A stretch of DNA of 64,000 bases from a virus. A program made the position numbers and the translations under genes. This document shows, one piece after another, positions 1-64,000 of this stretch. The notes below the pieces were generated by a model, which saw only the letters and a program-made list of their open reading frames with translations, was not told the DNA's origin and did not search any database. How positions within the stretch are numbered: the stretch's first letter is position 1; each line of letters starts with the position of its first letter. The stretch covers positions 1 through 64,000 of the IMG/VR virus record IMGVR_UViG_3300034101_002201. The stretch is one strand, 5' to 3'.

Positions 1-2
1 CC

Positions 3-74
3 TTATTGGAAACTGCTGTTAATCTTTTGAGACAGTGTGTTGTTGATGACAATAAGATTGTTCCTCAAGAATGA
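3..74 (+). CDS. 3' end of a hypothetical protein truncated by the window edge
   Basis: Open frame LLETAVNLLRQCVVDDNKIVPQE* ending in TGA at 72-74. Confidence 0.5.
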   Translation, partial: LLETAVNLLRQCVVDDNKIVPQE

Positions 75-150
75 ACTATTTTCCTAGCTTATAAAATAAG
101 AAAATAATCCTACACCTGTAGAAAAATTCGTGTGTCTAAAAAAGTTGAGG

Positions 151-158
151 GCTATAAT
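151..158 (+). promoter_or_regulatory. GCTATAAT -10-like promoter element (class B)
   Basis: GCTATAAT ~8 nt upstream of a structured region; same 8-mer recurs just upstream of five other genes/RNAs. Confidence 0.55.
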
Positions 159-165
159 ATTTTAG

Positions 166-388
166 ATGCGGTGGGAATCTGCCGCTTAAACATCTTTCGA
201 TGTTACTACGAAGCCTGAGTTAGCTGCGGTGGAACCGTGGGGAACGCGAATCAATAAGATGGTAAAATTGTCAAAGGTCAGCCCTTGGATCAGACCAAAA
301 GGCGAACTCTTTATTCAATTATAATTGTTGAATATGGTAGGGCGGGATAATTTAACCATTAGCCCGCCTTACCTATTCTTTTGTTTTA
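166..388 (+). ncRNA. Candidate structured ncRNA or 5' leader of unknown family
   Basis: GC-richer non-coding stretch with hairpins 168-185, 189-204, closing stem 217-225/301-309 around three inner helices, hairpin 312-334 and terminal hairpin 336-373 plus T-rich tail. Confidence 0.5.
336..388 (+). terminator. Intrinsic terminator-like hairpin
   Basis: GGTAGGGCGGG...CCCGCCTTACC stem followed by TATTCTTTTGTTTT. Confidence 0.65.
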
Positions 389-409
389 ATTTCTAATTAA
401 GGAGAATTT

Positions 410-622
410 ATGAAGAATCTAATTTGTGCGGTTGCAATTGTTCTTGGGTCTGCTACACTTGCTAGTGCAGATTGTTGCATTGGGTCATGTTCGACTAGTC
501 CAGTTAGGAAGGCTGGATCAACAGTTGTAAACGTAACAAAGCGTGTTGTAACAGCCCCATTTCGCATCGTAAAGAAGGCTAGGCAGAGTCGCCAGTTCGG
601 CAGCGGTAGTTGCTGTAACTGA
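410..622 (+). CDS. Small secreted Cys-rich basic protein
   Basis: AAGGAG SD; signal peptide ending ASA; CC..C N-terminal and CC C-terminal. Confidence 0.75.
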   Translation: MKNLICAVAIVLGSATLASADCCIGSCSTSPVRKAGSTVVNVTKRVVTAPFRIVKKARQSRQFGSGSCCN

Positions 623-625
623 ATT

Positions 626-677
626 TAGTGAGATTGCCTAGTCAATGAAGTTTAGTAGTTGACTAGGTATCTCATTA
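626..677 (+). promoter_or_regulatory. Long stem-loop reaching the probable start codon of the next gene
   Basis: TAGTGAGATTGCCTAGTCAA pairs with TTGACTAGGTATCTCATTA (~19 bp with G-U pairs); ATG at 677. Confidence 0.5.
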
Positions 678-865
678 TGACACTGTTTCGCACTATAGTG
701 CTTGAATACGACTTAATAGAAATTCATTACAACAAACGTTTAAAAAATAAACCTTACCTTGTTAGAGTTTTCAGTTATAACAATAGTGATCCTCACGAAC
801 TGAGAATAGATAGTAGTGAACTTAAAGACCTATATAAAATATTGAAACAACACAAGTTTTTATGA
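677..865 (+). CDS. Hypothetical protein
   Basis: ORF track 659..865; ATG 677 chosen; stop overlaps next ATG. Confidence 0.55.
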   Translation: MTLFRTIVLEYDLIEIHYNKRLKNKPYLVRVFSYNNSDPHELRIDSSELKDLYKILKQHKFL

Positions 866-1026
866 AAAACTTAGACTTGACAGATGCTGAGATAGATGTT
901 ATACTTGAGTCAATTGATGACAGTATGGATAAAATATATGGTGGTCCAGAAGGTCTTTCCGAATGCATGAAGATCGAACTGGAAATTATGAACAATCTAA
1001 AACGAAAACTTGAAAAACTGCTATGA
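862..1026 (+). CDS. Small hypothetical protein (54 aa, not in ORF track)
   Basis: MKNLDLTDAEIDVILESIDD...KLL*; ATGA overlaps at both ends. Confidence 0.6.
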   Translation: MKNLDLTDAEIDVILESIDDSMDKIYGGPEGLSECMKIELEIMNNLKRKLEKLL

Positions 1027-1439
1027 TAAAACACTACCCAATTACAAATACTAAAAAGGTTGAAGAACTTTATTCTGAGAAAGATGGAGTAAAAGTATCT
1101 CATGTTTGTACCACAGAGTTTGGCAATGGAAACATTTGTGATATTTTTTATAGAGCTACTCCACACCCAGAATTTGGCAATAGATATTTTGCAGTCTTCT
1201 TTAAGGGAGATGAATCTTACATTGGCAATGCAGATCAAGTTGAGAATTTAACATTTGGAACTGTAGAAAATGATGAGGGCGATGTAGAATATAGCAGAAG
1301 CCGTCATGATTATAAGTCATTCAAGAATGGCAACATGATTGACGGTGGAAGAGATTATATACGATCTAGTGGTTCAGTAGTTGTTTATCAAATAAAAGAT
1401 GGAGAGTGGATACACTCAGGTGTTTCTAATGACTTTTAA
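1023..1439 (+). CDS. Conserved phage hypothetical protein
   Basis: PHPEFGNRYF, SRHDY and IDGGRDY motifs recalled from other large-phage proteins; coupled to neighbours. Confidence 0.7.
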   Translation: MIKHYPITNTKKVEELYSEKDGVKVSHVCTTEFGNGNICDIFYRATPHPEFGNRYFAVFFKGDESYIGNADQVENLTFGTVENDEGDVEYSRSRHDYKSFKNGNMIDGGRDYIRSSGSVVVYQIKDGEWIHSGVSNDF

Positions 1440-1629
1440 TGAATGGCTTAATGAATCTGAGGGATTCTCTTTACGAATGGAAAGAGCTTACGATGATCTT
1501 GTAAAATGCCCCAAAGACACTGTGGATAACTGGTTACAAATAAAAGATTGGCTAAAAGCAGCATATGATGAAGGATACCATCAAGGTATTAATATAAATG
1601 AATCAGAAACAAAAAGACATAATACTTGA
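1429..1629 (+). CDS. Hypothetical protein
   Basis: MTFNEWL...WLKAAYDEGY small phage-type protein; ORF track 1399..1629. Confidence 0.6.
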   Translation: MTFNEWLNESEGFSLRMERAYDDLVKCPKDTVDNWLQIKDWLKAAYDEGYHQGININESETKRHNT

Positions 1630-1780
1630 GATTATCAAGTTATGTAATGAAAAAGTTCAAGATCAAAAAGATCACGAATCTTCTGCTGGATATGGCGAAG
1701 ATTATACTGATGGTAGAATTGTCGGCGGTGCTGCGTTAGCCCGACGAATATTGGAGATACTAAAAGAGTTTCAACTTTAA
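1598..1780 (+). CDS. Hypothetical protein
   Basis: ORF in tightly packed + strand run. Confidence 0.6.
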   Translation: MNQKQKDIILEIIKLCNEKVQDQKDHESSAGYGEDYTDGRIVGGAALARRILEILKEFQL

Positions 1781-2062
1781 ATGAAAACCTATAAGAAAAA
1801 AACAGTTAAAGTTCTTGATAAGATTCATTGTGATTGCTGTGGAGAAAATTGCTCCAAAGACATAGACCATGAATATGCTGAACTAAGTGCTACTTGGGGC
1901 TATTGTTCCAATCAAGATGGTACTCAATATGATATTCAAATTTGTGAAAATTGTTTTAATGAATTATTAAATTACATTAAAGACAAAAGACGAAAAGTTT
2001 TGGGGCCATTTGATTACCCATACGATCATGATCCTTTAAATGGAAAGAGATATTTCACATGA
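1781..2062 (+). CDS. Small putative Zn-binding protein
   Basis: CDCC and CENC cysteine pairs. Confidence 0.65.
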   Translation: MKTYKKKTVKVLDKIHCDCCGENCSKDIDHEYAELSATWGYCSNQDGTQYDIQICENCFNELLNYIKDKRRKVLGPFDYPYDHDPLNGKRYFT

Positions 2063-2307
2063 ATGATTTTTCTTACATAACCGCACTAACAATCTTTGTT
2101 ACTTATGTTGCAATTGATATGTTATACGCTTGGTATATTATGAGTGTTAACAAAAAGCGGGCCTTTACAGCAGCAGTTTTGACTAGTATAATCTACAGTC
2201 TACTGGCGTTTGGCGTGGTATCATATAGTAAGAACATTTACTACTTAATTCCACTAGCGTCTGGGGCGTTTCTCGGCACATATTTAATGGTTAAATTTAA
2301 GGAATAA
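2059..2307 (+). CDS. Small membrane protein (3 hydrophobic segments)
   Basis: Three hydrophobic helices; ends GAFLGTYLMVK. Confidence 0.7.
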   Translation: MNDFSYITALTIFVTYVAIDMLYAWYIMSVNKKRAFTAAVLTSIIYSLLAFGVVSYSKNIYYLIPLASGAFLGTYLMVKFKE

Positions 2308-2308
2308 T

Positions 2309-2536
2309 ATGAAAGCTACATTTAATTTTGATTTAGACGATCCAGATGATAAGACTCAATATGACATAATGAATCAAGCAATTCGTATGCAAAGAGTATT
2401 ATGGGATTTAAGCGAAGCATTACGCACATGGGAAAAATATGGTGATCCATTTACAGATGCCCGTGATGCTGTAGTAAAAATAAGAGAAGAGTTTTACAGA
2501 ACACTTAACAATTATGAAGTGAATATTGATCTATAA
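2309..2536 (+). CDS. Hypothetical protein
   Basis: MKATFNFDL start typical of small phage proteins; SD AAGGA. Confidence 0.65.
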   Translation: MKATFNFDLDDPDDKTQYDIMNQAIRMQRVLWDLSEALRTWEKYGDPFTDARDAVVKIREEFYRTLNNYEVNIDL

Positions 2537-3267
2537 TGTTTAAAATTATAAAACAATCCCGAATTAATTACTGGAGTTGCTCACATTTCGCTGACCTTAT
2601 TAGGGGAAACACTAAGCCATTAGCATTAGGTTTAGATGAATGGGAAACTTGGAGACAAGAATCTAAAACAAAACGCCCTTTACGACATTGGATTGCTGAA
2701 GAAGTTCTAAACTTTTTACAGGATATTGTGCATTTTCCTATGGATATTTACTATACCATAGAAGTTTATGTTCGTAACAGATATATTGACAAACTTCATT
2801 ATTTACGAACAGGATTAAAACCGGGGAAGTATTATGATCTTGACTATCGTATTCTTCATGGTCTTTTTAATGAGTTAGTTCTTTTTGTTGAGAGTGATCA
2901 GGCTCATTTGATGAAAGCATATCCAGAGCGTAACTATAAGTTTGTTAACGGAAGATGCAAACAAGCAGGATTAGACTATTTAAATTGGGCCTGTGACCTT
3001 AAACTTAATGAAGATAATGGTTTTAATCCAGATGATGAAGATTACAATGAGGCAACAGCACAAGCAATAGCCTCTCAAAAGATTTTGGAACTTTACAATT
3101 GGTGGCTAGATAGAGATTATAGGGTTAATCCATATGATCTATTCACCAAAGAAAAAGACGGAAAGTATTACTATCGTAAGATTGATGAGATGGAACATAA
3201 GTATGACGAAGAAGATACTGAAAAGCTTATTGAACTAATTAAAATAAGGAGTTCGCTGTGGACTTAA
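2536..3267 (+). CDS. Conserved phage hypothetical protein
   Basis: 243 aa ORF, Trp-rich, ends LIKIRSSLWT. Confidence 0.75.
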   Translation: MFKIIKQSRINYWSCSHFADLIRGNTKPLALGLDEWETWRQESKTKRPLRHWIAEEVLNFLQDIVHFPMDIYYTIEVYVRNRYIDKLHYLRTGLKPGKYYDLDYRILHGLFNELVLFVESDQAHLMKAYPERNYKFVNGRCKQAGLDYLNWACDLKLNEDNGFNPDDEDYNEATAQAIASQKILELYNWWLDRDYRVNPYDLFTKEKDGKYYYRKIDEMEHKYDEEDTEKLIELIKIRSSLWT

Positions 3268-3620
3268 ACGAGACACTAAAAAAAGAGTTTGATAAGCCAG
3301 ATTTAGAATATGATCTCATTAATAATGAACGAATAGTAACCAAATGTATTAATAGCCAAGTCTATTGCACAGATCTATACGGGGCTTTGTGTAATAATAG
3401 ATTCTTTTATGGCGATAAAGAGTGGACTTGCTCATGGAGAATGTCTGGTGGTATAGTAGCTGATATAATCAATAGTGGAGAATACATGGATTGGTATTGT
3501 TCTGGCAACGAAGGGGTTGTTACTGACGAAATTAAATTAGATTTAATGATGATGGGATGGACTGTTAAACCTTATGAGCCAAGATTACAACCGGCAATTT
3601 ATAGGAATGAGTGGAAATAA
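3258..3620 (+). CDS. Conserved phage hypothetical protein
   Basis: LYGALCNN, SWRMSGGIVADI, YMDWYCSG motifs. Confidence 0.7.
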   Translation: MDLNETLKKEFDKPDLEYDLINNERIVTKCINSQVYCTDLYGALCNNRFFYGDKEWTCSWRMSGGIVADIINSGEYMDWYCSGNEGVVTDEIKLDLMMMGWTVKPYEPRLQPAIYRNEWK

Positions 3621-3787
3621 TGGATAATCTGACAACTGAACAAAAGTTTGCTATCTTTTGGTGTTTCAATAATGCTATGAAATATATGGAAATTGATGAA
3701 TATGATTCTGACAAAGAAATAGTTGTAAACGGAATCAATATTAACAAAACTATTGCAGAATTACTAAAGGACAGGTTATTTGTATGA
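3620..3787 (+). CDS. Small hypothetical protein (55 aa, not in ORF track)
   Basis: MDNLTTEQKF...DRLFV*; TAATG overlap with previous gene. Confidence 0.55.
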   Translation: MDNLTTEQKFAIFWCFNNAMKYMEIDEYDSDKEIVVNGININKTIAELLKDRLFV

Positions 3788-3927
3788 ATATTGATATTAA
3801 TAAAAATGAAGCTTGGAAGATTATAGACGCTATACAAGCATATAAGAAAGACTATGCATTAACAGCACCGGTTATTAAAACTATAGAGAATATCACAAAA
3901 AAGCTAAAGGCAATAACCAATGAGTAA
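3784..3927 (+). CDS. Small hypothetical protein (47 aa, not in ORF track)
   Basis: MNIDINKNEAWKII...ITNE*; overlaps both neighbours. Confidence 0.55.
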   Translation: MNIDINKNEAWKIIDAIQAYKKDYALTAPVIKTIENITKKLKAITNE

Positions 3928-4117
3928 AAGAGAACAACAACTAAATGAGTATATGAAAGAAAAGTACGAAAACAATATAGGTATACAAGATACTAAGAAA
4001 CGAATAGATTTCATAAACGAACAAATTCAATACTTAGAAAATGAAAGATTCTATCTAATATCTAAACTATTTAATGAGCAAAGCAAAAAATTTGTTATGG
4101 AGAACCATGAAGATTAA
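3920..4117 (+). CDS. Hypothetical coiled-coil protein
   Basis: ORF in packed run. Confidence 0.55.
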   Translation: MSKREQQLNEYMKEKYENNIGIQDTKKRIDFINEQIQYLENERFYLISKLFNEQSKKFVMENHED

Positions 4118-4319
4118 TAACAAGACTCATATAACTATGAGCGATGAAGATGTTAAGGATGCTATTATAAAGTATCTTTATCAGAATCAAGGAATTAGTG
4201 GTATATTTGACGTTAAATTCAAAATTGTAAATGAACCAATTCCAACCCACAACTATATAGATAGCATAGATCATTGGGTATTTGATGGGGCAGAGATTGA
4301 GGTTAATTTAAATGAATGA
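4107..4319 (+). CDS. Hypothetical protein
   Basis: GGAGA SD before ATG 4107; ORF track 4074..4319. Confidence 0.6.
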   Translation: MKINNKTHITMSDEDVKDAIIKYLYQNQGISGIFDVKFKIVNEPIPTHNYIDSIDHWVFDGAEIEVNLNE

Positions 4320-4404
4320 AACAACTGCTTGGACAATATTGGGCATAGTATATATTATATGTGCAATAGTCACAGTAATAATCTGTCAAATTGAGAAAAG
4401 ATGA
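4312..4404 (+). CDS. 30 aa single-TM peptide (not in ORF track)
   Basis: MNETTAWTILGIVYIICAIVTVIICQIEKR*; fills the gap with overlaps at both ends. Confidence 0.5.
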   Translation: MNETTAWTILGIVYIICAIVTVIICQIEKR

Positions 4405-4586
4405 TTTGCTTTAAAATAAATCCAGAACTTACATGCGAAAAGGTATGTAATGCTCTGAAAAAGATTCTTGATGGCGGTAATCATCATGGGGATACATTCT
4501 TGGTGATTACCATCAAAAAGGTAGAACAAACAAACGACGATTTAATACCCAAGTTAGAATACCAAGCTGGTATTGATTGGTATTGA
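4401..4586 (+). CDS. Hypothetical protein
   Basis: ATGA-coupled ORF. Confidence 0.55.
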   Translation: MICFKINPELTCEKVCNALKKILDGGNHHGDTFLVITIKKVEQTNDDLIPKLEYQAGIDWY

Positions 4587-4606
4587 CAATAATGATTGAT
4601 TAAAAA

Positions 4607-4613
4607 GTGTATA
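4607..4613 (+). promoter_or_regulatory. GTGTATA putative late promoter (class C)
   Basis: Intergenic GTGTATATAT ~45 nt before thioredoxin start; recurs upstream of several genes. Confidence 0.55.
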
Positions 4614-4657
4614 TATTCAAGGTAGAATATATTATTTACCAACTGGAGGGTTATAGC

Positions 4658-4999
4658 ATGAGAAATACACTAGTATCTGTCCTTTTAATTTCGTGTTTAA
4701 TATCTATCGCTTCGGCATTTGCTCTTGATAACAGTGCCGAAAAAACGCTAATAATATTTTCAGCTGATTGGTGCAAATACTGCCAAGTGGCGAAGAATGA
4801 TATGAAAAATGACCCACAATTATCAGAGATTGTGAAAAATTATACTATCGTAGACGTAGATTTTGATGTTGACAAAGACATCGTTGAAGGCTACAATATA
4901 AAGACGATCCCTGCCTTTGTGGTTTTTGAAAATGGCAAAGAAAAGGGAAGAAAGATTGGCTATAATGGACCAAGTAGTTTAATAAACTTTTTAAAATAA
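4658..4999 (+). CDS. Thioredoxin-family protein with signal peptide
   Basis: WCKYC active site, cis-Pro motif TIPAF, hydrophobic N-terminus; GGAGG SD before ATG 4658. Confidence 0.85.
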   Translation: MRNTLVSVLLISCLISIASAFALDNSAEKTLIIFSADWCKYCQVAKNDMKNDPQLSEIVKNYTIVDVDFDVDKDIVEGYNIKTIPAFVVFENGKEKGRKIGYNGPSSLINFLK

Positions 5000-5350
5000 G
5001 GGGGCGTAAAGGTATCGACAGGTAAAAAAATATATAAATGGCATCCACTGGTTGACCGACCGGCCAGTATAAAAGTCGGTTAAAAATGTTAGTTGGCGAA
5101 ACTCGTTTCGCTCTCGCTGCCTGACCTAGTTAGGCAAGAGTGCGGTGGCATGAACCGTATTGTCCAATCATGCTGACTCCGATAATCGGATATGGTATCC
5201 TCACCAAACATAAATGGGGATGATGATTGTACTCAATCTGACACAGATAATTCTGTTAGTTTTGTTAGCTGTACGATAACAACTAACTAAGGATGTAGAT
5301 GTTTATATTGACATTTATTCTGGACGGCAGTTCGACTCTGCCCGCTTCCA
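5000..5350 (+). ncRNA. ssrA: tmRNA, tag (A)GETRFALAA
   Basis: 5' GGGGGCG pairs with CGCTTCC (5343-5349) giving G3-U70; T arm GGCAG-TTCGACT-CTGCC; PK1 (ACTGG/CCAGT plus TTGACCGAC/GTCGGTTAA); tag frame 5095-5124 ending LAA-TGA. Confidence 0.95.
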
Positions 5351-5394
5351 ATTAACAATGACAATAATAATTGTATTTTATGAAAGGTTGAATA

Positions 5395-5679
5395 ATGAAC
5401 GTTAAACAATTGCAAGATAGCGGATACAAGGTAAAAGTTTTTCACAATCGCCTTTATAATGGATATCACGCTTGGCAAAATGGGAAAAGAGTTTATGGCT
5501 ATACCGATGGAATCATTGGACCAGACTCTAAGGGTGGTTCTACTGAAGTGATTATTGAATCTCCAAGCGGTGAACGTTTTCATGGTATTGCAATTTGTAG
5601 CAAAAAAGAAAACTACAATAAAAGAATGGGAATAAGAATAGCTTTAGGGAGGGCTTTGTATGGGAACAAATCAGCTTGA
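5395..5679 (+). CDS. Conserved phage hypothetical protein
   Basis: KGGST...AICSKKENYNKRMGIRIALGRA motif; AAAGG SD. Confidence 0.7.
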   Translation: MNVKQLQDSGYKVKVFHNRLYNGYHAWQNGKRVYGYTDGIIGPDSKGGSTEVIIESPSGERFHGIAICSKKENYNKRMGIRIALGRALYGNKSA

Positions 5680-6217
5680 ATTTAATTTTGAGATAGATAA
5701 TGAAACTACCGAAGAATTGAAGACAGTTGTATTGAATGGTGTTGCAATAAAAGAATATAGTATATCTAAATCTGGTAAAATATATTCGCACATAAAAAGA
5801 CAAATCAGTAAAAACGGATTTCATGCAATATATGATCCATCTCATAAGAAAAAACTCAAAACATATTCAAATCATAATGGATATGAAATGACAAGTATCA
5901 GTTTTGATATAGGTACTTTTGAATATGAATATCGGCAGAAAGAAAGCAGTAAAACAAAACAAGAAACTAAATGCAGAATCCACAAACTTGTTATTGATAG
6001 CTGGATGCCTTTTGATGAATATTTACCACAAGAAATAGATTCAAATGATTACAAAAATACTCCAGAATCAATAAGAAAAATCTTAAAAGAATTGTTTATT
6101 GTAAATCATATAGATCATGATAAATCTAACAATAATCTTGAAAATTTGGAAAGAGTTACGCACAAGCAAAATAGTAGAGCAGCACTAAAACATTATGGAT
6201 CAATAGATGAAGATTGA
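5660..6217 (+). CDS. HNH homing-type endonuclease (NUMOD4-like N-terminus)
   Basis: YSISKSGKIYS; HKLV; VNHIDHDKSNNNLENLERVTHKQN. Confidence 0.85.
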   Translation: MGTNQLEFNFEIDNETTEELKTVVLNGVAIKEYSISKSGKIYSHIKRQISKNGFHAIYDPSHKKKLKTYSNHNGYEMTSISFDIGTFEYEYRQKESSKTKQETKCRIHKLVIDSWMPFDEYLPQEIDSNDYKNTPESIRKILKELFIVNHIDHDKSNNNLENLERVTHKQNSRAALKHYGSIDED

Positions 6218-6410
6218 TATAAATGACTTCCCAGTAGATACTGATGACTATATAAATAGACTATTGAGGGAGATAGAATCCCTTAAAAATACAGTAGAAT
6301 CATTAAAACTGGAAGTAAAAACCCAAAGAAAAGAAATAGCCCTACTTAGAGAAGAAAGAAAAGCCATTTTAGACAACGATAAACCCCCCGGTTTGTGTAT
6401 AAAATGGTAG
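6207..6410 (+). CDS. Small coiled-coil protein
   Basis: Heptad pattern LLREIESLKNTVESLKLEV. Confidence 0.6.
   Translation: MKIDINDFPVDTDDYINRLLREIESLKNTVESLKLEVKTQRKEIALLREERKAILDNDKPPGLCIKW
6395..6401 (+). promoter_or_regulatory. GTGTATA putative late promoter (class C)
   Basis: GTGTATAAAAT ~45 nt before ATG 6446. Confidence 0.5.
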
Positions 6411-6445
6411 CCTACCTAAAATATCCCACCTTAAGGAGTTTATTC

Positions 6446-6616
6446 ATGAAATATACATTTGTAGCATTATTACTTTCAATATTAGTATCATCTTTATCGG
6501 TAAATTTACTATATATTGACATACTTAATGAAATTAATCAGAGCCACAGTGTAAATGATCACAAGATGAGTATAATAATGGAAAAGGTAGATGAGCTAAC
6601 ATACAAAGCAGAGTAG
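6446..6616 (+). CDS. Small membrane-anchored protein
   Basis: AAGGAG SD before ATG 6446; hydrophobic N-terminus. Confidence 0.6.
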   Translation: MKYTFVALLLSILVSSLSVNLLYIDILNEINQSHSVNDHKMSIIMEKVDELTYKAE

Positions 6617-6743
6617 ATTTATGTTTTTATGGCTAAATGACAGACTATTTAATAAATATCTAAAAGTTTTGCGAAAGATGGATATGCGTAGTATCTATCC
6701 TATAGCATTTAAGTGTGATTTTTTATACAGAGGGGAATTTTCT

Positions 6744-7037
6744 ATGGCACTAATTTATAATGTAACCGCTGGCCCAGTTGTTGATAGTGACGTTGCAGAG
6801 CGTAGACTTTCAGTGACTGTTAATGGTGAAGTTCGTTCAACATCACCTTTCCCAGCAAATACCACCAGTTTCGGTGAGCTATCATTCTCAGATAATGATA
6901 GTGTTGTTTTAACTCTAGTAGACGTTGACGATGCTGGTAATGTAAGTTCGCCAGCCACCGTGGAGTTTACTGCGGTTGATACTGTACCTCCCGTAGCACC
7001 GGGTGAATTTGGCGTAGCTTTTGTTCGTGAAGAGTGA
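6744..7037 (+). CDS. Single Ig/FN3-like beta-sandwich protein
   Basis: VDDAGNVS and DTVPPVAPG motifs; GAGGGG SD before ATG 6744 (frame open from 6621). Confidence 0.65.
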   Translation: MALIYNVTAGPVVDSDVAERRLSVTVNGEVRSTSPFPANTTSFGELSFSDNDSVVLTLVDVDDAGNVSSPATVEFTAVDTVPPVAPGEFGVAFVREE

Positions 7038-7065
7038 ACAATAGTTACCTAATAAGTAATGAATT

Positions 7066-7093
7066 AGGGGGTGGCGAAAGCTGCCCCCTTTTT
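7066..7093 (+). terminator. Intrinsic terminator
   Basis: GGGGGTGGC-GAAA-GCTGCCCCC followed by T run. Confidence 0.85.
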
Positions 7094-7098
7094 ATTTA

Positions 7099-7105
7099 GT
7101 GTATA
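7099..7105 (+). promoter_or_regulatory. GTGTATA putative late promoter (class C)
   Basis: Immediately after terminator, ~35 nt before ATG 7139. Confidence 0.55.
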
Positions 7106-7138
7106 TGTATAAGGGTTTTTTAATCTTATGGGAAAATT

Positions 7139-7501
7139 ATGTTTAATTGGTTAAGAGATAAAATATCTGACTGTTCTAGATCGCCAAAGTGGTCTAGCGT
7201 CAGGAAGGAACATTTAAAACATCAATCAATTTGTCAGGCGTGTAGGAGAAAAAACGATCTACAAGTTCATCACATAATACCATATCATTTAGATCCAAGT
7301 AATGAATTAAATCCAGATAATTTAATCACATTATGCTCTGATTGTCATCTATTATTGGGCCACTTGATGGACTATAAAAGTTGGAATGTAAATGTAGTCA
7401 CTGATTGTGAACAAATATCACTCAAAATCAAGAATAGGCCATACAATGAACAAACTTATCAACAGCCTCCTAGTTGGATTTCTTATTGGTTTAATATCTA
7501 A
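7139..7501 (+). CDS. Small Zn-binding HNH endonuclease
   Basis: CQAC...VHHIIP...NLITLCSDCH. Confidence 0.85.
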   Translation: MFNWLRDKISDCSRSPKWSSVRKEHLKHQSICQACRRKNDLQVHHIIPYHLDPSNELNPDNLITLCSDCHLLLGHLMDYKSWNVNVVTDCEQISLKIKNRPYNEQTYQQPPSWISYWFNI

Positions 7502-8228
7502 TATATATGCTGGCACAATAGACCCTAATACTCCAGATGAAAAATATATTGAATACGGCAAAAAATTTGATTGCGTATTAGAGATAATGGGTTCTTATGA
7601 TAGCGAAGAGGGATTATTTTCAGCCTCTGCTGTTGCTATAGATTCTCGCTGGGTATTAACAGCGGCACATGTTGTGAAAGATTCTAAGTTTGCTTTTTTA
7701 CACAGCGAAAAGAAAAAACAGATCATAGTTATAGATGAAATTATATGCCATGAAGATTTTGAAAAGAGGCAATTTGGATTTGCAGATATAGCACTATGCC
7801 ACACAACCTCAGATATAGACCTTGAGTTTTATCCACAACTATACGAAGAATCAAACGAAGTTGATAAAATATGTGCTATTGCTGGCTATGGTAAAACTGG
7901 CACTTTTATAACTGGAATACAGGATGGACACAAGAAAAAAAGGGGAGGATCAAACAAAATAGACAAAATAGAAAATGATCTTTTGATTTGCAGTCCTTCT
8001 ATATCAAATAGAACAGAGCTTGAATTCTTAATAGGTAGCGGGGATAGTGGTGGCGGTTTATTTATAGATGGCAAGTTGGCTGGCATAAATTCTTGCGTCA
8101 CAACACTTGACAAAAAGCCAAACTCGACGTATAATGATGAAGGTGGTCACACTAGAGTCAGCAAATTTTTAGGTTGGATCAATCAGCATATACAAAAAAA
8201 GAGAGCAGGACAAAGCCTGCTCCCTTAA
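7446..8228 (+). CDS. Secreted trypsin-like (S1) serine protease
   Basis: LTAAH, DIAL, GDSGG catalytic triad motifs; signal peptide from ATG 7446. Confidence 0.9.
   Translation: MNKLINSLLVGFLIGLISNIYAGTIDPNTPDEKYIEYGKKFDCVLEIMGSYDSEEGLFSASAVAIDSRWVLTAAHVVKDSKFAFLHSEKKKQIIVIDEIICHEDFEKRQFGFADIALCHTTSDIDLEFYPQLYEESNEVDKICAIAGYGKTGTFITGIQDGHKKKRGGSNKIDKIENDLLICSPSISNRTELEFLIGSGDSGGGLFIDGKLAGINSCVTTLDKKPNSTYNDEGGHTRVSKFLGWINQHIQKKRAGQSLLP
8194..8222 (-). terminator. Intrinsic terminator for the minus-strand gene
   Basis: GAGCAGG/CCTGCTC stem preceded on + by an A run (U tail on -). Confidence 0.6.
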
Positions 8229-8253
8229 GTCTATACTTGTAACCTATATTAAA

Positions 8254-8583
8254 TTATTCAGATTGTACGTCGTATACTGTATTTTTTGCATTTAGATCGA
8301 ATGATACATTATATGTTTTCTGTACTGTGGTATCACCGGTGCTAGAAGTAGCTCTTGTAATTCTATATCTTGTTGGTCTATCATCAGAAGGTAATACTAA
8401 AATTCCAGATGCAACTTTGTCTACGACAGAATATAGAAATTCACCAACTTCTCCACTGTTAGAAGCAGAAAAACTTTCTAAATTTGCATATGGAATAAAT
8501 ACCCCTCCAGAACCACCAAGAGTTGTATATGTAAAATTAGGAAAAAATCTGGTTGGAAATCCAGACGCAGCTGCAAAAGCCAT
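8254..8583 (-). CDS. Hypothetical protein, possibly virion-associated
   Basis: AAGGAG SD on - strand, own GTGTATA motif and terminator; S/T/G-rich. Confidence 0.75.
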   Translation of the reverse strand: MAFAAASGFPTRFFPNFTYTTLGGSGGVFIPYANLESFSASNSGEVGEFLYSVVDKVASGILVLPSDDRPTRYRITRATSSTGDTTVQKTYNVSFDLNAKNTVYDVQSE

Positions 8584-8628
8584 AATATATCTCCTTATAA
8601 GGGACTAATTAACGAGTACTCAGATTTA

Positions 8629-8635
8629 TATACAC
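8629..8635 (-). promoter_or_regulatory. GTGTATA putative late promoter (class C)
   Basis: TATACAC on + = GTGTATATAAAT on -, ~45 nt before the minus-strand start. Confidence 0.55.
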
Positions 8636-8651
8636 AAAAATAGGAAGCAAT

Positions 8652-9002
8652 ATGAATTTTAAAGAAGCATTGAGACTAAACATTGGCGATAGAATTTATG
8701 CTCATTCTGGAGAAATATTGATAATATCTGGATGGCATCAAAATTTTGAAAATCCCTGCATAAATGATGATTTATATTTTCATTGTGTTGACACTGCGTT
8801 AAATTCAGTACAATATAGATATGACGAACTTTGTGGCCCAGAATTATGCGATGAGGACAAGATGTTTGCAGAATGGTACTCAAATGAATGTCCAAAAAAT
8901 GACCATATAATCCAATACTTAAAATCTGCTTTTATGAGAGGATTTCAGTGTGGATATTCACATAAAAAGCTTGTATCTTGCGAAGATCAACTACAAAAAT
9001 AA
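8652..9002 (+). CDS. Hypothetical protein
   Basis: AGGA SD; 116 aa. Confidence 0.65.
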   Translation: MNFKEALRLNIGDRIYAHSGEILIISGWHQNFENPCINDDLYFHCVDTALNSVQYRYDELCGPELCDEDKMFAEWYSNECPKNDHIIQYLKSAFMRGFQCGYSHKKLVSCEDQLQK

Positions 9003-9003
9003 T

Positions 9004-9243
9004 ATGTTTAAAATCATAGAAGTTAAGAGTTGGGCAAAACGCTGGGGATATTCTATCATTAAAGAGAAAGATGATAGTATAAATGGAGCAAGTTATTATT
9101 GGTGCAAAGATTCTGATACAAATGCCACGGGAGTTGCTCTAAGTGTCAGCAAAGTTGCCATGGCAATATACAACCATATGACAGAAAATAAATGGGTTGA
9201 TCATCAAAAACAATATGGAGAAATCATAGATGAGCCAAGTTAA
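9004..9243 (+). CDS. Hypothetical protein
   Basis: ORF track 8950..9243; ATG 9004 follows previous stop. Confidence 0.6.
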   Translation: MFKIIEVKSWAKRWGYSIIKEKDDSINGASYYWCKDSDTNATGVALSVSKVAMAIYNHMTENKWVDHQKQYGEIIDEPS

Positions 9244-9880
9244 ACTAATTAATGTTACTCCAGATGCTGAAAAAAATATAGCATATTGTGCTAGAGTAAG
9301 CAATCCAAATAATCAAGAAAATGAAAATTATGCCAAACTTTTAAAGTATTGCATAGACCACCAACATTGGAGTGTATTTGAGCATGGTTTTATGACTCTA
9401 GAAATAAATACAACTAGAGGTCTTGCCGCTCAGATTCTAAGGCATAGAAGTTTTACTTTTCAAGAATTTTCACAAAGATATGCCGACACAACCCTTTTAG
9501 GTGAAGACATTCCTGCATTTGAACTACGTCGCCAAGATAACAAAAATAGGCAAAACAGCATAGATGATATCGATCAAGAAGTAATCGTTAAGTGGAATAC
9601 TCAAATTAGAGAACATTTTGCTAAGGCTAAATCTTTATATGACGGTATGATAAAAGATGGTATAGCAAAAGAGTGTGCCAGATTTGTGTTACCTTTAGCT
9701 ACTACGACTAGAATATATATGAGTGGCAGTATAAGATCGTGGGTACACTATATTGATCTACGATCTTCTAATGGTACTCAAAAAGAGCATATGATAATAG
9801 CAAATGATTGTAAAAAAATTTTTAGTCAACAATTTCCATTAATTAGCGAGGCTTTAGGCTGGAATGAAACTCAAACTTGA
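9230..9880 (+). CDS. thyX: FAD-dependent thymidylate synthase
   Basis: RHRSFTFQEFSQRY ThyX motif, HWSVFEH, ECARFVLP. Confidence 0.96.
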   Translation: MSQVKLINVTPDAEKNIAYCARVSNPNNQENENYAKLLKYCIDHQHWSVFEHGFMTLEINTTRGLAAQILRHRSFTFQEFSQRYADTTLLGEDIPAFELRRQDNKNRQNSIDDIDQEVIVKWNTQIREHFAKAKSLYDGMIKDGIAKECARFVLPLATTTRIYMSGSIRSWVHYIDLRSSNGTQKEHMIIANDCKKIFSQQFPLISEALGWNETQT

Positions 9881-10166
9881 AATGTCAGAGAGCGATATTG
9901 TTCGTGCCATGCGTGATAATAAATACTCACCATTAGAACTATTAGCATCACGATTTTTTAAGGAAGATGTAAAAAACGTTGAAGTCACAAATGATTCAAT
10001 TATATTATGGGATGATTCTATTAATGACTATAATTCATATCGATATTGTACAGAAGATATAGAAACAATAGTTTCTTTCATTGATGAATGGGCAGATTAT
10101 ATTGATGGTCATTTAGTAGACTTTGCAGTAGAACCAATATCTTTTTGTGTAGAAGAGAACCCTTGA
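9864..10166 (+). CDS. Hypothetical acidic protein
   Basis: 100 aa ORF overlapping thyX end. Confidence 0.6.
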   Translation: MKLKLEMSESDIVRAMRDNKYSPLELLASRFFKEDVKNVEVTNDSIILWDDSINDYNSYRYCTEDIETIVSFIDEWADYIDGHLVDFAVEPISFCVEENP

Positions 10167-10185
10167 AAAAAATTAATGTAGCCGC

Positions 10186-10213
10186 TTGACAGTGCCGATA
10201 ACTCTGGTATACT
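10186..10213 (+). promoter_or_regulatory. Sigma70-like promoter with CGATAA spacer element (class A)
   Basis: TTGACA-16 nt-TATACT with extended TG; same architecture at 15991. Confidence 0.75.
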
Positions 10214-10259
10214 CAAAGCACACACAGCACTTAAGCACTTTTTTAGGAGATTAGCAATT

Positions 10260-12392
10260 ATGAAACTTCACGCTAGTACGAACGTTATTGAGAAGTCCGG
10301 TCAGTTTGAAGAGTCCAAGTTCAGCATTGAAGCATCGTCTAAGGCATTCTTTATTCTTTCTGACGGTCTTTATTCTAACAAGATTCTCGCAGTTGTTCGT
10401 GAACTCTCTACTAATGCCTACGATTCTCACGTTGAGGCTGGCAAGGCAAACGTACCCTTTGACGTTCATATTCCCACTGCTATCTCGCCCGTATTCTCTA
10501 TCCGTGACTACGGCACTAGCATGGATCATGAAAACTGTATGCAACTCTATACTACGTATTTCCGTAGTACCCGAAACAATAGCAATGATGCCGTTGGTTG
10601 TCTTGGTCTGGGCAGCAAGGCTCCCTTTGCATATTCCGATAGTTTTACCGTTGAAGCTTATCTTGATGGTACTCGTAGGCTTTATACTGCCTATAAGGAC
10701 GAGAGTGGCAATCCTGTCTTCTCTTTGATGGATGAGTCTGATACCAGCGAACAGAATGGTATCAAAGTTTCTATCAATGTGAATGATCATGATATCAACC
10801 GATTTCAGCATGAATCGCACCATGTTTATGAACACTTCAATGTAAAGCCAAACTTTGTGGCTTATAAGCCCTCATTCCGTAGCATTGATAAGGTTCTGGC
10901 TGGAACCAACTGGTACTTTGATGACAATGCTAGAGAGAATGTTATTGTTATGGGTCAAATCTCATATCCAATTGACGTTAACCAGCTTACTGCTAATGGT
11001 GACAAGTCTTTTCAGCGTCATCGTGAATTCATTGAGTATTCCAACGGATTGAGAATCTTCGTGAACATTGGAGATGTTGACATTACTCCTAGTCGTGAGT
11101 CTCTTTCCTATAGTCGAGACACTAAGAAGAACATTCTTAGCATGATTGACAATATCATTAACGAGATTGCTGTTAAGATTGAAGAGCAAATTGCTAGCCA
11201 ACCTTCTTTGTTCAAGGCTCGTATGAAATATGTTCAGATTAGCAATCAGTGTTCTTCTATCAATACTGCTGTTCAGTCTCTTCAAAAGTCTATCACTTGG
11301 AATGACATGAAGCTTTTCGATAGTGTTGCTGGAGAATATATTAACGCTAAAGACAGTGGTATTAACTTGATGGAAAAGTCTCAGTATCGTTCTAAGGTCG
11401 ATATTAAGTACGGTGTTGAGCGTATTGTATTTAACACGCACACTAAGTTTTTTATTGATAACCTTACTAGGGGTGGAGTTAGCCGAATTCGTCAGTATAT
11501 GAAGGAGAACGGCGGCTCTCAGGCTTATTATGTCTATAAGCTTAAGGAAAGCGAGACTATTGACAACTGCCGCTTGTATGGTATCATGGGTGATGCCGAT
11601 CAGACAGATGTTGTCTTGACCTCAACTCTTGACAAGGTTAATTACAATCGTTCTAGTTATGGGTTCACAAACTCTGGTCCTGTTGTACAGGCACGGGTTT
11701 TCAATGAAGAAACTGGTCGATTTGAGGATTGCAACATGAGCGTAAAGTATGAGAATGCTCACTATTTCACAGAGTCTAAGGGTTCTGTTGAAATTGATTC
11801 TCACGAAGTTGATGTCAGTTTTCTTGAAAACGTACTTGAATATGTTTGCAAGAATCACTCTGAAATGGTTGAAGATGCTACGTTTTATATTGTGAAGCCT
11901 TCTGTTGTAAAGAATAGGAAGCTTGATGAGCGTGGTAACTGGACCCGTGGTGTTAACGTACTTGAAAAAGTTTTTGATCATGCCACAAAGACCAACAAGC
12001 AAAATATTATTAATGTTAATCGTAGGGTTCCACTTTCAAATGAGCGATATGATCGATGGAAGGATATCATTACGATGACTTCTAACAGTGAAGTCAAGAG
12101 CATCATTAATGAATACAACGAATATTGCTCCAGCATTAATAACATTGCAACAGAAATGAACATGATTTACAGCATGTCAAAAATGTTGCCCAATGTTGAA
12201 AAGGTTAGTTTTAGCGATGTAAAACTTGATGATAATAAGTTCGCCAGCAAGTTTGATAAGGAAATGAAGAAGTATCCTATGCTCAGACTGCTTTCGATTC
12301 CTTGGAATGACACTGATAGGAAGCTTGTTGCTGACTATATCGATACTGTTGAATCGGGTCTGAAGGCCCAAACTGTTCTTAACTCACTGTGA
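10260..12392 (+). CDS. rIIA: rIIA-like protein (N-terminal GHKL ATPase)
   Basis: LYSNKILAVVRELSTNAYD, IRDYGTS, GLGSKAPFAY, DITPSRESLSY; followed by rIIB. Confidence 0.9.
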   Translation: MKLHASTNVIEKSGQFEESKFSIEASSKAFFILSDGLYSNKILAVVRELSTNAYDSHVEAGKANVPFDVHIPTAISPVFSIRDYGTSMDHENCMQLYTTYFRSTRNNSNDAVGCLGLGSKAPFAYSDSFTVEAYLDGTRRLYTAYKDESGNPVFSLMDESDTSEQNGIKVSINVNDHDINRFQHESHHVYEHFNVKPNFVAYKPSFRSIDKVLAGTNWYFDDNARENVIVMGQISYPIDVNQLTANGDKSFQRHREFIEYSNGLRIFVNIGDVDITPSRESLSYSRDTKKNILSMIDNIINEIAVKIEEQIASQPSLFKARMKYVQISNQCSSINTAVQSLQKSITWNDMKLFDSVAGEYINAKDSGINLMEKSQYRSKVDIKYGVERIVFNTHTKFFIDNLTRGGVSRIRQYMKENGGSQAYYVYKLKESETIDNCRLYGIMGDADQTDVVLTSTLDKVNYNRSSYGFTNSGPVVQARVFNEETGRFEDCNMSVKYENAHYFTESKGSVEIDSHEVDVSFLENVLEYVCKNHSEMVEDATFYIVKPSVVKNRKLDERGNWTRGVNVLEKVFDHATKTNKQNIINVNRRVPLSNERYDRWKDIITMTSNSEVKSIINEYNEYCSSINNIATEMNMIYSMSKMLPNVEKVSFSDVKLDDNKFASKFDKEMKKYPMLRLLSIPWNDTDRKLVADYIDTVESGLKAQTVLNSL

Positions 12393-12393
12393 C

Positions 12394-12401
12394 GCTATAA
12401 T
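12394..12401 (+). promoter_or_regulatory. GCTATAAT element (class B)
   Basis: In rIIA-rIIB spacer ahead of AAGGAG SD. Confidence 0.5.
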
Positions 12402-12420
12402 AAGTTTAAGGAGACACAAA

Positions 12421-13290
12421 ATGAAATACATTATTGCAAATGACGGTACTGTTACTGCGGTTGTTAGTGGTCAGGCATATTGCTTTGGCAAGTCGCACCC
12501 TAACTATAATAAGTTGATCAATCATCTTAAGAATAACAATGTCGAACACTTTGAGGCTTCTTACGATATTATTTCGCATGTTAATGCTTACTGCGATGGA
12601 TATGTAAATTGCCAAGATGGTGGCTTGAGTTGGGATGGAATTAAGATGCCCGATATGTTTACTGGAACAATCCTTGATATGATTAAGCAGGGTTTCCCTT
12701 TTGAGCCTATGTTGAACTTCCTTGATAATCTTAGCCAGAATCCATCTGACCATGCTGTTATTGAGTTGTTCGACTTTATGGAAAACAAGAACATGCCCAT
12801 TACTTATGATGGTTGTTTCTTGTCCTATAAGGCTGTACGCGAAGATTACAAGGATATTTATTCTGGTACTTTTGATAATCGTGTTGGTTCTATTTGCGAA
12901 GTCCAGCGTAGTAAGGTAGACAGCAATCGTGACAACGGCTGTGGTAAGGGTCTACACGTTGGTGCTATTGATTATGCTAAGAGTTATGGTGGCATTGATA
13001 TTGATAATGATAATGACGGTGGCGGCAATCGTCTAATGATTTGCAAGGTTAATCCACGCGATGTTGTTAGCGTACCAAATGATTCTAAGTTTCAAAAGCT
13101 TCGCACTTGTCGATATGAAGTTGTATCTGAATTTGATAGTATTTTTGATAAGGTTGTTCATATGACCGGCGATGATATTGAACATGTTAATCGTAAGAAG
13201 CGTAACCGGGATTGGGTTGTTGAGGTTACGGCAAAGATGGATAGACTTAATAGAGTTCTTTCAAAGCGTAGGCAGGCTGTTAGTGTTTGA
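12421..13290 (+). CDS. rIIB: rIIB-like protein
   Basis: PITYDGCFLSYK, CGKGLHVG, KVNPRDVVSVP, KLRTCRYEV. Confidence 0.9.
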   Translation: MKYIIANDGTVTAVVSGQAYCFGKSHPNYNKLINHLKNNNVEHFEASYDIISHVNAYCDGYVNCQDGGLSWDGIKMPDMFTGTILDMIKQGFPFEPMLNFLDNLSQNPSDHAVIELFDFMENKNMPITYDGCFLSYKAVREDYKDIYSGTFDNRVGSICEVQRSKVDSNRDNGCGKGLHVGAIDYAKSYGGIDIDNDNDGGGNRLMICKVNPRDVVSVPNDSKFQKLRTCRYEVVSEFDSIFDKVVHMTGDDIEHVNRKKRNRDWVVEVTAKMDRLNRVLSKRRQAVSV

Positions 13291-13301
13291 TTGTGTGTCA
13301 A

Positions 13302-13337
13302 AGCCGATGGGGGAAGAAATTCCCCTGTCGGTTTTTT
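13302..13337 (+). terminator. Intrinsic terminator
   Basis: GCCGATGGGGGAA-GAAA-TTCCCCTGTCGG plus T run. Confidence 0.85.
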
Positions 13338-13351
13338 CTTTGGAGTAACTA

Positions 13352-14395
13352 ATGAATATTAATAACGATACAAAACTTGATTTCGATGATGTCCTACTCG
13401 TTCCACAGAGATCCAGAGCCGCCTCACGGTCCTTGGTTGATGTAAATAGAACATTTAAATTTTTCCATTCATCTTTGGAGTGGAGTGGCGTTCCAATAAT
13501 GGCAGCAAATATGGATACCACCGGCACATTTGAAATGGCAGAATCTCTCTCAAAGAAAAAGTGCATCACATGCCTACACAAACATCATAATGTAGAAGAT
13601 TATATAGAAAATCTCCAAGATTTAAATACATTTTGGTACAGCATGGGAATCAGCGATGAAGAAGTTAGCAAACTAAGGAAAATAGTTGATAGAATAGAAG
13701 ATATACCAAATATCTGTATTGATGTTGCTAATGGATATACCGATAAGTTTGTAGACCATTGTGCAAAAATAAGGGAGAAGTTTGGAACTAGGCCCGTTAT
13801 AATGGCTGGCAATGTATGTACCCCAGAAATGGTTCATGAATTAATTCTTCATGGTGGCGTTGATATCGTGAAGGTTGGAATTGGGCCGGGATCAGCATGT
13901 ACCACAAGATTGAAAGCTGGAGTTGGATATCCTCAACTTTCTGCTATAGATGAATGCTCCCATGCCGCTCATGGATTAAAAGCAAAGCATAAGCACTTGG
14001 GATTAATTTGTGCAGATGGCGGTTGTAGGACTCCAGCAGACGTTGTAAAAGCATTTGCTGCCGGTGCAGACTTTGTGATGCTTGGAGGAATGATTGCTGG
14101 CACAGAAGAGTGTAGTGGAGAATGGAGTCATATAAACGGTAGCAGGGTTCTTACATTCTATGGAATGAGTTCCCACGCAGCACAGGAAAAATATGGTGGA
14201 ATTAAAAATTATAGGGCCAGTGAAGGTCGAGTAAAAACGGTAGAATATAAGGGCGAGGTATCAGATGTTATTGACGATATATTGGGTGGCATAAGAAGTG
14301 CCTGTGCATATGTTGGGGCAGACAGTATAAAAGACTTACCAAAATGTGCAGAGTTTGTTAAAGTCAATAGAGTACACTTTGATAAAACCGTATGA
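13352..14395 (+). CDS. guaC: GMP reductase
   Basis: AANMDTTGTFEMA, IDVANGY, KVGIGPGSACTTR, YPQLSA, FYGMSS; no CBS domain. Confidence 0.92.
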   Translation: MNINNDTKLDFDDVLLVPQRSRAASRSLVDVNRTFKFFHSSLEWSGVPIMAANMDTTGTFEMAESLSKKKCITCLHKHHNVEDYIENLQDLNTFWYSMGISDEEVSKLRKIVDRIEDIPNICIDVANGYTDKFVDHCAKIREKFGTRPVIMAGNVCTPEMVHELILHGGVDIVKVGIGPGSACTTRLKAGVGYPQLSAIDECSHAAHGLKAKHKHLGLICADGGCRTPADVVKAFAAGADFVMLGGMIAGTEECSGEWSHINGSRVLTFYGMSSHAAQEKYGGIKNYRASEGRVKTVEYKGEVSDVIDDILGGIRSACAYVGADSIKDLPKCAEFVKVNRVHFDKTV

Positions 14396-14832
14396 GTTTG
14401 CAGAATTTTAAATGGGATATAAGATTTTTAGACTTAGCCAAACTAGTCTCTGGTTGGTCTAAAGATCCATCTACAAAAATTGGTGCAGTTATAACAGATG
14501 AGGACAATCGCGTTGTATCTATTGGATATAATGGTTTTCCAAAAAAATTAAATGATGATGAGCGACTATGTGATCGTGAAACAAAGTATAAAATGATTAT
14601 TCACGGCGAGATGAATGCAATACTATTTGCAAATAGATCTCTTAATAATTGTATATTGTATACTTATCCTTTTATGCCGTGTCCAAGATGTACATCTATG
14701 GTAATACAGACTGGAATAAAACGAATAGTATCATATAAAAATACTAATGAGAGATGGGAAGAAGAATTCAAATTATCACTTTCATTGTTTAAAGAAGCAA
14801 ATATAGAATATATGGAATATAATCATGAATAA
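14392..14832 (+). CDS. dCMP deaminase
   Basis: WSKDPSTKIGAV, GYNGFP, HGEMNA, PCPRC. Confidence 0.92.
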   Translation: MSLQNFKWDIRFLDLAKLVSGWSKDPSTKIGAVITDEDNRVVSIGYNGFPKKLNDDERLCDRETKYKMIIHGEMNAILFANRSLNNCILYTYPFMPCPRCTSMVIQTGIKRIVSYKNTNERWEEEFKLSLSLFKEANIEYMEYNHE

Positions 14833-15031
14833 TAGCCGCTCTCTAGCTGAAATATTAGATATAATAGAAGACTGTATGCATTCTAATAAGCTTGAATTTT
14901 TAGCTAAATTAATTCTAAAATTAGAGAGCGAATATATAGAGATAGCTAGAATTACAACAGATGATAATTATGATAGTAAATGGACTCACAAAGAGGTATT
15001 AGATTACATTACTTACGAAAGAACGCCATGA
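14825..15031 (+). CDS. Hypothetical protein
   Basis: Overlapping ORF in operon. Confidence 0.55.
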   Translation: MNNSRSLAEILDIIEDCMHSNKLEFLAKLILKLESEYIEIARITTDDNYDSKWTHKEVLDYITYERTP

Positions 15032-15051
15032 TGTTTTTGGTTATTCATCTG

Positions 15052-15059
15052 GCTATAAT
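15052..15059 (+). promoter_or_regulatory. GCTATAAT element (class B)
   Basis: Intergenic, ahead of AAGGAG SD of 15085. Confidence 0.55.
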
Positions 15060-15084
15060 ATATTAAAGAAAAGGAGAAAAATCT

Positions 15085-15267
15085 ATGTCAGTTATTGAGA
15101 TGGCAAAAGCACATGTTCAAAATGTCTTACAGAGAACAGAAGAGTTGGCGAAGCAACAAAAATTGCTTCAAAATGAAATAGACCAATTAAAGGTTTATGC
15201 AGATAAGTGTGTAAGTGAAATTCAAGCTTTTGAAAATGAAAATAGCAAAGAAGGAGAAAAAAGATGA
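15085..15267 (+). CDS. Small coiled-coil protein
   Basis: Strong SD; heptads. Confidence 0.65.
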   Translation: MSVIEMAKAHVQNVLQRTEELAKQQKLLQNEIDQLKVYADKCVSEIQAFENENSKEGEKR

Positions 15268-15581
15268 AATATAGTGAATTCCTAAATAAAATTTCTAATA
15301 TAGCCAGTTCTTATCATTGGGATGTTAATGATAATAGACTTATAGCTACCATACAAAGCGGATACTATAAGGGACATACATTGAATCCAATTACTGCACT
15401 GGCTCATAAGTCGGGATTTGGATTTTTTCAAAATAATAGAGAAGATACAGAATTTGCAGCAAGGCTATTAGGTATTCCAAGATCTTTTGCACGAAATGTT
15501 TATAGTGCAACTCTTGCTACATACAATCGTGGCAATACACAGGTTTTACGAGGAAAAATTCGTTCAGCATTGGAGGTATGA
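15264..15581 (+). CDS. Hypothetical protein
   Basis: AAGGAG SD; 105 aa. Confidence 0.7.
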   Translation: MKYSEFLNKISNIASSYHWDVNDNRLIATIQSGYYKGHTLNPITALAHKSGFGFFQNNREDTEFAARLLGIPRSFARNVYSATLATYNRGNTQVLRGKIRSALEV

Positions 15582-15585
15582 TAGT

Positions 15586-15918
15586 ATGAATATTAATACA
15601 TGGTTAGGGTGCGGCAGATTAACAAAGGATGCCGAAGTTAGTACAACTCAAAAAGGTACTTCAATGGCAAAGTTCCGTATGGCTGTTAATGACCGTCGTA
15701 ATGAAGATACCTTATTTCTAAATATTCTTTGCTTTGGCAAAATGGCCGAAGCACTTAAAGATCATTTGAAAAAGGGAAGACTAGTTGGCGTTCAAGGAAA
15801 GTTAAAGATTGATGATTATCAAGATAAGGATGGCAATCAAAAGAATTCTATCTGCGTCATGGCCGATGAAATTTCTTTAGGGCCGTCTGGAATTGTAGGG
15901 CAAGATTCTAAAGAGTGA
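15586..15918 (+). CDS. ssb: Single-stranded DNA-binding protein (no long acidic tail)
   Basis: GRLTKDAE, FRMAVN, FGKMAE, KKGRLVGVQGKL; GGAGG SD. Confidence 0.9.
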   Translation: MNINTWLGCGRLTKDAEVSTTQKGTSMAKFRMAVNDRRNEDTLFLNILCFGKMAEALKDHLKKGRLVGVQGKLKIDDYQDKDGNQKNSICVMADEISLGPSGIVGQDSKE

Positions 15919-15942
15919 ATTCTGCCTCTAGTCTAAATGAGA

Positions 15943-15978
15943 GTGGCCCGCTAGCACACGCTACGGGCCATTTTTTTT
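15943..15978 (+). terminator. Intrinsic terminator
   Basis: TGGCCCGCTAGC...GCTACGGGCCA plus T8. Confidence 0.85.
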
Positions 15979-15990
15979 AATGTTTCGACC

Positions 15991-16018
15991 TTGACTATGA
16001 CGATAATTGTGGTATGAT
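15991..16018 (+). promoter_or_regulatory. Sigma70-like promoter with CGATAA spacer element (class A)
   Basis: TTGACT-16 nt-TATGAT with extended TG, just after a terminator. Confidence 0.7.
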
Positions 16019-16035
16019 ACACGAAGAGGTTAATT

Positions 16036-16413
16036 ATGAATCCACAACCAGACCCCATTATCGGCAATATCATAGCATTACTGTTTGTTTTGACAACCAT
16101 ATTTTATGCTGTAAAGGCTATTTTTGAGAACCAAACTTTTCAATTAAGTGATAACTTTGTTATTGGATATATTGAAACAGACCCAATAATAATTAATGAA
16201 GTCCACAATGATCACGAAACTCACTCAGCAAAAACAAAACAGTCTATAGATTGGCAAAGTCAGCAATTATATACAGATTGTATAAATGCTTTAGTAGCAC
16301 TTGGAATGAAAAAAAAGGATGCAAAGAACAAAACGATACTTGTATTTTCAACATCGAATCCGCAACCAAAAACTATACAAGAATTTTTGATGATAGCATT
16401 AAAATTACCATGA
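16036..16413 (+). CDS. Membrane-anchored protein with RuvA C-terminal-like domain
   Basis: N-terminal TM helix; DCINALVALGMKKKDA...TIQEFLMIALK resembles RuvA domain III. Confidence 0.6.
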   Translation: MNPQPDPIIGNIIALLFVLTTIFYAVKAIFENQTFQLSDNFVIGYIETDPIIINEVHNDHETHSAKTKQSIDWQSQQLYTDCINALVALGMKKKDAKNKTILVFSTSNPQPKTIQEFLMIALKLP

Positions 16414-16817
16414 ATATAATAGATCAATCTTTAGAGATAGCATTAAGTTTATTGCCACAAGCAAAAGAAGACAGACAAACCAAAAATAAATTTTTCCATT
16501 TTGCTTTTGGTTATAAGCGTAATAAACTATTAGCTATTGGTCAAAATAATCCAGAAAAAACCCACACTAAAGCTTTAATGCTTGCAAAAAGATTCAATAC
16601 TAATCTTGAACATCCTCATTTTCATGCAGAAACAGACTTGATATCTAGATTGTGGGGAAAGCATTATATAGACAGTAGTTTAAAAATGGTTATACTGCGA
16701 TTGAATAAACGCGGTGAACTAAGGTTTAGTAAGCCATGTAAGAGATGTAATATGATCATTCAGTCTCTTGGTATAAATAAAATCTGGTGGAGTATAGACA
16801 ATGGATTCAATGAATAA
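16410..16817 (+). CDS. Zn-dependent cytidine-deaminase-fold protein
   Basis: HAE and KPCKRC motifs; ATG 16410 coupled to previous stop. Confidence 0.8.
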   Translation: MNIIDQSLEIALSLLPQAKEDRQTKNKFFHFAFGYKRNKLLAIGQNNPEKTHTKALMLAKRFNTNLEHPHFHAETDLISRLWGKHYIDSSLKMVILRLNKRGELRFSKPCKRCNMIIQSLGINKIWWSIDNGFNE

Positions 16818-17349
16818 CTTAAAAGGCATGAGAACATATCTGGTTGGTGCTATGGATAGAATCCCAGACGGTGGAGTTACTTGGAGAAGACGTATAACTG
16901 GGATTTTAGAAAAAATGGGAATAATTGTTATTGATCCATGCGACAAGCCAATCTCTGGTGTAGTAGAGAATGAAGAAACTCGACACTGGATAGAATATTA
17001 CAAAGAAACAGAACAATATGATAAAATAAAAGAAAAATTTGCAATCATACGAAGTGCAGATTTAAGGTGCGTCGATGTTTCCGATTTTATAATTGCTCAC
17101 ATAGATTTGAACATACATGCTTGCGGAACCTATGAAGAAATAGTTACTGCGAACAGGCAAAAAAAGCCCGTTCTAGTATGGTGTGAGCAAGGTAAAAAAC
17201 AAGCACCAAATTGGTTATTCTTCATGTTGCCACATGAGCATATTTTTAACTCTCTTGGTGATATAATAAAATATTTAGATTACGTTAATTCAGAAACAGA
17301 AACTACAAAATTAAAAAGATGGGTCTTCTTCAAATATAATAAGGTGTAA
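16801..17349 (+). CDS. Nucleoside 2-deoxyribosyltransferase / nucleotide N-glycosidase-like protein
   Basis: TYLVGAM, DLRCVDVSDFII, GTYEE, KPVLV. Confidence 0.75.
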   Translation: MDSMNNLKGMRTYLVGAMDRIPDGGVTWRRRITGILEKMGIIVIDPCDKPISGVVENEETRHWIEYYKETEQYDKIKEKFAIIRSADLRCVDVSDFIIAHIDLNIHACGTYEEIVTANRQKKPVLVWCEQGKKQAPNWLFFMLPHEHIFNSLGDIIKYLDYVNSETETTKLKRWVFFKYNKV

Positions 17350-17350
17350 A

Positions 17351-18418
17351 ATGAATATTAATATAAATGCTCCAATAAATCAACTTGGATATGGTATAAC
17401 TGGACTTAATATAGTAAAAACATTGAATGAACAATGTAACTTGTCTCTGTTTGTAATTGGACAACCACAGGTAACAAACAAAGAAGATGCCGATATTATT
17501 TCTAAATGCATAAAAAATTCTCATTTTTTTGATGTGAAAGCACCATGCATAAAGATATGGCATCAGCACGATATGGCACAGTTTATAGGAAAAGGTAAAA
17601 GAATTGGTTTTCCAATATTTGAATTAGATCAATTTAGCGATTTAGAAAAACATCATCTTAAATCTTTAGACGAAATTTTTGTATGTTCAGAGTGGGCAAA
17701 AAAAATTGTGATTAATAATATTGACTTTTCAAAGAATAACATACATGTAATACCACTAGGTGTTGATACATCAATATTTAAGGACGGGGCGATAGAATCA
17801 AATACCCCTACGAGATTTTTTAATTGTGGAAAATGGGAGCTAAGAAAGGGGCATGATATTATAGTAGATATATTTAACAAAGCTTTTGATCAAGATGATA
17901 ATGTAGAATTGTTCATGATGTGCGACAACCCCTTTTATACAGAAGAAGAACAAAAAGAATGGATGGATCTATATAAAAATTCAAAATTAGGATCTAAAAT
18001 TCATATAATTCCTAGACAAAACACTCAACAAGAAGTGTATAATATTATGAATAAAATGCATTGCGGTATTTTTATGTCTAGGGCGGAAGGGTGGAATTTA
18101 GAATTATTAGAGATGATGGCTTGTGGAAAAATGGTAATAACTACTAATTATTCAGCCCACACAGAGTTCTGCAATGACACTAACTCTCTTTTGGTGCCAA
18201 TAAATGACACAGAAGTTGCCTATGATGGCAAATGGTTTCATGGACAAGGCAAATGGGCAAAAATAGACAATGACGCAAAAGACTGCGCTATCCAGCACAT
18301 GCGAGTTGTTCACAAATTGAATAAAGATAATGCATCCTTGACAAATTATGCCGGAATAGAAACCGCTAAAGAATTTAGTTGGAAAAATTCTGGAAGGAAG
18401 ATGTTAAATGTTATTTGA
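17351..18418 (+). CDS. GT-B (GT4-like) glycosyltransferase
   Basis: IPLGVD, GKWELRKG, EGWNLELLEMMACG. Confidence 0.88.
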   Translation: MNININAPINQLGYGITGLNIVKTLNEQCNLSLFVIGQPQVTNKEDADIISKCIKNSHFFDVKAPCIKIWHQHDMAQFIGKGKRIGFPIFELDQFSDLEKHHLKSLDEIFVCSEWAKKIVINNIDFSKNNIHVIPLGVDTSIFKDGAIESNTPTRFFNCGKWELRKGHDIIVDIFNKAFDQDDNVELFMMCDNPFYTEEEQKEWMDLYKNSKLGSKIHIIPRQNTQQEVYNIMNKMHCGIFMSRAEGWNLELLEMMACGKMVITTNYSAHTEFCNDTNSLLVPINDTEVAYDGKWFHGQGKWAKIDNDAKDCAIQHMRVVHKLNKDNASLTNYAGIETAKEFSWKNSGRKMLNVI

Positions 18419-18770
18419 TTTTTTTAAAAAGAAAGTAGATAATGAATTAGATAATAATATAATAGCAAAAATTAGTTATATTATTACATCAAATTCTGAT
18501 TCTCCCATAGTAGATGTTGAGCTAGAATCTTACGATAACAATTCTATAAAAGCTCTGTGTAGCATAGTAGACATATTATCAAATGATAAATGCATTACAG
18601 ATACTTGCGAAATAATACAATCAGCCATGATAGAAGATGGCAATTCAGATAATGTAGTTAAATTTTTTAGCTATTTAGATATAAAAACAAAGAATAAGTT
18701 AATAAATATCAAAAAATATGCAGATCTTGATGAACCATGCATCAAGCCATCGGACGCATTTATTAAATAG
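18408..18770 (+). CDS. Hypothetical protein
   Basis: 120 aa overlapping ORF. Confidence 0.6.
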   Translation: MLFDFFKKKVDNELDNNIIAKISYIITSNSDSPIVDVELESYDNNSIKALCSIVDILSNDKCITDTCEIIQSAMIEDGNSDNVVKFFSYLDIKTKNKLINIKKYADLDEPCIKPSDAFIK

Positions 18771-18780
18771 GAGACATAAA

Positions 18781-19251
18781 ATGTCGAAAATAATAAAAAA
18801 GATAGGATGGCAAAAATACGAAGATTACATTGAGAAACAATTGTCATGCCCAATGTTGCAAAACATTTTGCAAAATATGATTCCAAGTGAAGATGAAGAA
18901 ATATTAGAAGAGGACATTGATGAAGATGATGAATCATATGAAGAAGATAATGAATCATCTAAAAAAAATCCACTATCTTTACTATTTCAAAAAATGTTGC
19001 CATTAACACCACAGGTGATAGACGATGTATCTATGCTTGCAAATTTTGATTGCTGGATGGGGCATACAAATTTTGACATTACCCCAAGAATAAAAGAACA
19101 GTTGAATACAATTCCCGGAATCGAAATATTGAAAATTTTTAGCAGATATAGATTTTTTGTTGGAATTGGTCAGATGTTTGACTTTCAAAATGTACGACAC
19201 GATATTGAAAAAGAATTAATAAAAGGAGAAATTGATGATAGAATTGAATAA
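18781..19251 (+). CDS. Conserved phage hypothetical protein with acidic tract
   Basis: AGGAG SD; WMGHTNFDIT and SRYRFFVGIG motifs. Confidence 0.7.
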   Translation: MSKIIKKIGWQKYEDYIEKQLSCPMLQNILQNMIPSEDEEILEEDIDEDDESYEEDNESSKKNPLSLLFQKMLPLTPQVIDDVSMLANFDCWMGHTNFDITPRIKEQLNTIPGIEILKIFSRYRFFVGIGQMFDFQNVRHDIEKELIKGEIDDRIE

Positions 19252-19714
19252 TCTAAACGATAAAATTAATGAGGCTCTAAAAGATGAGAACATATTAAAG
19301 ATTATGAACAAAGCATCTAAAAGATTTAAAAATCAGTTGGATTCTGAAATAATCAAAACTTGTCAACTAAATGCCCTATGGAAGACTTTTGTAAATCATG
19401 ATCCATCGAAGGGTGCAAAGTTTACAACTTATCTATATAAAGGAGTTTTCATAGAATGCATGAAAGAAATAAAGTTTTCCAATAAAAATAAATCTTATGG
19501 TAAATTACATAGTAATATATCATCAAAATCTGATTGTTTCTTTAATATAGATTTAATGGATGAATTCAAAAATCAAGAAGATATTGATTTGATACAAGAT
19601 AGAATCAGCAATCTAACAATAGCTGAAATATCGAAAAAACGCGGCAAAAATAGGGAAAGTGTAAGAAGAAAAATACACAAATTAGCGGATAGTATAAAAG
19701 ACAAATTCTGCTAA
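19232..19714 (+). CDS. Phage sigma70-family (region 2 + region 4) factor
   Basis: ALWKTFVNHDPSKGAKFTTYLY (region 2); LTIAEISKKRGKNRESVR (HTH). Confidence 0.75.
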   Translation: MMIELNNLNDKINEALKDENILKIMNKASKRFKNQLDSEIIKTCQLNALWKTFVNHDPSKGAKFTTYLYKGVFIECMKEIKFSNKNKSYGKLHSNISSKSDCFFNIDLMDEFKNQEDIDLIQDRISNLTIAEISKKRGKNRESVRRKIHKLADSIKDKFC

Positions 19715-19716
19715 AT

Positions 19717-19723
19717 GTGTATA
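19717..19723 (+). promoter_or_regulatory. GTGTATA putative late promoter (class C)
   Basis: Directly after sigma-like gene stop, upstream of 19798. Confidence 0.55.
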
Positions 19724-19797
19724 TAAGTTTAGGAATTGGACTTTAAAGGATGTGGATATATTTTGCAATCTTAATTTAACTACTAAAGGAGAATAAT

Positions 19798-20418
19798 ATG
19801 GCATCCACATCAGCAAAACAAGCCGGTGGAAGTTCTAATAACGATGGCGGTACAGTACTTCAAGGCGGTGATGTTACTGAAAATCTAACCGATTTATCAC
19901 TTATATCCAATTCAGAAGACAAACCAACCTATGGTTCTGTAGTTGTTCAAGATACCCAATCTTCTCCAGCTACATACAGTGATCCTCATGGTGTAACCAA
20001 AGCAAAGAGTGCTGGAACATTCGCCTACACTCCACCTGCTGGTAGTGACTTTTTATTAATGGCCGCTGGCGATACAAATGCTGGAAAAATAAATGGTACA
20101 GCTTCAACGCTGTTATCAATTCCCGGCGGTGTTGCTGGTGCTGTTATCAATAAAAATCTAAAGACTACTCAGGCTGGTACATATGCTACTAGAGCATTCA
20201 ATGTTCTTGCTACTCCATCTAGCGGTAATTTCCCCGGCCTAACCAGAGGTACTGGTGCTGGCACAGAAGTTACATACCGTGCAACAAGCGGTAATTATCC
20301 AGCCATAGACGATGCTGCTACAACAAGCAGAGCAGTTCCCGGTGAATTAACCTATAGATTTGGATCACCATTACCAACACGCAATGTTGCCTACAAGGCT
20401 AAAGATAGTAACGAATAA
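19798..20418 (+). CDS. G/S/T/A-rich protein, probably virion-associated
   Basis: Strong SD; composition; C-terminal SRAVPGELTYRFG. Confidence 0.7.
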   Translation: MASTSAKQAGGSSNNDGGTVLQGGDVTENLTDLSLISNSEDKPTYGSVVVQDTQSSPATYSDPHGVTKAKSAGTFAYTPPAGSDFLLMAAGDTNAGKINGTASTLLSIPGGVAGAVINKNLKTTQAGTYATRAFNVLATPSSGNFPGLTRGTGAGTEVTYRATSGNYPAIDDAATTSRAVPGELTYRFGSPLPTRNVAYKAKDSNE

Positions 20419-20442
20419 TTATTGTCATTCGTTTTTATGGAT

Positions 20443-20472
20443 AAGTGCCTTTTGAGAAATCTTAAGGCACTT
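20443..20472 (+). terminator. Stem-loop (weak terminator or processing site)
   Basis: AAGTGCCTT/AAGGCACTT inverted repeat, short T tail only. Confidence 0.5.
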
Positions 20473-20500
20473 TACCACTTCTTTAAAATTAGAGGTAACA

Positions 20501-21094
20501 ATGCTAGATATAAAAGATCCACAAAATATACCATTATTATGCAGCATTCTTGGTGCATTAGGAACTTTTTTTAGTCTGGCTTGGGTAAAGTTAATAAAGC
20601 CAACTCTAAGGTTTGTCAAAGGTCAGGAAGAAATAACAAAATCAATAGAGACTATTAGAAAAGAACTAACAACAAATGGTGGTAATAGTCTAAAAGACAC
20701 AGTAATAGATTTGCGTTCTACTATTAACAGAATGGAAAAACGTCAAAAAATAATAGAACAGCGAACCAAAGCTGCATTACATTACAATGATGTTGCACTA
20801 TTTGAAATAGATGATAGTGGAAGACTAACATGGACTAACAACAATTTTTATGAATTAACACAAGACATAGTTAGCAGTGTAGAAGGCTATGATTGGTTAA
20901 ATTATATACAAGAAGATCAAAGAGAAGAACTATTTGATGAACTAAAATCCTGTTTAGAGATGAACAGAAAATTAGCCAAAACAGTACAAACAGTAGATGG
21001 AAAAATGGTAAAATTAATCGGATTTCCATATAGGATAAACGAAAAAGAACATGGAGGATTTTTAGTCAGTATTTCAACACTCAAGGAGATATAA
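20501..21094 (+). CDS. Membrane protein: TM helix + NGGxSLKD coiled coil + PAS domain
   Basis: Hydrophobic N-terminal helix; ELTTNGGNSLKD; ALFEIDDSGRLTWTNNNFYELT...VEGYDWLNYIQEDQRE PAS signature. Confidence 0.75.
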   Translation: MLDIKDPQNIPLLCSILGALGTFFSLAWVKLIKPTLRFVKGQEEITKSIETIRKELTTNGGNSLKDTVIDLRSTINRMEKRQKIIEQRTKAALHYNDVALFEIDDSGRLTWTNNNFYELTQDIVSSVEGYDWLNYIQEDQREELFDELKSCLEMNRKLAKTVQTVDGKMVKLIGFPYRINEKEHGGFLVSISTLKEI

Positions 21095-21096
21095 CA

Positions 21097-21318
21097 ATGT
21101 CAGAAGTAAAATATGGTTCTGGTCCCTTTTCTTTAAATAGCACCGATTTAATCTCAGTTGGTAAAAATGCTCTATTGGTAGGTTTAGCAGCAGTTTTAAC
21201 ATACATTGGTGAAAACTTAGCCAAGGTTGATCTTGGCAACATGTCAGCACTAATTGTTCCAGTGGTAGCGGTTGTAATTAATACCGTTGTCAAATGGGCA
21301 AAGGATAACTCAAAGTAA
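21097..21318 (+). CDS. Holin-like small membrane protein
   Basis: 73 aa, two hydrophobic helices, basic C-terminus; AAGGAG SD. Confidence 0.6.
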   Translation: MSEVKYGSGPFSLNSTDLISVGKNALLVGLAAVLTYIGENLAKVDLGNMSALIVPVVAVVINTVVKWAKDNSK

Positions 21319-21319
21319 T

Positions 21320-22237
21320 ATGTTCAAAACACCAAAAGATTTACTAAAAGCCTACAAAGAAGGCTTCGTGGGATCATATTGTGATCCAAAAGAGTTAGAC
21401 GCTCTTCTTGGAAAGTTACCACACCCATTGTTTGGTGCGGCAGCTTATGATTTGATTGGTAGTGGCAAGGGTAAATTAGCCCTACCATTCAAGAATTTAC
21501 TTAAGTTTGATCCATCTTTTGGTCCTTCTGAAAGGCAAATCCAAGGAGATTGTGTTTCACATGCTACCCGAAATAGCGTAGATATCACAAGAAGCTGTGA
21601 AATCATAGGTGGGCAAAGAGAAGACTTTGTTGCCCGTGGTGCCACGGAAGGCATCTACGGCTCCCGTGGTCATGGTGGAGAAGGAATGACCTGTGCGGGT
21701 GCTGCAAAATTCGTCAATGAAACTGGAGGAATATTACTTCGTCAAAAGTATGGAGACTATGATTTATCAGAATATAGTGGGGTTGGTGGAAAGTGGGGCA
21801 GAAGCGGAGTACCAAAAGAGCTGGTACAGTCTGCAAAGAAACATCAAGTAAAAACTATAAGTCTTATAAATACAATCGATCAAGCTAGGGACGCATTAGC
21901 TAATGGTTATTCTATAAGCGTATGTTCTATGTTTGGATTTAGTTCTAGACGAGATAAAAATGGAATTGCTTCTAGATCTGGATCATGGGCGCACGCGATG
22001 GCTTGGATCGGAATGGATGATACTCATGAAATATATAATGAAACATTATTTTTAGTCCAAAACTCTTGGGGGGTTTGGAACAATGGTGAGAAACGACTAG
22101 ATCAACCTGACGGTAGCTTTTGGATCAGAGAAAGAGATGCGGCAGAAATGTTAGCCGCCAATGGATCTTGGGTATTTAGTGATGTAGATGGTTTTCCTCC
22201 AAGAAAAGTAACTTGGACTCTGAAAGATCAATTTTAA
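21320..22237 (+). CDS. Papain-like (C1) cysteine peptidase
   Basis: QIQGDCVSHA, WAHAM, LVQNSWG. Confidence 0.85.
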   Translation: MFKTPKDLLKAYKEGFVGSYCDPKELDALLGKLPHPLFGAAAYDLIGSGKGKLALPFKNLLKFDPSFGPSERQIQGDCVSHATRNSVDITRSCEIIGGQREDFVARGATEGIYGSRGHGGEGMTCAGAAKFVNETGGILLRQKYGDYDLSEYSGVGGKWGRSGVPKELVQSAKKHQVKTISLINTIDQARDALANGYSISVCSMFGFSSRRDKNGIASRSGSWAHAMAWIGMDDTHEIYNETLFLVQNSWGVWNNGEKRLDQPDGSFWIRERDAAEMLAANGSWVFSDVDGFPPRKVTWTLKDQF

Positions 22238-22255
22238 CAAATAGGGGGCAACAAG

Positions 22256-22489
22256 ATGCCAGTATCAACAACAGACGTAGTTACAAACGTAGTCAGCGGT
22301 TTAGAAACAATCAAAAATGGCTCTGCTGTAGTTTACTGTTGGAGAGGCGTCCCAATTAGCGGTAGTGGTAACTACCAAGCTTTAGTCAGTAACTTTGAAT
22401 ATGATAAAACCTATTCTTATACTGCTAATGAAAGTAGACTTACTAACAGATTTGACGATGTAGCATATTACTTTGACAAAAACGCATAA
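22256..22489 (+). CDS. Hypothetical protein
   Basis: AGGGGG SD; 77 aa. Confidence 0.65.
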   Translation: MPVSTTDVVTNVVSGLETIKNGSAVVYCWRGVPISGSGNYQALVSNFEYDKTYSYTANESRLTNRFDDVAYYFDKNA

Positions 22490-22494
22490 TAAAT

Positions 22495-24795
22495 ATGTCT
22501 AATATAAGAATAACAGAATTGCCAGAATCTGTTTCTGCTAGCGGTAACGATTTATTTGTTATCGTAAGTAGTGGCAATCCAGATACAACTAAAAAAATCA
22601 CTGTAGATAATTTAAAAAAACAGTTGCTATCAGTCAATAATGTTACTCAATTATCATCAGAAAGTTATTACGCCGCATCTGGATATGAATCCAATACATT
22701 ATATTTACTTACGGGTGAATATGATGATATAAAAATCGGATCTCCATTCAATCAAGCAAACTATTCACTTTTTGAAGACAATAATAATATATACTTATCT
22801 GAAAATACACAAAGTGATGTAGAAATATATCTCACATTGAGCGCAGCTGCCAAGACATCTCTCACTACATTGCCTAGAAATTTTGCTTACAGTACAGATC
22901 TTCCTTATGGGAATTTACATCTATTTTATAAGGCTTATGGAACTAATAGCTCACCGGAGGATTATGGAATAATTGGCACAAATGCACAAAAAGATGCATT
23001 ATTTAATAATTTAATAGCTTCTGGGAATGTGCCGATTGGTGGCAGTCTTAATTCACGCGCAGAACCATTGACTATTGTAAATTCAACTCAATATAAATAT
23101 ACAGGAAATTGGTCACAAGCAGATCTGAAATTTAAAATAAACAAGAAAGAATTTGGACCATATAACGTACAAGTCAGACTAAAGGGCTATAGTACTTTTA
23201 TGCCATATAGTTTCAAACCGAGTCTAAAAATTAGACCAAATAGAACTTTGTCCACAGCGGAAAGAGCAGAAATTGTTAAACAATGGAATGGCATTGAATC
23301 CTTTACTTTAAATAATCAATGGAGTAGTTCTGTTTCTGAAGTAGCACAATATAAGGTATTCAAAAGATTCGATTGCCAATGTCCTAGATCAGCTTATGCA
23401 AAATTATTTATTAAAGATCCATCCAAAAAAATTATTTCTATAAGTAGTAATACATTTACAACTAATTTACCTCACTATTTAGATAATAATGAATCAATTA
23501 AATTAGATATAGATCAATATTCAAATGAAAAATTCTATATTATTAATAGAACAGAAAAAACATTTCAACTGTCGAGAAACGGAAGTGACATAGCAATATT
23601 TTCAGACTCTACCGGTTCTCAAATAGAATATTTTGTAAACTTTGGTTTATATACTAATATAGAAGATCTTGGAAAGATACAATTTGATAGAATGTTCGGC
23701 CCCAACAATACTAAGAATGTATATGAAGTAGATCCCGTAGTTTCAAGTTCAGATTATATCTCCATGGGAAGACCAAGAGAGCTAGATGGTAATAGTTCAT
23801 TATATTCTTTACAATATGCCAGCGGGGTTTCATTTGATAGAAATGATATAAATAATTTCATATCTAAAGTATCAGACACTTCTTCAAATGCAATAACTTG
23901 GTACAATAATCTATTGACTTGCGTAAATTTGCAACAAGTATTAAGATTTTTTGCGTTGGAGTCATTCGTTTCTCAAACTGATGGGCTAGCTGCAAATAAT
24001 AATAATGGATTTTATCATTTTGATAGAAACGGAAAATTGAGTGCAATACCTTGGAGTATGGATTCTGCTGATTTTGGTGGATCATTCGGAATATCAAACA
24101 GTTATTTTTTTAACAGACTAATAACTAATCAATATACAAGAAATGCATATGTATACGAATTACAAACTCTAAGCGGTTCGTATATAGACTTTTACAATAA
24201 TGAATTTAAATCTTCTTTACTTAATACAGTAAAATATTATGATAAGTATCTTGAAGACGGACAAATCAGAATAAATGGATTGCCAACAAATACTTTAACC
24301 GATTCAATAAATACCATAACTGGTAATAGTAATGCAATTTTAAATAAGTTAAATAGCTTTTTAGATAAGCCAATACCACCAGTACTTTCTATTACACAAA
24401 ATGCTAATATTCTAACATTGAATATTTCTCCAGTAACAAAAAATGTAGACAATGATACTATATCTGTTAGCAACTATACATTAGAATATTCATATAGCCC
24501 AAAGGATGGATACTGGTTAAGCGATTTACTATGGTCTACAATAAAAAATAATGCTCAAGCAAATGTTTCAGAAACCATCAATTTAAGTCAATCTACCTAT
24601 AATCAAGGTCCAATAAGATTTAGAGTCAAAGCTACTGAAGGATTGTACTCAGAAGAAAGCAATTTTTATCAATACATACCACCAACAACAACCACCACTA
24701 CTTCTACTACAACCACATCAACGACATCTACTACAACATCTACAACAACTTCGACAACATCTACTACAACATCAACAACAACACCCGCACCATGA
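22495..24795 (+). CDS. Multidomain protein with CotH-kinase-like core, FN3-like domain and Thr/Ser tail
   Basis: VRLKG...KPSLKI, TLNN, PRSAYAKLF, GLYTNIE, IPWSMD; fibre-type N-terminus IRITELP...TKKITV. Confidence 0.7.
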   Translation: MSNIRITELPESVSASGNDLFVIVSSGNPDTTKKITVDNLKKQLLSVNNVTQLSSESYYAASGYESNTLYLLTGEYDDIKIGSPFNQANYSLFEDNNNIYLSENTQSDVEIYLTLSAAAKTSLTTLPRNFAYSTDLPYGNLHLFYKAYGTNSSPEDYGIIGTNAQKDALFNNLIASGNVPIGGSLNSRAEPLTIVNSTQYKYTGNWSQADLKFKINKKEFGPYNVQVRLKGYSTFMPYSFKPSLKIRPNRTLSTAERAEIVKQWNGIESFTLNNQWSSSVSEVAQYKVFKRFDCQCPRSAYAKLFIKDPSKKIISISSNTFTTNLPHYLDNNESIKLDIDQYSNEKFYIINRTEKTFQLSRNGSDIAIFSDSTGSQIEYFVNFGLYTNIEDLGKIQFDRMFGPNNTKNVYEVDPVVSSSDYISMGRPRELDGNSSLYSLQYASGVSFDRNDINNFISKVSDTSSNAITWYNNLLTCVNLQQVLRFFALESFVSQTDGLAANNNNGFYHFDRNGKLSAIPWSMDSADFGGSFGISNSYFFNRLITNQYTRNAYVYELQTLSGSYIDFYNNEFKSSLLNTVKYYDKYLEDGQIRINGLPTNTLTDSINTITGNSNAILNKLNSFLDKPIPPVLSITQNANILTLNISPVTKNVDNDTISVSNYTLEYSYSPKDGYWLSDLLWSTIKNNAQANVSETINLSQSTYNQGPIRFRVKATEGLYSEESNFYQYIPPTTTTTTSTTTTSTTSTTTSTTTSTTSTTTSTTTPAP
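24681..24791 (+). repeat. Low-complexity ACN/TCN repeat encoding a Thr/Ser mucin-like tract
   Basis: Encodes PTTTTTTSTTTTSTTSTTTSTTTSTTSTTTSTTTPA; ACATCTACTACAACATC occurs twice. Confidence 0.9.
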
Positions 24796-25109
24796 ATAAC
24801 ATGAACAAATATATTATTATCTTTTTGGGTTTATTGATCTTTGGATGCTCAAACAACGTGTTTTGCGTTAATCCAGAAGATATAACTAATATGTACTCCT
24901 CTTATGTAACGGAGTGGCAAGAGCAGTGCAAAACTGCATTCAACAATGCAGAAAAAGAAGTATTTAAATCTGATCCATCTCCAAAACCGGTGGTGGACAC
25001 AGATCCAGATCCAGCAAAATGCGTATGCAAAGGAACTGGAATAATTGTACAGGGCGATGGTCATAAGACTGTTTGCCCATATCATTCAAAGACCACTAAC
25101 CCGAGGTAA
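24792..25109 (+). CDS. Putative lipoprotein with C-terminal Cys motif
   Basis: Lipobox-like IFGC after hydrophobic stretch; CVCKGTG...CPYH. Confidence 0.65.
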   Translation: MNNMNKYIIIFLGLLIFGCSNNVFCVNPEDITNMYSSYVTEWQEQCKTAFNNAEKEVFKSDPSPKPVVDTDPDPAKCVCKGTGIIVQGDGHKTVCPYHSKTTNPR

Positions 25110-25111
25110 CA

Positions 25112-25405
25112 ATGTATACTAATTTAAGTATTTGGTTTTTAGTAGTAGGCGTGTTAATATTAGCATCTAATTTGATCGACTTTCCGTATTTAGTATCAAA
25201 ATTATTTACTAACTCAAAAACAAAAGTAGACACTGTAGCAACTATCAAAAAGGAAGAAGGATTTCTAGAAATAGTAAGTCTTTGGTATCAACTTAAAAGC
25301 AAGTGCGATCAATATGATTTGAAAGTAGCGTCTGATAAACTTGATGAAGTATTTCCATTATTGAATAAGGTCATAGAAGAGGATACAAATGCAAAAGTTT
25401 CTTAA
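25112..25405 (+). CDS. Membrane-anchored hypothetical protein
   Basis: N-terminal TM helix; GAGG SD. Confidence 0.7.
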   Translation: MYTNLSIWFLVVGVLILASNLIDFPYLVSKLFTNSKTKVDTVATIKKEEGFLEIVSLWYQLKSKCDQYDLKVASDKLDEVFPLLNKVIEEDTNAKVS

Positions 25406-25859
25406 CATCAAAAATATAATTGCATTAATTTTGATAGGTATTGGTTTAACATTACAATTAGCACCACTAATTCCTAATATCAAACCAAAACCAGATGTTG
25501 CTATATTAAATATAGACAAGCCAAGTGATAGGGTTCTAGCATTAGTACAATCAACATCTGATTTAATTACAGATCCAACAGATAGAGCAAAAGTTGCCAT
25601 ATATAGCCAGGAATTTGCTAACAGAGTCAAAAGTTATGATGCTCAACTTCAACAGGTGAACGACGTTCTTTCTTTATCAGCAAAAGAATTTTTTAATGGA
25701 TCAATTAATGATAAATATATAGGTTTAGATGATGGTATAATCAATTTGATAACATCTTCAGTTGGTGGTGATGATAATCATAAACTAACAGATTCAGAAA
25801 AAGCTGAATTATCAGAAGTCTTTATGGGTCTAGCTTGGGCCTTAATACAAAGAAAGTAA
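25389..25859 (+). CDS. Membrane-anchored/secreted hypothetical protein
   Basis: N-terminal TM, Pro-rich linker. Confidence 0.7.
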   Translation: MQKFLNIKNIIALILIGIGLTLQLAPLIPNIKPKPDVAILNIDKPSDRVLALVQSTSDLITDPTDRAKVAIYSQEFANRVKSYDAQLQQVNDVLSLSAKEFFNGSINDKYIGLDDGIINLITSSVGGDDNHKLTDSEKAELSEVFMGLAWALIQRK

Positions 25860-25862
25860 AGT

Positions 25863-26501
25863 ATGGCTATACCAATTTCTCAAATTAAACAAATTGTTGA
25901 TTTTATATTTTCAAAAAATGGCTATGATATTAAAAATATCAATATAAGTTTTCCACAACCTTTAGATATAAAAATTGTAAAAGATACATCAGAAAATATT
26001 ATATTGTCTTTCACAGAATCTCTTCCAAAAGTTACATGGAAAAAATTTATCAAGTTAAGTGCATATGTACAGGGCTTGACTTTGGGGAAGGATGGTGGTA
26101 CACTAAAGCTAAAGTACCTACCGGATATACAGTTTACATATGATGAAAATTCTGAATCTCTTTTTGGAAATCATTTCGATACAAGCGACATAGAAGCTCA
26201 AATAGATACTGAATATCAAGATGAAGAAAGAAACTTTTTAGCCAAAAAGTGTTTGCAGTATGGCAGCGAATGGGCTACAATAGCTAGCCAAGGCGGAACA
26301 GACTTTTCAGCCTGTGACAAATATACAAGAAGACAATTAAAAAGAGATTGCAAAGATTTTGTTACATCAAATTTGAAAGAAGATGAAGAAATACGCCACG
26401 GATCTGTAATACTGACATTTTTGCTTTTATATGTAGTATTGCCGGTTATATTAAAGTTTATACTTGAAAGATTATTCAGAAAACTTTTTAATGAATATTG
26501 A
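25863..26501 (+). CDS. Hypothetical protein with C-terminal TM helix
   Basis: VILTFLLLYVVLPVILKFIL. Confidence 0.7.
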   Translation: MAIPISQIKQIVDFIFSKNGYDIKNINISFPQPLDIKIVKDTSENIILSFTESLPKVTWKKFIKLSAYVQGLTLGKDGGTLKLKYLPDIQFTYDENSESLFGNHFDTSDIEAQIDTEYQDEERNFLAKKCLQYGSEWATIASQGGTDFSACDKYTRRQLKRDCKDFVTSNLKEDEEIRHGSVILTFLLLYVVLPVILKFILERLFRKLFNEY

Positions 26502-26698
26502 CAATGAAATGGAAGCTATTTTCAGAAGAAAAACCAGAGCAATATACCAGAATTATTATACATAGACTTATTGGTAAGTATTCCTATGTTGATGTTGTAA
26601 ATTATTTTGAAGAACCAGAAAATAAAATGGTTCCACTCAATAATCTAATAGGAATAACACATTGGATGCCTTTACCAGATGCTCCTAAGATTGATTAA
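26498..26698 (+). CDS. DUF551-like small phage protein
   Basis: MKWK..SEEKP start and ITHWMPLPDAP end. Confidence 0.7.
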   Translation: MTMKWKLFSEEKPEQYTRIIIHRLIGKYSYVDVVNYFEEPENKMVPLNNLIGITHWMPLPDAPKID

Positions 26699-26712
26699 AG
26701 AAAGAGGGGATT

Positions 26713-28941
26713 ATGCGGGTTCAAAAAAGGAATGGTAGTTTTGAAATCTATACAGTTGAGAAAATTCACAAGGTAGTAGAATGGGCGATTAAGGACATTG
26801 CCAATGTTTCTTGGTCAGATATAGAGATGAATGCAAAACTCTCTTTGAAGGATGGAATAACCACAGAAGAGATCCATCAAATCTTAATTAAGTCCGCAAA
26901 TGATCTAACTTCACCAAGCAAACCAAATTATCAATATGTCGCATCTAGACTTTTGAATATGTCTCTTAGAAAAGATCTATGGGAAAAATATGATTCTCCA
27001 CCCAGCCTGTTATCTCATATCAAGCACAATGTAGAAGCTGGCGTATATGACGATGCTTTGCTAGAGAAATGGAGCGAAGAAGAAATAAATAAGATTGAAA
27101 AGTTTGTTGATCATGACAGGGATTACTTTTATACATACGCTGGATTACAGCAGATGATAGACAAATATCTTATTAAGAATAGATCTACTGGTCAAATGTA
27201 TGAAACACCACAATTTGCTTATGTAGCTATTGCTATGTCTCTATTTCATACATTGGAAGAAGTAGAAGAAGCATATGAATGTTTTTCTACATTTAAGATC
27301 AACCTTCCAACACCTATTATGGCTGGAGTAAGAACTAAAATTAAACAGTTCGCTAGTTGTGTTTTGGTAGATGTTGAAGATGATCTAGATTCTATATTCT
27401 CAAGTATTCACGCTATCGGAAAATATACAGCAAGAAGGGCTGGCATTGGTCTAAATATTGGTCGTATTCGCCCTATAAACTCTAGTATTAGGGGCGGTGA
27501 AGTAATCCATACTGGTCTTATCCCATACTTAAAGATTTTTGAGTCAACCGTTAAGGCTACAAGTCAAAATGGTATTCGTGGAGGTTCTGCCACAGTTCAT
27601 ATTCCATTCTGGCATTATGAAATTGAAGATGTAATGACACTAAAGAATAATGCTGGAACTGACGATAATAGAGTAAGAAAGTTAGATTATTCAGTTCAAT
27701 TTAATAAATTGTTCTATGAACGTTTAATAAAGAATGAGGATATTACATTAATGAGTCCTCATGAAACTGGTGGTCTTTATAGCTCTATGAATAATAACGA
27801 AGACTTTAAAAAACTATATGAAAAATATGAAAACTCTCGCCACGTAAAGATGAAAAAGAAAATTAACGCAAGAAAGCTTGCTGAAATCTTTACCAAAGAA
27901 AGATTAGAAACTGGTCGTATTTATGTAATGAATATTGATAATGCTAATGAGCATGGGTCATGGGACGCACCAGTTTACATGAGCAATCTTTGCCAAGAAA
28001 TTCTTCACCCGACTAAACCAATATCATCCATAGATGATAAAGAGGGCGAGATTGGTATTTGTATTCTATCAGCATTAAATCTACTTGAAATAGAAGATGA
28101 AAAAGATCTACAAAAAGCCTGTTCGATTGCTGTGAAATCATTAGAATCTATTATAGACTATCAAGATTATCCAGTTGAGGCTGGAAAAAACTTCACTAAA
28201 AATAGAAGATCTCTTGGTATTGGTATAACAAATTTTGCCGCATTCTTAGCAAAGAACAAGTTGAAGTATGAGGATAAAGAGACTCTTAAATTAGTTCATA
28301 AAACTATGGAACAAATTCAATGGCACTTGCTTAATGAGTCATGCAAGCTATCAGAAAGGCTTGGTCCATGTTCTAAATTCGATGAGACTAAATACTCTAG
28401 AGGACTATTACCTATAGATTGGTACAAAAAAACAGTTGACGAACTAGTTTCTCCAGAGTATACTATGGATTGGGAAGGTCTACGGTCTAGAATTGCTAAG
28501 TTTGGACTAAGACACTCTACCCTCACCGCAATCATGCCCTGTGAGTCCTCTAGCGTCATCCAGAACAGCACAAATGGAATTGAGCCTGTACGTAGTCTAA
28601 TGTCTTATAAAAAGGCTAAGAACGGCATTCTCAAGCAATTGGTGCCAAATTATGCCTCTCGTAAAAACTATTACACTTTAGCGTGGGAAATGCCAGATAA
28701 TAAAGCAATACTGAATATTTGTGCAGTATTACAGAAATTTGTTGATATGAGCATAAGTGTAAATTTGTATTATAATTACGCTCATTATCCTGATGGTAAT
28801 ATTCCTTTGAGTATTTTAATCAAAGACCAAATACAGGGGTATAAATATGGTGTAAAGAACTTTTATTATTGCAACACACCGGACGGTGACGGTAATACTG
28901 AAAAATCATCTGGCTGTGAATCGGGGTCTTGCTCAATATGA
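26713..28941 (+). CDS. nrdA: Ribonucleotide reductase class Ia alpha subunit with ATP cone
   Basis: VQKRNG ATP cone, QFASCVL, SNLCQEI, YY pair, C-terminal CESGSC. Confidence 0.97.
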   Translation: MRVQKRNGSFEIYTVEKIHKVVEWAIKDIANVSWSDIEMNAKLSLKDGITTEEIHQILIKSANDLTSPSKPNYQYVASRLLNMSLRKDLWEKYDSPPSLLSHIKHNVEAGVYDDALLEKWSEEEINKIEKFVDHDRDYFYTYAGLQQMIDKYLIKNRSTGQMYETPQFAYVAIAMSLFHTLEEVEEAYECFSTFKINLPTPIMAGVRTKIKQFASCVLVDVEDDLDSIFSSIHAIGKYTARRAGIGLNIGRIRPINSSIRGGEVIHTGLIPYLKIFESTVKATSQNGIRGGSATVHIPFWHYEIEDVMTLKNNAGTDDNRVRKLDYSVQFNKLFYERLIKNEDITLMSPHETGGLYSSMNNNEDFKKLYEKYENSRHVKMKKKINARKLAEIFTKERLETGRIYVMNIDNANEHGSWDAPVYMSNLCQEILHPTKPISSIDDKEGEIGICILSALNLLEIEDEKDLQKACSIAVKSLESIIDYQDYPVEAGKNFTKNRRSLGIGITNFAAFLAKNKLKYEDKETLKLVHKTMEQIQWHLLNESCKLSERLGPCSKFDETKYSRGLLPIDWYKKTVDELVSPEYTMDWEGLRSRIAKFGLRHSTLTAIMPCESSSVIQNSTNGIEPVRSLMSYKKAKNGILKQLVPNYASRKNYYTLAWEMPDNKAILNICAVLQKFVDMSISVNLYYNYAHYPDGNIPLSILIKDQIQGYKYGVKNFYYCNTPDGDGNTEKSSGCESGSCSI

Positions 28942-30017
28942 AAACAATACTAAATAAACATAACGTTGATTATCTTGCTCAACCGCTTTTTCTAGGCGAA
29001 GATCTTTCTCTACAGAGATATGACAAGTTCAAATATCCTATATTTTTTGATCTTTATAAGAAACAGATTGAGTTCTTCTGGAGGCCCGAAGAAATAGAGC
29101 TAAAGAAGGATAGAAACGATTTCAAGAATGACGATATAATGTCAGAGAATGAGCGTTTCATCTTTACTTCTAATCTTAAGTATCAAACCATGATGGATAG
29201 TGTTATCTGTCGCGGTGTGCCAACTCTTACACAATATGTTTCTAATCCAGAATTAGAAGCCTGTATGAATGTTTGGCAATTTTTCGAACAAATTCATAGT
29301 TACAGCTATACATATATTATTAAGAACGTATATAATAATCCTAGCGAAATATTAGATAGCTGTTTAACAGACAAAGAAATTCTTAAACGAGCTAATGTAG
29401 CAATCAAAGAATATAACGCTTTACGAGAAGTAGGTCATTCCGGCAAAGTTAAAGATATAAAAAAGCAGATTTACCTAACTCTCATTAGCGTTAACATACT
29501 TGAAGCGGTTAGATTTTATGTTTCATTTATCTCTGCATTCGCGTTTGCAGAAAATAAGAAAATGATTGGGAATGCAGACATTATTAAACTAATAAAACGC
29601 GATGAGGCATTACATCTTTATAATACTCAAGAAATTATCAAGATTCTTCACAATGTTCCAGAAGAGGGATTTGTAAAGATAGCAGAAGAATGCCAAGAAG
29701 AAGCTGTAGCAATGTTTGAATCCGCAGCAAATGAAGAAAAGGCGTGGTCAGAATATCTATTTAAAGATGGATCAATCATTGGTTTGAATGAAAAAGTTAT
29801 GGCTGAATATATTGATTGGCTATGTATGACCAGAAGAAAGAATATAGGACTACCATACGATAAGGGTTGTAGAAACCCAATATCTGGATGGACTGACCCT
29901 TGGATGAATAGTGAGTCTGTACAAGTTGCACCGCAGGAACACGAAATTACTTCATATAAAATTGGTGCTAGTAAGAATGACTTAGAGGATGTTGACTTGG
30001 GAGGATTTGATCTATGA
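28938..30017 (+). CDS. nrdB: Ribonucleotide reductase class Ia beta subunit
   Basis: FFWRPEE, EQIHSYSY, LEAVRFYVSF, RDEALH, VAPQE. Confidence 0.97.
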   Translation: MKTILNKHNVDYLAQPLFLGEDLSLQRYDKFKYPIFFDLYKKQIEFFWRPEEIELKKDRNDFKNDDIMSENERFIFTSNLKYQTMMDSVICRGVPTLTQYVSNPELEACMNVWQFFEQIHSYSYTYIIKNVYNNPSEILDSCLTDKEILKRANVAIKEYNALREVGHSGKVKDIKKQIYLTLISVNILEAVRFYVSFISAFAFAENKKMIGNADIIKLIKRDEALHLYNTQEIIKILHNVPEEGFVKIAEECQEEAVAMFESAANEEKAWSEYLFKDGSIIGLNEKVMAEYIDWLCMTRRKNIGLPYDKGCRNPISGWTDPWMNSESVQVAPQEHEITSYKIGASKNDLEDVDLGGFDL

Positions 30018-30433
30018 TTTCTGTTCAGTTAATTAATAAACACGCCAAAGTTCCAACAAAGGCTAATTTGAATGACGCTGGATTTGATTTATATTCAACT
30101 CTTGATACCGTCATATCACCAAAACAACGTAAGACTGTCAGAACGGGGATAGCAATACAAATGCCAGACCATTTAGCCGGTTTAATTTGGCCTAGATCGG
30201 GCCTATCAGTTAAACACGGAATCGATGTTTTAGCAGGAGTGGTGGATAGTGGATATAGAGGAGAAATAATGGTATGTTTATATAATACCTCCGATGAGAT
30301 TGTTAGTATAAACACCGGGGATAGAATCGCTCAGATTATATTCCAAGAGGTTCCTCGCGTCACTATGGAGGTCCATGATACGTTAGGTTCCTCGCAACGA
30401 GGAGAAAACGGCTTTGGCAGCAGCGGCAAATAA
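30014..30433 (+). CDS. dut: Trimeric dUTPase
   Basis: AGFDL, PRSGL, GVVDSGYRGE, RGENGFGSSG. Confidence 0.97.
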   Translation: MISVQLINKHAKVPTKANLNDAGFDLYSTLDTVISPKQRKTVRTGIAIQMPDHLAGLIWPRSGLSVKHGIDVLAGVVDSGYRGEIMVCLYNTSDEIVSINTGDRIAQIIFQEVPRVTMEVHDTLGSSQRGENGFGSSGK

Positions 30434-31094
30434 CAATCCGAGAAAAAATAAAAAATCTAAACAAGAACCTAAACAAAATGTATTAGTAGCAAAAACAGAA
30501 AATCAAAAAGACTATATTAGATCAATTATTGAAAATGATATAATATTTTGCACAGGACCGTCTGGTACTGGCAAGTCTTTCATTGCCGCTGGCGTTGCAG
30601 CTGAACATTTAATCAAAGATAAAATTGATACTATTATCGTAACACGACCATTAGTTTGCACCGGAAAAGATATTGGTTCTTTACCGGGAGAACTAAATGA
30701 AAAGATAAAACCATATTTACAACCAATGGAAGAGAATCTCAAATATTTTCTTGGCAGAGATAAATTTGGTCTTTATTATAATACTAGAAGAATCAGATTC
30801 GAACCACTAGAAACTATGAGAGGATCTACATTCCATAACGCATATATGATTTTAGATGAGGCACAAAACTGTACATTAGAACAGATTAAAATGTTCATTA
30901 CAAGAATGGGTGAAAAATCTAAAGTCATGATAAACGGTGATACTAAGCAAACTGATTTATATCGTGGTAATGGATTAACGGAGTGTATTCATAAGTTATC
31001 TGGTATAAGTGGTATAGGTATTTGCGGTTTAGATTACCAAGATATACAAAGAAATGGAATATTAGGAGCGGTTTTGTACGCTTTAGAATCTTGA
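30414..31094 (+). CDS. phoH: PhoH-like ATPase
   Basis: GPSGTGKS, LPGE, MRGSTF, DEAQN, GDTKQTDL. Confidence 0.95.
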   Translation: MAAAANNNPRKNKKSKQEPKQNVLVAKTENQKDYIRSIIENDIIFCTGPSGTGKSFIAAGVAAEHLIKDKIDTIIVTRPLVCTGKDIGSLPGELNEKIKPYLQPMEENLKYFLGRDKFGLYYNTRRIRFEPLETMRGSTFHNAYMILDEAQNCTLEQIKMFITRMGEKSKVMINGDTKQTDLYRGNGLTECIHKLSGISGIGICGLDYQDIQRNGILGAVLYALES

Positions 31095-31101
31095 GGAAAT
31101 T

Positions 31102-31452
31102 ATGCTATATGATTATATATGTGAGAACTGCGAACATGACATGAAAGACGTTTATCAGTCTATTAAAGATGATTCCTTAGTTACATGTCCAAGTTGTGGA
31201 AAAGATAGCTTACGGAGAGTAATATATGGTGGCATAGCTTCTTTTATGAAAGAACCAAAAACTATCGGCAGTTTAGCAGATAGAAATTGGTCTAAAAAAG
31301 GACATTATGAGAAATCGGAAATAGAGGCTAAGTCAAAGAAATCAATAGACAAGACTTCACACTTTTCTTCTTTTGGTTCTGCATCAAAAAAAGATATTAA
31401 TAAAATGACAGAAGAACAAAAAACTAAATACATTATGACAGGTGAAAAATGA
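31102..31452 (+). CDS. FmdB-family zinc-ribbon protein
   Basis: YDYICENC...CPSCG. Confidence 0.8.
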   Translation: MLYDYICENCEHDMKDVYQSIKDDSLVTCPSCGKDSLRRVIYGGIASFMKEPKTIGSLADRNWSKKGHYEKSEIEAKSKKSIDKTSHFSSFGSASKKDINKMTEEQKTKYIMTGEK

Positions 31453-31787
31453 AATTCGTTAATTCGTCGCAAGAACTTCAAAATGCTAATACCGATACTA
31501 ATAAAGTATTAGAAATATCCTATAATAAAGTTGGCAAAGCAATCTCTGATGAGAGCGAATTTATTTTCGCAAAATCTGTCTCTTCTGATAGCAATGTTAA
31601 ATATGCTATTCTAGTACATAACAATCAGCCATACGATCCATATGGAGTAGATAGCCATAGGCAATCTAGCCTATCTCTAAAGATTAAACAAGTAAACAAA
31701 GATACATTCAATAATTATATCTCATATCTAAGAACAAAAAATTCTTTATATATGACAAGATCTCAAAGGAGTTTCATAAATGGCTAA
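31449..31787 (+). CDS. Hypothetical protein
   Basis: Coupled ORF, 112 aa. Confidence 0.65.
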   Translation: MKFVNSSQELQNANTDTNKVLEISYNKVGKAISDESEFIFAKSVSSDSNVKYAILVHNNQPYDPYGVDSHRQSSLSLKIKQVNKDTFNNYISYLRTKNSLYMTRSQRSFING

Positions 31788-32082
31788 AACTGGCCCATTA
31801 GGAAAAGCAGAATCTTTTTATGTTGAAGAAAAATATAAGTGTGGTAATACAATTGATCAAATAGCTATTGATCTTGACAGGGCAGTTAGTACTATAGAAA
31901 AATATCTACAAAAGCATAAAATTAAGCCCAAGAATAGCAAAACTATTATAGAAGAACAATTTGTTTATCAAAAGGGATCTACTATAATGACAGAGAACGC
32001 TTCCGCAATGATAGAGCAGAGTAAAAAACCAATTAAACAAAATAGTAACACATGTATAACCAAGATAAAAAATCATGAATAA
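31780..32082 (+). CDS. Putative HTH DNA-binding protein
   Basis: TIDQIAIDLDRAVSTIEKYL. Confidence 0.6.
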   Translation: MAKTGPLGKAESFYVEEKYKCGNTIDQIAIDLDRAVSTIEKYLQKHKIKPKNSKTIIEEQFVYQKGSTIMTENASAMIEQSKKPIKQNSNTCITKIKNHE

Positions 32083-32518
32083 TTTTATTAACACTCACGA
32101 AGAATGGCTAGAGCATTTTAGGCACGATATATATAAAATTTGGATTAGGGCAACCCTATCAAATGGGAAAGAATATTATTTACCAGAACATTCAGATTGG
32201 ATGAGATTAAAACCAATCTGTGAAGAAAACAAGCTAAACGTAGAAAAAGTTGGTATACAATACAAAACCCATTTTGTAGAAGTCGATACTACAAATACAG
32301 ATGGTGTTTATATAGTCCAATCTATTTTAGCAACATTTGGATCTCAAGCTAGACAAACTATTACTATAGGCAAAGTATATGGTAATAATGTAAAAAAAGA
32401 TATCTGGATTACACCAGAGTTATTAAAAGAATTTGAAGAAGAATCTAATATTGAATCATGTTTTGAACAAGCAATAATATACAATTATGACAAAAAAGAG
32501 CAAGCCAGAACTATTTAA
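32075..32518 (+). CDS. Hypothetical protein
   Basis: 147 aa coupled ORF. Confidence 0.65.
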   Translation: MNNFINTHEEWLEHFRHDIYKIWIRATLSNGKEYYLPEHSDWMRLKPICEENKLNVEKVGIQYKTHFVEVDTTNTDGVYIVQSILATFGSQARQTITIGKVYGNNVKKDIWITPELLKEFEEESNIESCFEQAIIYNYDKKEQARTI

Positions 32519-33002
32519 CCAGCAATATCAAAAAGAATGGTCAGAAACTCACAAATACAAGCACATTCATACTGGTGAATATTGCACATTTGAAGCGTAT
32601 GTTGCCGAATATATAGTTTTGAGAAGATCAGAGAAATTGAATCTTGGCAAACCTTCATATAAATTTTGGACCAAGGGGGATCCTCTCCACTGGTTATGGA
32701 AAAAACAACATGGTGCCGCTGTTCAACTCAAAAAGAAATATAGTGAAGAAGCTATATTACAAGCTATAAAATCAAAAGACTTTGATAAACTATTGGTACT
32801 TGGGATACAAAATGGTCGTGGATATAAAATTAATCCAGAAGCCGAAAAAGTAGTTGCAAAATATCAAAATAAGATTGAAGAAGAACAAAATAAACCTAAA
32901 GTCAATCTTGAAGTCAAAGAAGAAAATACGCCGCTTGAAACTAGATCGTCTAGTGGCTATAATACAAAAAGGACAACTTTGAACCAATTGAGGAATTTAT
33001 GA
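32487..33002 (+). CDS. Hypothetical protein
   Basis: 171 aa coupled ORF upstream of recA-like gene. Confidence 0.7.
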   Translation: MTKKSKPELFNQQYQKEWSETHKYKHIHTGEYCTFEAYVAEYIVLRRSEKLNLGKPSYKFWTKGDPLHWLWKKQHGAAVQLKKKYSEEAILQAIKSKDFDKLLVLGIQNGRGYKINPEAEKVVAKYQNKIEEEQNKPKVNLEVKEENTPLETRSSSGYNTKRTTLNQLRNL

Positions 33003-34105
33003 GCAAAACCAAGAAGATAACGGGCAAGTTTGCAGAAGATTCGGTCAGCAATTCCATAGTAAGCAAATATGGAGATGTTGTTAGGAGTGGAACAGAAGTT
33101 CTTCAGAATATAAATAGTCTTGGTGTTATAGGCATATCTCCAGCCCTTGATATTGCTTTGGGTGGCGGATTAAGAGAGGGGTCTGTTGTAGTAATGACAG
33201 GAGATCCAAAGAGCGGAAAGACCACCACAGCCTTGCACTTTGCCGCCAAATGTCAAAAGCTTAGTAAGAGAATCATTTATATAAATACAGAAGGCAGACT
33301 ATCTAAGCAGAACTTTGATGGTATAAAAGGTCTAGAACCAGATAATATCATAATTATAGAATCAACAGACGAGAGGGTTCTATCAGCAGAAGACTTCCTA
33401 AATATTATTGAGTTTTATATTAACAATGATCCCGGTTGTCTAATCATCACTGACTCATTATCTAATATGGTTCCAGCGTGTGAATTAGAGGGAGAAGTGA
33501 GAACTGGGGTAAGAAATGCTTTGCCTAGATTACTCTCAATGTTTTTCAAACGTATTAGTGGTACGCTTATGAAGAATAAGACTATACTAATTTGTATTAC
33601 TCACAACATTGCTAATACTGGCGGATCTCCATATGCACCACAAAAGATGGCAGACTGTGGAAACATGTTACAATATCAAGCCGGTACAAATATGGTAATT
33701 ACTCATCGCGGAAAATGGCAAGTACCAAAGGATACCGGTGTTCATGTTGGTCAAATAGCCAACTGGGTAATAAAAACATCAACTGCTGGCGGTAGGCCAA
33801 ATAGCACAGCAGAAAGTTGGATCAAGTATGGGGTTGGTGTTGACGAAGTACAAGAAGTTGTTCAGATTGCTTGCGAATTTAGACTTATAAAAGCTTCTGG
33901 AGCTTGGTATACTATACAGTGTGCCGTAGATGATCCCACTGACCCAATCATTAGCAAAACTTTACAAGATAATAATATTGGCAATACTTCAGAAGAGATA
34001 GAAAGATTTTTTAAGTTTCAAGGCGTAAATAATGTTTCTGAGTTTTTGAATAATAATCCATCTATTGCTGAATTCATCTATAGTAAAATTAAGGAGTTGC
34101 ATTGA
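32999..34105 (+). CDS. recA: RecA/UvsX-like recombinase
   Basis: SPALDIALGGG, GDPKSGKTT Walker A, IITDSLS, GAWY. Confidence 0.88.
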   Translation: MSKTKKITGKFAEDSVSNSIVSKYGDVVRSGTEVLQNINSLGVIGISPALDIALGGGLREGSVVVMTGDPKSGKTTTALHFAAKCQKLSKRIIYINTEGRLSKQNFDGIKGLEPDNIIIIESTDERVLSAEDFLNIIEFYINNDPGCLIITDSLSNMVPACELEGEVRTGVRNALPRLLSMFFKRISGTLMKNKTILICITHNIANTGGSPYAPQKMADCGNMLQYQAGTNMVITHRGKWQVPKDTGVHVGQIANWVIKTSTAGGRPNSTAESWIKYGVGVDEVQEVVQIACEFRLIKASGAWYTIQCAVDDPTDPIISKTLQDNNIGNTSEEIERFFKFQGVNNVSEFLNNNPSIAEFIYSKIKELH

Positions 34106-34524
34106 AAGTATCCGGCATAAATGGAAAAGAATATGTATGGAATTTAACTGGATACGATGTCTTTAATGACGATGCTCGTAAAAGATCTAAATACCATATA
34201 CGTGCTAGAAATATCTTAAAAGAGATATACAATAGCTATAGAATATTAGAAGAAGTAAAGCTGCCGGGAAGCACAGCACTACACAGAAAATCTGTTCTGT
34301 ACCTTGACTTTTACATTCCTTCTATTAAACTGGGGGTTGAGGTTCATGGAGAGCAGCATTATGAATATAATCCATTTTTTCATAAGAGCAAAGCAGACTT
34401 CATAAAAGGTCAGGTGCGTGACGATGATAAGATAAGTTGGTGTGAGTTGAATGGAATTGAGTTAATAACCCTAAAATATTCAGAAAGTGATGATGAGTGG
34501 CGAAAAAGAATTAAAGGCATCTGA
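34102..34524 (+). CDS. Vsr/DUF559-like PD-(D/E)XK endonuclease
   Basis: LDFYIP..KLGVEVHGEQHY...RDDDKISWC. Confidence 0.75.
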   Translation: MKVSGINGKEYVWNLTGYDVFNDDARKRSKYHIRARNILKEIYNSYRILEEVKLPGSTALHRKSVLYLDFYIPSIKLGVEVHGEQHYEYNPFFHKSKADFIKGQVRDDDKISWCELNGIELITLKYSESDDEWRKRIKGI

Positions 34525-34969
34525 CAAGTTAGCAGAATATATAGCATCAATTAATGATTATATAAATCTAACTAATACCAAGTTTTCATCTTTTAGAGAA
34601 GAGTACTTAGTTGTTGCAGATATGTCCTCTGAACAACTGAGGAAACTTACACAAGTAGAACTCTTTGATGCCGCGTATCTTCTATATGGATATGCAACAT
34701 ATATTCAAGATGAAATAAGTAAAAACAAAGTTGCATTAAACTGGTGCAATGATCAAATGGAAAAACTGATTGTTAAAAATAGTCAAGAATTTGGTCAATA
34801 TACCAAACATGAATCTAAGAAACATATACTAGCAAATACAAATTCTTATGCAGCTTCTCTAGAAAATATGAGAGAAGTAGCAGAAGCTAGATTGCAATCG
34901 CTAGATGGTAAAGTGTTTGAATTAAAAAGAAAAGCAGATATACTACTTGAGAAAGGTAAACGATCATGA
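34487..34969 (+). CDS. Helical protein, possibly recombination mediator
   Basis: Coiled-coil; position between recA and dnaB (function inferred only). Confidence 0.6.
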   Translation: MMMSGEKELKASDKLAEYIASINDYINLTNTKFSSFREEYLVVADMSSEQLRKLTQVELFDAAYLLYGYATYIQDEISKNKVALNWCNDQMEKLIVKNSQEFGQYTKHESKKHILANTNSYAASLENMREVAEARLQSLDGKVFELKRKADILLEKGKRS

Positions 34970-35385
34970 GTATGAATGATTTCATAAACATGCTTAACGA
35001 TGAGCAAAAACAAGCCCTATTAAAAGCACTTGTTGGAGATAGTCCCACCGTTGCAAGCGTTCCAGTAGAAGTAAAAAAAGAAAGTATCAAGCAAATACAG
35101 TCTTCAACGCCAACTGCCAGCGTCAAAGAAGATTTTACAATGTACAGGCAGGACGATAATTCCAATGTAAGGAGAAAGGAACCAGTGAGAGCTAGAAAGA
35201 ATGAATGGCAAGATACAGGAGAATCTCGGGACATAGAAACTCCACAATTTGAACGTACTCCACGTAAGCGTCAACCATATAAAAAGATAGAAGTTGAATG
35301 CCACGCTTGTGGGAAAACCTTCAAAGAAGACCCTAAGTGTATTCATGGCGACTATTATAGATGTAATAGGTGTACTGGTAAATAA
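34966..35385 (+). CDS. Hypothetical protein with C-terminal zinc ribbon
   Basis: CHACG...CNRC. Confidence 0.7.
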   Translation: MSMNDFINMLNDEQKQALLKALVGDSPTVASVPVEVKKESIKQIQSSTPTASVKEDFTMYRQDDNSNVRRKEPVRARKNEWQDTGESRDIETPQFERTPRKRQPYKKIEVECHACGKTFKEDPKCIHGDYYRCNRCTGK

Positions 35386-35386
35386 C

Positions 35387-36853
35387 ATGGAAGTCAAACT
35401 AACTGATATTGGATCAGAAAGAGCCGTTTTAGCTGGACTATTGCAGCATGGCATAGATGGATATGTAGCTATATCTGATGTAGTGAGTCAAGATACATTC
35501 GGGCATTTGAACAATCAAATATTGTTTAAGTGCATTGAAAAGGTTATTCTCAACGACCAGAAAGTAGATATACCATCAATACTGTCCGCAGCAGATCAGT
35601 TAAATCTTTCTGAAAGCATAAATACAGATCAAGAGTTGAAGTACATAAAGTCTTTAATGGACTTCCCGATCAATAAAGATAATGTTTTTAGCTTTGCCAT
35701 ACAGATGAAGAAGTTTGAGTTTGCACGTAAGATAAAAGGTCTTACCGCAAAAATCCATAAAGATGTAGATAATGTTACTGGTGCTGAGTCTATAAATGAG
35801 ATTATACAAATACTTGAGAATCCAGTTACTGACTTCTTGAGAGAAGATGATAGCGGGGATCTTCCAGAAAAGATTGGCAAGGATGCTAAAGATTACATAC
35901 AGTTTCTGGAAGATAATAAGTGTGACATTATAGGCATTCCAACTGGCTTCAATAAGTATGATGAAGCAATTGGTGGTGGATTACGAAGGAAGTGTGTTGA
36001 TTTAATATCAGCACGACCAAAGGTTGGAAAAAGCGTATTCGCTGATAATGTAGCATTAAATGTATCTTCTGGTGGCGTTCCAGTATTGATGCTAGATACG
36101 GAAATGAGCAAGGAAGATCACTTAAATAGGTTATTAGCAAACATCAGTGGAGTACCGATCAACGAAGTAGCTACTGGTAAATTTACAGAAGACGAAGAAA
36201 AACGAAACAGGGTAATGGAAGCAATTGAAAAGATTGAGTCTATACCTTATAGTTATGTTAGCGTGGCTGGAAAACCATTTGAGCAAATACTTAACCTAAT
36301 TAAGCGATGGGTTATGCAAGAGGTCAAAATGGGGGACAATGGCAAGACAAATAACTGTTTGATTATATATGATTACCTTAAGTTGATGTCATCTACTTCT
36401 ATTACTAATAATATACAAGAATACCAAGCACTTGGTTTTCAAATTACGTCGCTACATAATCTTTGCGTCAAGCTTGACATACCATGCTTGTCCTTTGTAC
36501 AATTGAACCGTGACGGCATAACAAAAGAAAGCACAGACGCTGTTTCTGGATCAGATAGATTGATTTGGCTATGTACGTCATTTAGCATATTCAAAATCAA
36601 GTCTCCAGAAGAACTAGCAGAAGATGGACCAAATGCTGGAAATAGAAAGCTTGTGCCAATTGTTTCAAGGCATGGTGGAGGTTTGGATGATGGTGATTAT
36701 ATTAACATGGTAATGCAGGGATCTCATGCCAAGTTAAGAGAATTGAAAACACGCAATGAATTTAAGAATCAGCCAATTGGAGATACTGGTATGGTGAATC
36801 AAAATACATTAGATAAGCTAAAAATTAATGGACTTGCAGAAGATCAAGAATAG
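35387..36853 (+). CDS. dnaB: Replicative DNA helicase
   Basis: SERAVL, GIPTGF, ARPKVGKS, DTEM, DYLKLM, QLNR. Confidence 0.93.
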   Translation: MEVKLTDIGSERAVLAGLLQHGIDGYVAISDVVSQDTFGHLNNQILFKCIEKVILNDQKVDIPSILSAADQLNLSESINTDQELKYIKSLMDFPINKDNVFSFAIQMKKFEFARKIKGLTAKIHKDVDNVTGAESINEIIQILENPVTDFLREDDSGDLPEKIGKDAKDYIQFLEDNKCDIIGIPTGFNKYDEAIGGGLRRKCVDLISARPKVGKSVFADNVALNVSSGGVPVLMLDTEMSKEDHLNRLLANISGVPINEVATGKFTEDEEKRNRVMEAIEKIESIPYSYVSVAGKPFEQILNLIKRWVMQEVKMGDNGKTNNCLIIYDYLKLMSSTSITNNIQEYQALGFQITSLHNLCVKLDIPCLSFVQLNRDGITKESTDAVSGSDRLIWLCTSFSIFKIKSPEELAEDGPNAGNRKLVPIVSRHGGGLDDGDYINMVMQGSHAKLRELKTRNEFKNQPIGDTGMVNQNTLDKLKINGLAEDQE

Positions 36854-37868
36854 TCTTAACGAGCAGTCAGAAGAAGTATTCTCAAAACTAGGTATGAAAT
36901 ACGAAGTTTTAGGGGATAACATCTATTGTAATTGTCCTGTTCATGAAGGCAGCGACAACCCAAGAGCATTTTCATTCTCTAAAGATAAAGGTATATGGAA
37001 ATGTTGGACTAGAGATTGTCAGCAACAATATAGGAATGACATATTTGGAGTTATAAGAGGATCACTTTCAAAGGAGAGCGGAATAGAGGCTGAATTTTCT
37101 GATGCTCTAAAGTGGGCGTGTAATTTTCTAGGCATCAAAAAGGGCAGAAGTTCATCTCAAAAACCAACTGTAAAAGAACCAGTAAAAGAAGATGACTTCA
37201 GTAAACTAGTAAATACAATAAACTCTAGTATCAAGTTAGATGATAACTATCCAGCAATTGAAATAGAAGAATGTGTAAAAACGCCATCACAATATTTCAT
37301 ATCAAGGGGATTCAAGCCAGAAACTTTAATACATTTTGGCGTTGGAGATTGTTATGATCGTGGATCAAAATTACATGAAAGATCTATTATACCTATACAT
37401 AATGATTCTGGTGACAAAGTAATAGCTTGTATCGCAAGATCTATAAAAGACTATAGAAGTCCAAAATTTCTTCTAGATCCAAAGGGATTTGACAAGAGAT
37501 ATTTTTTTTATAACTATCATCGTGCCATAGAGGGTGTGAAACAAACATCATCATTATTTCTAGTAGAAGGACAAGGCGATGTTTGGAGATTATATGAAGC
37601 TGGTATTACTCAATCAATGAGTATTTTTGGTAGGAGTCTTAGTAAAGAACAAGAACTAAAACTGTCTAAAATGCCTCTAACGCATATAATAGTCTTACTA
37701 GACAACGATCAAGCCGGTCGAGAGGCAAAGGTTCAACTCCAGAGACAATTGGGTAGAATGTATAAGTTATCTTTCCCCAAGATACCAACCAAAGACGTTG
37801 GCGAGATGAGAGTCGAACAAGTAAAAAATATTATCATACCACAGGTTAGAGGAATAATAAATGGTTAA
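36828..37868 (+). CDS. dnaG: DNA primase (Zn finger + TOPRIM)
   Basis: CPVH...CWTRDC; VEGQGD; LDNDQAG. Confidence 0.9.
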   Translation: MDLQKIKNSLNEQSEEVFSKLGMKYEVLGDNIYCNCPVHEGSDNPRAFSFSKDKGIWKCWTRDCQQQYRNDIFGVIRGSLSKESGIEAEFSDALKWACNFLGIKKGRSSSQKPTVKEPVKEDDFSKLVNTINSSIKLDDNYPAIEIEECVKTPSQYFISRGFKPETLIHFGVGDCYDRGSKLHERSIIPIHNDSGDKVIACIARSIKDYRSPKFLLDPKGFDKRYFFYNYHRAIEGVKQTSSLFLVEGQGDVWRLYEAGITQSMSIFGRSLSKEQELKLSKMPLTHIIVLLDNDQAGREAKVQLQRQLGRMYKLSFPKIPTKDVGEMRVEQVKNIIIPQVRGIING

Positions 37869-38601
37869 AATTATTGGTATTTCTGGTAGAAAACAATCTG
37901 GAAAAAATACTGTAGCAAATTACATTAATGGTCAGGTTTTAAAAGAAAGATCTATGATAAATGACTTTGCTATTGGCAATGATGGAAATTTACTAATAAA
38001 TACTCAGGATATAACTGGAACAAGTGGATATGGAATTTTTGACGTTACCAGAAAAGACAATGTTTTTATTGACTATGCTGAAAGAGAATTATGGCCTTAT
38101 ATAAAAGTATATCATTTTGCCGACTACCTAAAAGATATGTGCGTTAATTTATTTGGACTCAATTCTAAGAATGTATATGGCAATGATGATCAAAAGAATG
38201 AATTTACGCCATTCTTATGGGAAGATATGCCAACAGAAACAAATAAAATTGGATATATGACCCACAGGGAGTTTTTAGAGTACTTTGGGACTAAAATAAT
38301 AAGAAGAGTAAAATCAGACGCTTGGGTATATGCAACAATCAACAAAATACTAAATGAAGGTTCTCAGTTGGCTATTGTTCCAGATGTTAGATTTCCAAAC
38401 GAAGTCAAGGCTATTAAAGACAATGGTGGAATTGTTATAAGATTAAGTAGAAATATATTCAATAGCGATTCTGAATCGGAGTCATCGTTAGATAGTGATA
38501 AATTTGATTGGCACAATTTTGATCACGTTGTTGATAATCACAATATGACACTAGAAGTTCTATGCGATGAACTTAAAAACAATACTTTTTGGAGAATTTA
38601 A
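37861..38601 (+). CDS. Deoxynucleoside monophosphate kinase
   Basis: GISGRKQSGKNT, FADYLK, REFLEYFGT, PDVRFPNE. Confidence 0.85.
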   Translation: MVKIIGISGRKQSGKNTVANYINGQVLKERSMINDFAIGNDGNLLINTQDITGTSGYGIFDVTRKDNVFIDYAERELWPYIKVYHFADYLKDMCVNLFGLNSKNVYGNDDQKNEFTPFLWEDMPTETNKIGYMTHREFLEYFGTKIIRRVKSDAWVYATINKILNEGSQLAIVPDVRFPNEVKAIKDNGGIVIRLSRNIFNSDSESESSLDSDKFDWHNFDHVVDNHNMTLEVLCDELKNNTFWRI

Positions 38602-39621
38602 ATGTTAGTAACCTATATACGATCTTCTAGTTATAATAATTATGCGTACTGTCAGATGCAGTACTTTATAACATATGTGCTGGGACATCAACCCGACAGT
38701 GGGAAAAAAGCTGAACTAGGGACAATAGTTCATAAGGTTATGGAAGCATTAGCCCAACTTAAAAAGTACCAACAAGATAATCCTAAGAAAGCAACATTAA
38801 CAATAGAAGACGATGCCTTAAAAACAGTATCTGTCAAAAAAAATGATTTTCTTAAAAGCTCTACTGTGGAAAATTTGCTATCCAGAAGTTTTGATTTTTA
38901 TACTGGTGGATCTAAGCACACTTTTACTAAAAGCGATAAAGATTTGTGCTTAAAGCTTGTTTGGGATACATTAAAATATAACGACGGGCAGTTTGATCCT
39001 AGGCTTAGAAAGATAGTTGCAGCAGAACCTCATTTTGATATACCGATTGATGAAGATTGGGCTTTTTACGAATACGAAGTAAATGGTCAAAAGGTGAAGG
39101 GGCAATTAGCAATTAAGGGTACAATTGACTTAGTAACAGAAACAGAAGAAGGTATTATTGAAGTAATTGATTGGAAGACAGGTCGTAGGCTGGATTGGGC
39201 TACGGGTGAGGAAAAAACATATGGAAAATTATGTTCAGACCCTCAGTTATTGCTATATAATTATGCAATTTCTAAGCTTTTCCCACAATATAAGCAGTCA
39301 ATAATGAGCATCTTTTTTATTAAGGATGGTGGTCCATTTTCCATGTGTTTTGACAAAGCTGATGAAAAAAGATTTTTGGAGATGCTAAAGGAAAGATTCC
39401 TAGACATTAAAAATAATGAAAAACCACAGCCAATTTCACCAAATAGAGAAAATTGGAAATGTACCAAATTGTGCCATTATTGCAAAAATAACTGGCCGGG
39501 AACAGAAACCAACATGTGTATATATATAGAGAATAGCATCAAAACCAAAGGTATGGAAACTACAATTGATAACTGTACAAAAGAAGGATTTCAGATAGGG
39601 TTTTATTCAGCACCCGGATAA
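38602..39621 (+). CDS. PD-(D/E)XK exonuclease (Cas4/AddB-like)
   Basis: GTIVH, GTIDLV, IDWKTG, QLLLY, N-terminal Cys plus CTKLCHYC. Confidence 0.85.
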   Translation: MLVTYIRSSSYNNYAYCQMQYFITYVLGHQPDSGKKAELGTIVHKVMEALAQLKKYQQDNPKKATLTIEDDALKTVSVKKNDFLKSSTVENLLSRSFDFYTGGSKHTFTKSDKDLCLKLVWDTLKYNDGQFDPRLRKIVAAEPHFDIPIDEDWAFYEYEVNGQKVKGQLAIKGTIDLVTETEEGIIEVIDWKTGRRLDWATGEEKTYGKLCSDPQLLLYNYAISKLFPQYKQSIMSIFFIKDGGPFSMCFDKADEKRFLEMLKERFLDIKNNEKPQPISPNRENWKCTKLCHYCKNNWPGTETNMCIYIENSIKTKGMETTIDNCTKEGFQIGFYSAPG

Positions 39622-39630
39622 AGGAAAAAT

Positions 39631-40488
39631 ATGAGTAAATTGCTAAGTATAGGAATGTCAACTTATGATGATTTTGATGGCGTTTATTTTAGCGTACAAG
39701 CATTGAGATCATATCATAAAATTTTAAATGACATTGATTATGAAATAATAATAATAGACAATAATCCAGACAGCGAACACGGTAAGATGGTAAAGGGTTT
39801 GATAGGCTGGGTTGGCAATAATGGAAAATATATTCCATTTAAAGATAAACAAAGCACTTCCGTAAGAAATGAAATATTCAAAAATTCATCTGGCAAATAC
39901 ACAATTTCTATCGACTGTCACGTTTTAATAGAAAATGGTGGATTAGAATCATTATTAACTTACTACATGCAAAATCCAGACTGCAAAGACATAATTCAAG
40001 GCCCAATGCTATATGATAATTTAAAACAATACTCTACACACTTTTCTCCAGAATGGAGAGGACATATGTATGGTATTTGGGGGACAAATGAGGATGGATA
40101 TAATTCTGGTAAACCTTTTGAAATACCAATGATGGGATTGGGATTATTTTCATGCGAAACAAAAAATTGGCGTGGATTTAGTGAACATTTTAAGGGTTTT
40201 GGTGGCGAAGAAGGATATATACACGAAAAGTTTAGACTTAATGGCGGCAAAGCAATGTGCATACCACAACTAAAATGGATACATCGTTTTGGTAGGCCAT
40301 TTGGAGTCAAGTATCCGTTAATCTTAGAAGATAGAATATGGAATTATTTTGTGGGGTGGATAGAATTAACCAAAGATCCGAATCATCCCATGGTAACTGG
40401 TGCTTATAATCACTTCAAAAATTCTATACCTGCGGGTAGTATAGACAATATTTTATCTAATGCTAAAAAACTTATTTTAGGAGAATAA
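39631..40488 (+). CDS. GT-A (GT2-like) glycosyltransferase
   Basis: LSIGM, IIIIDN, SIDCH (DxH), GFGGEE. Confidence 0.8.
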   Translation: MSKLLSIGMSTYDDFDGVYFSVQALRSYHKILNDIDYEIIIIDNNPDSEHGKMVKGLIGWVGNNGKYIPFKDKQSTSVRNEIFKNSSGKYTISIDCHVLIENGGLESLLTYYMQNPDCKDIIQGPMLYDNLKQYSTHFSPEWRGHMYGIWGTNEDGYNSGKPFEIPMMGLGLFSCETKNWRGFSEHFKGFGGEEGYIHEKFRLNGGKAMCIPQLKWIHRFGRPFGVKYPLILEDRIWNYFVGWIELTKDPNHPMVTGAYNHFKNSIPAGSIDNILSNAKKLILGE

Positions 40489-40489
40489 T

Positions 40490-41497
40490 ATGCCAATTCC
40501 ACAACGTAGTAAAGATGAAAATAAAGATAAATTTGTTTCTAGATGTATGGGAAATGAAACGATGAAAAAAGAATATCCAGATTCTCAACAGAGAGTTGCA
40601 ATATGTATAGATCAAGCAACATCTGACTGCGGATGCGTTGAGGCCGCAGACTTTAAATTACAAATGGAAGCATATGGATATGAAGAAGAATTAACAGAAG
40701 AAAATCTACACATACCATTAGAAGCAGAATATGAAGACTTTGGCGAAGAAACAGAAGAATATGACATAGCAGCAGAAAAACCGGGATTATGGGAAAATAT
40801 AAGAAAGAAAAAAGATAGAATGGGTAAGAAATACAAACCCGCCAAACCCGGAGATCCAGATCGTCCAGATCCAAAGTCATGGAAAAAGGCACAATCAGAC
40901 GGTGGTGACGAGATGGCTTTAGAACAAATACAGAAGATGCATGATCAATTGATGGAAATAGTAACCAAATTAAAAGTCATGTCACTACCAGTAGAGTTCC
41001 AAGATTGGACTAAGGATATGATTTCTAAGGCAGAGATTTATATACAGAATGTATATGACTTTGTTAAGTATTATGAGCCGGGAAAATATGAAGATGAATA
41101 TGTAGAAGATCCATCAGAAGTCAAGACAGAAGAACCAGAAATGGAAGAAGGTTCATATGAATATCAAGATCCGCAAACTGGCGAGGTATATACTTACAAA
41201 CGACGAGGATATTATGAAAAAAATGGTAGAACACTTTTATATTTAGGAGAAGCAAGCGAATATCAAGGCAGAAAAGTTACTCTGAATAAACCATTCAGAA
41301 CTTCTAATGGTCCTAAAAAGTTTGCAGTATATGTCAAAAATGAGAGTGGAAATGTCGTGATTGTTAGATTTGGCGATCCAAATATGACAATAAAGAAAAA
41401 CATTCCAGAAAGACGTAAGAGTTTTAGAGCCAGACACAATTGTGACAATCCGGGTCCAAAATGGAAGGCCCGATATTGGGCTTGTAAGAGTTGGTAA
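40490..41497 (+). CDS. Modular charged protein, possible head-internal polyprotein
   Basis: Modules MPIP..FVSRCM, KPGLWENIRKK, YEYQDPQTGE, YQGRKVTLNKP..RRKSFRARHNC separated by Glu-rich linkers. Confidence 0.7.
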   Translation: MPIPQRSKDENKDKFVSRCMGNETMKKEYPDSQQRVAICIDQATSDCGCVEAADFKLQMEAYGYEEELTEENLHIPLEAEYEDFGEETEEYDIAAEKPGLWENIRKKKDRMGKKYKPAKPGDPDRPDPKSWKKAQSDGGDEMALEQIQKMHDQLMEIVTKLKVMSLPVEFQDWTKDMISKAEIYIQNVYDFVKYYEPGKYEDEYVEDPSEVKTEEPEMEEGSYEYQDPQTGEVYTYKRRGYYEKNGRTLLYLGEASEYQGRKVTLNKPFRTSNGPKKFAVYVKNESGNVVIVRFGDPNMTIKKNIPERRKSFRARHNCDNPGPKWKARYWACKSW

Positions 41498-41515
41498 TAG
41501 ACAACGGGGGTTCTA

Positions 41516-42163
41516 GTGTTAGATAGCATAAAAGACATAGATCATATACTTCAAAGTAAAAAAATAAATGACCTCAAATATACAGAAAATCCTAAAAAAT
41601 TTAATGTAAAATATGGTTTAACATGGAAGGATATACTAGAACCCCCACCGTCAAACGATAGCTTAATAGTTGCAGATGAATTAAATTATCTGTCTAGATT
41701 AACACCTAATCTTTCAAACTCTCAAATAGATTTGATAAAAATTGTCGATGATGACCCAAAACACTTATTTAATCAAACATTGTATAAACGTGGTTTAGAA
41801 TTTCCAGAGGATATATTCAACAAATATTACAACATTATAGATGATTATATCTTAGCAGTTAAATATCATTTTAACAGGGTAAAACCAGAATATTTAGGAA
41901 ATATACTGGGAAAAAAAATAAACGTTATCGAATCCAAAACCACAAAAACGCCATCATATCCATCTGGACACACTTGTTATGCCGTGTTAGCATCGATTTT
42001 ATGTTCTAGATTGTATCCAGCTTTAATAAATGAATTCAGAGAAAATGTTAAAATAACTGCATACTGTAGAGAAATGCAGGGTGTACATTATCCATCGGAT
42101 AATAAAGCCTCTATTATTTTTACAGAGTCCATTTTTGATCAGTTGCATAAGATACTTGGTTAG
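41516..42163 (+). CDS. PAP2-superfamily acid phosphatase
   Basis: KYHFNRVKP, PSYPSGH, REMQGVHYPSD. Confidence 0.85.
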   Translation: MLDSIKDIDHILQSKKINDLKYTENPKKFNVKYGLTWKDILEPPPSNDSLIVADELNYLSRLTPNLSNSQIDLIKIVDDDPKHLFNQTLYKRGLEFPEDIFNKYYNIIDDYILAVKYHFNRVKPEYLGNILGKKINVIESKTTKTPSYPSGHTCYAVLASILCSRLYPALINEFRENVKITAYCREMQGVHYPSDNKASIIFTESIFDQLHKILG

Positions 42164-42171
42164 GCTATAAT
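42164..42171 (+). promoter_or_regulatory. GCTATAAT element (class B)
   Basis: Intergenic, ~35 nt before dnaE-N start. Confidence 0.55.
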
Positions 42172-42206
42172 AAGCTTGACCATCGCTACTTGCTTAGGAG
42201 ATTGCT

Positions 42207-43838
42207 GTGAATTGGTTCCCATTGAAGAATTTTACTCATTATAGTTTGCTAAAAGGTTATTCGAAGCCAGAGGAACTGTCAAAAAAATGCAAGGATAATG
42301 GATATCCAGCATGTGGCATTTGTGATTATAAGACATTATCTGGTGCGGTTGCTTTTTATAAAGCCTGCAAAAAACATGGCATAAAGCCCATCATTGGATG
42401 TTCATTTGATTTTGCTACACTTTTTGCCAAGAATAAAGATGGATGGTACGAGTTGATTGAGATGGTTTCGTCATTAGATGAAAATGGTAAGTTGCCAGAA
42501 CAATATGAAAATATAGATATTAGTAAAAATCTGATTAGTATCTATAATGCTCCTACTGAGTCAATGCCTATTAGTTATTACACTAATAGAGAAGACGCAA
42601 AACTTCACAGAGTATTATTATGTTCTGATATGAAGACTACGCTACCAAAAATAAAGAAAAGCATTAGGCCAGACAACAATGGTGGTATCAATGTAGACTC
42701 AAAATATCCACAAGAGCATATGGATAAATTAGTGTATTTCATGCAAGACTCTTTTTATGTCAAAGATAAGGATGAATCCAAGAGTCTAGATACGTCTAAA
42801 CTAAAAGAGATTTATGACCAGTGCGAAGACTATAATATTCTCAGCAAACCAATGTTGCCTAAATTTGAATGTCCAAAAGGGGCATCAGAAGAAGATTATC
42901 TCAAAGAACTATGTCGTATTGGCTGGAAGAATATATTAATAGATCAAAACAAAGTATCAAACGAAGAAGATAAGCAGAAGTATTTGAGTAGATTCAAGGA
43001 AGAGTTTGACGTTATTAAAGATGCTAATCTATTCGGATATTTTCTTATTGTGCGTGATATTATCAAACACGTTAATGATATGGGTTGGCTATCTGGCCCC
43101 GGTAGAGGATCTGCCGCAGGTTGTTTAATCTCATACTTAATTGGTATCACAAAGATTGATCCAATAGAGTTTGACCTTCTATTTGCAAGATTTTATAATG
43201 CTGGACGAAATAGTGCTGATCATATATCTCTACCAGATATTGATATAGATGTTCCCGGTACTAAACGTGATGAAATTATTGCATATCTAAAAGATAAGTA
43301 TGGTAGCAGTCGAGTTAGCCAAATGTTAACATTCGGCAGACTTCAAGGAAAGAGTGCTATTAAGGAAGTTTTGCGTGTTAATGAGGCTTGCTCATTCTCT
43401 GAAATGAATGCTATAAGTAACTGCATACCAGATGAAGCAAGAATCTCAGACCAATTAGCAGAAATGGATGATGAAGATCGATCTATTATTAAGTGGGCTT
43501 TAATCAATAACTCTGATGATTTAAAAGATTTCTGTAGAATATCAGAAGATGGAAAACTTGAGGGAGAGTATGCTGCGTATTTTGAGCAAGCTATTCAGAT
43601 AGAAGGAACTTTCAAAACTCAAGGAAAACATGCGGCTGGTGTTGTGATTTCAGCAGAACCTTTACAAAAAGTATGCCCAATGGTAAAACAAAAAGGATCA
43701 TCAGAAAAGGTGGCTGGACTTGAAATGGCAGACTTAGAGGCACTGGGTCATGTAAAGTTTGACGTTCTAGGAATCAATTTGCTAGATAAAATCATGAAAA
43801 TTCAAGATATAATAAAAGGGGAAACATGTTATTCTTAG
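42207..43838 (+). CDS. dnaE: DNA polymerase III alpha, N-terminal part (degenerate PHP + palm)
   Basis: GPGRGSAAG, PDIDID, HAAGVVIS, KFDVLG near the C-terminus. Confidence 0.93.
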   Translation: MNWFPLKNFTHYSLLKGYSKPEELSKKCKDNGYPACGICDYKTLSGAVAFYKACKKHGIKPIIGCSFDFATLFAKNKDGWYELIEMVSSLDENGKLPEQYENIDISKNLISIYNAPTESMPISYYTNREDAKLHRVLLCSDMKTTLPKIKKSIRPDNNGGINVDSKYPQEHMDKLVYFMQDSFYVKDKDESKSLDTSKLKEIYDQCEDYNILSKPMLPKFECPKGASEEDYLKELCRIGWKNILIDQNKVSNEEDKQKYLSRFKEEFDVIKDANLFGYFLIVRDIIKHVNDMGWLSGPGRGSAAGCLISYLIGITKIDPIEFDLLFARFYNAGRNSADHISLPDIDIDVPGTKRDEIIAYLKDKYGSSRVSQMLTFGRLQGKSAIKEVLRVNEACSFSEMNAISNCIPDEARISDQLAEMDDEDRSIIKWALINNSDDLKDFCRISEDGKLEGEYAAYFEQAIQIEGTFKTQGKHAAGVVISAEPLQKVCPMVKQKGSSEKVAGLEMADLEALGHVKFDVLGINLLDKIMKIQDIIKGETCYS

Positions 43839-44500
43839 AAGATGTAAAAAAGAATTTTCCAAATTTGAAAAATATTTTTGAAGTTGGAGCGCATCGTGGT
43901 GGTGATATATTTGATATAATTTCTATTTGGCCAGACGCTAATATATATGCCTTTGAAGCAGATCCTACTAACTTTTCAATACTGAACAACAAGTTTGCTG
44001 AACGTGATAAAGTTCATACATATCATATGGCAGTAACAGATACTAGCGGATCTGTAACTTTCAATAGATATTATCCACTTGACACTATAAATGATGAAGA
44101 TACTTTTGTAGGACAAAATTGCCAAAATACTGGGCAAGGTTCTATTTTAAAACCCGGTAAAGGGATGAAAGAAATTTTCAAAGTCAATAATGTTTATCAG
44201 ACCTTTGATGTAGAGTCTATAAGCCTTTATGATTTTTGTAATAGATTCAATGTTGATTCAATAGATGCAATCTTTATGGATGTACAAGGTGCAGAATATA
44301 ATGTATTTATTGGTTGTGAGAGTATGATTGATACATTGCAGGCGACTATCTTCGAATGGTCTAAAAACTACATAATGTATGAAGGAGAGACATCATTCGA
44401 TGATATAGCTAATTTTTTAAATAAGAACGGGTTAACTGAAACCAGTCGAGAATATCAGTTTTTTGAAATATCTGGAGACTCACTATTTGTGAGAAAATAA
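43826..44500 (+). CDS. FkbM-family methyltransferase
   Basis: FEVGAHRG, YAFEAD, MDVQGAE. Confidence 0.85.
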   Translation: MLFLEDVKKNFPNLKNIFEVGAHRGGDIFDIISIWPDANIYAFEADPTNFSILNNKFAERDKVHTYHMAVTDTSGSVTFNRYYPLDTINDEDTFVGQNCQNTGQGSILKPGKGMKEIFKVNNVYQTFDVESISLYDFCNRFNVDSIDAIFMDVQGAEYNVFIGCESMIDTLQATIFEWSKNYIMYEGETSFDDIANFLNKNGLTETSREYQFFEISGDSLFVRK

Positions 44501-45180
44501 TGGCTAATAGGGACTATATTATATTTGACTTTGAAACAGGATCACGCAATCCACATCGCACTCAGCCAACACAAATTGCTGCTATTGCTTTAGATGGAAG
44601 AACATTACAGATGAAGGGGCAATTCAATAGTGAAATTAAGCCTATTTTTGATGATGAAAAGGCTATAGCGGCTGGTTTTGATCCCATACAAGATGAAGCT
44701 TTAAAGATAACAAAGAAAACAAGAGAACAGTTAGAATTAGCACCATCTTTAAAAGCAGTATGGACTAAGTTTACAAAGTTCGTTGATCAGTACAATTGGA
44801 AGGGTGAAGCATTTTTTAATCCTATTCCAGTTGGTTTTAACATCATTGGCTTTGATATGCACATTATAAATAGACTGTGTAAAGAATTTGGACCTTGGGA
44901 CAAGGAGAGAGAGCAGCAAAAACTATTTAGTAGAGTCTATAAAATAGATATCATGGATAGTGTATTTGCTTGGACTGAAAGCGATCCAAGTGTTAGATCT
45001 ATAAGTATGGATTCACTACGCGAGAGAATGGGGTTAAGCTTTGATAATGCTCACGATGCTTTACAGGACGTTAAGGATGAGGCAAATATATTCATTAAAA
45101 TTATGAAAACTCATCGTGCGGTATATCAAAATATGAACTTTGACAAGGCATTTGCTGACGGAAATTTGTATGTTAAATGA
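44500..45180 (+). CDS. DEDDh 3'-5' exonuclease (epsilon-like)
   Basis: FDFETG, GFNIIGFD, AHDALQD. Confidence 0.88.
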   Translation: MANRDYIIFDFETGSRNPHRTQPTQIAAIALDGRTLQMKGQFNSEIKPIFDDEKAIAAGFDPIQDEALKITKKTREQLELAPSLKAVWTKFTKFVDQYNWKGEAFFNPIPVGFNIIGFDMHIINRLCKEFGPWDKEREQQKLFSRVYKIDIMDSVFAWTESDPSVRSISMDSLRERMGLSFDNAHDALQDVKDEANIFIKIMKTHRAVYQNMNFDKAFADGNLYVK

Positions 45181-46741
45181 TTTAGATTATAATGATAAAG
45201 CAACTTGGCAACTGTTTGCAGAAGGCAAGACTAAGGGGATCTTTCAATTAGAAAGTAACCTTGGAAAATCATGGTCCAAAAAGTTAGCACCGACCAATAT
45301 AGAAGAATTATCAGCACTAATTGCTATTATTAGGCCGGGAACCTTAAAAGCAATTGTTGATGGTAAAAGTATGACACAGCATTACATTGACCGTAAGCAC
45401 GGTAGAGAAGAAGTAACATATCTTCACCCCGCATTAGAAGAGATTTTAAAGCCAACATATGGTGTTCTTGTATATCAAGAGCAGTCCATGCGTATAGCTG
45501 AGAAAATAGCTGGCTTCAATTTACAGGAGGCAGACGTTCTTCGTAAGGCCATTGGAAAGAAAAAAGCTGACCTCATGAATGAAGTCAAAAAATCATTCAT
45601 AGCCGGTGCAGAACGTGTTGGAATCGTAGGCAAGGAGAACGCTGAAGAAATCTTTGGATGGATTGAGAAATCATCAAGATATGCATTCAATAAATCTCAC
45701 AGTGTTTCATACGCTGTATGTTCTTATTGGAGTGCATATTTTAAGGCTCATAATACCAAGGAATTCTTTTTGTCTTACCTGTTCTACGCGAATGAAAAGC
45801 AAGACCCTCATCAAGAAGTTTATGAATTAATATCTGAGGCCAAACTATTTGATATTGAGACAAGAACTCCAAGTTTGATCAACTTTGAAAGAAAGTTCAA
45901 CATTAAGCGTGGTAAGATATACTTTGGTATTAAAGATATCAAGTCATTAACTGGTGCGACGGGAGACAAGTTAATAGAGACTATAAATGAAGCTGAGAAG
46001 ACTTTGAGTAAGACGGTAAAAGAATTTACTTGGCTTGAAATCCTACTTTTCATAGGATCAAATATTAGTTCTACTGCATTCAAAGCTTTAGCTTCAATAG
46101 GATTTTTTAGAAATTTCAAGGGTAATGTTACTAGGAACAAAGCCCTTTATGATTATGAAATTTACAGAACTCTCACCAAAGCAGAACAGACTTGGATATT
46201 AAATCATTATGATGATAAAAAATGGGATTCTTTCGTAGATTGCTTGAGAGATTTAGCACCGACCAAAAAAGAGGGCGGTGGAACTAGCAAAGCTGACAGG
46301 AAGCAGGCTATAGAAAATGAGATACAACTATTAGTAAGTCCACCATATGATCTAGAAGATGATCCAACTTGGATTATAGATCAAGAGGTTAAATTTCTCG
46401 GATGTCCAGTTACAATGACAAAAGTAGAAACATCTGACACTTCTGCTGCTAACACAACTTGTAAAGAAATAATAAATGGTAAAAAGGGAAAAGATATGTG
46501 CATAGTAGCTAATATCCAAAGATTATCAGATTATACCATTAATAAGGGTGAATCTAAAGGTCAGGTGATGTCATTTTTAACTATAGAAGATGACACCTGT
46601 ATTCTAGATAGCGTGATAGCATTTCCAAAAGTAAGAGAAAAATACAAATATATAATGTATGAAGGCAACAATTTAATATTCTGCGGATCAGTTAGTGATA
46701 AAGATGGTTCTTTTATAATTGAAAAAATACATGAAGTGTAG
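45170..46741 (+). CDS. dnaE: DNA polymerase III alpha, C-terminal part (fingers, HhH, OB)
   Basis: GIFQLES, IRPG, TYGVLVYQEQ, LRKAIGKK, YAFNKSH, FLTIED. Confidence 0.93.
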   Translation: MLNDLDYNDKATWQLFAEGKTKGIFQLESNLGKSWSKKLAPTNIEELSALIAIIRPGTLKAIVDGKSMTQHYIDRKHGREEVTYLHPALEEILKPTYGVLVYQEQSMRIAEKIAGFNLQEADVLRKAIGKKKADLMNEVKKSFIAGAERVGIVGKENAEEIFGWIEKSSRYAFNKSHSVSYAVCSYWSAYFKAHNTKEFFLSYLFYANEKQDPHQEVYELISEAKLFDIETRTPSLINFERKFNIKRGKIYFGIKDIKSLTGATGDKLIETINEAEKTLSKTVKEFTWLEILLFIGSNISSTAFKALASIGFFRNFKGNVTRNKALYDYEIYRTLTKAEQTWILNHYDDKKWDSFVDCLRDLAPTKKEGGGTSKADRKQAIENEIQLLVSPPYDLEDDPTWIIDQEVKFLGCPVTMTKVETSDTSAANTTCKEIINGKKGKDMCIVANIQRLSDYTINKGESKGQVMSFLTIEDDTCILDSVIAFPKVREKYKYIMYEGNNLIFCGSVSDKDGSFIIEKIHEV

Positions 46742-46790
46742 AGTGTTTTATTGGTTTGTTGTTGCTAATATATTAAGATAGGAGAAAAAA

Positions 46791-47102
46791 ATGAATATGT
46801 GTTCCTTTACGGGATATTTGGTGGAAAATCCAAGAATCTCAATGGTTGGCGATGTTGTTTTAGCTGAATTTTTAATGGTAATCTATACCTATCGGAAAAC
46901 AAAAACCGGGGAAAAAAACAGAATACCAACTTATATAAATTGCGAGGCATGGCATACAGGTGCTGAAACACTAGAAAAATATGCCATTAAAGGAACTAAA
47001 TTAGTGGTTCATGCTTCTGCTAAAAATGTATCTAAAGAAACAAGCGATATAGTTTTTAGAATTAATGAGTTCGATTTTTGTCATAAGGACTTTGAAGACT
47101 AA
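46791..47102 (+). CDS. Second, divergent SSB-like OB-fold protein
   Basis: MNMCSFTGYL, INCEAW...AE, KGTKLVV. Confidence 0.7.
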   Translation: MNMCSFTGYLVENPRISMVGDVVLAEFLMVIYTYRKTKTGEKNRIPTYINCEAWHTGAETLEKYAIKGTKLVVHASAKNVSKETSDIVFRINEFDFCHKDFED

Positions 47103-48772
47103 TGAGAAAACCAAGAATTTTATTTTGTAGCGAAGCCACCTTTTTAAATACTGGATACGCAACATATACTAGAGAAATATTAAACTATTTATATAGTACA
47201 GGCAAGTACGATTTAGCAGAAATGTCCTGCTACGGTGAGCGAAATGATCCAAGAGCTAAAGATATACCTTGGAAATTTTATGGAGTTGTTCCAGACGCTA
47301 GTTGTTCAGAAGAAGAAAAAGCTCAATATGCACAAAATGCAACTGCACAGTTTGGAGAGTTTATATTTGAAAATGTCTGTTTAGATTTCTTGCCAGATAT
47401 CGTATGTGATATCAGAGATTTTTGGATGTTAGATTTCGCAGAGAGATCTCCATATAGGAAATATTTTAAGTGGTGCATTATGCCCACAGTAGACGCAAGA
47501 CCTCAAGCTAGACAGTGGGTATCAACATATGCTTCCGCTGACGCATGTTTGACATATTCTGAATGGGCTGGCGAAGTATTAAAACAACAATCTGGTAGTA
47601 AAATTAATTACATTGGCATTTCTCCACCGTCAGCACATCATGCCTATCAACCAATAGCAGACAAGCAAAACTTAAGACTTGCTTATGGAATAGATCCAAA
47701 CGCAAAAATTATAGGTACTGTTATGCGTAATCAAAGACGCAAGCTTTATCCAGATTTGTTTCAAGCATTCCGCACGATGTTAGACAGTATAGAAGATAGT
47801 TCTAATTACTATTTATATTGTCATACTAGTTATCCAGATCTTGGATGGGATATTCCAGAATTATTACAACAATATCAACTATCATCTAAAGTATATTTTA
47901 CATATATATGCCCACAAACAAATAAGCCGTTTGCGTCCTTGTTCAAAGGTGCCATAATCCAATCTCCATTCACTGGTCAGTTTGGTGCTTCATTATCAAA
48001 TGTAAAAAATGGTGTTGAATACGAACAATTATCAGAGATTATAAATCTGTTTGATCTATATGTACAATACGCAAACTGCGAAGGATTTGGTTTACCTCAA
48101 GTCGAAGCCGCAGCGTGTGGTATACCAATTATGGCTACAGATTATTCAGCTATGGAAAGCGTAGTAAGAAATCTAAACGGAACACCATTAACGCCAAAGG
48201 CTTTGTATAAAGAGTTAGAAACTGGATGTTTACGTGCAGTACCAGATAACCAATTGGCCGCACAAAAATTTAAAGAATTTTTCGAAAAACCAGCTAGTAT
48301 AAGAAATAAAATGGGTTTTGAGACTAGGCAGTTATTTTTACAACATTATCAATGGGATAAGAGCGGAAAAGCTTGGGAAAATTATTTTGATAGTGTTGAA
48401 ATTTCTGATACGTTTGATAATTGGAGAGGACCGGTTCAGATCAGACAACCACAACCTAAACCAACCAATTTGCCAGAAAACATTACGCATCAAGATATTG
48501 CTAAGTGGTTAATTTTAAATGTTCTGTGCGACTCAAGCAAAATTAATACATATTTTGAATCTAGACTAGTAAGAGATTTACTATATAGAAGTTCAACATC
48601 TGTAACGGGTGGTATGTACTTTAATGAAAGTTCTGCGTCTTTTGACTCTAGAACAGTTCGTAATCCATTTGATTTTGATACTGCTTATGACCACATGGTA
48701 TCACTATGTACTAGACGTAATTTTTGGGAAAATCAAAGACTAGAAATGCTAAAACGTAGAGGAATGATATGA
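47102..48772 (+). CDS. GT-B (GT4-like) glycosyltransferase
   Basis: TGYA, RNQRRK, EGFGLPQVEAAACG. Confidence 0.88.
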   Translation: MRKPRILFCSEATFLNTGYATYTREILNYLYSTGKYDLAEMSCYGERNDPRAKDIPWKFYGVVPDASCSEEEKAQYAQNATAQFGEFIFENVCLDFLPDIVCDIRDFWMLDFAERSPYRKYFKWCIMPTVDARPQARQWVSTYASADACLTYSEWAGEVLKQQSGSKINYIGISPPSAHHAYQPIADKQNLRLAYGIDPNAKIIGTVMRNQRRKLYPDLFQAFRTMLDSIEDSSNYYLYCHTSYPDLGWDIPELLQQYQLSSKVYFTYICPQTNKPFASLFKGAIIQSPFTGQFGASLSNVKNGVEYEQLSEIINLFDLYVQYANCEGFGLPQVEAAACGIPIMATDYSAMESVVRNLNGTPLTPKALYKELETGCLRAVPDNQLAAQKFKEFFEKPASIRNKMGFETRQLFLQHYQWDKSGKAWENYFDSVEISDTFDNWRGPVQIRQPQPKPTNLPENITHQDIAKWLILNVLCDSSKINTYFESRLVRDLLYRSSTSVTGGMYFNESSASFDSRTVRNPFDFDTAYDHMVSLCTRRNFWENQRLEMLKRRGMI

Positions 48773-49881
48773 AAGTATTGTATATAGGACATTACAAAGA
48801 AAATAGCGGTTGGTCTAAAGCTGCGATAGATCTTATATTATCTATTGATAGTGTTGGTATAGATATAACTTGTAGGAGTATAAAACTAACTGACAACGAA
48901 TTCACATTAAACAATAGGATATTAGAACTTGAATCTAAGCCTATAAATAATATTGATTTTTGCATACAGCACGTATTGCCTCATCATTTGGTTGGAAGTT
49001 CAAAATTTAAACGAAATATATCATATTATGTTTCTGAGTCTGATACATTGAGATATAACAATTGGCATTCCAATCTCAATTTAATGGATGAAATATGGGT
49101 TCCAAACCATACACAGCTTGAAAATATGAAAACTGATGGATTTAATAATATATCATATGTTCCTCATGCATTTGATTTATCTAAATACAACAAAAACACA
49201 GAAACAAAGATAGATTTTAGTGGAATAAATGACACATTTAAATTTTATTATATTGCAGATTTAAACGATAGAAAAAATATAGAATCTGTTATAAGATGCT
49301 TCCATAGCGAATTCCATAAATACGAGCCTGTGTCGTTGATACTAAAAATTAAAAAATTTGGAGTTAGCGGACGAGACTTGCAAAAATACATGAATGAATT
49401 GTGTAAAAGCATAAAAACTAATTTAAGAATATATCCCAAAATAGAGGATTATCATGAAGAATTAGTTATACCAGAAGACTTAAAAGATTCTGATGTGGAC
49501 GCTTTGCATAGGTCTTGCGATTGTTTGATAAACACTACTCATGGTGAGGGTTGGTCTATACCATCTTTTGATGCTATGTGTTTTGGTAAAACGCCAATAT
49601 GTGGAAATGAGGGCGGTCCAAAAGAATATATACGAGATATAAATGGCGGAACTCTAATAAATGGAGTACACGGCATTTGTGAACATTCAGATCCGGCGTT
49701 TCCAAATATTTTTACAGGTAGAGAAACTTGGTTTGTACCAGACGAAAAAGAAATTAAGTCTGCTATGAGATTTTACTATAATAATCGAGATACAATAGAC
49801 AGATCGCGTGGATTGAGAGATGCGGAAGCATTTTCATATACAAGCGTCGGTAACAGAATAAAGGAAATTCTAAATGTATAA
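48769..49881 (+). CDS. GT-B (GT4-like) glycosyltransferase
   Basis: DEIWVP, RKNI, HGEGWSIPSFDAM. Confidence 0.85.
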   Translation: MKVLYIGHYKENSGWSKAAIDLILSIDSVGIDITCRSIKLTDNEFTLNNRILELESKPINNIDFCIQHVLPHHLVGSSKFKRNISYYVSESDTLRYNNWHSNLNLMDEIWVPNHTQLENMKTDGFNNISYVPHAFDLSKYNKNTETKIDFSGINDTFKFYYIADLNDRKNIESVIRCFHSEFHKYEPVSLILKIKKFGVSGRDLQKYMNELCKSIKTNLRIYPKIEDYHEELVIPEDLKDSDVDALHRSCDCLINTTHGEGWSIPSFDAMCFGKTPICGNEGGPKEYIRDINGGTLINGVHGICEHSDPAFPNIFTGRETWFVPDEKEIKSAMRFYYNNRDTIDRSRGLRDAEAFSYTSVGNRIKEILNV

Positions 49882-50866
49882 TAATACTGTAGAAAGAATT
49901 GTTGACATTGCCAATTCAAATAAACCAATGAGATATAATATTCTTACATTTCCAACCCATGAAAGATATGAAACTCAACTGTGTAAAACTGGGCATGAAT
50001 TTTATTCTTTTACCTCTGATAGATTTAAGAGATGGAACACATCGCAGGTAGAAGTTCCTAGTAATTATCATATTTTACCCGATAATCAAGTATGTGGATA
50101 TTTGAAGTATGATTTTATCTTAGTTCAGAGTAAATTTTGGCAGTTTCAAGTTGCTCAACAAATTAATCAACAGCTAAGTATACCAATTATATGTTTAGAG
50201 CATACTCTACCAACCCCTCAAACAATGACATTTGATCAAATAAATTCAATGAGGCAGATGTCTGGCGATGTAAATATTTTTATATCTGATTTTTCTAAGA
50301 AAGCATGGAATATAAATGGGGCAGTAATACATCATGGCGTTGATACCAATGTATTCTGTAAGCAAAATATAGATAAAAAATTAGAAATATTAACGGTAGC
50401 AAATGACTTTATAAATCGTGATTATTGTTTAAATTATAGCGGATGGAAGAGAGTAACAAACGGATTAGATGTAAATATTATTGGTGACACAAAGGGGTTA
50501 TCATCACCGGCAAAATCTATTGATGAACTAGTTAATGCATATAATACTTGTTCAATATATTTTAATAGCTCTACGTTAAGTCCAATACCTATGTCTTTGT
50601 TAGAAGCTATGTCTTGCGGATGTCCAGTAGTATCAACGGCGACATGCATGATACCAGAGATAATAAAAAATGGTGAAAATGGATTTATATCTAACAATGA
50701 AGAAGAGTTAAGGTCATATATAGACTATTTATTGAACAATCCAGAGGAGCGAGAAAAGCTAGGAAATAATGCTAGACAGACCGTGATTGATAAATTTTCT
50801 GAATATGAATTCATTCAAAAATGGAACGAATTATTCGATAAAGTATATGAGGAAACAACAAAATGA
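49874..50866 (+). CDS. GT-B (GT4-like) glycosyltransferase
   Basis: HHGVD, PMSLLEAMSCGCPVV. Confidence 0.85.
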   Translation: MYNNTVERIVDIANSNKPMRYNILTFPTHERYETQLCKTGHEFYSFTSDRFKRWNTSQVEVPSNYHILPDNQVCGYLKYDFILVQSKFWQFQVAQQINQQLSIPIICLEHTLPTPQTMTFDQINSMRQMSGDVNIFISDFSKKAWNINGAVIHHGVDTNVFCKQNIDKKLEILTVANDFINRDYCLNYSGWKRVTNGLDVNIIGDTKGLSSPAKSIDELVNAYNTCSIYFNSSTLSPIPMSLLEAMSCGCPVVSTATCMIPEIIKNGENGFISNNEEELRSYIDYLLNNPEEREKLGNNARQTVIDKFSEYEFIQKWNELFDKVYEETTK

Positions 50867-51279
50867 AAATACAAATTTTGACAGATATAAAAGACTCTAT
50901 TGATGGTTTCAATCCTGTTTTTTTAAATGAGAATGGTTTATCTGCTAATATAGCAGAAAATTCTGCAACAGAAATTATTATGAATGGAACAGTTGAACTA
51001 GTTCCATATGAAAAACTAGATAATATTTTACTAGATCTTAAAAAGCTAGTAAGAAAAGGTGGAAAAATAGTAATGAATGGGGTAGATGCTAGTTGTGTGT
51101 CCAGAGATTTTGTGACCGGTATCATAGATATAAAAACATATAATGATGTGATTTTTTCTAGAATGTCAGTACATGACTCCAAACAATTGGGCAATAAATT
51201 AAAATCTCTAGGATTTGTAATTGACAAAATCTTGCTAAGAGGATCAATATATGAGCTACATGCTTCCAGACCCCAGTAA
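50863..51279 (+). CDS. Truncated/degenerate class I methyltransferase-like protein
   Basis: VELVP..LLDLKKLVRKGGKIV resembles the post-motif-II region; no clear GxG motif. Confidence 0.5.
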   Translation: MKIQILTDIKDSIDGFNPVFLNENGLSANIAENSATEIIMNGTVELVPYEKLDNILLDLKKLVRKGGKIVMNGVDASCVSRDFVTGIIDIKTYNDVIFSRMSVHDSKQLGNKLKSLGFVIDKILLRGSIYELHASRPQ

Positions 51280-51994
51280 ACAGACAAGCTGTAAAAGTTG
51301 TTCTTTTGCTGTTTATGAGGAAAAGACACAAACCGATTGCTTACATAATAGAATATCTAAATTCAAAGAAGATGTTATAGCCGCCTATGATGATGATAAG
51401 GAATTCTTTGTTATAAATAGAAAATGCAATTTCTACAGACATAAAGATTGGAACGATGGAAAGCCAGAGATAGACAAAGCTGTTAAAGAATCTTCTATAA
51501 GTTTTGATTTATTAATCGATTGTGATAACATAACTGAGTCATATATAACTAAAATAATTTCTCAGTTAAAATGTTTGAATTATCCCATAAATAGACTAAA
51601 AATAGTCTTATATCATTCCCATCTTTTAGAACAAAATAAAAGAACTTTGATATCTCAGATTTATCAAAATTTTCCACAAATAACAGCGTCGATGTTTTTT
51701 GACAAAAAGCTGTTTTTATATGAATTTCTAATGAGAACTAAAAATAGATTTCATATATTAATTGATGCAAATAATATAGATCAGATAAGTTCAGCAATTT
51801 ATGAGATCAATAATGCAATAAATACAGAGCTTTTAAGATGCACTGTCTTCAAGTTCAAAGATTCTTGTGCCATATTAAATTCACTTTATAAGATGGTATC
51901 ATTTTATATAGAAAGCGGTGAATACGTCGATATAGTAGAAAAAGTTGTTGACGAATCCAAACAGCAAGGATTATATATTGAGAAGGATACATGA
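51251..51994 (+). CDS. Hypothetical protein (Cys-rich N-terminus, possible GT-A-like remnant)
   Basis: CKSC..C..C; LNYP..KIVL. Confidence 0.6.
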   Translation: MSYMLPDPSKQTSCKSCSFAVYEEKTQTDCLHNRISKFKEDVIAAYDDDKEFFVINRKCNFYRHKDWNDGKPEIDKAVKESSISFDLLIDCDNITESYITKIISQLKCLNYPINRLKIVLYHSHLLEQNKRTLISQIYQNFPQITASMFFDKKLFLYEFLMRTKNRFHILIDANNIDQISSAIYEINNAINTELLRCTVFKFKDSCAILNSLYKMVSFYIESGEYVDIVEKVVDESKQQGLYIEKDT

Positions 51995-52728
51995 AAAAGA
52001 AAATAAAACAAAATATTCAAACTAATGAAGAATTAATTAGTATAGTTTTGTTATGCGATTTACCGGGATATAGAATGAAGTCATATGGTCCAACATCTTT
52101 AATAAGTATTCATAACAAAAAACTAATTGATTTTCAGATAGATGCTATCAAAAAAACTTTTGACAAATTTGAAATAATAATTTGTGTAGGGTTTGAAGCT
52201 GAAAAAATATGCAAATATATAAGACAAAAATACAACAATATGAGCATAAGAATAGTAGAGAATCAAAGCTTTAATTCTTCTAATTCTTACGAATCTACTA
52301 GATTATCTATCAATAACACCATGAACAAAAAAGTTTTAATATGCAATGGCGAATTATTGATAAATAAAAAAACTCTTAAATTATTAGATCTCAATAGAAC
52401 GTGTGTTCTTATTGAAAAGAGTACCTCAGAGAATCTAGACATTGGTTTAAATATGAACAGCAATAAAGAGGCACAGCACTTCTCGTTTGGTGCTTATCAA
52501 ACTTGGTCAGAAATGGTATATCTTTGTGGGAATGATGTCGTAGAGCATATAAGAAAAGTTCTTAGTCATCCAGATAGCAAAAAAAAGTTTATATTTGAGG
52601 CTCTTAATGAGTTAATTAGATCCAATTTTACTATTTTATGTATAGATAATAAGTTTCCTGTTCAAAAAATCAATAATATAAAAACCTATCACAATATAAG
52701 GGATAATAATGAGATTTTTAGTATTTGA
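51991..52728 (+). CDS. Sugar/choline-phosphate nucleotidyltransferase-like protein
   Basis: GYRMKSYGPTSLI, IIICVGF, IVEN, ICNGE (canonical residues partly degenerate). Confidence 0.7.
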   Translation: MKKKIKQNIQTNEELISIVLLCDLPGYRMKSYGPTSLISIHNKKLIDFQIDAIKKTFDKFEIIICVGFEAEKICKYIRQKYNNMSIRIVENQSFNSSNSYESTRLSINNTMNKKVLICNGELLINKKTLKLLDLNRTCVLIEKSTSENLDIGLNMNSNKEAQHFSFGAYQTWSEMVYLCGNDVVEHIRKVLSHPDSKKKFIFEALNELIRSNFTILCIDNKFPVQKINNIKTYHNIRDNNEIFSI

Positions 52729-53524
52729 TTACTCTTCGTATTGGTCTACTGAACCACACTATTTCAACGCCGCATTAAGAAATATCGGCGTAGAATCAAA
52801 TATGTGGAATACTAATCTTAGTGTATATGATAATTTTGATACATATAAACCAGACGTATTTATTGGTCATGCTCTAAATCTGCCAAGAGATTTCATTCAA
52901 TATTTAAAAGACAGTAACAACCAAGAAATTAAAGTGTTATTGAACATTAATGACATAAATGCTAATAATATTGGGCTATTAGCTGAAAGGTTAAATGAAA
53001 ATAATATTAAATTTGTATTTTTTGGTACACGCGAGACTAGTACCAGTGATATAAAATTTATCAAGATAATGCCATCGGCTGATGTATTTATACCAATTGC
53101 CAAAAAGAAGTTTGAGATTGATAAAGCTATATTCGTATCTCAAGAAGATCAAATTCCAGAATATGATGGCGTATACCATATTCTAACTAATAACCAAGCA
53201 ATAAAAGATAAAGTAGATATTTTCTTGCCTGTCTTAGAACTTAACAAACTTTTTGTCAACTACAAAGAAATTGTTTTTAAAGATGCGTCTTTCTTAGAAT
53301 CTCAGATAGTTTTTGATGCAATAAAAAATGGTAATAAAATCGTATTTGATTTTAAGAATAATAGCTATACTGACAAAATTACAGAAATTTTTAAAGGCGA
53401 AAAATTTAGTAGTTCGGTCAAAAATAGACACACATGTTTCCATAGATTAAAAACATTATTGTCTCAAATTTCACCACCAGAAGAAATACTTAGTAGACTA
53501 AACGATAGGATCAACTCGTTATGA
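52709..53524 (+). CDS. Degenerate glycosyltransferase-like protein
   Basis: KPDVFI; HTCFHRLKTLL resembles the HTY..R end of CgeB-type GTs. Confidence 0.55.
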   Translation: MRFLVFDYSSYWSTEPHYFNAALRNIGVESNMWNTNLSVYDNFDTYKPDVFIGHALNLPRDFIQYLKDSNNQEIKVLLNINDINANNIGLLAERLNENNIKFVFFGTRETSTSDIKFIKIMPSADVFIPIAKKKFEIDKAIFVSQEDQIPEYDGVYHILTNNQAIKDKVDIFLPVLELNKLFVNYKEIVFKDASFLESQIVFDAIKNGNKIVFDFKNNSYTDKITEIFKGEKFSSSVKNRHTCFHRLKTLLSQISPPEEILSRLNDRINSL

Positions 53525-54231
53525 AATTTTTACTACAATTTCCAACGCTTGGAAGACCAGAAAAATTTAGTTTTTGCTTAAAGAAGTACCTTGAGCTTTT
53601 TAGCAAAGAAAATGAATTACATTTTAATATTAATTGTGATAGCTCAGATGTTACAATGAATAATGACATAACGGTAAATACAATTAAGTATATTCTGGAT
53701 AGATATGAGAATGTTAACTACAATATAAATTTTGATGATAATACCACCAAGATCAGTGCTATAAATGATCATATTGATGATAAAGATTTTGATATAGTAA
53801 TTTGCGTGTCTGATGACATGATACCCATCAAGAGTGGATGGGACAAAATTATATCCTCAAGTATGGAAAAACACTTTCCAGATACATATGGGTGTTTACA
53901 CTTTAACGACGGCTTACAGGGAAATAATCTAATAACTTTATCCATACTTGGCAAAAAATTGTATGATTTTTTTGGATATATTTATCATCCAGATTATAAA
54001 AGTTTATATTGTGATAATGAATTCACGAATCAAGTATATTCTATGAATAAAGTAGCATATATTAATGAAATAGTTATTATGCATGAACATTATTCAAAAA
54101 ATGGCAGCATGAATCATAACGACTATGATTATGCCGCACAAAAGACCCTATCATTTGCTGGAAGAGATGCTTATGTATTCCAACAAAGAGCCGCCCTTAA
54201 CTATCCCAAGCAAAGAATTACTAATGACTAA
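53521..54231 (+). CDS. GT-A (GT2-like) glycosyltransferase
   Basis: PTLGRP, VSDDM, YCDNE, HEH. Confidence 0.8.
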   Translation: MKFLLQFPTLGRPEKFSFCLKKYLELFSKENELHFNINCDSSDVTMNNDITVNTIKYILDRYENVNYNINFDDNTTKISAINDHIDDKDFDIVICVSDDMIPIKSGWDKIISSSMEKHFPDTYGCLHFNDGLQGNNLITLSILGKKLYDFFGYIYHPDYKSLYCDNEFTNQVYSMNKVAYINEIVIMHEHYSKNGSMNHNDYDYAAQKTLSFAGRDAYVFQQRAALNYPKQRITND

Positions 54232-54859
54232 TAAGATTATATGCTTTTCACTTTGGGGTGATAATCCAAAGTATACAATGGGAGCTATAAAAAATGCCAG
54301 ATTAGCACAGGAAATTTATGAGGGCTGGAAATGCAGATTTTATATTGGAAATGACGTATCAAACAAAATTATAGATCAATTAGATTCTCTGAATTGCGAA
54401 TTGGTACATAAAGATGATACCGGATGGAATGGCATGTTTTGGAGATTTTTAGGTGCAGATTCTGAAAATATATTTCTATCCAGAGATACTGATAGTAGAT
54501 TAAATACTAGAGAAAAAGCAGCAGTTGATGAGTGGTTAAAAACCGATAAAGATTTTCATATTATGCGAGATCACCCTTATCATCAAACGGAAATATTAGG
54601 AGGAATGTGGGGTTGTAGGAATGGAATTCTAAAAGGCATAACTGAAATGATAGACACGTATGATAAAAAAGAATACGATAATGCATATCAAGTAGATCAA
54701 AATTTTTTGAGACAGGTAATTTATCCTATGATAAAGTACAATAGTACTGTGCATGATGAATTTTTTGAACGTATACCGTTTCCATCAAATGCTACTCAAC
54801 GAGCTAGATCTTATTTTGTAGGACAGGTGTATGATGAAAATGATATTCCTCAATTTTAA
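54224..54859 (+). CDS. GT-A-like putative glycosyltransferase
   Basis: FSLWG, MFWRF, SRDTDSR (DxD), MRDHPYH, GGMWG, DQNFL. Confidence 0.65.
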   Translation: MTNKIICFSLWGDNPKYTMGAIKNARLAQEIYEGWKCRFYIGNDVSNKIIDQLDSLNCELVHKDDTGWNGMFWRFLGADSENIFLSRDTDSRLNTREKAAVDEWLKTDKDFHIMRDHPYHQTEILGGMWGCRNGILKGITEMIDTYDKKEYDNAYQVDQNFLRQVIYPMIKYNSTVHDEFFERIPFPSNATQRARSYFVGQVYDENDIPQF

Positions 54860-54870
54860 AAGGATGCAAG

Positions 54871-55500
54871 ATGAATAAATTAACAGAACTTGGAGTTAGA
54901 TACGGAACTGATAAGGTGGATGGAAATCATACATTTGCTGGAGAGTGCTATACGGATGTTTATCATAGATATTTGAATCACTTGCGTGACCAAAAATTTA
55001 ATTTCTTAGAAATAGGAATAAGAGATGGTTGTTCTCTTAAAATGTGGTCAGAATATTTTCCAAAGGCTTCTATTATAGGATTAGATATTAATCCGACATG
55101 TAAACAATATGAGGGTGGAAATGTTCATGTAGAAATTGGATCTCAAAGCGATCCAGAGTTTTTACAAACATTAATTGATAAATACAAAACTTTTAATGTT
55201 ATACTTGACGATGGAAGTCATATAAATACATTAACATTAAAGTCATTTGAAATTTTAAATGATTATGCTACTGATTTCTACATCATAGAAGACTTAAGAA
55301 ATTCATATGAAAATCTTACCAATGATATCGCCGGGTGGCCGGGAATGCATTTGAACAAAGATCTAAATCCAAGAAATGATATAACAAGAACTCAGTTCAA
55401 TGATACGTTTTTAGATTTGATCAAAACAATGGATTACAGAAGTGGCAAGTATAAATCTATTAATTTTCACGCTCAGATACTTGTATTGGAGAAAATATAA
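54871..55500 (+). CDS. SAM-dependent (sugar O-)methyltransferase
   Basis: YGTDK, LEIGI, GLDI, ILDDGSH, YIIEDL. Confidence 0.85.
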   Translation: MNKLTELGVRYGTDKVDGNHTFAGECYTDVYHRYLNHLRDQKFNFLEIGIRDGCSLKMWSEYFPKASIIGLDINPTCKQYEGGNVHVEIGSQSDPEFLQTLIDKYKTFNVILDDGSHINTLTLKSFEILNDYATDFYIIEDLRNSYENLTNDIAGWPGMHLNKDLNPRNDITRTQFNDTFLDLIKTMDYRSGKYKSINFHAQILVLEKI

Positions 55501-55502
55501 TC

Positions 55503-56120
55503 ATGTTTTATTCTCAGTATGGAGAAGAAAAGATATTATCACAATTCTTTGGTGATAAAAACAACGGATTCCTAGTAGACATAGGGGCAATGGACGGAGT
55601 AACATATTCTAATTCAAGATATTTAATAGAACATAAGTCGTGGTCTGGCATACTAGTAGAACCACACCCTCTGTACTATAAAAATTTATCAGATTTGTAC
55701 AAAGACAATGATAAAATTAGTATACTGAATGTTGGATGTTTTAATGTTGAAAAAGAAGTCGATTTTTACATTTACTCTACAGGCATTGATTCGTCTGTAT
55801 CAACCATGTCTGATGTCTTTAAGAAAAGAGTCATAGACCATCATGGGGATAAATTTAGAGAAACAATAACCGTAAAAACGCAAACATTAAATAATATCAT
55901 TTCTAACAATGTCGTAGATTTTCTTTCTATAGACGCAGAAGGTGTAGATATGGAAGTTTTAGCATCAAATGATTGGACAAAGAATAGGCCAAGATTAGTT
56001 TGCGTAGAACACAGTATGGATATTAATGTACTATTAAATTTTATGATGCACATAGAATACTCTGTATACTCTAAAACTGATGGAAATACATTTTTTATTA
56101 GTTCAGAGGAAAATATATGA
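55503..56120 (+). CDS. FkbM-family methyltransferase
   Basis: YSQYGE, VDIGAMDG, SNS, LVEP, SIDAEG. Confidence 0.88.
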   Translation: MFYSQYGEEKILSQFFGDKNNGFLVDIGAMDGVTYSNSRYLIEHKSWSGILVEPHPLYYKNLSDLYKDNDKISILNVGCFNVEKEVDFYIYSTGIDSSVSTMSDVFKKRVIDHHGDKFRETITVKTQTLNNIISNNVVDFLSIDAEGVDMEVLASNDWTKNRPRLVCVEHSMDINVLLNFMMHIEYSVYSKTDGNTFFISSEENI

Positions 56121-56947
56121 AAACATTGCTGATACAAGAAGCCGGTAGACACAAAGTAAATAGCAACTTTAGAGAGTGTTTATCTTTACAGAGAGCTATG
56201 CAAGATCAAAATCATGACGCAGAAGTATGGGGGCTTGGTCATGATAACTACACTAAAACGCCAGATTGGGATTCTTATGACTTGATTATTAATTTAGAGA
56301 ATCACGATGAAACTAACTGGATTCCAGATTTATCTAAAGCAAAGACTAAAAAATTTATTTGGTCTATTGATGCACATTGTAAAGGTATTCAGAGCTATAT
56401 GAAAACATTTTATGATGGGAAATATGATCTAATATTGCAATCTACTCCAGAGTTTTTGAATGAACATAGCGTATGGTTTCCAAATTGTTATGATGATGAT
56501 TTGATAATGCCTCTTGGTATAGAAAAAAGACACGATGTAGGTTTTTGCGGTATGATAAATAATAGAGGCGGATTAATAGATATTCTAAGTTCATTTTTTG
56601 CTTTTAGATTAGATGAAAAAGTATTAGGACAAAATATGGTTCATTCTATCAATTCATACAAAGTCCACTTTAATGCTAATATTTCTATTGATATCAACTA
56701 TAGAAATTTTGAAACGATTGGATGCGGAACTTGTTTGTTGACAAATTATAACCAATATTATGATAAATTAGGATTCATAGATGGAGTGAACTGTCTAATC
56801 TATAAAGATGTAAATGAGATGATAGAGAAAATAAAAATGGCATTAAATAATGATAATCTAAGATATAATATAGAGCAGGGCGGTTTAGAACTAGCAAAAC
56901 AGCATACATACAAAAAAAGAATAAAGATTATAGAGGAGCTTTTATGA
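56117..56947 (+). CDS. CgeB-like GT-B glycosyltransferase
   Basis: DVGFCG, INYRNFETIGCG, HTYKKR. Confidence 0.8.
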   Translation: MKTLLIQEAGRHKVNSNFRECLSLQRAMQDQNHDAEVWGLGHDNYTKTPDWDSYDLIINLENHDETNWIPDLSKAKTKKFIWSIDAHCKGIQSYMKTFYDGKYDLILQSTPEFLNEHSVWFPNCYDDDLIMPLGIEKRHDVGFCGMINNRGGLIDILSSFFAFRLDEKVLGQNMVHSINSYKVHFNANISIDINYRNFETIGCGTCLLTNYNQYYDKLGFIDGVNCLIYKDVNEMIEKIKMALNNDNLRYNIEQGGLELAKQHTYKKRIKIIEELL

Positions 56948-57432
56948 ATTTAGGAATATATATTGATACTATGCTTGACACAAGTAAGCTTGAGAAAATA
57001 AATAATTTTATAGATTTTGCTATAGAAGATAGGCTTTTTGATGATATAAGTATCTTTTATGATAACATAGGGCATAATCCATTCAACACAAAATGTGGAA
57101 TGTTCAATTCAACAGAATTGTGGAGTTTCAATGGAACTCTAATAGTTATGTCTCTAGAGTCTCTAAAGACCACATTGAATATTGTTAATAACATTAACGT
57201 AATATATTACTATAATTGGGATCAAAATATTAACATTTTAGATCTAGTCATTAATTCTAGCAGAATTAAAAATATAATATGTAGGACTGAAAAAGATCAA
57301 AAGGAAATATTTAGATTAACTGGTAAGAAACCAATCGGCATATCAGACAACTTCCAAGATATACTAGAAATACTATTAAGGTGTAAAGATGAATACAAAT
57401 CAAATAATAATGATGTATACAAAGCAGCATAA
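56944..57432 (+). CDS. Hypothetical protein
   Basis: GAGGAG SD; last gene of the GT cluster. Confidence 0.65.
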   Translation: MNLGIYIDTMLDTSKLEKINNFIDFAIEDRLFDDISIFYDNIGHNPFNTKCGMFNSTELWSFNGTLIVMSLESLKTTLNIVNNINVIYYYNWDQNINILDLVINSSRIKNIICRTEKDQKEIFRLTGKKPIGISDNFQDILEILLRCKDEYKSNNNDVYKAA

Positions 57433-58156
57433 AAGTACTTACGAAATTGCTGAGACATTTAATACTTATCCAAATAGGATTCGAAGAATCCTAATAAAGA
57501 GCGGTGTATCATTAAAAACTAAAAGCGAAGCTCAAAAAAATGCTATAGATAATGGCACTGCTATACATCCAACTAGTGGAAAAAATAGAACAAAAGAAGA
57601 AAAATTAAAGATTAGTTTTGGACTTAAAAAATACTGGGAAGAAATGTCAGAAGAGATGTATGAGTCTAGAGTTGATCAATCTAAAAAAAGGTGGGAAAAA
57701 TTGTCTGAAGTTGAAAAAGATAGAATGATGAGTGCTGCTATCAAAAGCATACAAGTGGCTGGTAAAGAAGGGTCTAAACTAGAAAAATTTCTATATGAAG
57801 AAATAACCAAGGCCGGTTATTCTGTTCAGTACCATAAAAAGCATCTGATACAAAATCACAACATGGAACTGGATATGTACATACCATCACTCAAGGCTAT
57901 AATAGAGGTAGACGGCCCATCTCATTTCTTGCCAATATGGGGTGAAGAAAAGTTACAAAAACAAATAAAAGCTGATACACAAAAAAGTGGGCTTTTACTC
58001 AGCAAGGGAATGGTCATCATACGAATAAAAAACTTATCTGACTCAGTATGTTTGGCCGATAAAGAAAAGTTGAGACTTGACATTGTGAATTGCTTGGGTA
58101 CAATAGAAAAGTCGTTTCCCAAAAAAGCAGAAAGGTACATAGAGATTGAAATATGA
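57389..58156 (+). CDS. HTH + NUMOD3-like + Vsr/DUF559-like endonuclease
   Basis: STYEIAETF..RIRRIL; RTKEEKLKIS; ELDMYIP..IIEVDGPSH. Confidence 0.75.
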   Translation: MNTNQIIMMYTKQHKSTYEIAETFNTYPNRIRRILIKSGVSLKTKSEAQKNAIDNGTAIHPTSGKNRTKEEKLKISFGLKKYWEEMSEEMYESRVDQSKKRWEKLSEVEKDRMMSAAIKSIQVAGKEGSKLEKFLYEEITKAGYSVQYHKKHLIQNHNMELDMYIPSLKAIIEVDGPSHFLPIWGEEKLQKQIKADTQKSGLLLSKGMVIIRIKNLSDSVCLADKEKLRLDIVNCLGTIEKSFPKKAERYIEIEI

Positions 58157-58908
58157 GTGATATTGAAACTATTTTTGATAAAGTTGAATTAGCTTCACCG
58201 AGTAATACCGATACATCAGTAAAAAATGTTGTGATGAACAATGCCCCATCTATGCTTAGTACAGAATGGCATGACTATGCTATGACATTATTCCATGAAA
58301 CGGAAATGGTTGATGGTCATCCTCTAGTTGCTGGATTAAGGCGTGTAGCAGAAATAGTACTGGGGCCAATTATGTTTAGTGGCCCAACTCAGGTATTTCC
58401 AGTTCAAAGAGAAGATCATCACGGTAGAGCAACAGTAGTATTTACAGTTCAATTTGATAATGGTATGAAGTATTCAGAAGTGGCAGATTCTTGGGAAGGG
58501 AATACTGATGATATGTTCTGTGCCTTTGCGGTGGCTATTGCTAGCACCAGAGCAGAAGCAAGAGCTTTACGTAAGGCACTAAAGATTAAGGGTGTTGCTG
58601 CCGAAGAATTAACTAAGAAGGATACAGCAAAGATCGTCAGAGATATTTCTAATACTAAGAATGCTAGTGAGGGTGAGTATGACGATCAGAGTAGAATGAG
58701 TGATGCACAATACAACTTTATTGATGTAAAGTGTAAGCAACTTAACATCGATGGAGAGAAGCTATTCGCATCGTTTAAGGTGGATAGCGGAAAGAAGGTT
58801 TCTAAGAAGATCGCTAGTGATATCATAGATTCACTAAACGATTACCAGCGTGATAAGAGTTCAATTCCACAAGATATAATAGGCTATCAACAGGAGTGGC
58901 GTAAATGA
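58153..58908 (+). CDS. Putative single-strand annealing protein (Rad52/Sak-like)
   Basis: ATVVFTV...AIASTRAEARALRKAL core; C-terminal SDAQ..FI...ASDIIDSL helical module. Confidence 0.6.
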   Translation: MSDIETIFDKVELASPSNTDTSVKNVVMNNAPSMLSTEWHDYAMTLFHETEMVDGHPLVAGLRRVAEIVLGPIMFSGPTQVFPVQREDHHGRATVVFTVQFDNGMKYSEVADSWEGNTDDMFCAFAVAIASTRAEARALRKALKIKGVAAEELTKKDTAKIVRDISNTKNASEGEYDDQSRMSDAQYNFIDVKCKQLNIDGEKLFASFKVDSGKKVSKKIASDIIDSLNDYQRDKSSIPQDIIGYQQEWRK

Positions 58909-59240
58909 AGATTACATATACTACAAAGAACGGGCGATTACAGGCAGAACTAGAAGGTGAATCACAGAAGGACTTATTTAATGAACTAAGTAAGTTCCAA
59001 GAAGTGTTTGAAGAAACCACATGCGGAAAGTGTGGCTCTGATGATATTCGATTCGTGGTGCGTACAGTTGATGACAATCAGTATTATGAACTACGATGCA
59101 TGAAGTGCGGTGCTAGGCTAGCATTTGGTGTTAATAAGAAGGGTGGCGGGTTATTTCCCAAGCGTAAGGATGCAGAAGGAAATTGGCTACCAGACAGTGG
59201 ATGGGTTAAGTGGAATCCAAAGACGGAGAAGGCAGAATGA
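58905..59240 (+). CDS. Zinc-ribbon protein
   Basis: CGKCG and CMKCG; AGGAG SD. Confidence 0.75.
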   Translation: MKITYTTKNGRLQAELEGESQKDLFNELSKFQEVFEETTCGKCGSDDIRFVVRTVDDNQYYELRCMKCGARLAFGVNKKGGGLFPKRKDAEGNWLPDSGWVKWNPKTEKAE

Positions 59241-59518
59241 GATGTTTAGCAATACTATTTATGCTGATAGGGATATCAAATGAGGGATTTGCTAATTATC
59301 CAGTTTACATTGTACCACAATCGGTTCCTATTGTTCAGCAACCGGTGGTTGTCCAAACTATGGTGTACCAAGCACCGCAGTTAATCGTTACGGTTCCTGT
59401 GCCAGTAGTAGTGTATCCTCAACCAATTATTGATCAAAGAATTTATTGGGGGTATCCTTACTATACAACAACACCTATGCCGGTCGAAAGACACAGACAT
59501 AGGTGCTGGAATTACTGA
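59237..59518 (+). CDS. Secreted Pro/Val/Tyr-rich small protein
   Basis: Signal peptide then PVYIVP..PVVV..VPVPVVVYP. Confidence 0.65.
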   Translation: MRCLAILFMLIGISNEGFANYPVYIVPQSVPIVQQPVVVQTMVYQAPQLIVTVPVPVVVYPQPIIDQRIYWGYPYYTTTPMPVERHRHRCWNY

Positions 59519-59524
59519 TGATTT

Positions 59525-59550
59525 GGGGGGCGGGAAACCGCCCCTTTTTT
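59525..59550 (+). terminator. Intrinsic terminator between convergent genes
   Basis: GGGGCGG-GAAA-CCGCCCC plus T6. Confidence 0.9.
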
Positions 59551-60266
59551 CATAGATACTCTAATGTAAAATATAGTCCATAGTTTTGTTTGGCACCGGG
59601 AGTATCTGGTTCCGAACTAATAGCTAAATACCAATCATGTCTTAACGCCTCATGGGTATCCCCTTGATTAAATTCCCATTTTAGAATAGACTGATTGCCT
59701 TCACCGGATAATGTATTCTTTCCGCTAACTCCGGGTGATGGAGTAAGTGAAAAATCTGACATAATTTGACCGCCAGTAAATAATCTCCATGAATACTCTG
59801 AATTTGCCCTATGACTTAAACTTCCCGCTGATTGATTTGTAGCCGGATGCCTTGCTTCATAGATCCACGTTGAAACTCCAGAAGCTTGTTTTGATATATC
59901 GTTTCTATCAAACACCCTAAGCTTACAATTCTTAACCGATACTGCCTGTGTGTGTGTAAATCTAATGTTTAGTGGGCATTGATTGTTTGGCAAGTTATTC
60001 AAAGAAAGAGTATTTCCATCCTTGGCTTTTACTTGACCATTTTGAGTAGAATTTCCACTAGTCAACATGGCTGTATTTTGTAATTGCGTACCAACAACAG
60101 TTCCGCTAGAGTTAGTAATCCATGTGGTAGACTGCTGAGATTGTACTGGTACAGAAACTCCGAAACCAGCACCAAAAAACCCTAATCCACTTCCTAATAA
60201 GTGAGGTATTTCTTCCGGTACTCCGTCTACACCAATTACATTCCCATAAAATTTGATTTCAGCCAT
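59550..60266 (-). CDS. Putative virion structural protein
   Basis: AGGGGAG SD, upstream GTGTATA; beta-rich, ends FTLEYL. Confidence 0.7.
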   Translation of the reverse strand: MAEIKFYGNVIGVDGVPEEIPHLLGSGLGFFGAGFGVSVPVQSQQSTTWITNSSGTVVGTQLQNTAMLTSGNSTQNGQVKAKDGNTLSLNNLPNNQCPLNIRFTHTQAVSVKNCKLRVFDRNDISKQASGVSTWIYEARHPATNQSAGSLSHRANSEYSWRLFTGGQIMSDFSLTPSPGVSGKNTLSGEGNQSILKWEFNQGDTHEALRHDWYLAISSEPDTPGAKQNYGLYFTLEYL

Positions 60267-60301
60267 AAAATTCTCCCCTTTTTAGTAGGTTTACAGTATA
60301 T

Positions 60302-60308
60302 TATACAC
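60302..60308 (-). promoter_or_regulatory. GTGTATA putative late promoter (class C)
   Basis: GGTGTATAATAT on - strand, ~35 nt before 60266 start. Confidence 0.55.
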
Positions 60309-60313
60309 CTTTT

Positions 60314-63300
60314 TTAGTTAGCACTAATTTCTAGATTTAAATATTGGACATATGGATCGAATGGTAAATATGTTCCCCCATTACCGTTTTCTGTTGAGCA
60401 AAGTATGTCATTTACGAAGAATAGAAAAATATCATATTTTCCACCGCCAATATCCGTATTTGCTGATATATTATTAGATAACGCTACAGAGGTGGTTTTA
60501 CTAGTTCTTACATAGCCATCCCCGTCGCCGTTACCATTATTGTCTTTTACTGATAAAAGCTGCTGTTTGTATAAAACTGGTTCTTCATCTTTCTTGACTT
60601 TTTCTCTAATTTTTAATGACTTTAAATATATCTCAGCTGCTATTACTCCGTCTGTTCTGCTAATAGATCCTTTTAATCCTTTTGGAAAGTTTGAAAATGG
60701 ATTTGATGGAAATTCTCCAGCTTCTTTTAGTTTTAATTTAGTAATTTCGCCATTTGAGCCAATAGTTTCCACTTCATATATAACCTGACCAGCGAAAGTA
60801 ACTGTATCGCCTACAGCATATCCGCCACCGGCTTTTTCTATATTTATATCCGCCCCTTCATATCCACCAAGATATCTTTGTATATATGTGAATCCGCCTC
60901 CGGTCAATAGCATATTTCTTCTAATTGGATTTTTTACATATTCTACTTTGGTTGTAGGAGTTACAACTATACCCACCGATAGACTTGGTTGTGAAAAATC
61001 TAATTTGCTACTGTTTGAATTAAAATGCAATGGCGTGAAGTATCTTCCATCATATATAGTATTTGGACAATGATCATATACTTTCGCCCATAATCCAACA
61101 GTACCAAATGAATCATATCTATTATCATCTCCGCTACTTCCCCACTGTACATTTTCTAATGTTTTACTCGTACCGCCAGTATCAGTACTCCAACTCATTC
61201 CGCCTATAATAGTTATATCAGGACCATTATTACCACCCCCGCTAACTACTCCGTATCCATTATAACCATAGTGGTTATTTGTTATTAATGATAATTGACC
61301 ACCATTTGGCAAACTAATAGTTTGTTTTGCTGCTAATATTCCAACGACATTAGATCGTTCGTCTGTAAAATCGGGATCAATCCATTTTGGAAAAATACCC
61401 GGCCCATCATCTGGCTTATCTTTTCTTGCTGGTTCAACAATAGATCCAGTTTTATAATCAATTAGATATCTGTTAAAACCAATTCTAGAAGTGATATTAA
61501 CTCCATTTTCACTGTATAGAGTTTTTTGCTCTTGAACATTAATTCTTTTCCATAAATTACCTAAAAATAAATGTCGCTCATTGTTGCCAAATGGATAATA
61601 TAAAGTATTTGCCAAATCAGCAAAATTGCCATTTACACTTTCAGTTTCACCCCTATCGTTTACTTTAGTTCCAAGAGATTGAAAAGAACATAATGCTAAA
61701 TTGAGTGATAATGCAGTAAATTGAATTTTATTTGGGTTTACTGGTGTCAAATTGAACAAATCTTTACCACTAGAATCTTGTATCCATTCCCCCTTTTGAC
61801 CCGGTGAAGATTTTAAATAATCAATCATTGCGCCAGCATAGTTAATATCTTTAGAATAATCTATTTGCCACAACTTTGGCATATAAAGTGAAGGATTACC
61901 AGATGCATTCAATGCTATTTGTGCTGGCAAATGGAATAAATTAGAATCAAATACTTGAAATAGCGATACTCCTTCAGCGAGAGGGTCTGAAGCCTGACCT
62001 TCAGCAGTAAAATCTAATTTATCTCCACCAGTATATATAAAACTATTTGGTATTTTACCAGCAGATGTGTATGTATCAACATAGTTTTTTAATCTACCAA
62101 CACTGCTAGATGTATAACCATCCGAATAGTATATTCCCCAACTATTTCTACTATTAACAGAAAAATGATCATTAAATTCTGGCTCATCATAGGGAATTTG
62201 AGAATAATTAGTTTGTGTTAAAACTGAGTACGGTTTTTGTGCATGATTTGTATTATTGCCGCCAATAGACGTAGGAATAACATCAGCATCATAAACCGGT
62301 AAATATCCAGTACTGGGTAAAAAAGAAATATTCTTTTGAAAATTAGACACTTTATTAAAATCTGTGTCTACAACAACTGCGCCATTGTCATCTATTTTTG
62401 CACTCTCTGGATCTATATTTAACATGTTTAATGCGGCTATTTTATTTAAATCATTAGCTCCAGAAGCCGCGCTAGTCAAAGCGATTTGAGTTGCAAAATA
62501 TGGATTGACTGTTCCAGATAATGCTCTATAAAATTTATGTCTAACGCTTTCAGCATAATTTACAAGAGGCAAAGTAATTGGTCCAAAATCAACTTGTGTT
62601 TGATCTGTACTATCTCTAAAAAATGAATTTGCTTGCACGATATACTTTTGTATGTCTGATAGTTTAGACTCAAATTTTTTAGTAACAGTTTTTGGTAAAC
62701 CGAACCCCATAGGAATCCAATCTGTGCCAATTAAACTGCATATTACTATTTCTCCTTTAGTATATGATCTTGGGGTTCGATTAGTTACTATTATTTTTTC
62801 TACTTTTGCTTTCTCTCCACACCCAATGATATTTGGTCCAAATAAATTTGGATTACTATCTTCAACGCTAAAAGGTATCCCACTTCCCCTCTTGCATTCT
62901 CCTAAAAATAATGCTCCTGTATAATATTGCGAAGCATCATCTATATTAGATGGCAGATCTTTCAAAGATACACCATCTATATCACTGATAAGTCTAACTA
63001 ACATTTGTTGAGTACCAGCCTCCCACTGACCCAAAGCGTCGTTCCAAGCTGTTCTAAGCTTACCGGCAACTGTATTTGCTGGATTTTTCGCACCACCTTC
63101 TGCCGGTAATGCATATTGGCCGGTTCCTAATTTTTTAGATTCTGAATAACTAAATGGCAATCCGGCAGCGGTTCTAGGAACATCTGCTATATTAAAAGAT
63201 GCACCATTATGTGCCACTCCTCGACTTGTATTTACTTTAGCACCAGCATTAAAATACAATCTTATAGATGTATTTCTGTTACAATCTAGAACAGAATAGT

Positions 63301-63781
63301 CTATATCAAATGTTATACAACCAGAGGAACTTGTCTGTATTTGGGACCACAAAAAGTTGACCGCGAATACTACTTCCGAAGATAATCCGTGTGGAAGACC
63401 TTTTTGTATTTTATCAAATCTTTCTTGAAATTCTTTTATATCGCTGGCAGCAGAACCGCTAGGAGTATACCATAAATTTGATTCACCTCCACCAGATGTG
63501 CTTTTAAGATAATAATCTTTTGCAACATTGTCATAAGCCATGATTTGCAAATCTTCACCATCGCCCAGCAATTTATCTTTTGGAACATCTCCATCAAAGT
63601 ATTCTGTTATATCTTTTGACAAGATTTTTTCACCAGTTTTACTTTTTTCTATACCGAAGTTTTCTATACTATTTCTAGTATAAGAAGCCAAACCAATATT
63701 TTGTAATACAGCATCATCAACTATGTAAGAATGGTAGTTTTGTACTGCCCCTCGTCCAGATCTAGCAAAAAAATTGCTCAT
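60314..63781 (-). CDS. Large putative tail/baseplate protein
   Basis: 1155 aa, G/S/N-rich; AGGGYAVGDTV repeat-type motif seen in phage tail proteins. Confidence 0.7.
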   Translation of the reverse strand: MSNFFARSGRGAVQNYHSYIVDDAVLQNIGLASYTRNSIENFGIEKSKTGEKILSKDITEYFDGDVPKDKLLGDGEDLQIMAYDNVAKDYYLKSTSGGGESNLWYTPSGSAASDIKEFQERFDKIQKGLPHGLSSEVVFAVNFLWSQIQTSSSGCITFDIDYSVLDCNRNTSIRLYFNAGAKVNTSRGVAHNGASFNIADVPRTAAGLPFSYSESKKLGTGQYALPAEGGAKNPANTVAGKLRTAWNDALGQWEAGTQQMLVRLISDIDGVSLKDLPSNIDDASQYYTGALFLGECKRGSGIPFSVEDSNPNLFGPNIIGCGEKAKVEKIIVTNRTPRSYTKGEIVICSLIGTDWIPMGFGLPKTVTKKFESKLSDIQKYIVQANSFFRDSTDQTQVDFGPITLPLVNYAESVRHKFYRALSGTVNPYFATQIALTSAASGANDLNKIAALNMLNIDPESAKIDDNGAVVVDTDFNKVSNFQKNISFLPSTGYLPVYDADVIPTSIGGNNTNHAQKPYSVLTQTNYSQIPYDEPEFNDHFSVNSRNSWGIYYSDGYTSSSVGRLKNYVDTYTSAGKIPNSFIYTGGDKLDFTAEGQASDPLAEGVSLFQVFDSNLFHLPAQIALNASGNPSLYMPKLWQIDYSKDINYAGAMIDYLKSSPGQKGEWIQDSSGKDLFNLTPVNPNKIQFTALSLNLALCSFQSLGTKVNDRGETESVNGNFADLANTLYYPFGNNERHLFLGNLWKRINVQEQKTLYSENGVNITSRIGFNRYLIDYKTGSIVEPARKDKPDDGPGIFPKWIDPDFTDERSNVVGILAAKQTISLPNGGQLSLITNNHYGYNGYGVVSGGGNNGPDITIIGGMSWSTDTGGTSKTLENVQWGSSGDDNRYDSFGTVGLWAKVYDHCPNTIYDGRYFTPLHFNSNSSKLDFSQPSLSVGIVVTPTTKVEYVKNPIRRNMLLTGGGFTYIQRYLGGYEGADINIEKAGGGYAVGDTVTFAGQVIYEVETIGSNGEITKLKLKEAGEFPSNPFSNFPKGLKGSISRTDGVIAAEIYLKSLKIREKVKKDEEPVLYKQQLLSVKDNNGNGDGDGYVRTSKTTSVALSNNISANTDIGGGKYDIFLFFVNDILCSTENGNGGTYLPFDPYVQYLNLEISAN

Positions 63782-63795
63782 TTTATGTCCTTTTT

Positions 63796-63999
63796 TTATG
63801 CTGGCGGTGTAAATTCATCATCATTAATCGTAAAATTTTCGTCTTCACAAAGTCTATTTATTGCTCTAAAATCAATAGTTCTATGATTATGTGCTATATT
63901 CGAATGAAATGGTTCGTTAGAAAATGGAACATATAAATCTGATAGTCTTGAAGCACCTGTATTATACATAGCTTGTTCTCTTTGAATATTGCTATCAAA
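63796..63999 (-). CDS. 3' end of an upstream minus-strand gene, truncated by window edge
   Basis: Open frame FDSNIQREQAMYN...EFTPPA* on - strand. Confidence 0.6.
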   Translation of the reverse strand, partial: FDSNIQREQAMYNTGASRLSDLYVPFSNEPFHSNIAHNHRTIDFRAINRLCEDENFTINDDEFTPPA

Positions 64000-64000
64000 T

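Follow-up and report, generated by a model that had tools for sequence, protein, structure and literature searches.

A papain-fold peptidase, a small two-TM protein and a membrane-anchored PAS protein as a candidate lysis module of uncultured aquatic tailed phages

How does an uncultured aquatic tailed phage with a genome of ~160 kb leave its host when none of the familiar lytic enzymes can be recognised in it? The question is raised by a block of three genes in a window of 64,000 nucleotides, the whole stretch of DNA analysed here (positions 1 to 64,000 of IMG/VR record IMGVR_UViG_3300034101_002201). Phage lysis has so far been described via a small set of muralytic enzyme families, and the initial annotation, having seen neither a muramidase nor an amidase in the window, proposed that a membrane-anchored PAS protein, a 73-aa protein with two transmembrane (TM) helices and a C1 peptidase without a signal peptide time and carry out lysis. 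In our view the chances are about even that the three genes form the core of a lysis (egress) module used by ~160-kb aquatic tailed phages of a widespread uncultured lineage.

The three genes are tightly packed as had been described, with every open reading frame in place on the + strand (Table 1) and intergenic gaps of 2 nt and then 1 nt, the latter counted with the peptidase gene starting at 21320. The third open reading frame runs from 21287 to 22237; in most relatives the peptidase begins at an ATG that matches position 21320 of the window, and this is probably the start here as well. The grouping also holds in relatives, as 49 of the 80 related loci examined have all three genes in synteny. 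The GTGTATA heptamer that was thought to head the trio as a late-type motif sits instead 5' of the preceding gene, p206, and occurs 10 times in the window where 9.7 would be expected by chance, a count that alone is no evidence of a regulon; its reading as a late promoter was dropped. A scan for sigma-70 promoters likewise gave no excess over its shuffled controls. The gene p206 always precedes the TM-coiled-coil(-PAS) gene and is syntenic in both layouts of the locus, and the gap between the two contains a stem-loop, read directly off the sequence and missed by a simple terminator scan, that may act as an attenuator or partial terminator.

Table 1. Features in and around the three-gene block, with positions in the window
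Feature	Position	Strand	Description
GTGTATA heptamer	19717..19723	+	75 nt 5' of p206
p206	19798..20418	+	Gly/Ser/Thr/Ala-rich protein; no Pfam or PHROG match
Stem-loop	20443..20472	+	AAGTGCCTT, 12-nt loop, AAGGCACTT; lies between p206 and PAS197 in a gap of 82 nt
PAS197	20501..21094	+	197 aa; single N-terminal TM helix, NGGxS(L/I/M)(K/R)D motif, long helix, C-terminal PAS fold
tm73	21097..21318	+	73-aa two-TM protein, predicted N-in/C-in; holin-like candidate
Peptidase	21320..22237	+	305-aa papain-fold (C1-like) cysteine peptidase; alternative TTG start at 21287
p77	22256..22489	+	Small conserved soluble protein, usually 3' of the peptidase
p766	22495..24795	+	Fibre-like, Thr/Ser-rich tail; variable insertion between peptidase and exported-protein blocks
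p105	24792..25109	+	Small exported Cys-rich protein; lipobox-like LIFGC; conserved CxCxGxG...GDGH..CP.H motif
p97	25112..25405	+	Single N-terminal TM helix
p156	25389..25859	+	Single N-terminal TM helix, basic N-flank, exported domain of ~125 aa
p212	25863..26501	+	C-terminal hydrophobic tail anchor; only in window-type relatives

Six-frame searches of five genomes, that of the window and those of four relatives (three complete with terminal repeats, of 161, 167 and 173 kb, and a fourth that is 88% complete), gave no match to 14 peptidoglycan-hydrolase Pfam families or to PG_binding_1, among which GH108 and GH19 count for little, their controls having been silent; the Pfam models CHAP and NLPC_P60 found no match in these genomes. 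The impression that no muramidase or amidase can be recognised thus stands, and extends from the window to three whole, complete relatives, in none of which a canonical endolysin was found elsewhere in the genome. That no known muralytic enzyme was found in five genomes is one reason for reading the trio as a lysis module, with the proviso that one of a new kind could go unseen by Pfam among the many ORFs that lack annotation. A second reason comes from the other task that a phage protease might have. In the relatives a ClpP-like protease is encoded beside the large terminase gene, it is a candidate for the head-maturation role, and such a protease may therefore be encoded away from the trio; searches for the prohead protease families S78 and S77 gave no match, the S77 control being silent.

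The third gene of the trio does encode a C1-like peptidase without a signal peptide, on the evidence of its catalytic residues and its predicted fold. Gln73, Cys78, His225 and Asn248 (the Asn of QNSW; numbering of the 305-aa form) are invariant in 21 peptidase sequences and follow the canonical C1 order, ~70 residues precede the catalytic Gln, and an N-terminal hydrophobic segment is absent. The match to the Pfam family Peptidase_C1 (PF00112) scores 17.1 bits (E 0.006), under the cut-off of 20.7, and a profile of the peptidase itself matched nothing among PDB sequences. The predicted model (pLDDT 69, pTM 0.76) has a two-domain papain fold with 223 PDB matches at E<=0.001, C1A enzymes throughout among the matches listed. 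Foldseek places xylellain (3OIS, E 5.5e-7) first, followed by cathepsins and ficins, and these enzymes together with actinidin share with the peptidase both the Gln-Cys-His-Asn order and the two-domain fold (E 5.5e-7 to 1e-5). Like xylellain the peptidase is of bacterial type with an N-terminal extension; it differs from the C1A enzymes in its low identity to them (13-21%), its lack of a signal peptide and its setting among phage membrane proteins.

The initial annotation had likened this enzyme to CHAP and NlpC/P60 peptidases, and here the comparison has to be revised, as it is a full two-domain C1-type enzyme. CHAP and NlpC/P60 domains, such as the CHAP domain of LysK and the N-terminal peptidases of mycobacteriophage Lysin A, belong to the same papain clan with Cys-His catalysis and are established cutters of wall peptides in phage lysins, but the structural neighbours of the peptidase are C1A enzymes and Lysin A is a weak, partial match (E 2.6e-3 over 132 columns). 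The peptidase matches none of the 14 muralytic families searched and has no cell-wall-binding domain, and the lack of the latter weakens the lysis reading. We know of no full two-domain C1-type papain enzyme that has been shown to be an endolysin, and a search of the literature found no paper on a C1-type endolysin or on a PAS-bearing lysis protein. As a lead only, BFVD holds C1-like folds in phage proteins annotated as 'Peptidoglycan binding-like' and 'N acetylmuramidase'.

The peptidase gene is the best conserved of the block, with 64-94% identity against 30-60% for its neighbours; the family comprises at least 2288 clusters at 90% identity, and two relatives carry an intein exactly at the catalytic Cys. 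By these measures the peptidase is under strong constraint, which, together with the tight coupling of the trio, speaks for a lysis module. The very high conservation is at the same time unusual for endolysins and counts against one. It would also suit a cytoplasmic processor of proteins, for example of a giant tape-measure protein, or an enzyme that cleaves host proteins during takeover, the membrane neighbours then serving another purpose. For such a role speak the full C1-type protease fold without a signal peptide, the combination of extreme conservation and an active-site intein that is typical of essential core enzymes, and the long stretch before the catalytic Gln with xylellain as the best structural match. 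Furthermore, Pirellulales MAGs contain high-GC chromosomal homologues of 45-47% identity in surroundings that, judged from ORF sequences alone, are apparently non-phage, and the family is consequently not tied to lysis everywhere. The peptidase gene of the phages, however, is never found in the structural module and always lies among genes for exported and membrane proteins, and this remains so at homologues of only 29-42% identity from other lineages (L113, L179, L173 and L183), which are again close to genes for a Cys-rich exported protein or lipoprotein, a two-TM protein and a TM-coiled-coil protein. That similar neighbours are kept over such a distance supports the lysis reading, and since a ClpP-like protease is already encoded beside the terminase gene and the phage would be left without any candidate lytic enzyme, it would seem unlikely that the peptidase serves to process phage proteins or to cleave host ones.

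The second gene, tm73, encodes a 73-aa two-TM protein as had been proposed, in which the loop between the two hydrophobic segments is acidic and the C-terminus basic (mean net charge over 23 sequences of -1.7 in the loop and +1.5 in the C-terminal tail). Small, with two TMDs in a predicted N-in/C-in topology and a charged C-terminus, and adjoining the peptidase gene, it has the features of a class II holin. The only signal of kinship to holins comes from the ESM Atlas, where its nearest clusters (feature similarity 0.95 and 0.94) carry the automatic name 'Holin family protein'; neither Pfam nor PHROG gave a match, hence none to a curated holin family, which again weakens the case for lysis. 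A small two-TM gene lies within 1.4 kb of the peptidase in all 78 informative loci. This gene is tm73 in 52 loci and h62, of 57-62 aa, in the other 26, and the two were never observed together. A profile comparison of tm73 with h62 gave a probability of <1% and thus no homology, and by sequence the two are best taken as analogues; h62 itself has weak PHROG matches to holins (E 0.006 and 0.05). Such an exchange is the non-orthologous swapping typical of holins, and the constant presence of a swapped two-TM gene at 78/78 peptidase loci is a further reason to see a lysis module here.

In PAS197, the product of the first gene, sequence and predicted model agree with the TM helix, NGGxS motif, long helix and output-less PAS domain of the initial description. 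A hydrophobic helix occupies residues 10-28 and the motif ELTTNGGNSLKD residues 55-66, and in the model (pLDDT 81) a single long helix spans residues 9-94 and leads into a PAS fold of the order beta-beta-alpha-alpha-alpha-beta-beta-beta, with no domain beyond it. The identification of the C-terminal domain as PAS rests on this model and on its resemblance to LOV, FixL, ARNT and other PAS structures (Foldseek E 1e-5); the Pfam PAS score of 18.7 bits is under the cut-off of 22.6, sub-threshold matches are found in 12 of 22 close relatives, and distant members of the family exceed the cut-off (P0244 with 54.9 bits to PAS_3, P0258 with 38.2). The predicted topology is N-out/C-in in 22 of 22 and in 56 of 56 sequences, with net charges of -1.5 on the N-side and +2.8 on the C-side of the TM helix (22/22 sequences).

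What the PAS domain does is the point on which the initial proposal was most specific: PAS197 would be an antiholin-like sensor of host state that restrains tm73 until a small-ligand, redox or light signal arrives, and the peptidase would be a peptidoglycan endopeptidase, that is a classical endolysin. There is indeed a real PAS fold tethered to the membrane next to a holin-like gene, PAS197 and tm73 are inherited together in 49 of the 52 tm73-bearing loci, the invariant positions of the close family, which include His94, Cys151 and several aromatics, could line a ligand pocket, and the wall-peptide-cutting CHAP and NlpC/P60 enzymes of the papain clan give the endolysin half of the idea a precedent. 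The PAS domain is nevertheless dispensable to the module, as sister clades have a PAS-less TM-coiled-coil protein in the position of PAS197, beside either tm73 or h62; profile comparison of the PAS197 N-terminus with cc106 gave a probability of <1%, so that on sequence grounds these are analogues and not homologues. Across 56 members the wider family keeps only the NGG..D of the motif (N59, G60, G61 and D66 invariant, S63 nearly so), one Gly (G107, invariant) and one Trp (W132, nearly so). Neither the flavin-adduct Cys motif of LOV domains (NCRFL) nor a conserved heme-ligating His was found among these 56, and a LOV or heme sensor was dropped as a reading of PAS197. The known antiholins, T4 RI and RIII and lambda S107, also differ in architecture. 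With T4 RI and RIII PAS197 would share the common idea of a separate protein that modulates holin triggering on a signal, but RI resides in the periplasm and the small RIII in the cytoplasm, both lack a PAS domain as well as an N-out/C-in anchor, and no homology is apparent.

A closer parallel points away from an antiholin. F1-cluster mycobacteriophages encode LysF1a, with two TMDs in an N-in/C-in topology, and LysF1b, a helical protein with a single TMD in an N-out/C-in topology, in which the TMD is followed by basic residues and by a long helical tail in the cytoplasm. Efficient lysis requires both, and LysF1b, whose topology PAS197 fits, behaves as a holin-like effector rather than an antiholin (PMC13056207). 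The likeness of PAS197 and tm73 to LysF1b and LysF1a is one of architecture only, namely topology, basic post-TMD residues, helical tail and adjacent genes, and it provides the lysis reading with an experimentally studied precedent. We know of no sequence relationship between the two pairs. The gene order is reversed here with the single-TMD gene first, PAS197 adds the conserved NGGxSxKD motif and the PAS domain, and the LysF1 phages differ in host envelope and in their lysins (Lysin A and Lysin B). With this topology, a replaceable PAS domain and no conserved cofactor residues, the antiholin that senses host state is left unsupported, and we think it improbable.

The PAS197 module is itself part of a TM-NGGxSxKD(-PAS) family of 432 representative clusters at 50% identity, and the suggestion that NGGxS proteins are neighbours of holins in other phages proved correct for some of these and not for others. 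The relative L094 adjoins both GTA_holin_3TM (94 bits) and Peptidase_M15_3 (79.9 bits) in a canonical lysis cassette, and within two genes on either side of 36 representatives of the module VanY (twice), Phage_lysozyme, Amidase_2 and M15_4 are found; that some relatives occupy canonical lysis cassettes counts for the lysis reading. In a survey of 36 diverse relatives the most frequent annotated neighbour is the large terminase subunit and not a lysis gene, which weakens it. A 150-180-aa protein beside short NGG proteins was considered as an M15-like lysin, and is unsupported as a search of PDB sequences gave no significant match.

NGG-module relatives are often found beside terminase or tail-fibre genes with no lysin in sight, and this fits a quite different role, in which PAS197, tm73, p105, p97, p156 and p212 form an envelope-remodelling or superinfection-exclusion system whilst the actual holin and endolysin are encoded elsewhere and go unrecognised. 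Lipoproteins and small membrane proteins often serve as exclusion factors, and annotation is lacking for over half of the ORFs in these genomes. The strict linkage of a signal-less hydrolase to a swapped two-TM gene, without exception at the 78 loci, is however what a holin-enzyme pair predicts and exclusion does not, and since part of the NGG family lies within genuine lysis cassettes we consider an exclusion system very unlikely.

Downstream of the peptidase the locus continues with p77, with p766, which is missing or replaced in most relatives, and with the block of exported proteins. A member of the p105 family occurs at 68 of the 80 peptidase loci and also beside the distant peptidase homologues; the lipobox reads LLAGC, LLTGC or MLSGC in close relatives, whilst the signal anchor of more distant members lacks the Cys. 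By its lipobox p105 resembles the outer-membrane lipoprotein of a two-component spanin. The second of the single-TM proteins that follow, p156, is by sequence probably a type II membrane protein; neither it nor p97 has a spanin family match or a clear coiled coil, and the lipoprotein gene comes first.

In its general plan the locus is close to the S-R-Rz/Rz1 cassette of lambda and the S21 cassette of phage 21, where a small two-TM N-in/C-in protein is likewise coupled to a signal-less hydrolase, with a lipoprotein and single-TM proteins nearby; here the small membrane protein is swapped between sister clades. It differs from them in that the hydrolase is a C1 papain-type enzyme and not a muramidase, transglycosylase, amidase or LAS/CHAP/NlpC peptidase, that the lipoprotein bears the CxCxGxG...C..H motif, that its gene shows no embedding in or overlap with a type II TM gene as in Rz/Rz1, and that the block opens with an additional single-TM PAS protein.

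As a lysis module the locus would work as follows, although we infer every functional step, from the permeabilisation of the membrane to the substrate of the peptidase and any sensing by the PAS domain. The peptidase would be made in the cytoplasm late in infection without a signal, and would reach its target only once tm73 and PAS197, as the two parts of a holin-like system, had opened the inner membrane. Assembly or timing could be tuned by PAS197, the single-TM, N-out/C-in part, through its cytoplasmic helix and PAS domain. Once across, the peptidase would weaken the envelope by cutting either the stem peptides of peptidoglycan or a protein that holds the envelope together. The exported Cys-rich (lipo)protein and the single-TM proteins would act in the periplasm or outer membrane, where they may be spanin-like or dock the peptidase. 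A bolder form of this, in which the papain-type protease is the sole lytic enzyme of an aquatic phage lineage abundant worldwide, freed via a two-part holin with a PAS subunit so that a metabolic, redox or light signal within the host times lysis, has in our view only a small chance of being right; if true, it would provide a new class of endolysin and the first ligand-gated phage lysis clock.

The phages concerned have no cultured relative among the records searched. The peptidase, PAS197 and two distant family members match nothing in 50,697 GenBank phage records, and half of a DnaE matches those records only at <=32% identity. A host assignment from MAG bins was dropped as inconsistent, homologous contigs having been binned as Promethearchaeota, Flavobacteriales, SAR202, Dehalococcoidia, Alphaproteobacteria and Pirellulales.

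The trio can plausibly be read as a variant of the lysis cassette. If that is true, papain-type lysis in very common freshwater and marine phages would enlarge the catalogue of endolysin chemistries and add a new class of enzyme to enzybiotic work, and it would mean that automated annotation overlooks the lysis genes of an abundant phage group. The TM-NGGxSxKD(-PAS) proteins are an uncharacterised and widespread family of phage membrane proteins, and those of them that bear a PAS domain are a concrete case in which a signal from inside the cell may feed into the timing of lysis.

The IMG/VR record of which the window forms the first 64 kb is 96,347 bp long and estimated to be 60% complete; relatives that are complete, with terminal repeats, are 161-173 kb, and no close cultured phage was found for the virus. 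GC content of the window is ~33%, with RNR, a split DnaE, DnaB, RecA, a sigma-like factor and many glycosyltransferases encoded on the + strand and tail genes on the - strand, among them that of a 2374-aa tape measure. The tape measure matches PhageMin_Tail (91 bits) and contains a weak ADP-ribosyltransferase-like stretch (E 0.005), its gene being followed next by a 3955-aa ORF.

The three ORFs claimed in the initial annotation, encoding a TM-PAS protein (PAS197), a 73-aa two-TM holin-like candidate (tm73) and a papain-fold peptidase, are present as described. Most relatives begin the peptidase with an ATG equivalent to window position 21320; from that start the spacing within the trio is 2 nt and then 1 nt. 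The GTGTATA that had been taken as a late-type motif of the trio sits 5' of the preceding gene, p206, and is found at a frequency that matches chance. A stem-loop in the 82-nt gap between p206 and PAS197 may attenuate read-through out of a p206 that would be highly expressed. Further downstream, between the block genes p77 and p105 that both lie 3' of the peptidase, there is a variable insertion, here the gene of a 766-aa fibre-like protein whose tail is rich in Thr and Ser; relatives have different large genes there, or none. The exported p105 family has a conserved CxCxGxG...GDGH.T.CP.H motif, which is like a DnaJ-type zinc knuckle but lies within a predicted periplasmic lipoprotein, and long Cys-rich tails extend p105 in some relatives.

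Features of the window and of related loci, with coordinates
Feature	Location	Coordinates	Strand	Remarks
p206	window	19798-20418		gene before PAS197
Stem-loop	window	20443-20472		9-bp stem, 12-nt loop
PAS197	window	20501-21094	+	197 aa
tm73	window	21097-21318	+	73 aa
Peptidase	window	21320-22237	+	305 aa
Fibre-like gene	window	22495-24795		766 aa
p105	window	24792-25109		exported
Tape measure	L083	725-7846	-	genome 82722-89846
ClpP-like protease locus	L188	G001:16719-20228		complete relative
Peptidase with insert	L073	4648-6690		680-aa ORF

Among 80 IMG/VR loci with a peptidase at 63-94% identity, two layouts were found. Type A, that of the window, runs sigma, p206, PAS197, tm73, peptidase, p77, variable insert, p105, p97, p156, p212, and type B runs glycosyltransferase, peptidase, p105-like, h62, p97-like and p156-like, with sigma, p206-like and cc106 further on; h62 is a 57-62-aa two-TM protein unrelated to tm73, with weak PHROG holin matches, and cc106 a TM-coiled-coil protein that lacks PAS. 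The gene for tm73 is present in 52 of the 80 loci (49 of them also with PAS197) and that for h62 in 26, the two never occurring together (0/80), and in the two loci with neither the sequence ends at the peptidase start. No tm73 was found anywhere in the type B genomes, and profile comparison gave no homology of tm73 with h62, nor of the PAS197 N-terminus with cc106. Three loci retain tm73 without detectable PAS197, and in L027, the one of the three that was examined, a PAS-less TM-coiled-coil protein occupies its position. The tm73 protein contains a pair of hydrophobic segments, and by mean net charge its loop is acidic (-1.7) and its tail basic (+1.5); its closest Atlas clusters carry the automatically assigned name holin.

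Residues 10-28 of PAS197 form a hydrophobic helix, the protein carries the motif ELTTNGGNSLKD, and in its model (pLDDT 81) a single long helix leads into a PAS fold that matches PAS structures of LOV, FixL and ARNT. The window protein and 12 of 22 close relatives match Pfam PAS below the cut-off; the cut-off is exceeded by distant family members (PAS_3 54.9 bits). With a profile of the first 95 residues, 432 representative proteins were found in a 50%-identity library; the majority are 180-260 aa long and repeat the build TM, NGGxS(L/I/M)(K/R)D, helix and PAS, and others are 75-130 aa long and lack PAS. Within the module the PAS domain is an optional addition, and a sensing role for it is speculative; no common cofactor site is apparent in the family, where conservation is limited to the NGG..D motif, one Gly and one Trp. 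An N-out/C-in orientation is predicted from charge bias in all 22 close and all 56 distant members.

The surroundings of family members were surveyed in IMG/VR loci. Pfam families within two genes on either side include VanY (twice), Phage_lysozyme, Amidase_2, M15_4 and GTA_holin_3TM; L094 has consecutive genes for PAS, a three-TM protein, another protein, GTA_holin_3TM and Peptidase_M15_3, and in L107 the gene of a 68-aa two-TM protein is directly 3' of the PAS gene. The placing of NGGxS proteins as holin neighbours thus holds in part, in that lysis genes lie nearby at some loci, but the association is not exclusive, and the PHROG families common to most neighbours are large terminases. In several unrelated phages (L085-L126) the TM-NGG-PAS gene is directly upstream of, or one gene off, a 410-720-aa gene, a slot where the small terminase usually sits. 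In an abundant group of small contigs (L127-L162), a two-TM protein of 56-62 aa, a protein of 150-180 aa without family assignment and a 76-aa TM-NGGSSLRD protein are encoded in a row, with recombination-like genes next.

The peptidase, the most conserved gene product of the block, has a papain fold with xylellain, cathepsins and ficins as structural neighbours, invariant Gln73, Cys78, His225 and Asn248, and an N-terminus that is not hydrophobic. The peptidase is represented by at least 2288 clusters at 90% identity, not one of which bears a functional name. At L113, where the peptidase is 42% identical, the row is sigma, p206, PAS, tm73, two-TM gene, single-TM gene, peptidase. In a Thermoguttaceae chromosome a homologue at 35% identity occupies a 44% GC region, with two single-TM genes upstream and genes for a Cys-rich lipoprotein, a two-TM protein and a TM-coiled-coil protein downstream, company that recurs in two further lineages (L173, L183). 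Homologues at 45-47% identity (331-346 aa) on Pirellulales MAG contigs (L175, L177; GC 67%) appear to have chromosomal, non-phage surroundings; a ketoacyl-synthase-like gene is near one of them. Two relatives (L073, L074) have the peptidase as a 680-aa ORF, in which a ~375-aa insert with LAGLIDADG-like motifs immediately precedes the catalytic Cys (...QGD / C...IKN / CVSH...), an intein at the phage peptidase active site. In BFVD, C1-like folds are listed for phage proteins whose annotation names peptidoglycan-binding or muramidase domains, a possible lead.

Six-frame searches with 14 muralytic Pfam families and PG_binding_1 of the window's genome, three complete relatives and one 88%-complete relative gave nothing except one 16-bit fragment with stop codons, controls being silent in two of the searches. 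A role of the peptidase as head-maturation protease is made less likely by a ClpP-like protease that adjoins the large terminase gene in 4/4 relatives. At L188 the ClpP-like protease is 214 aa and its gene immediately 5' of the large-terminase-like gene; HNH-like and ERCC4-like genes precede the protease gene in complete relatives.

LysF1b, of the holin-like pair of F1-cluster mycobacteriophages, has been experimentally studied: it crosses the membrane once, N-out/C-in, has a helical tail in the cytoplasm and works with a two-TMD partner (PMC13056207). By its predicted architecture PAS197 fits the LysF1b type better than any known antiholin. Since a signal-less hydrolase is strictly paired with a swappable small two-TM protein, since exported partners remain with the peptidase at 29-42% identity and since no known lysin was found in the genomes searched, the trio and its exported partners fit a lysis module best, a reading we hold with about even confidence, with wall peptide and envelope protein as the two candidate substrates of the peptidase.
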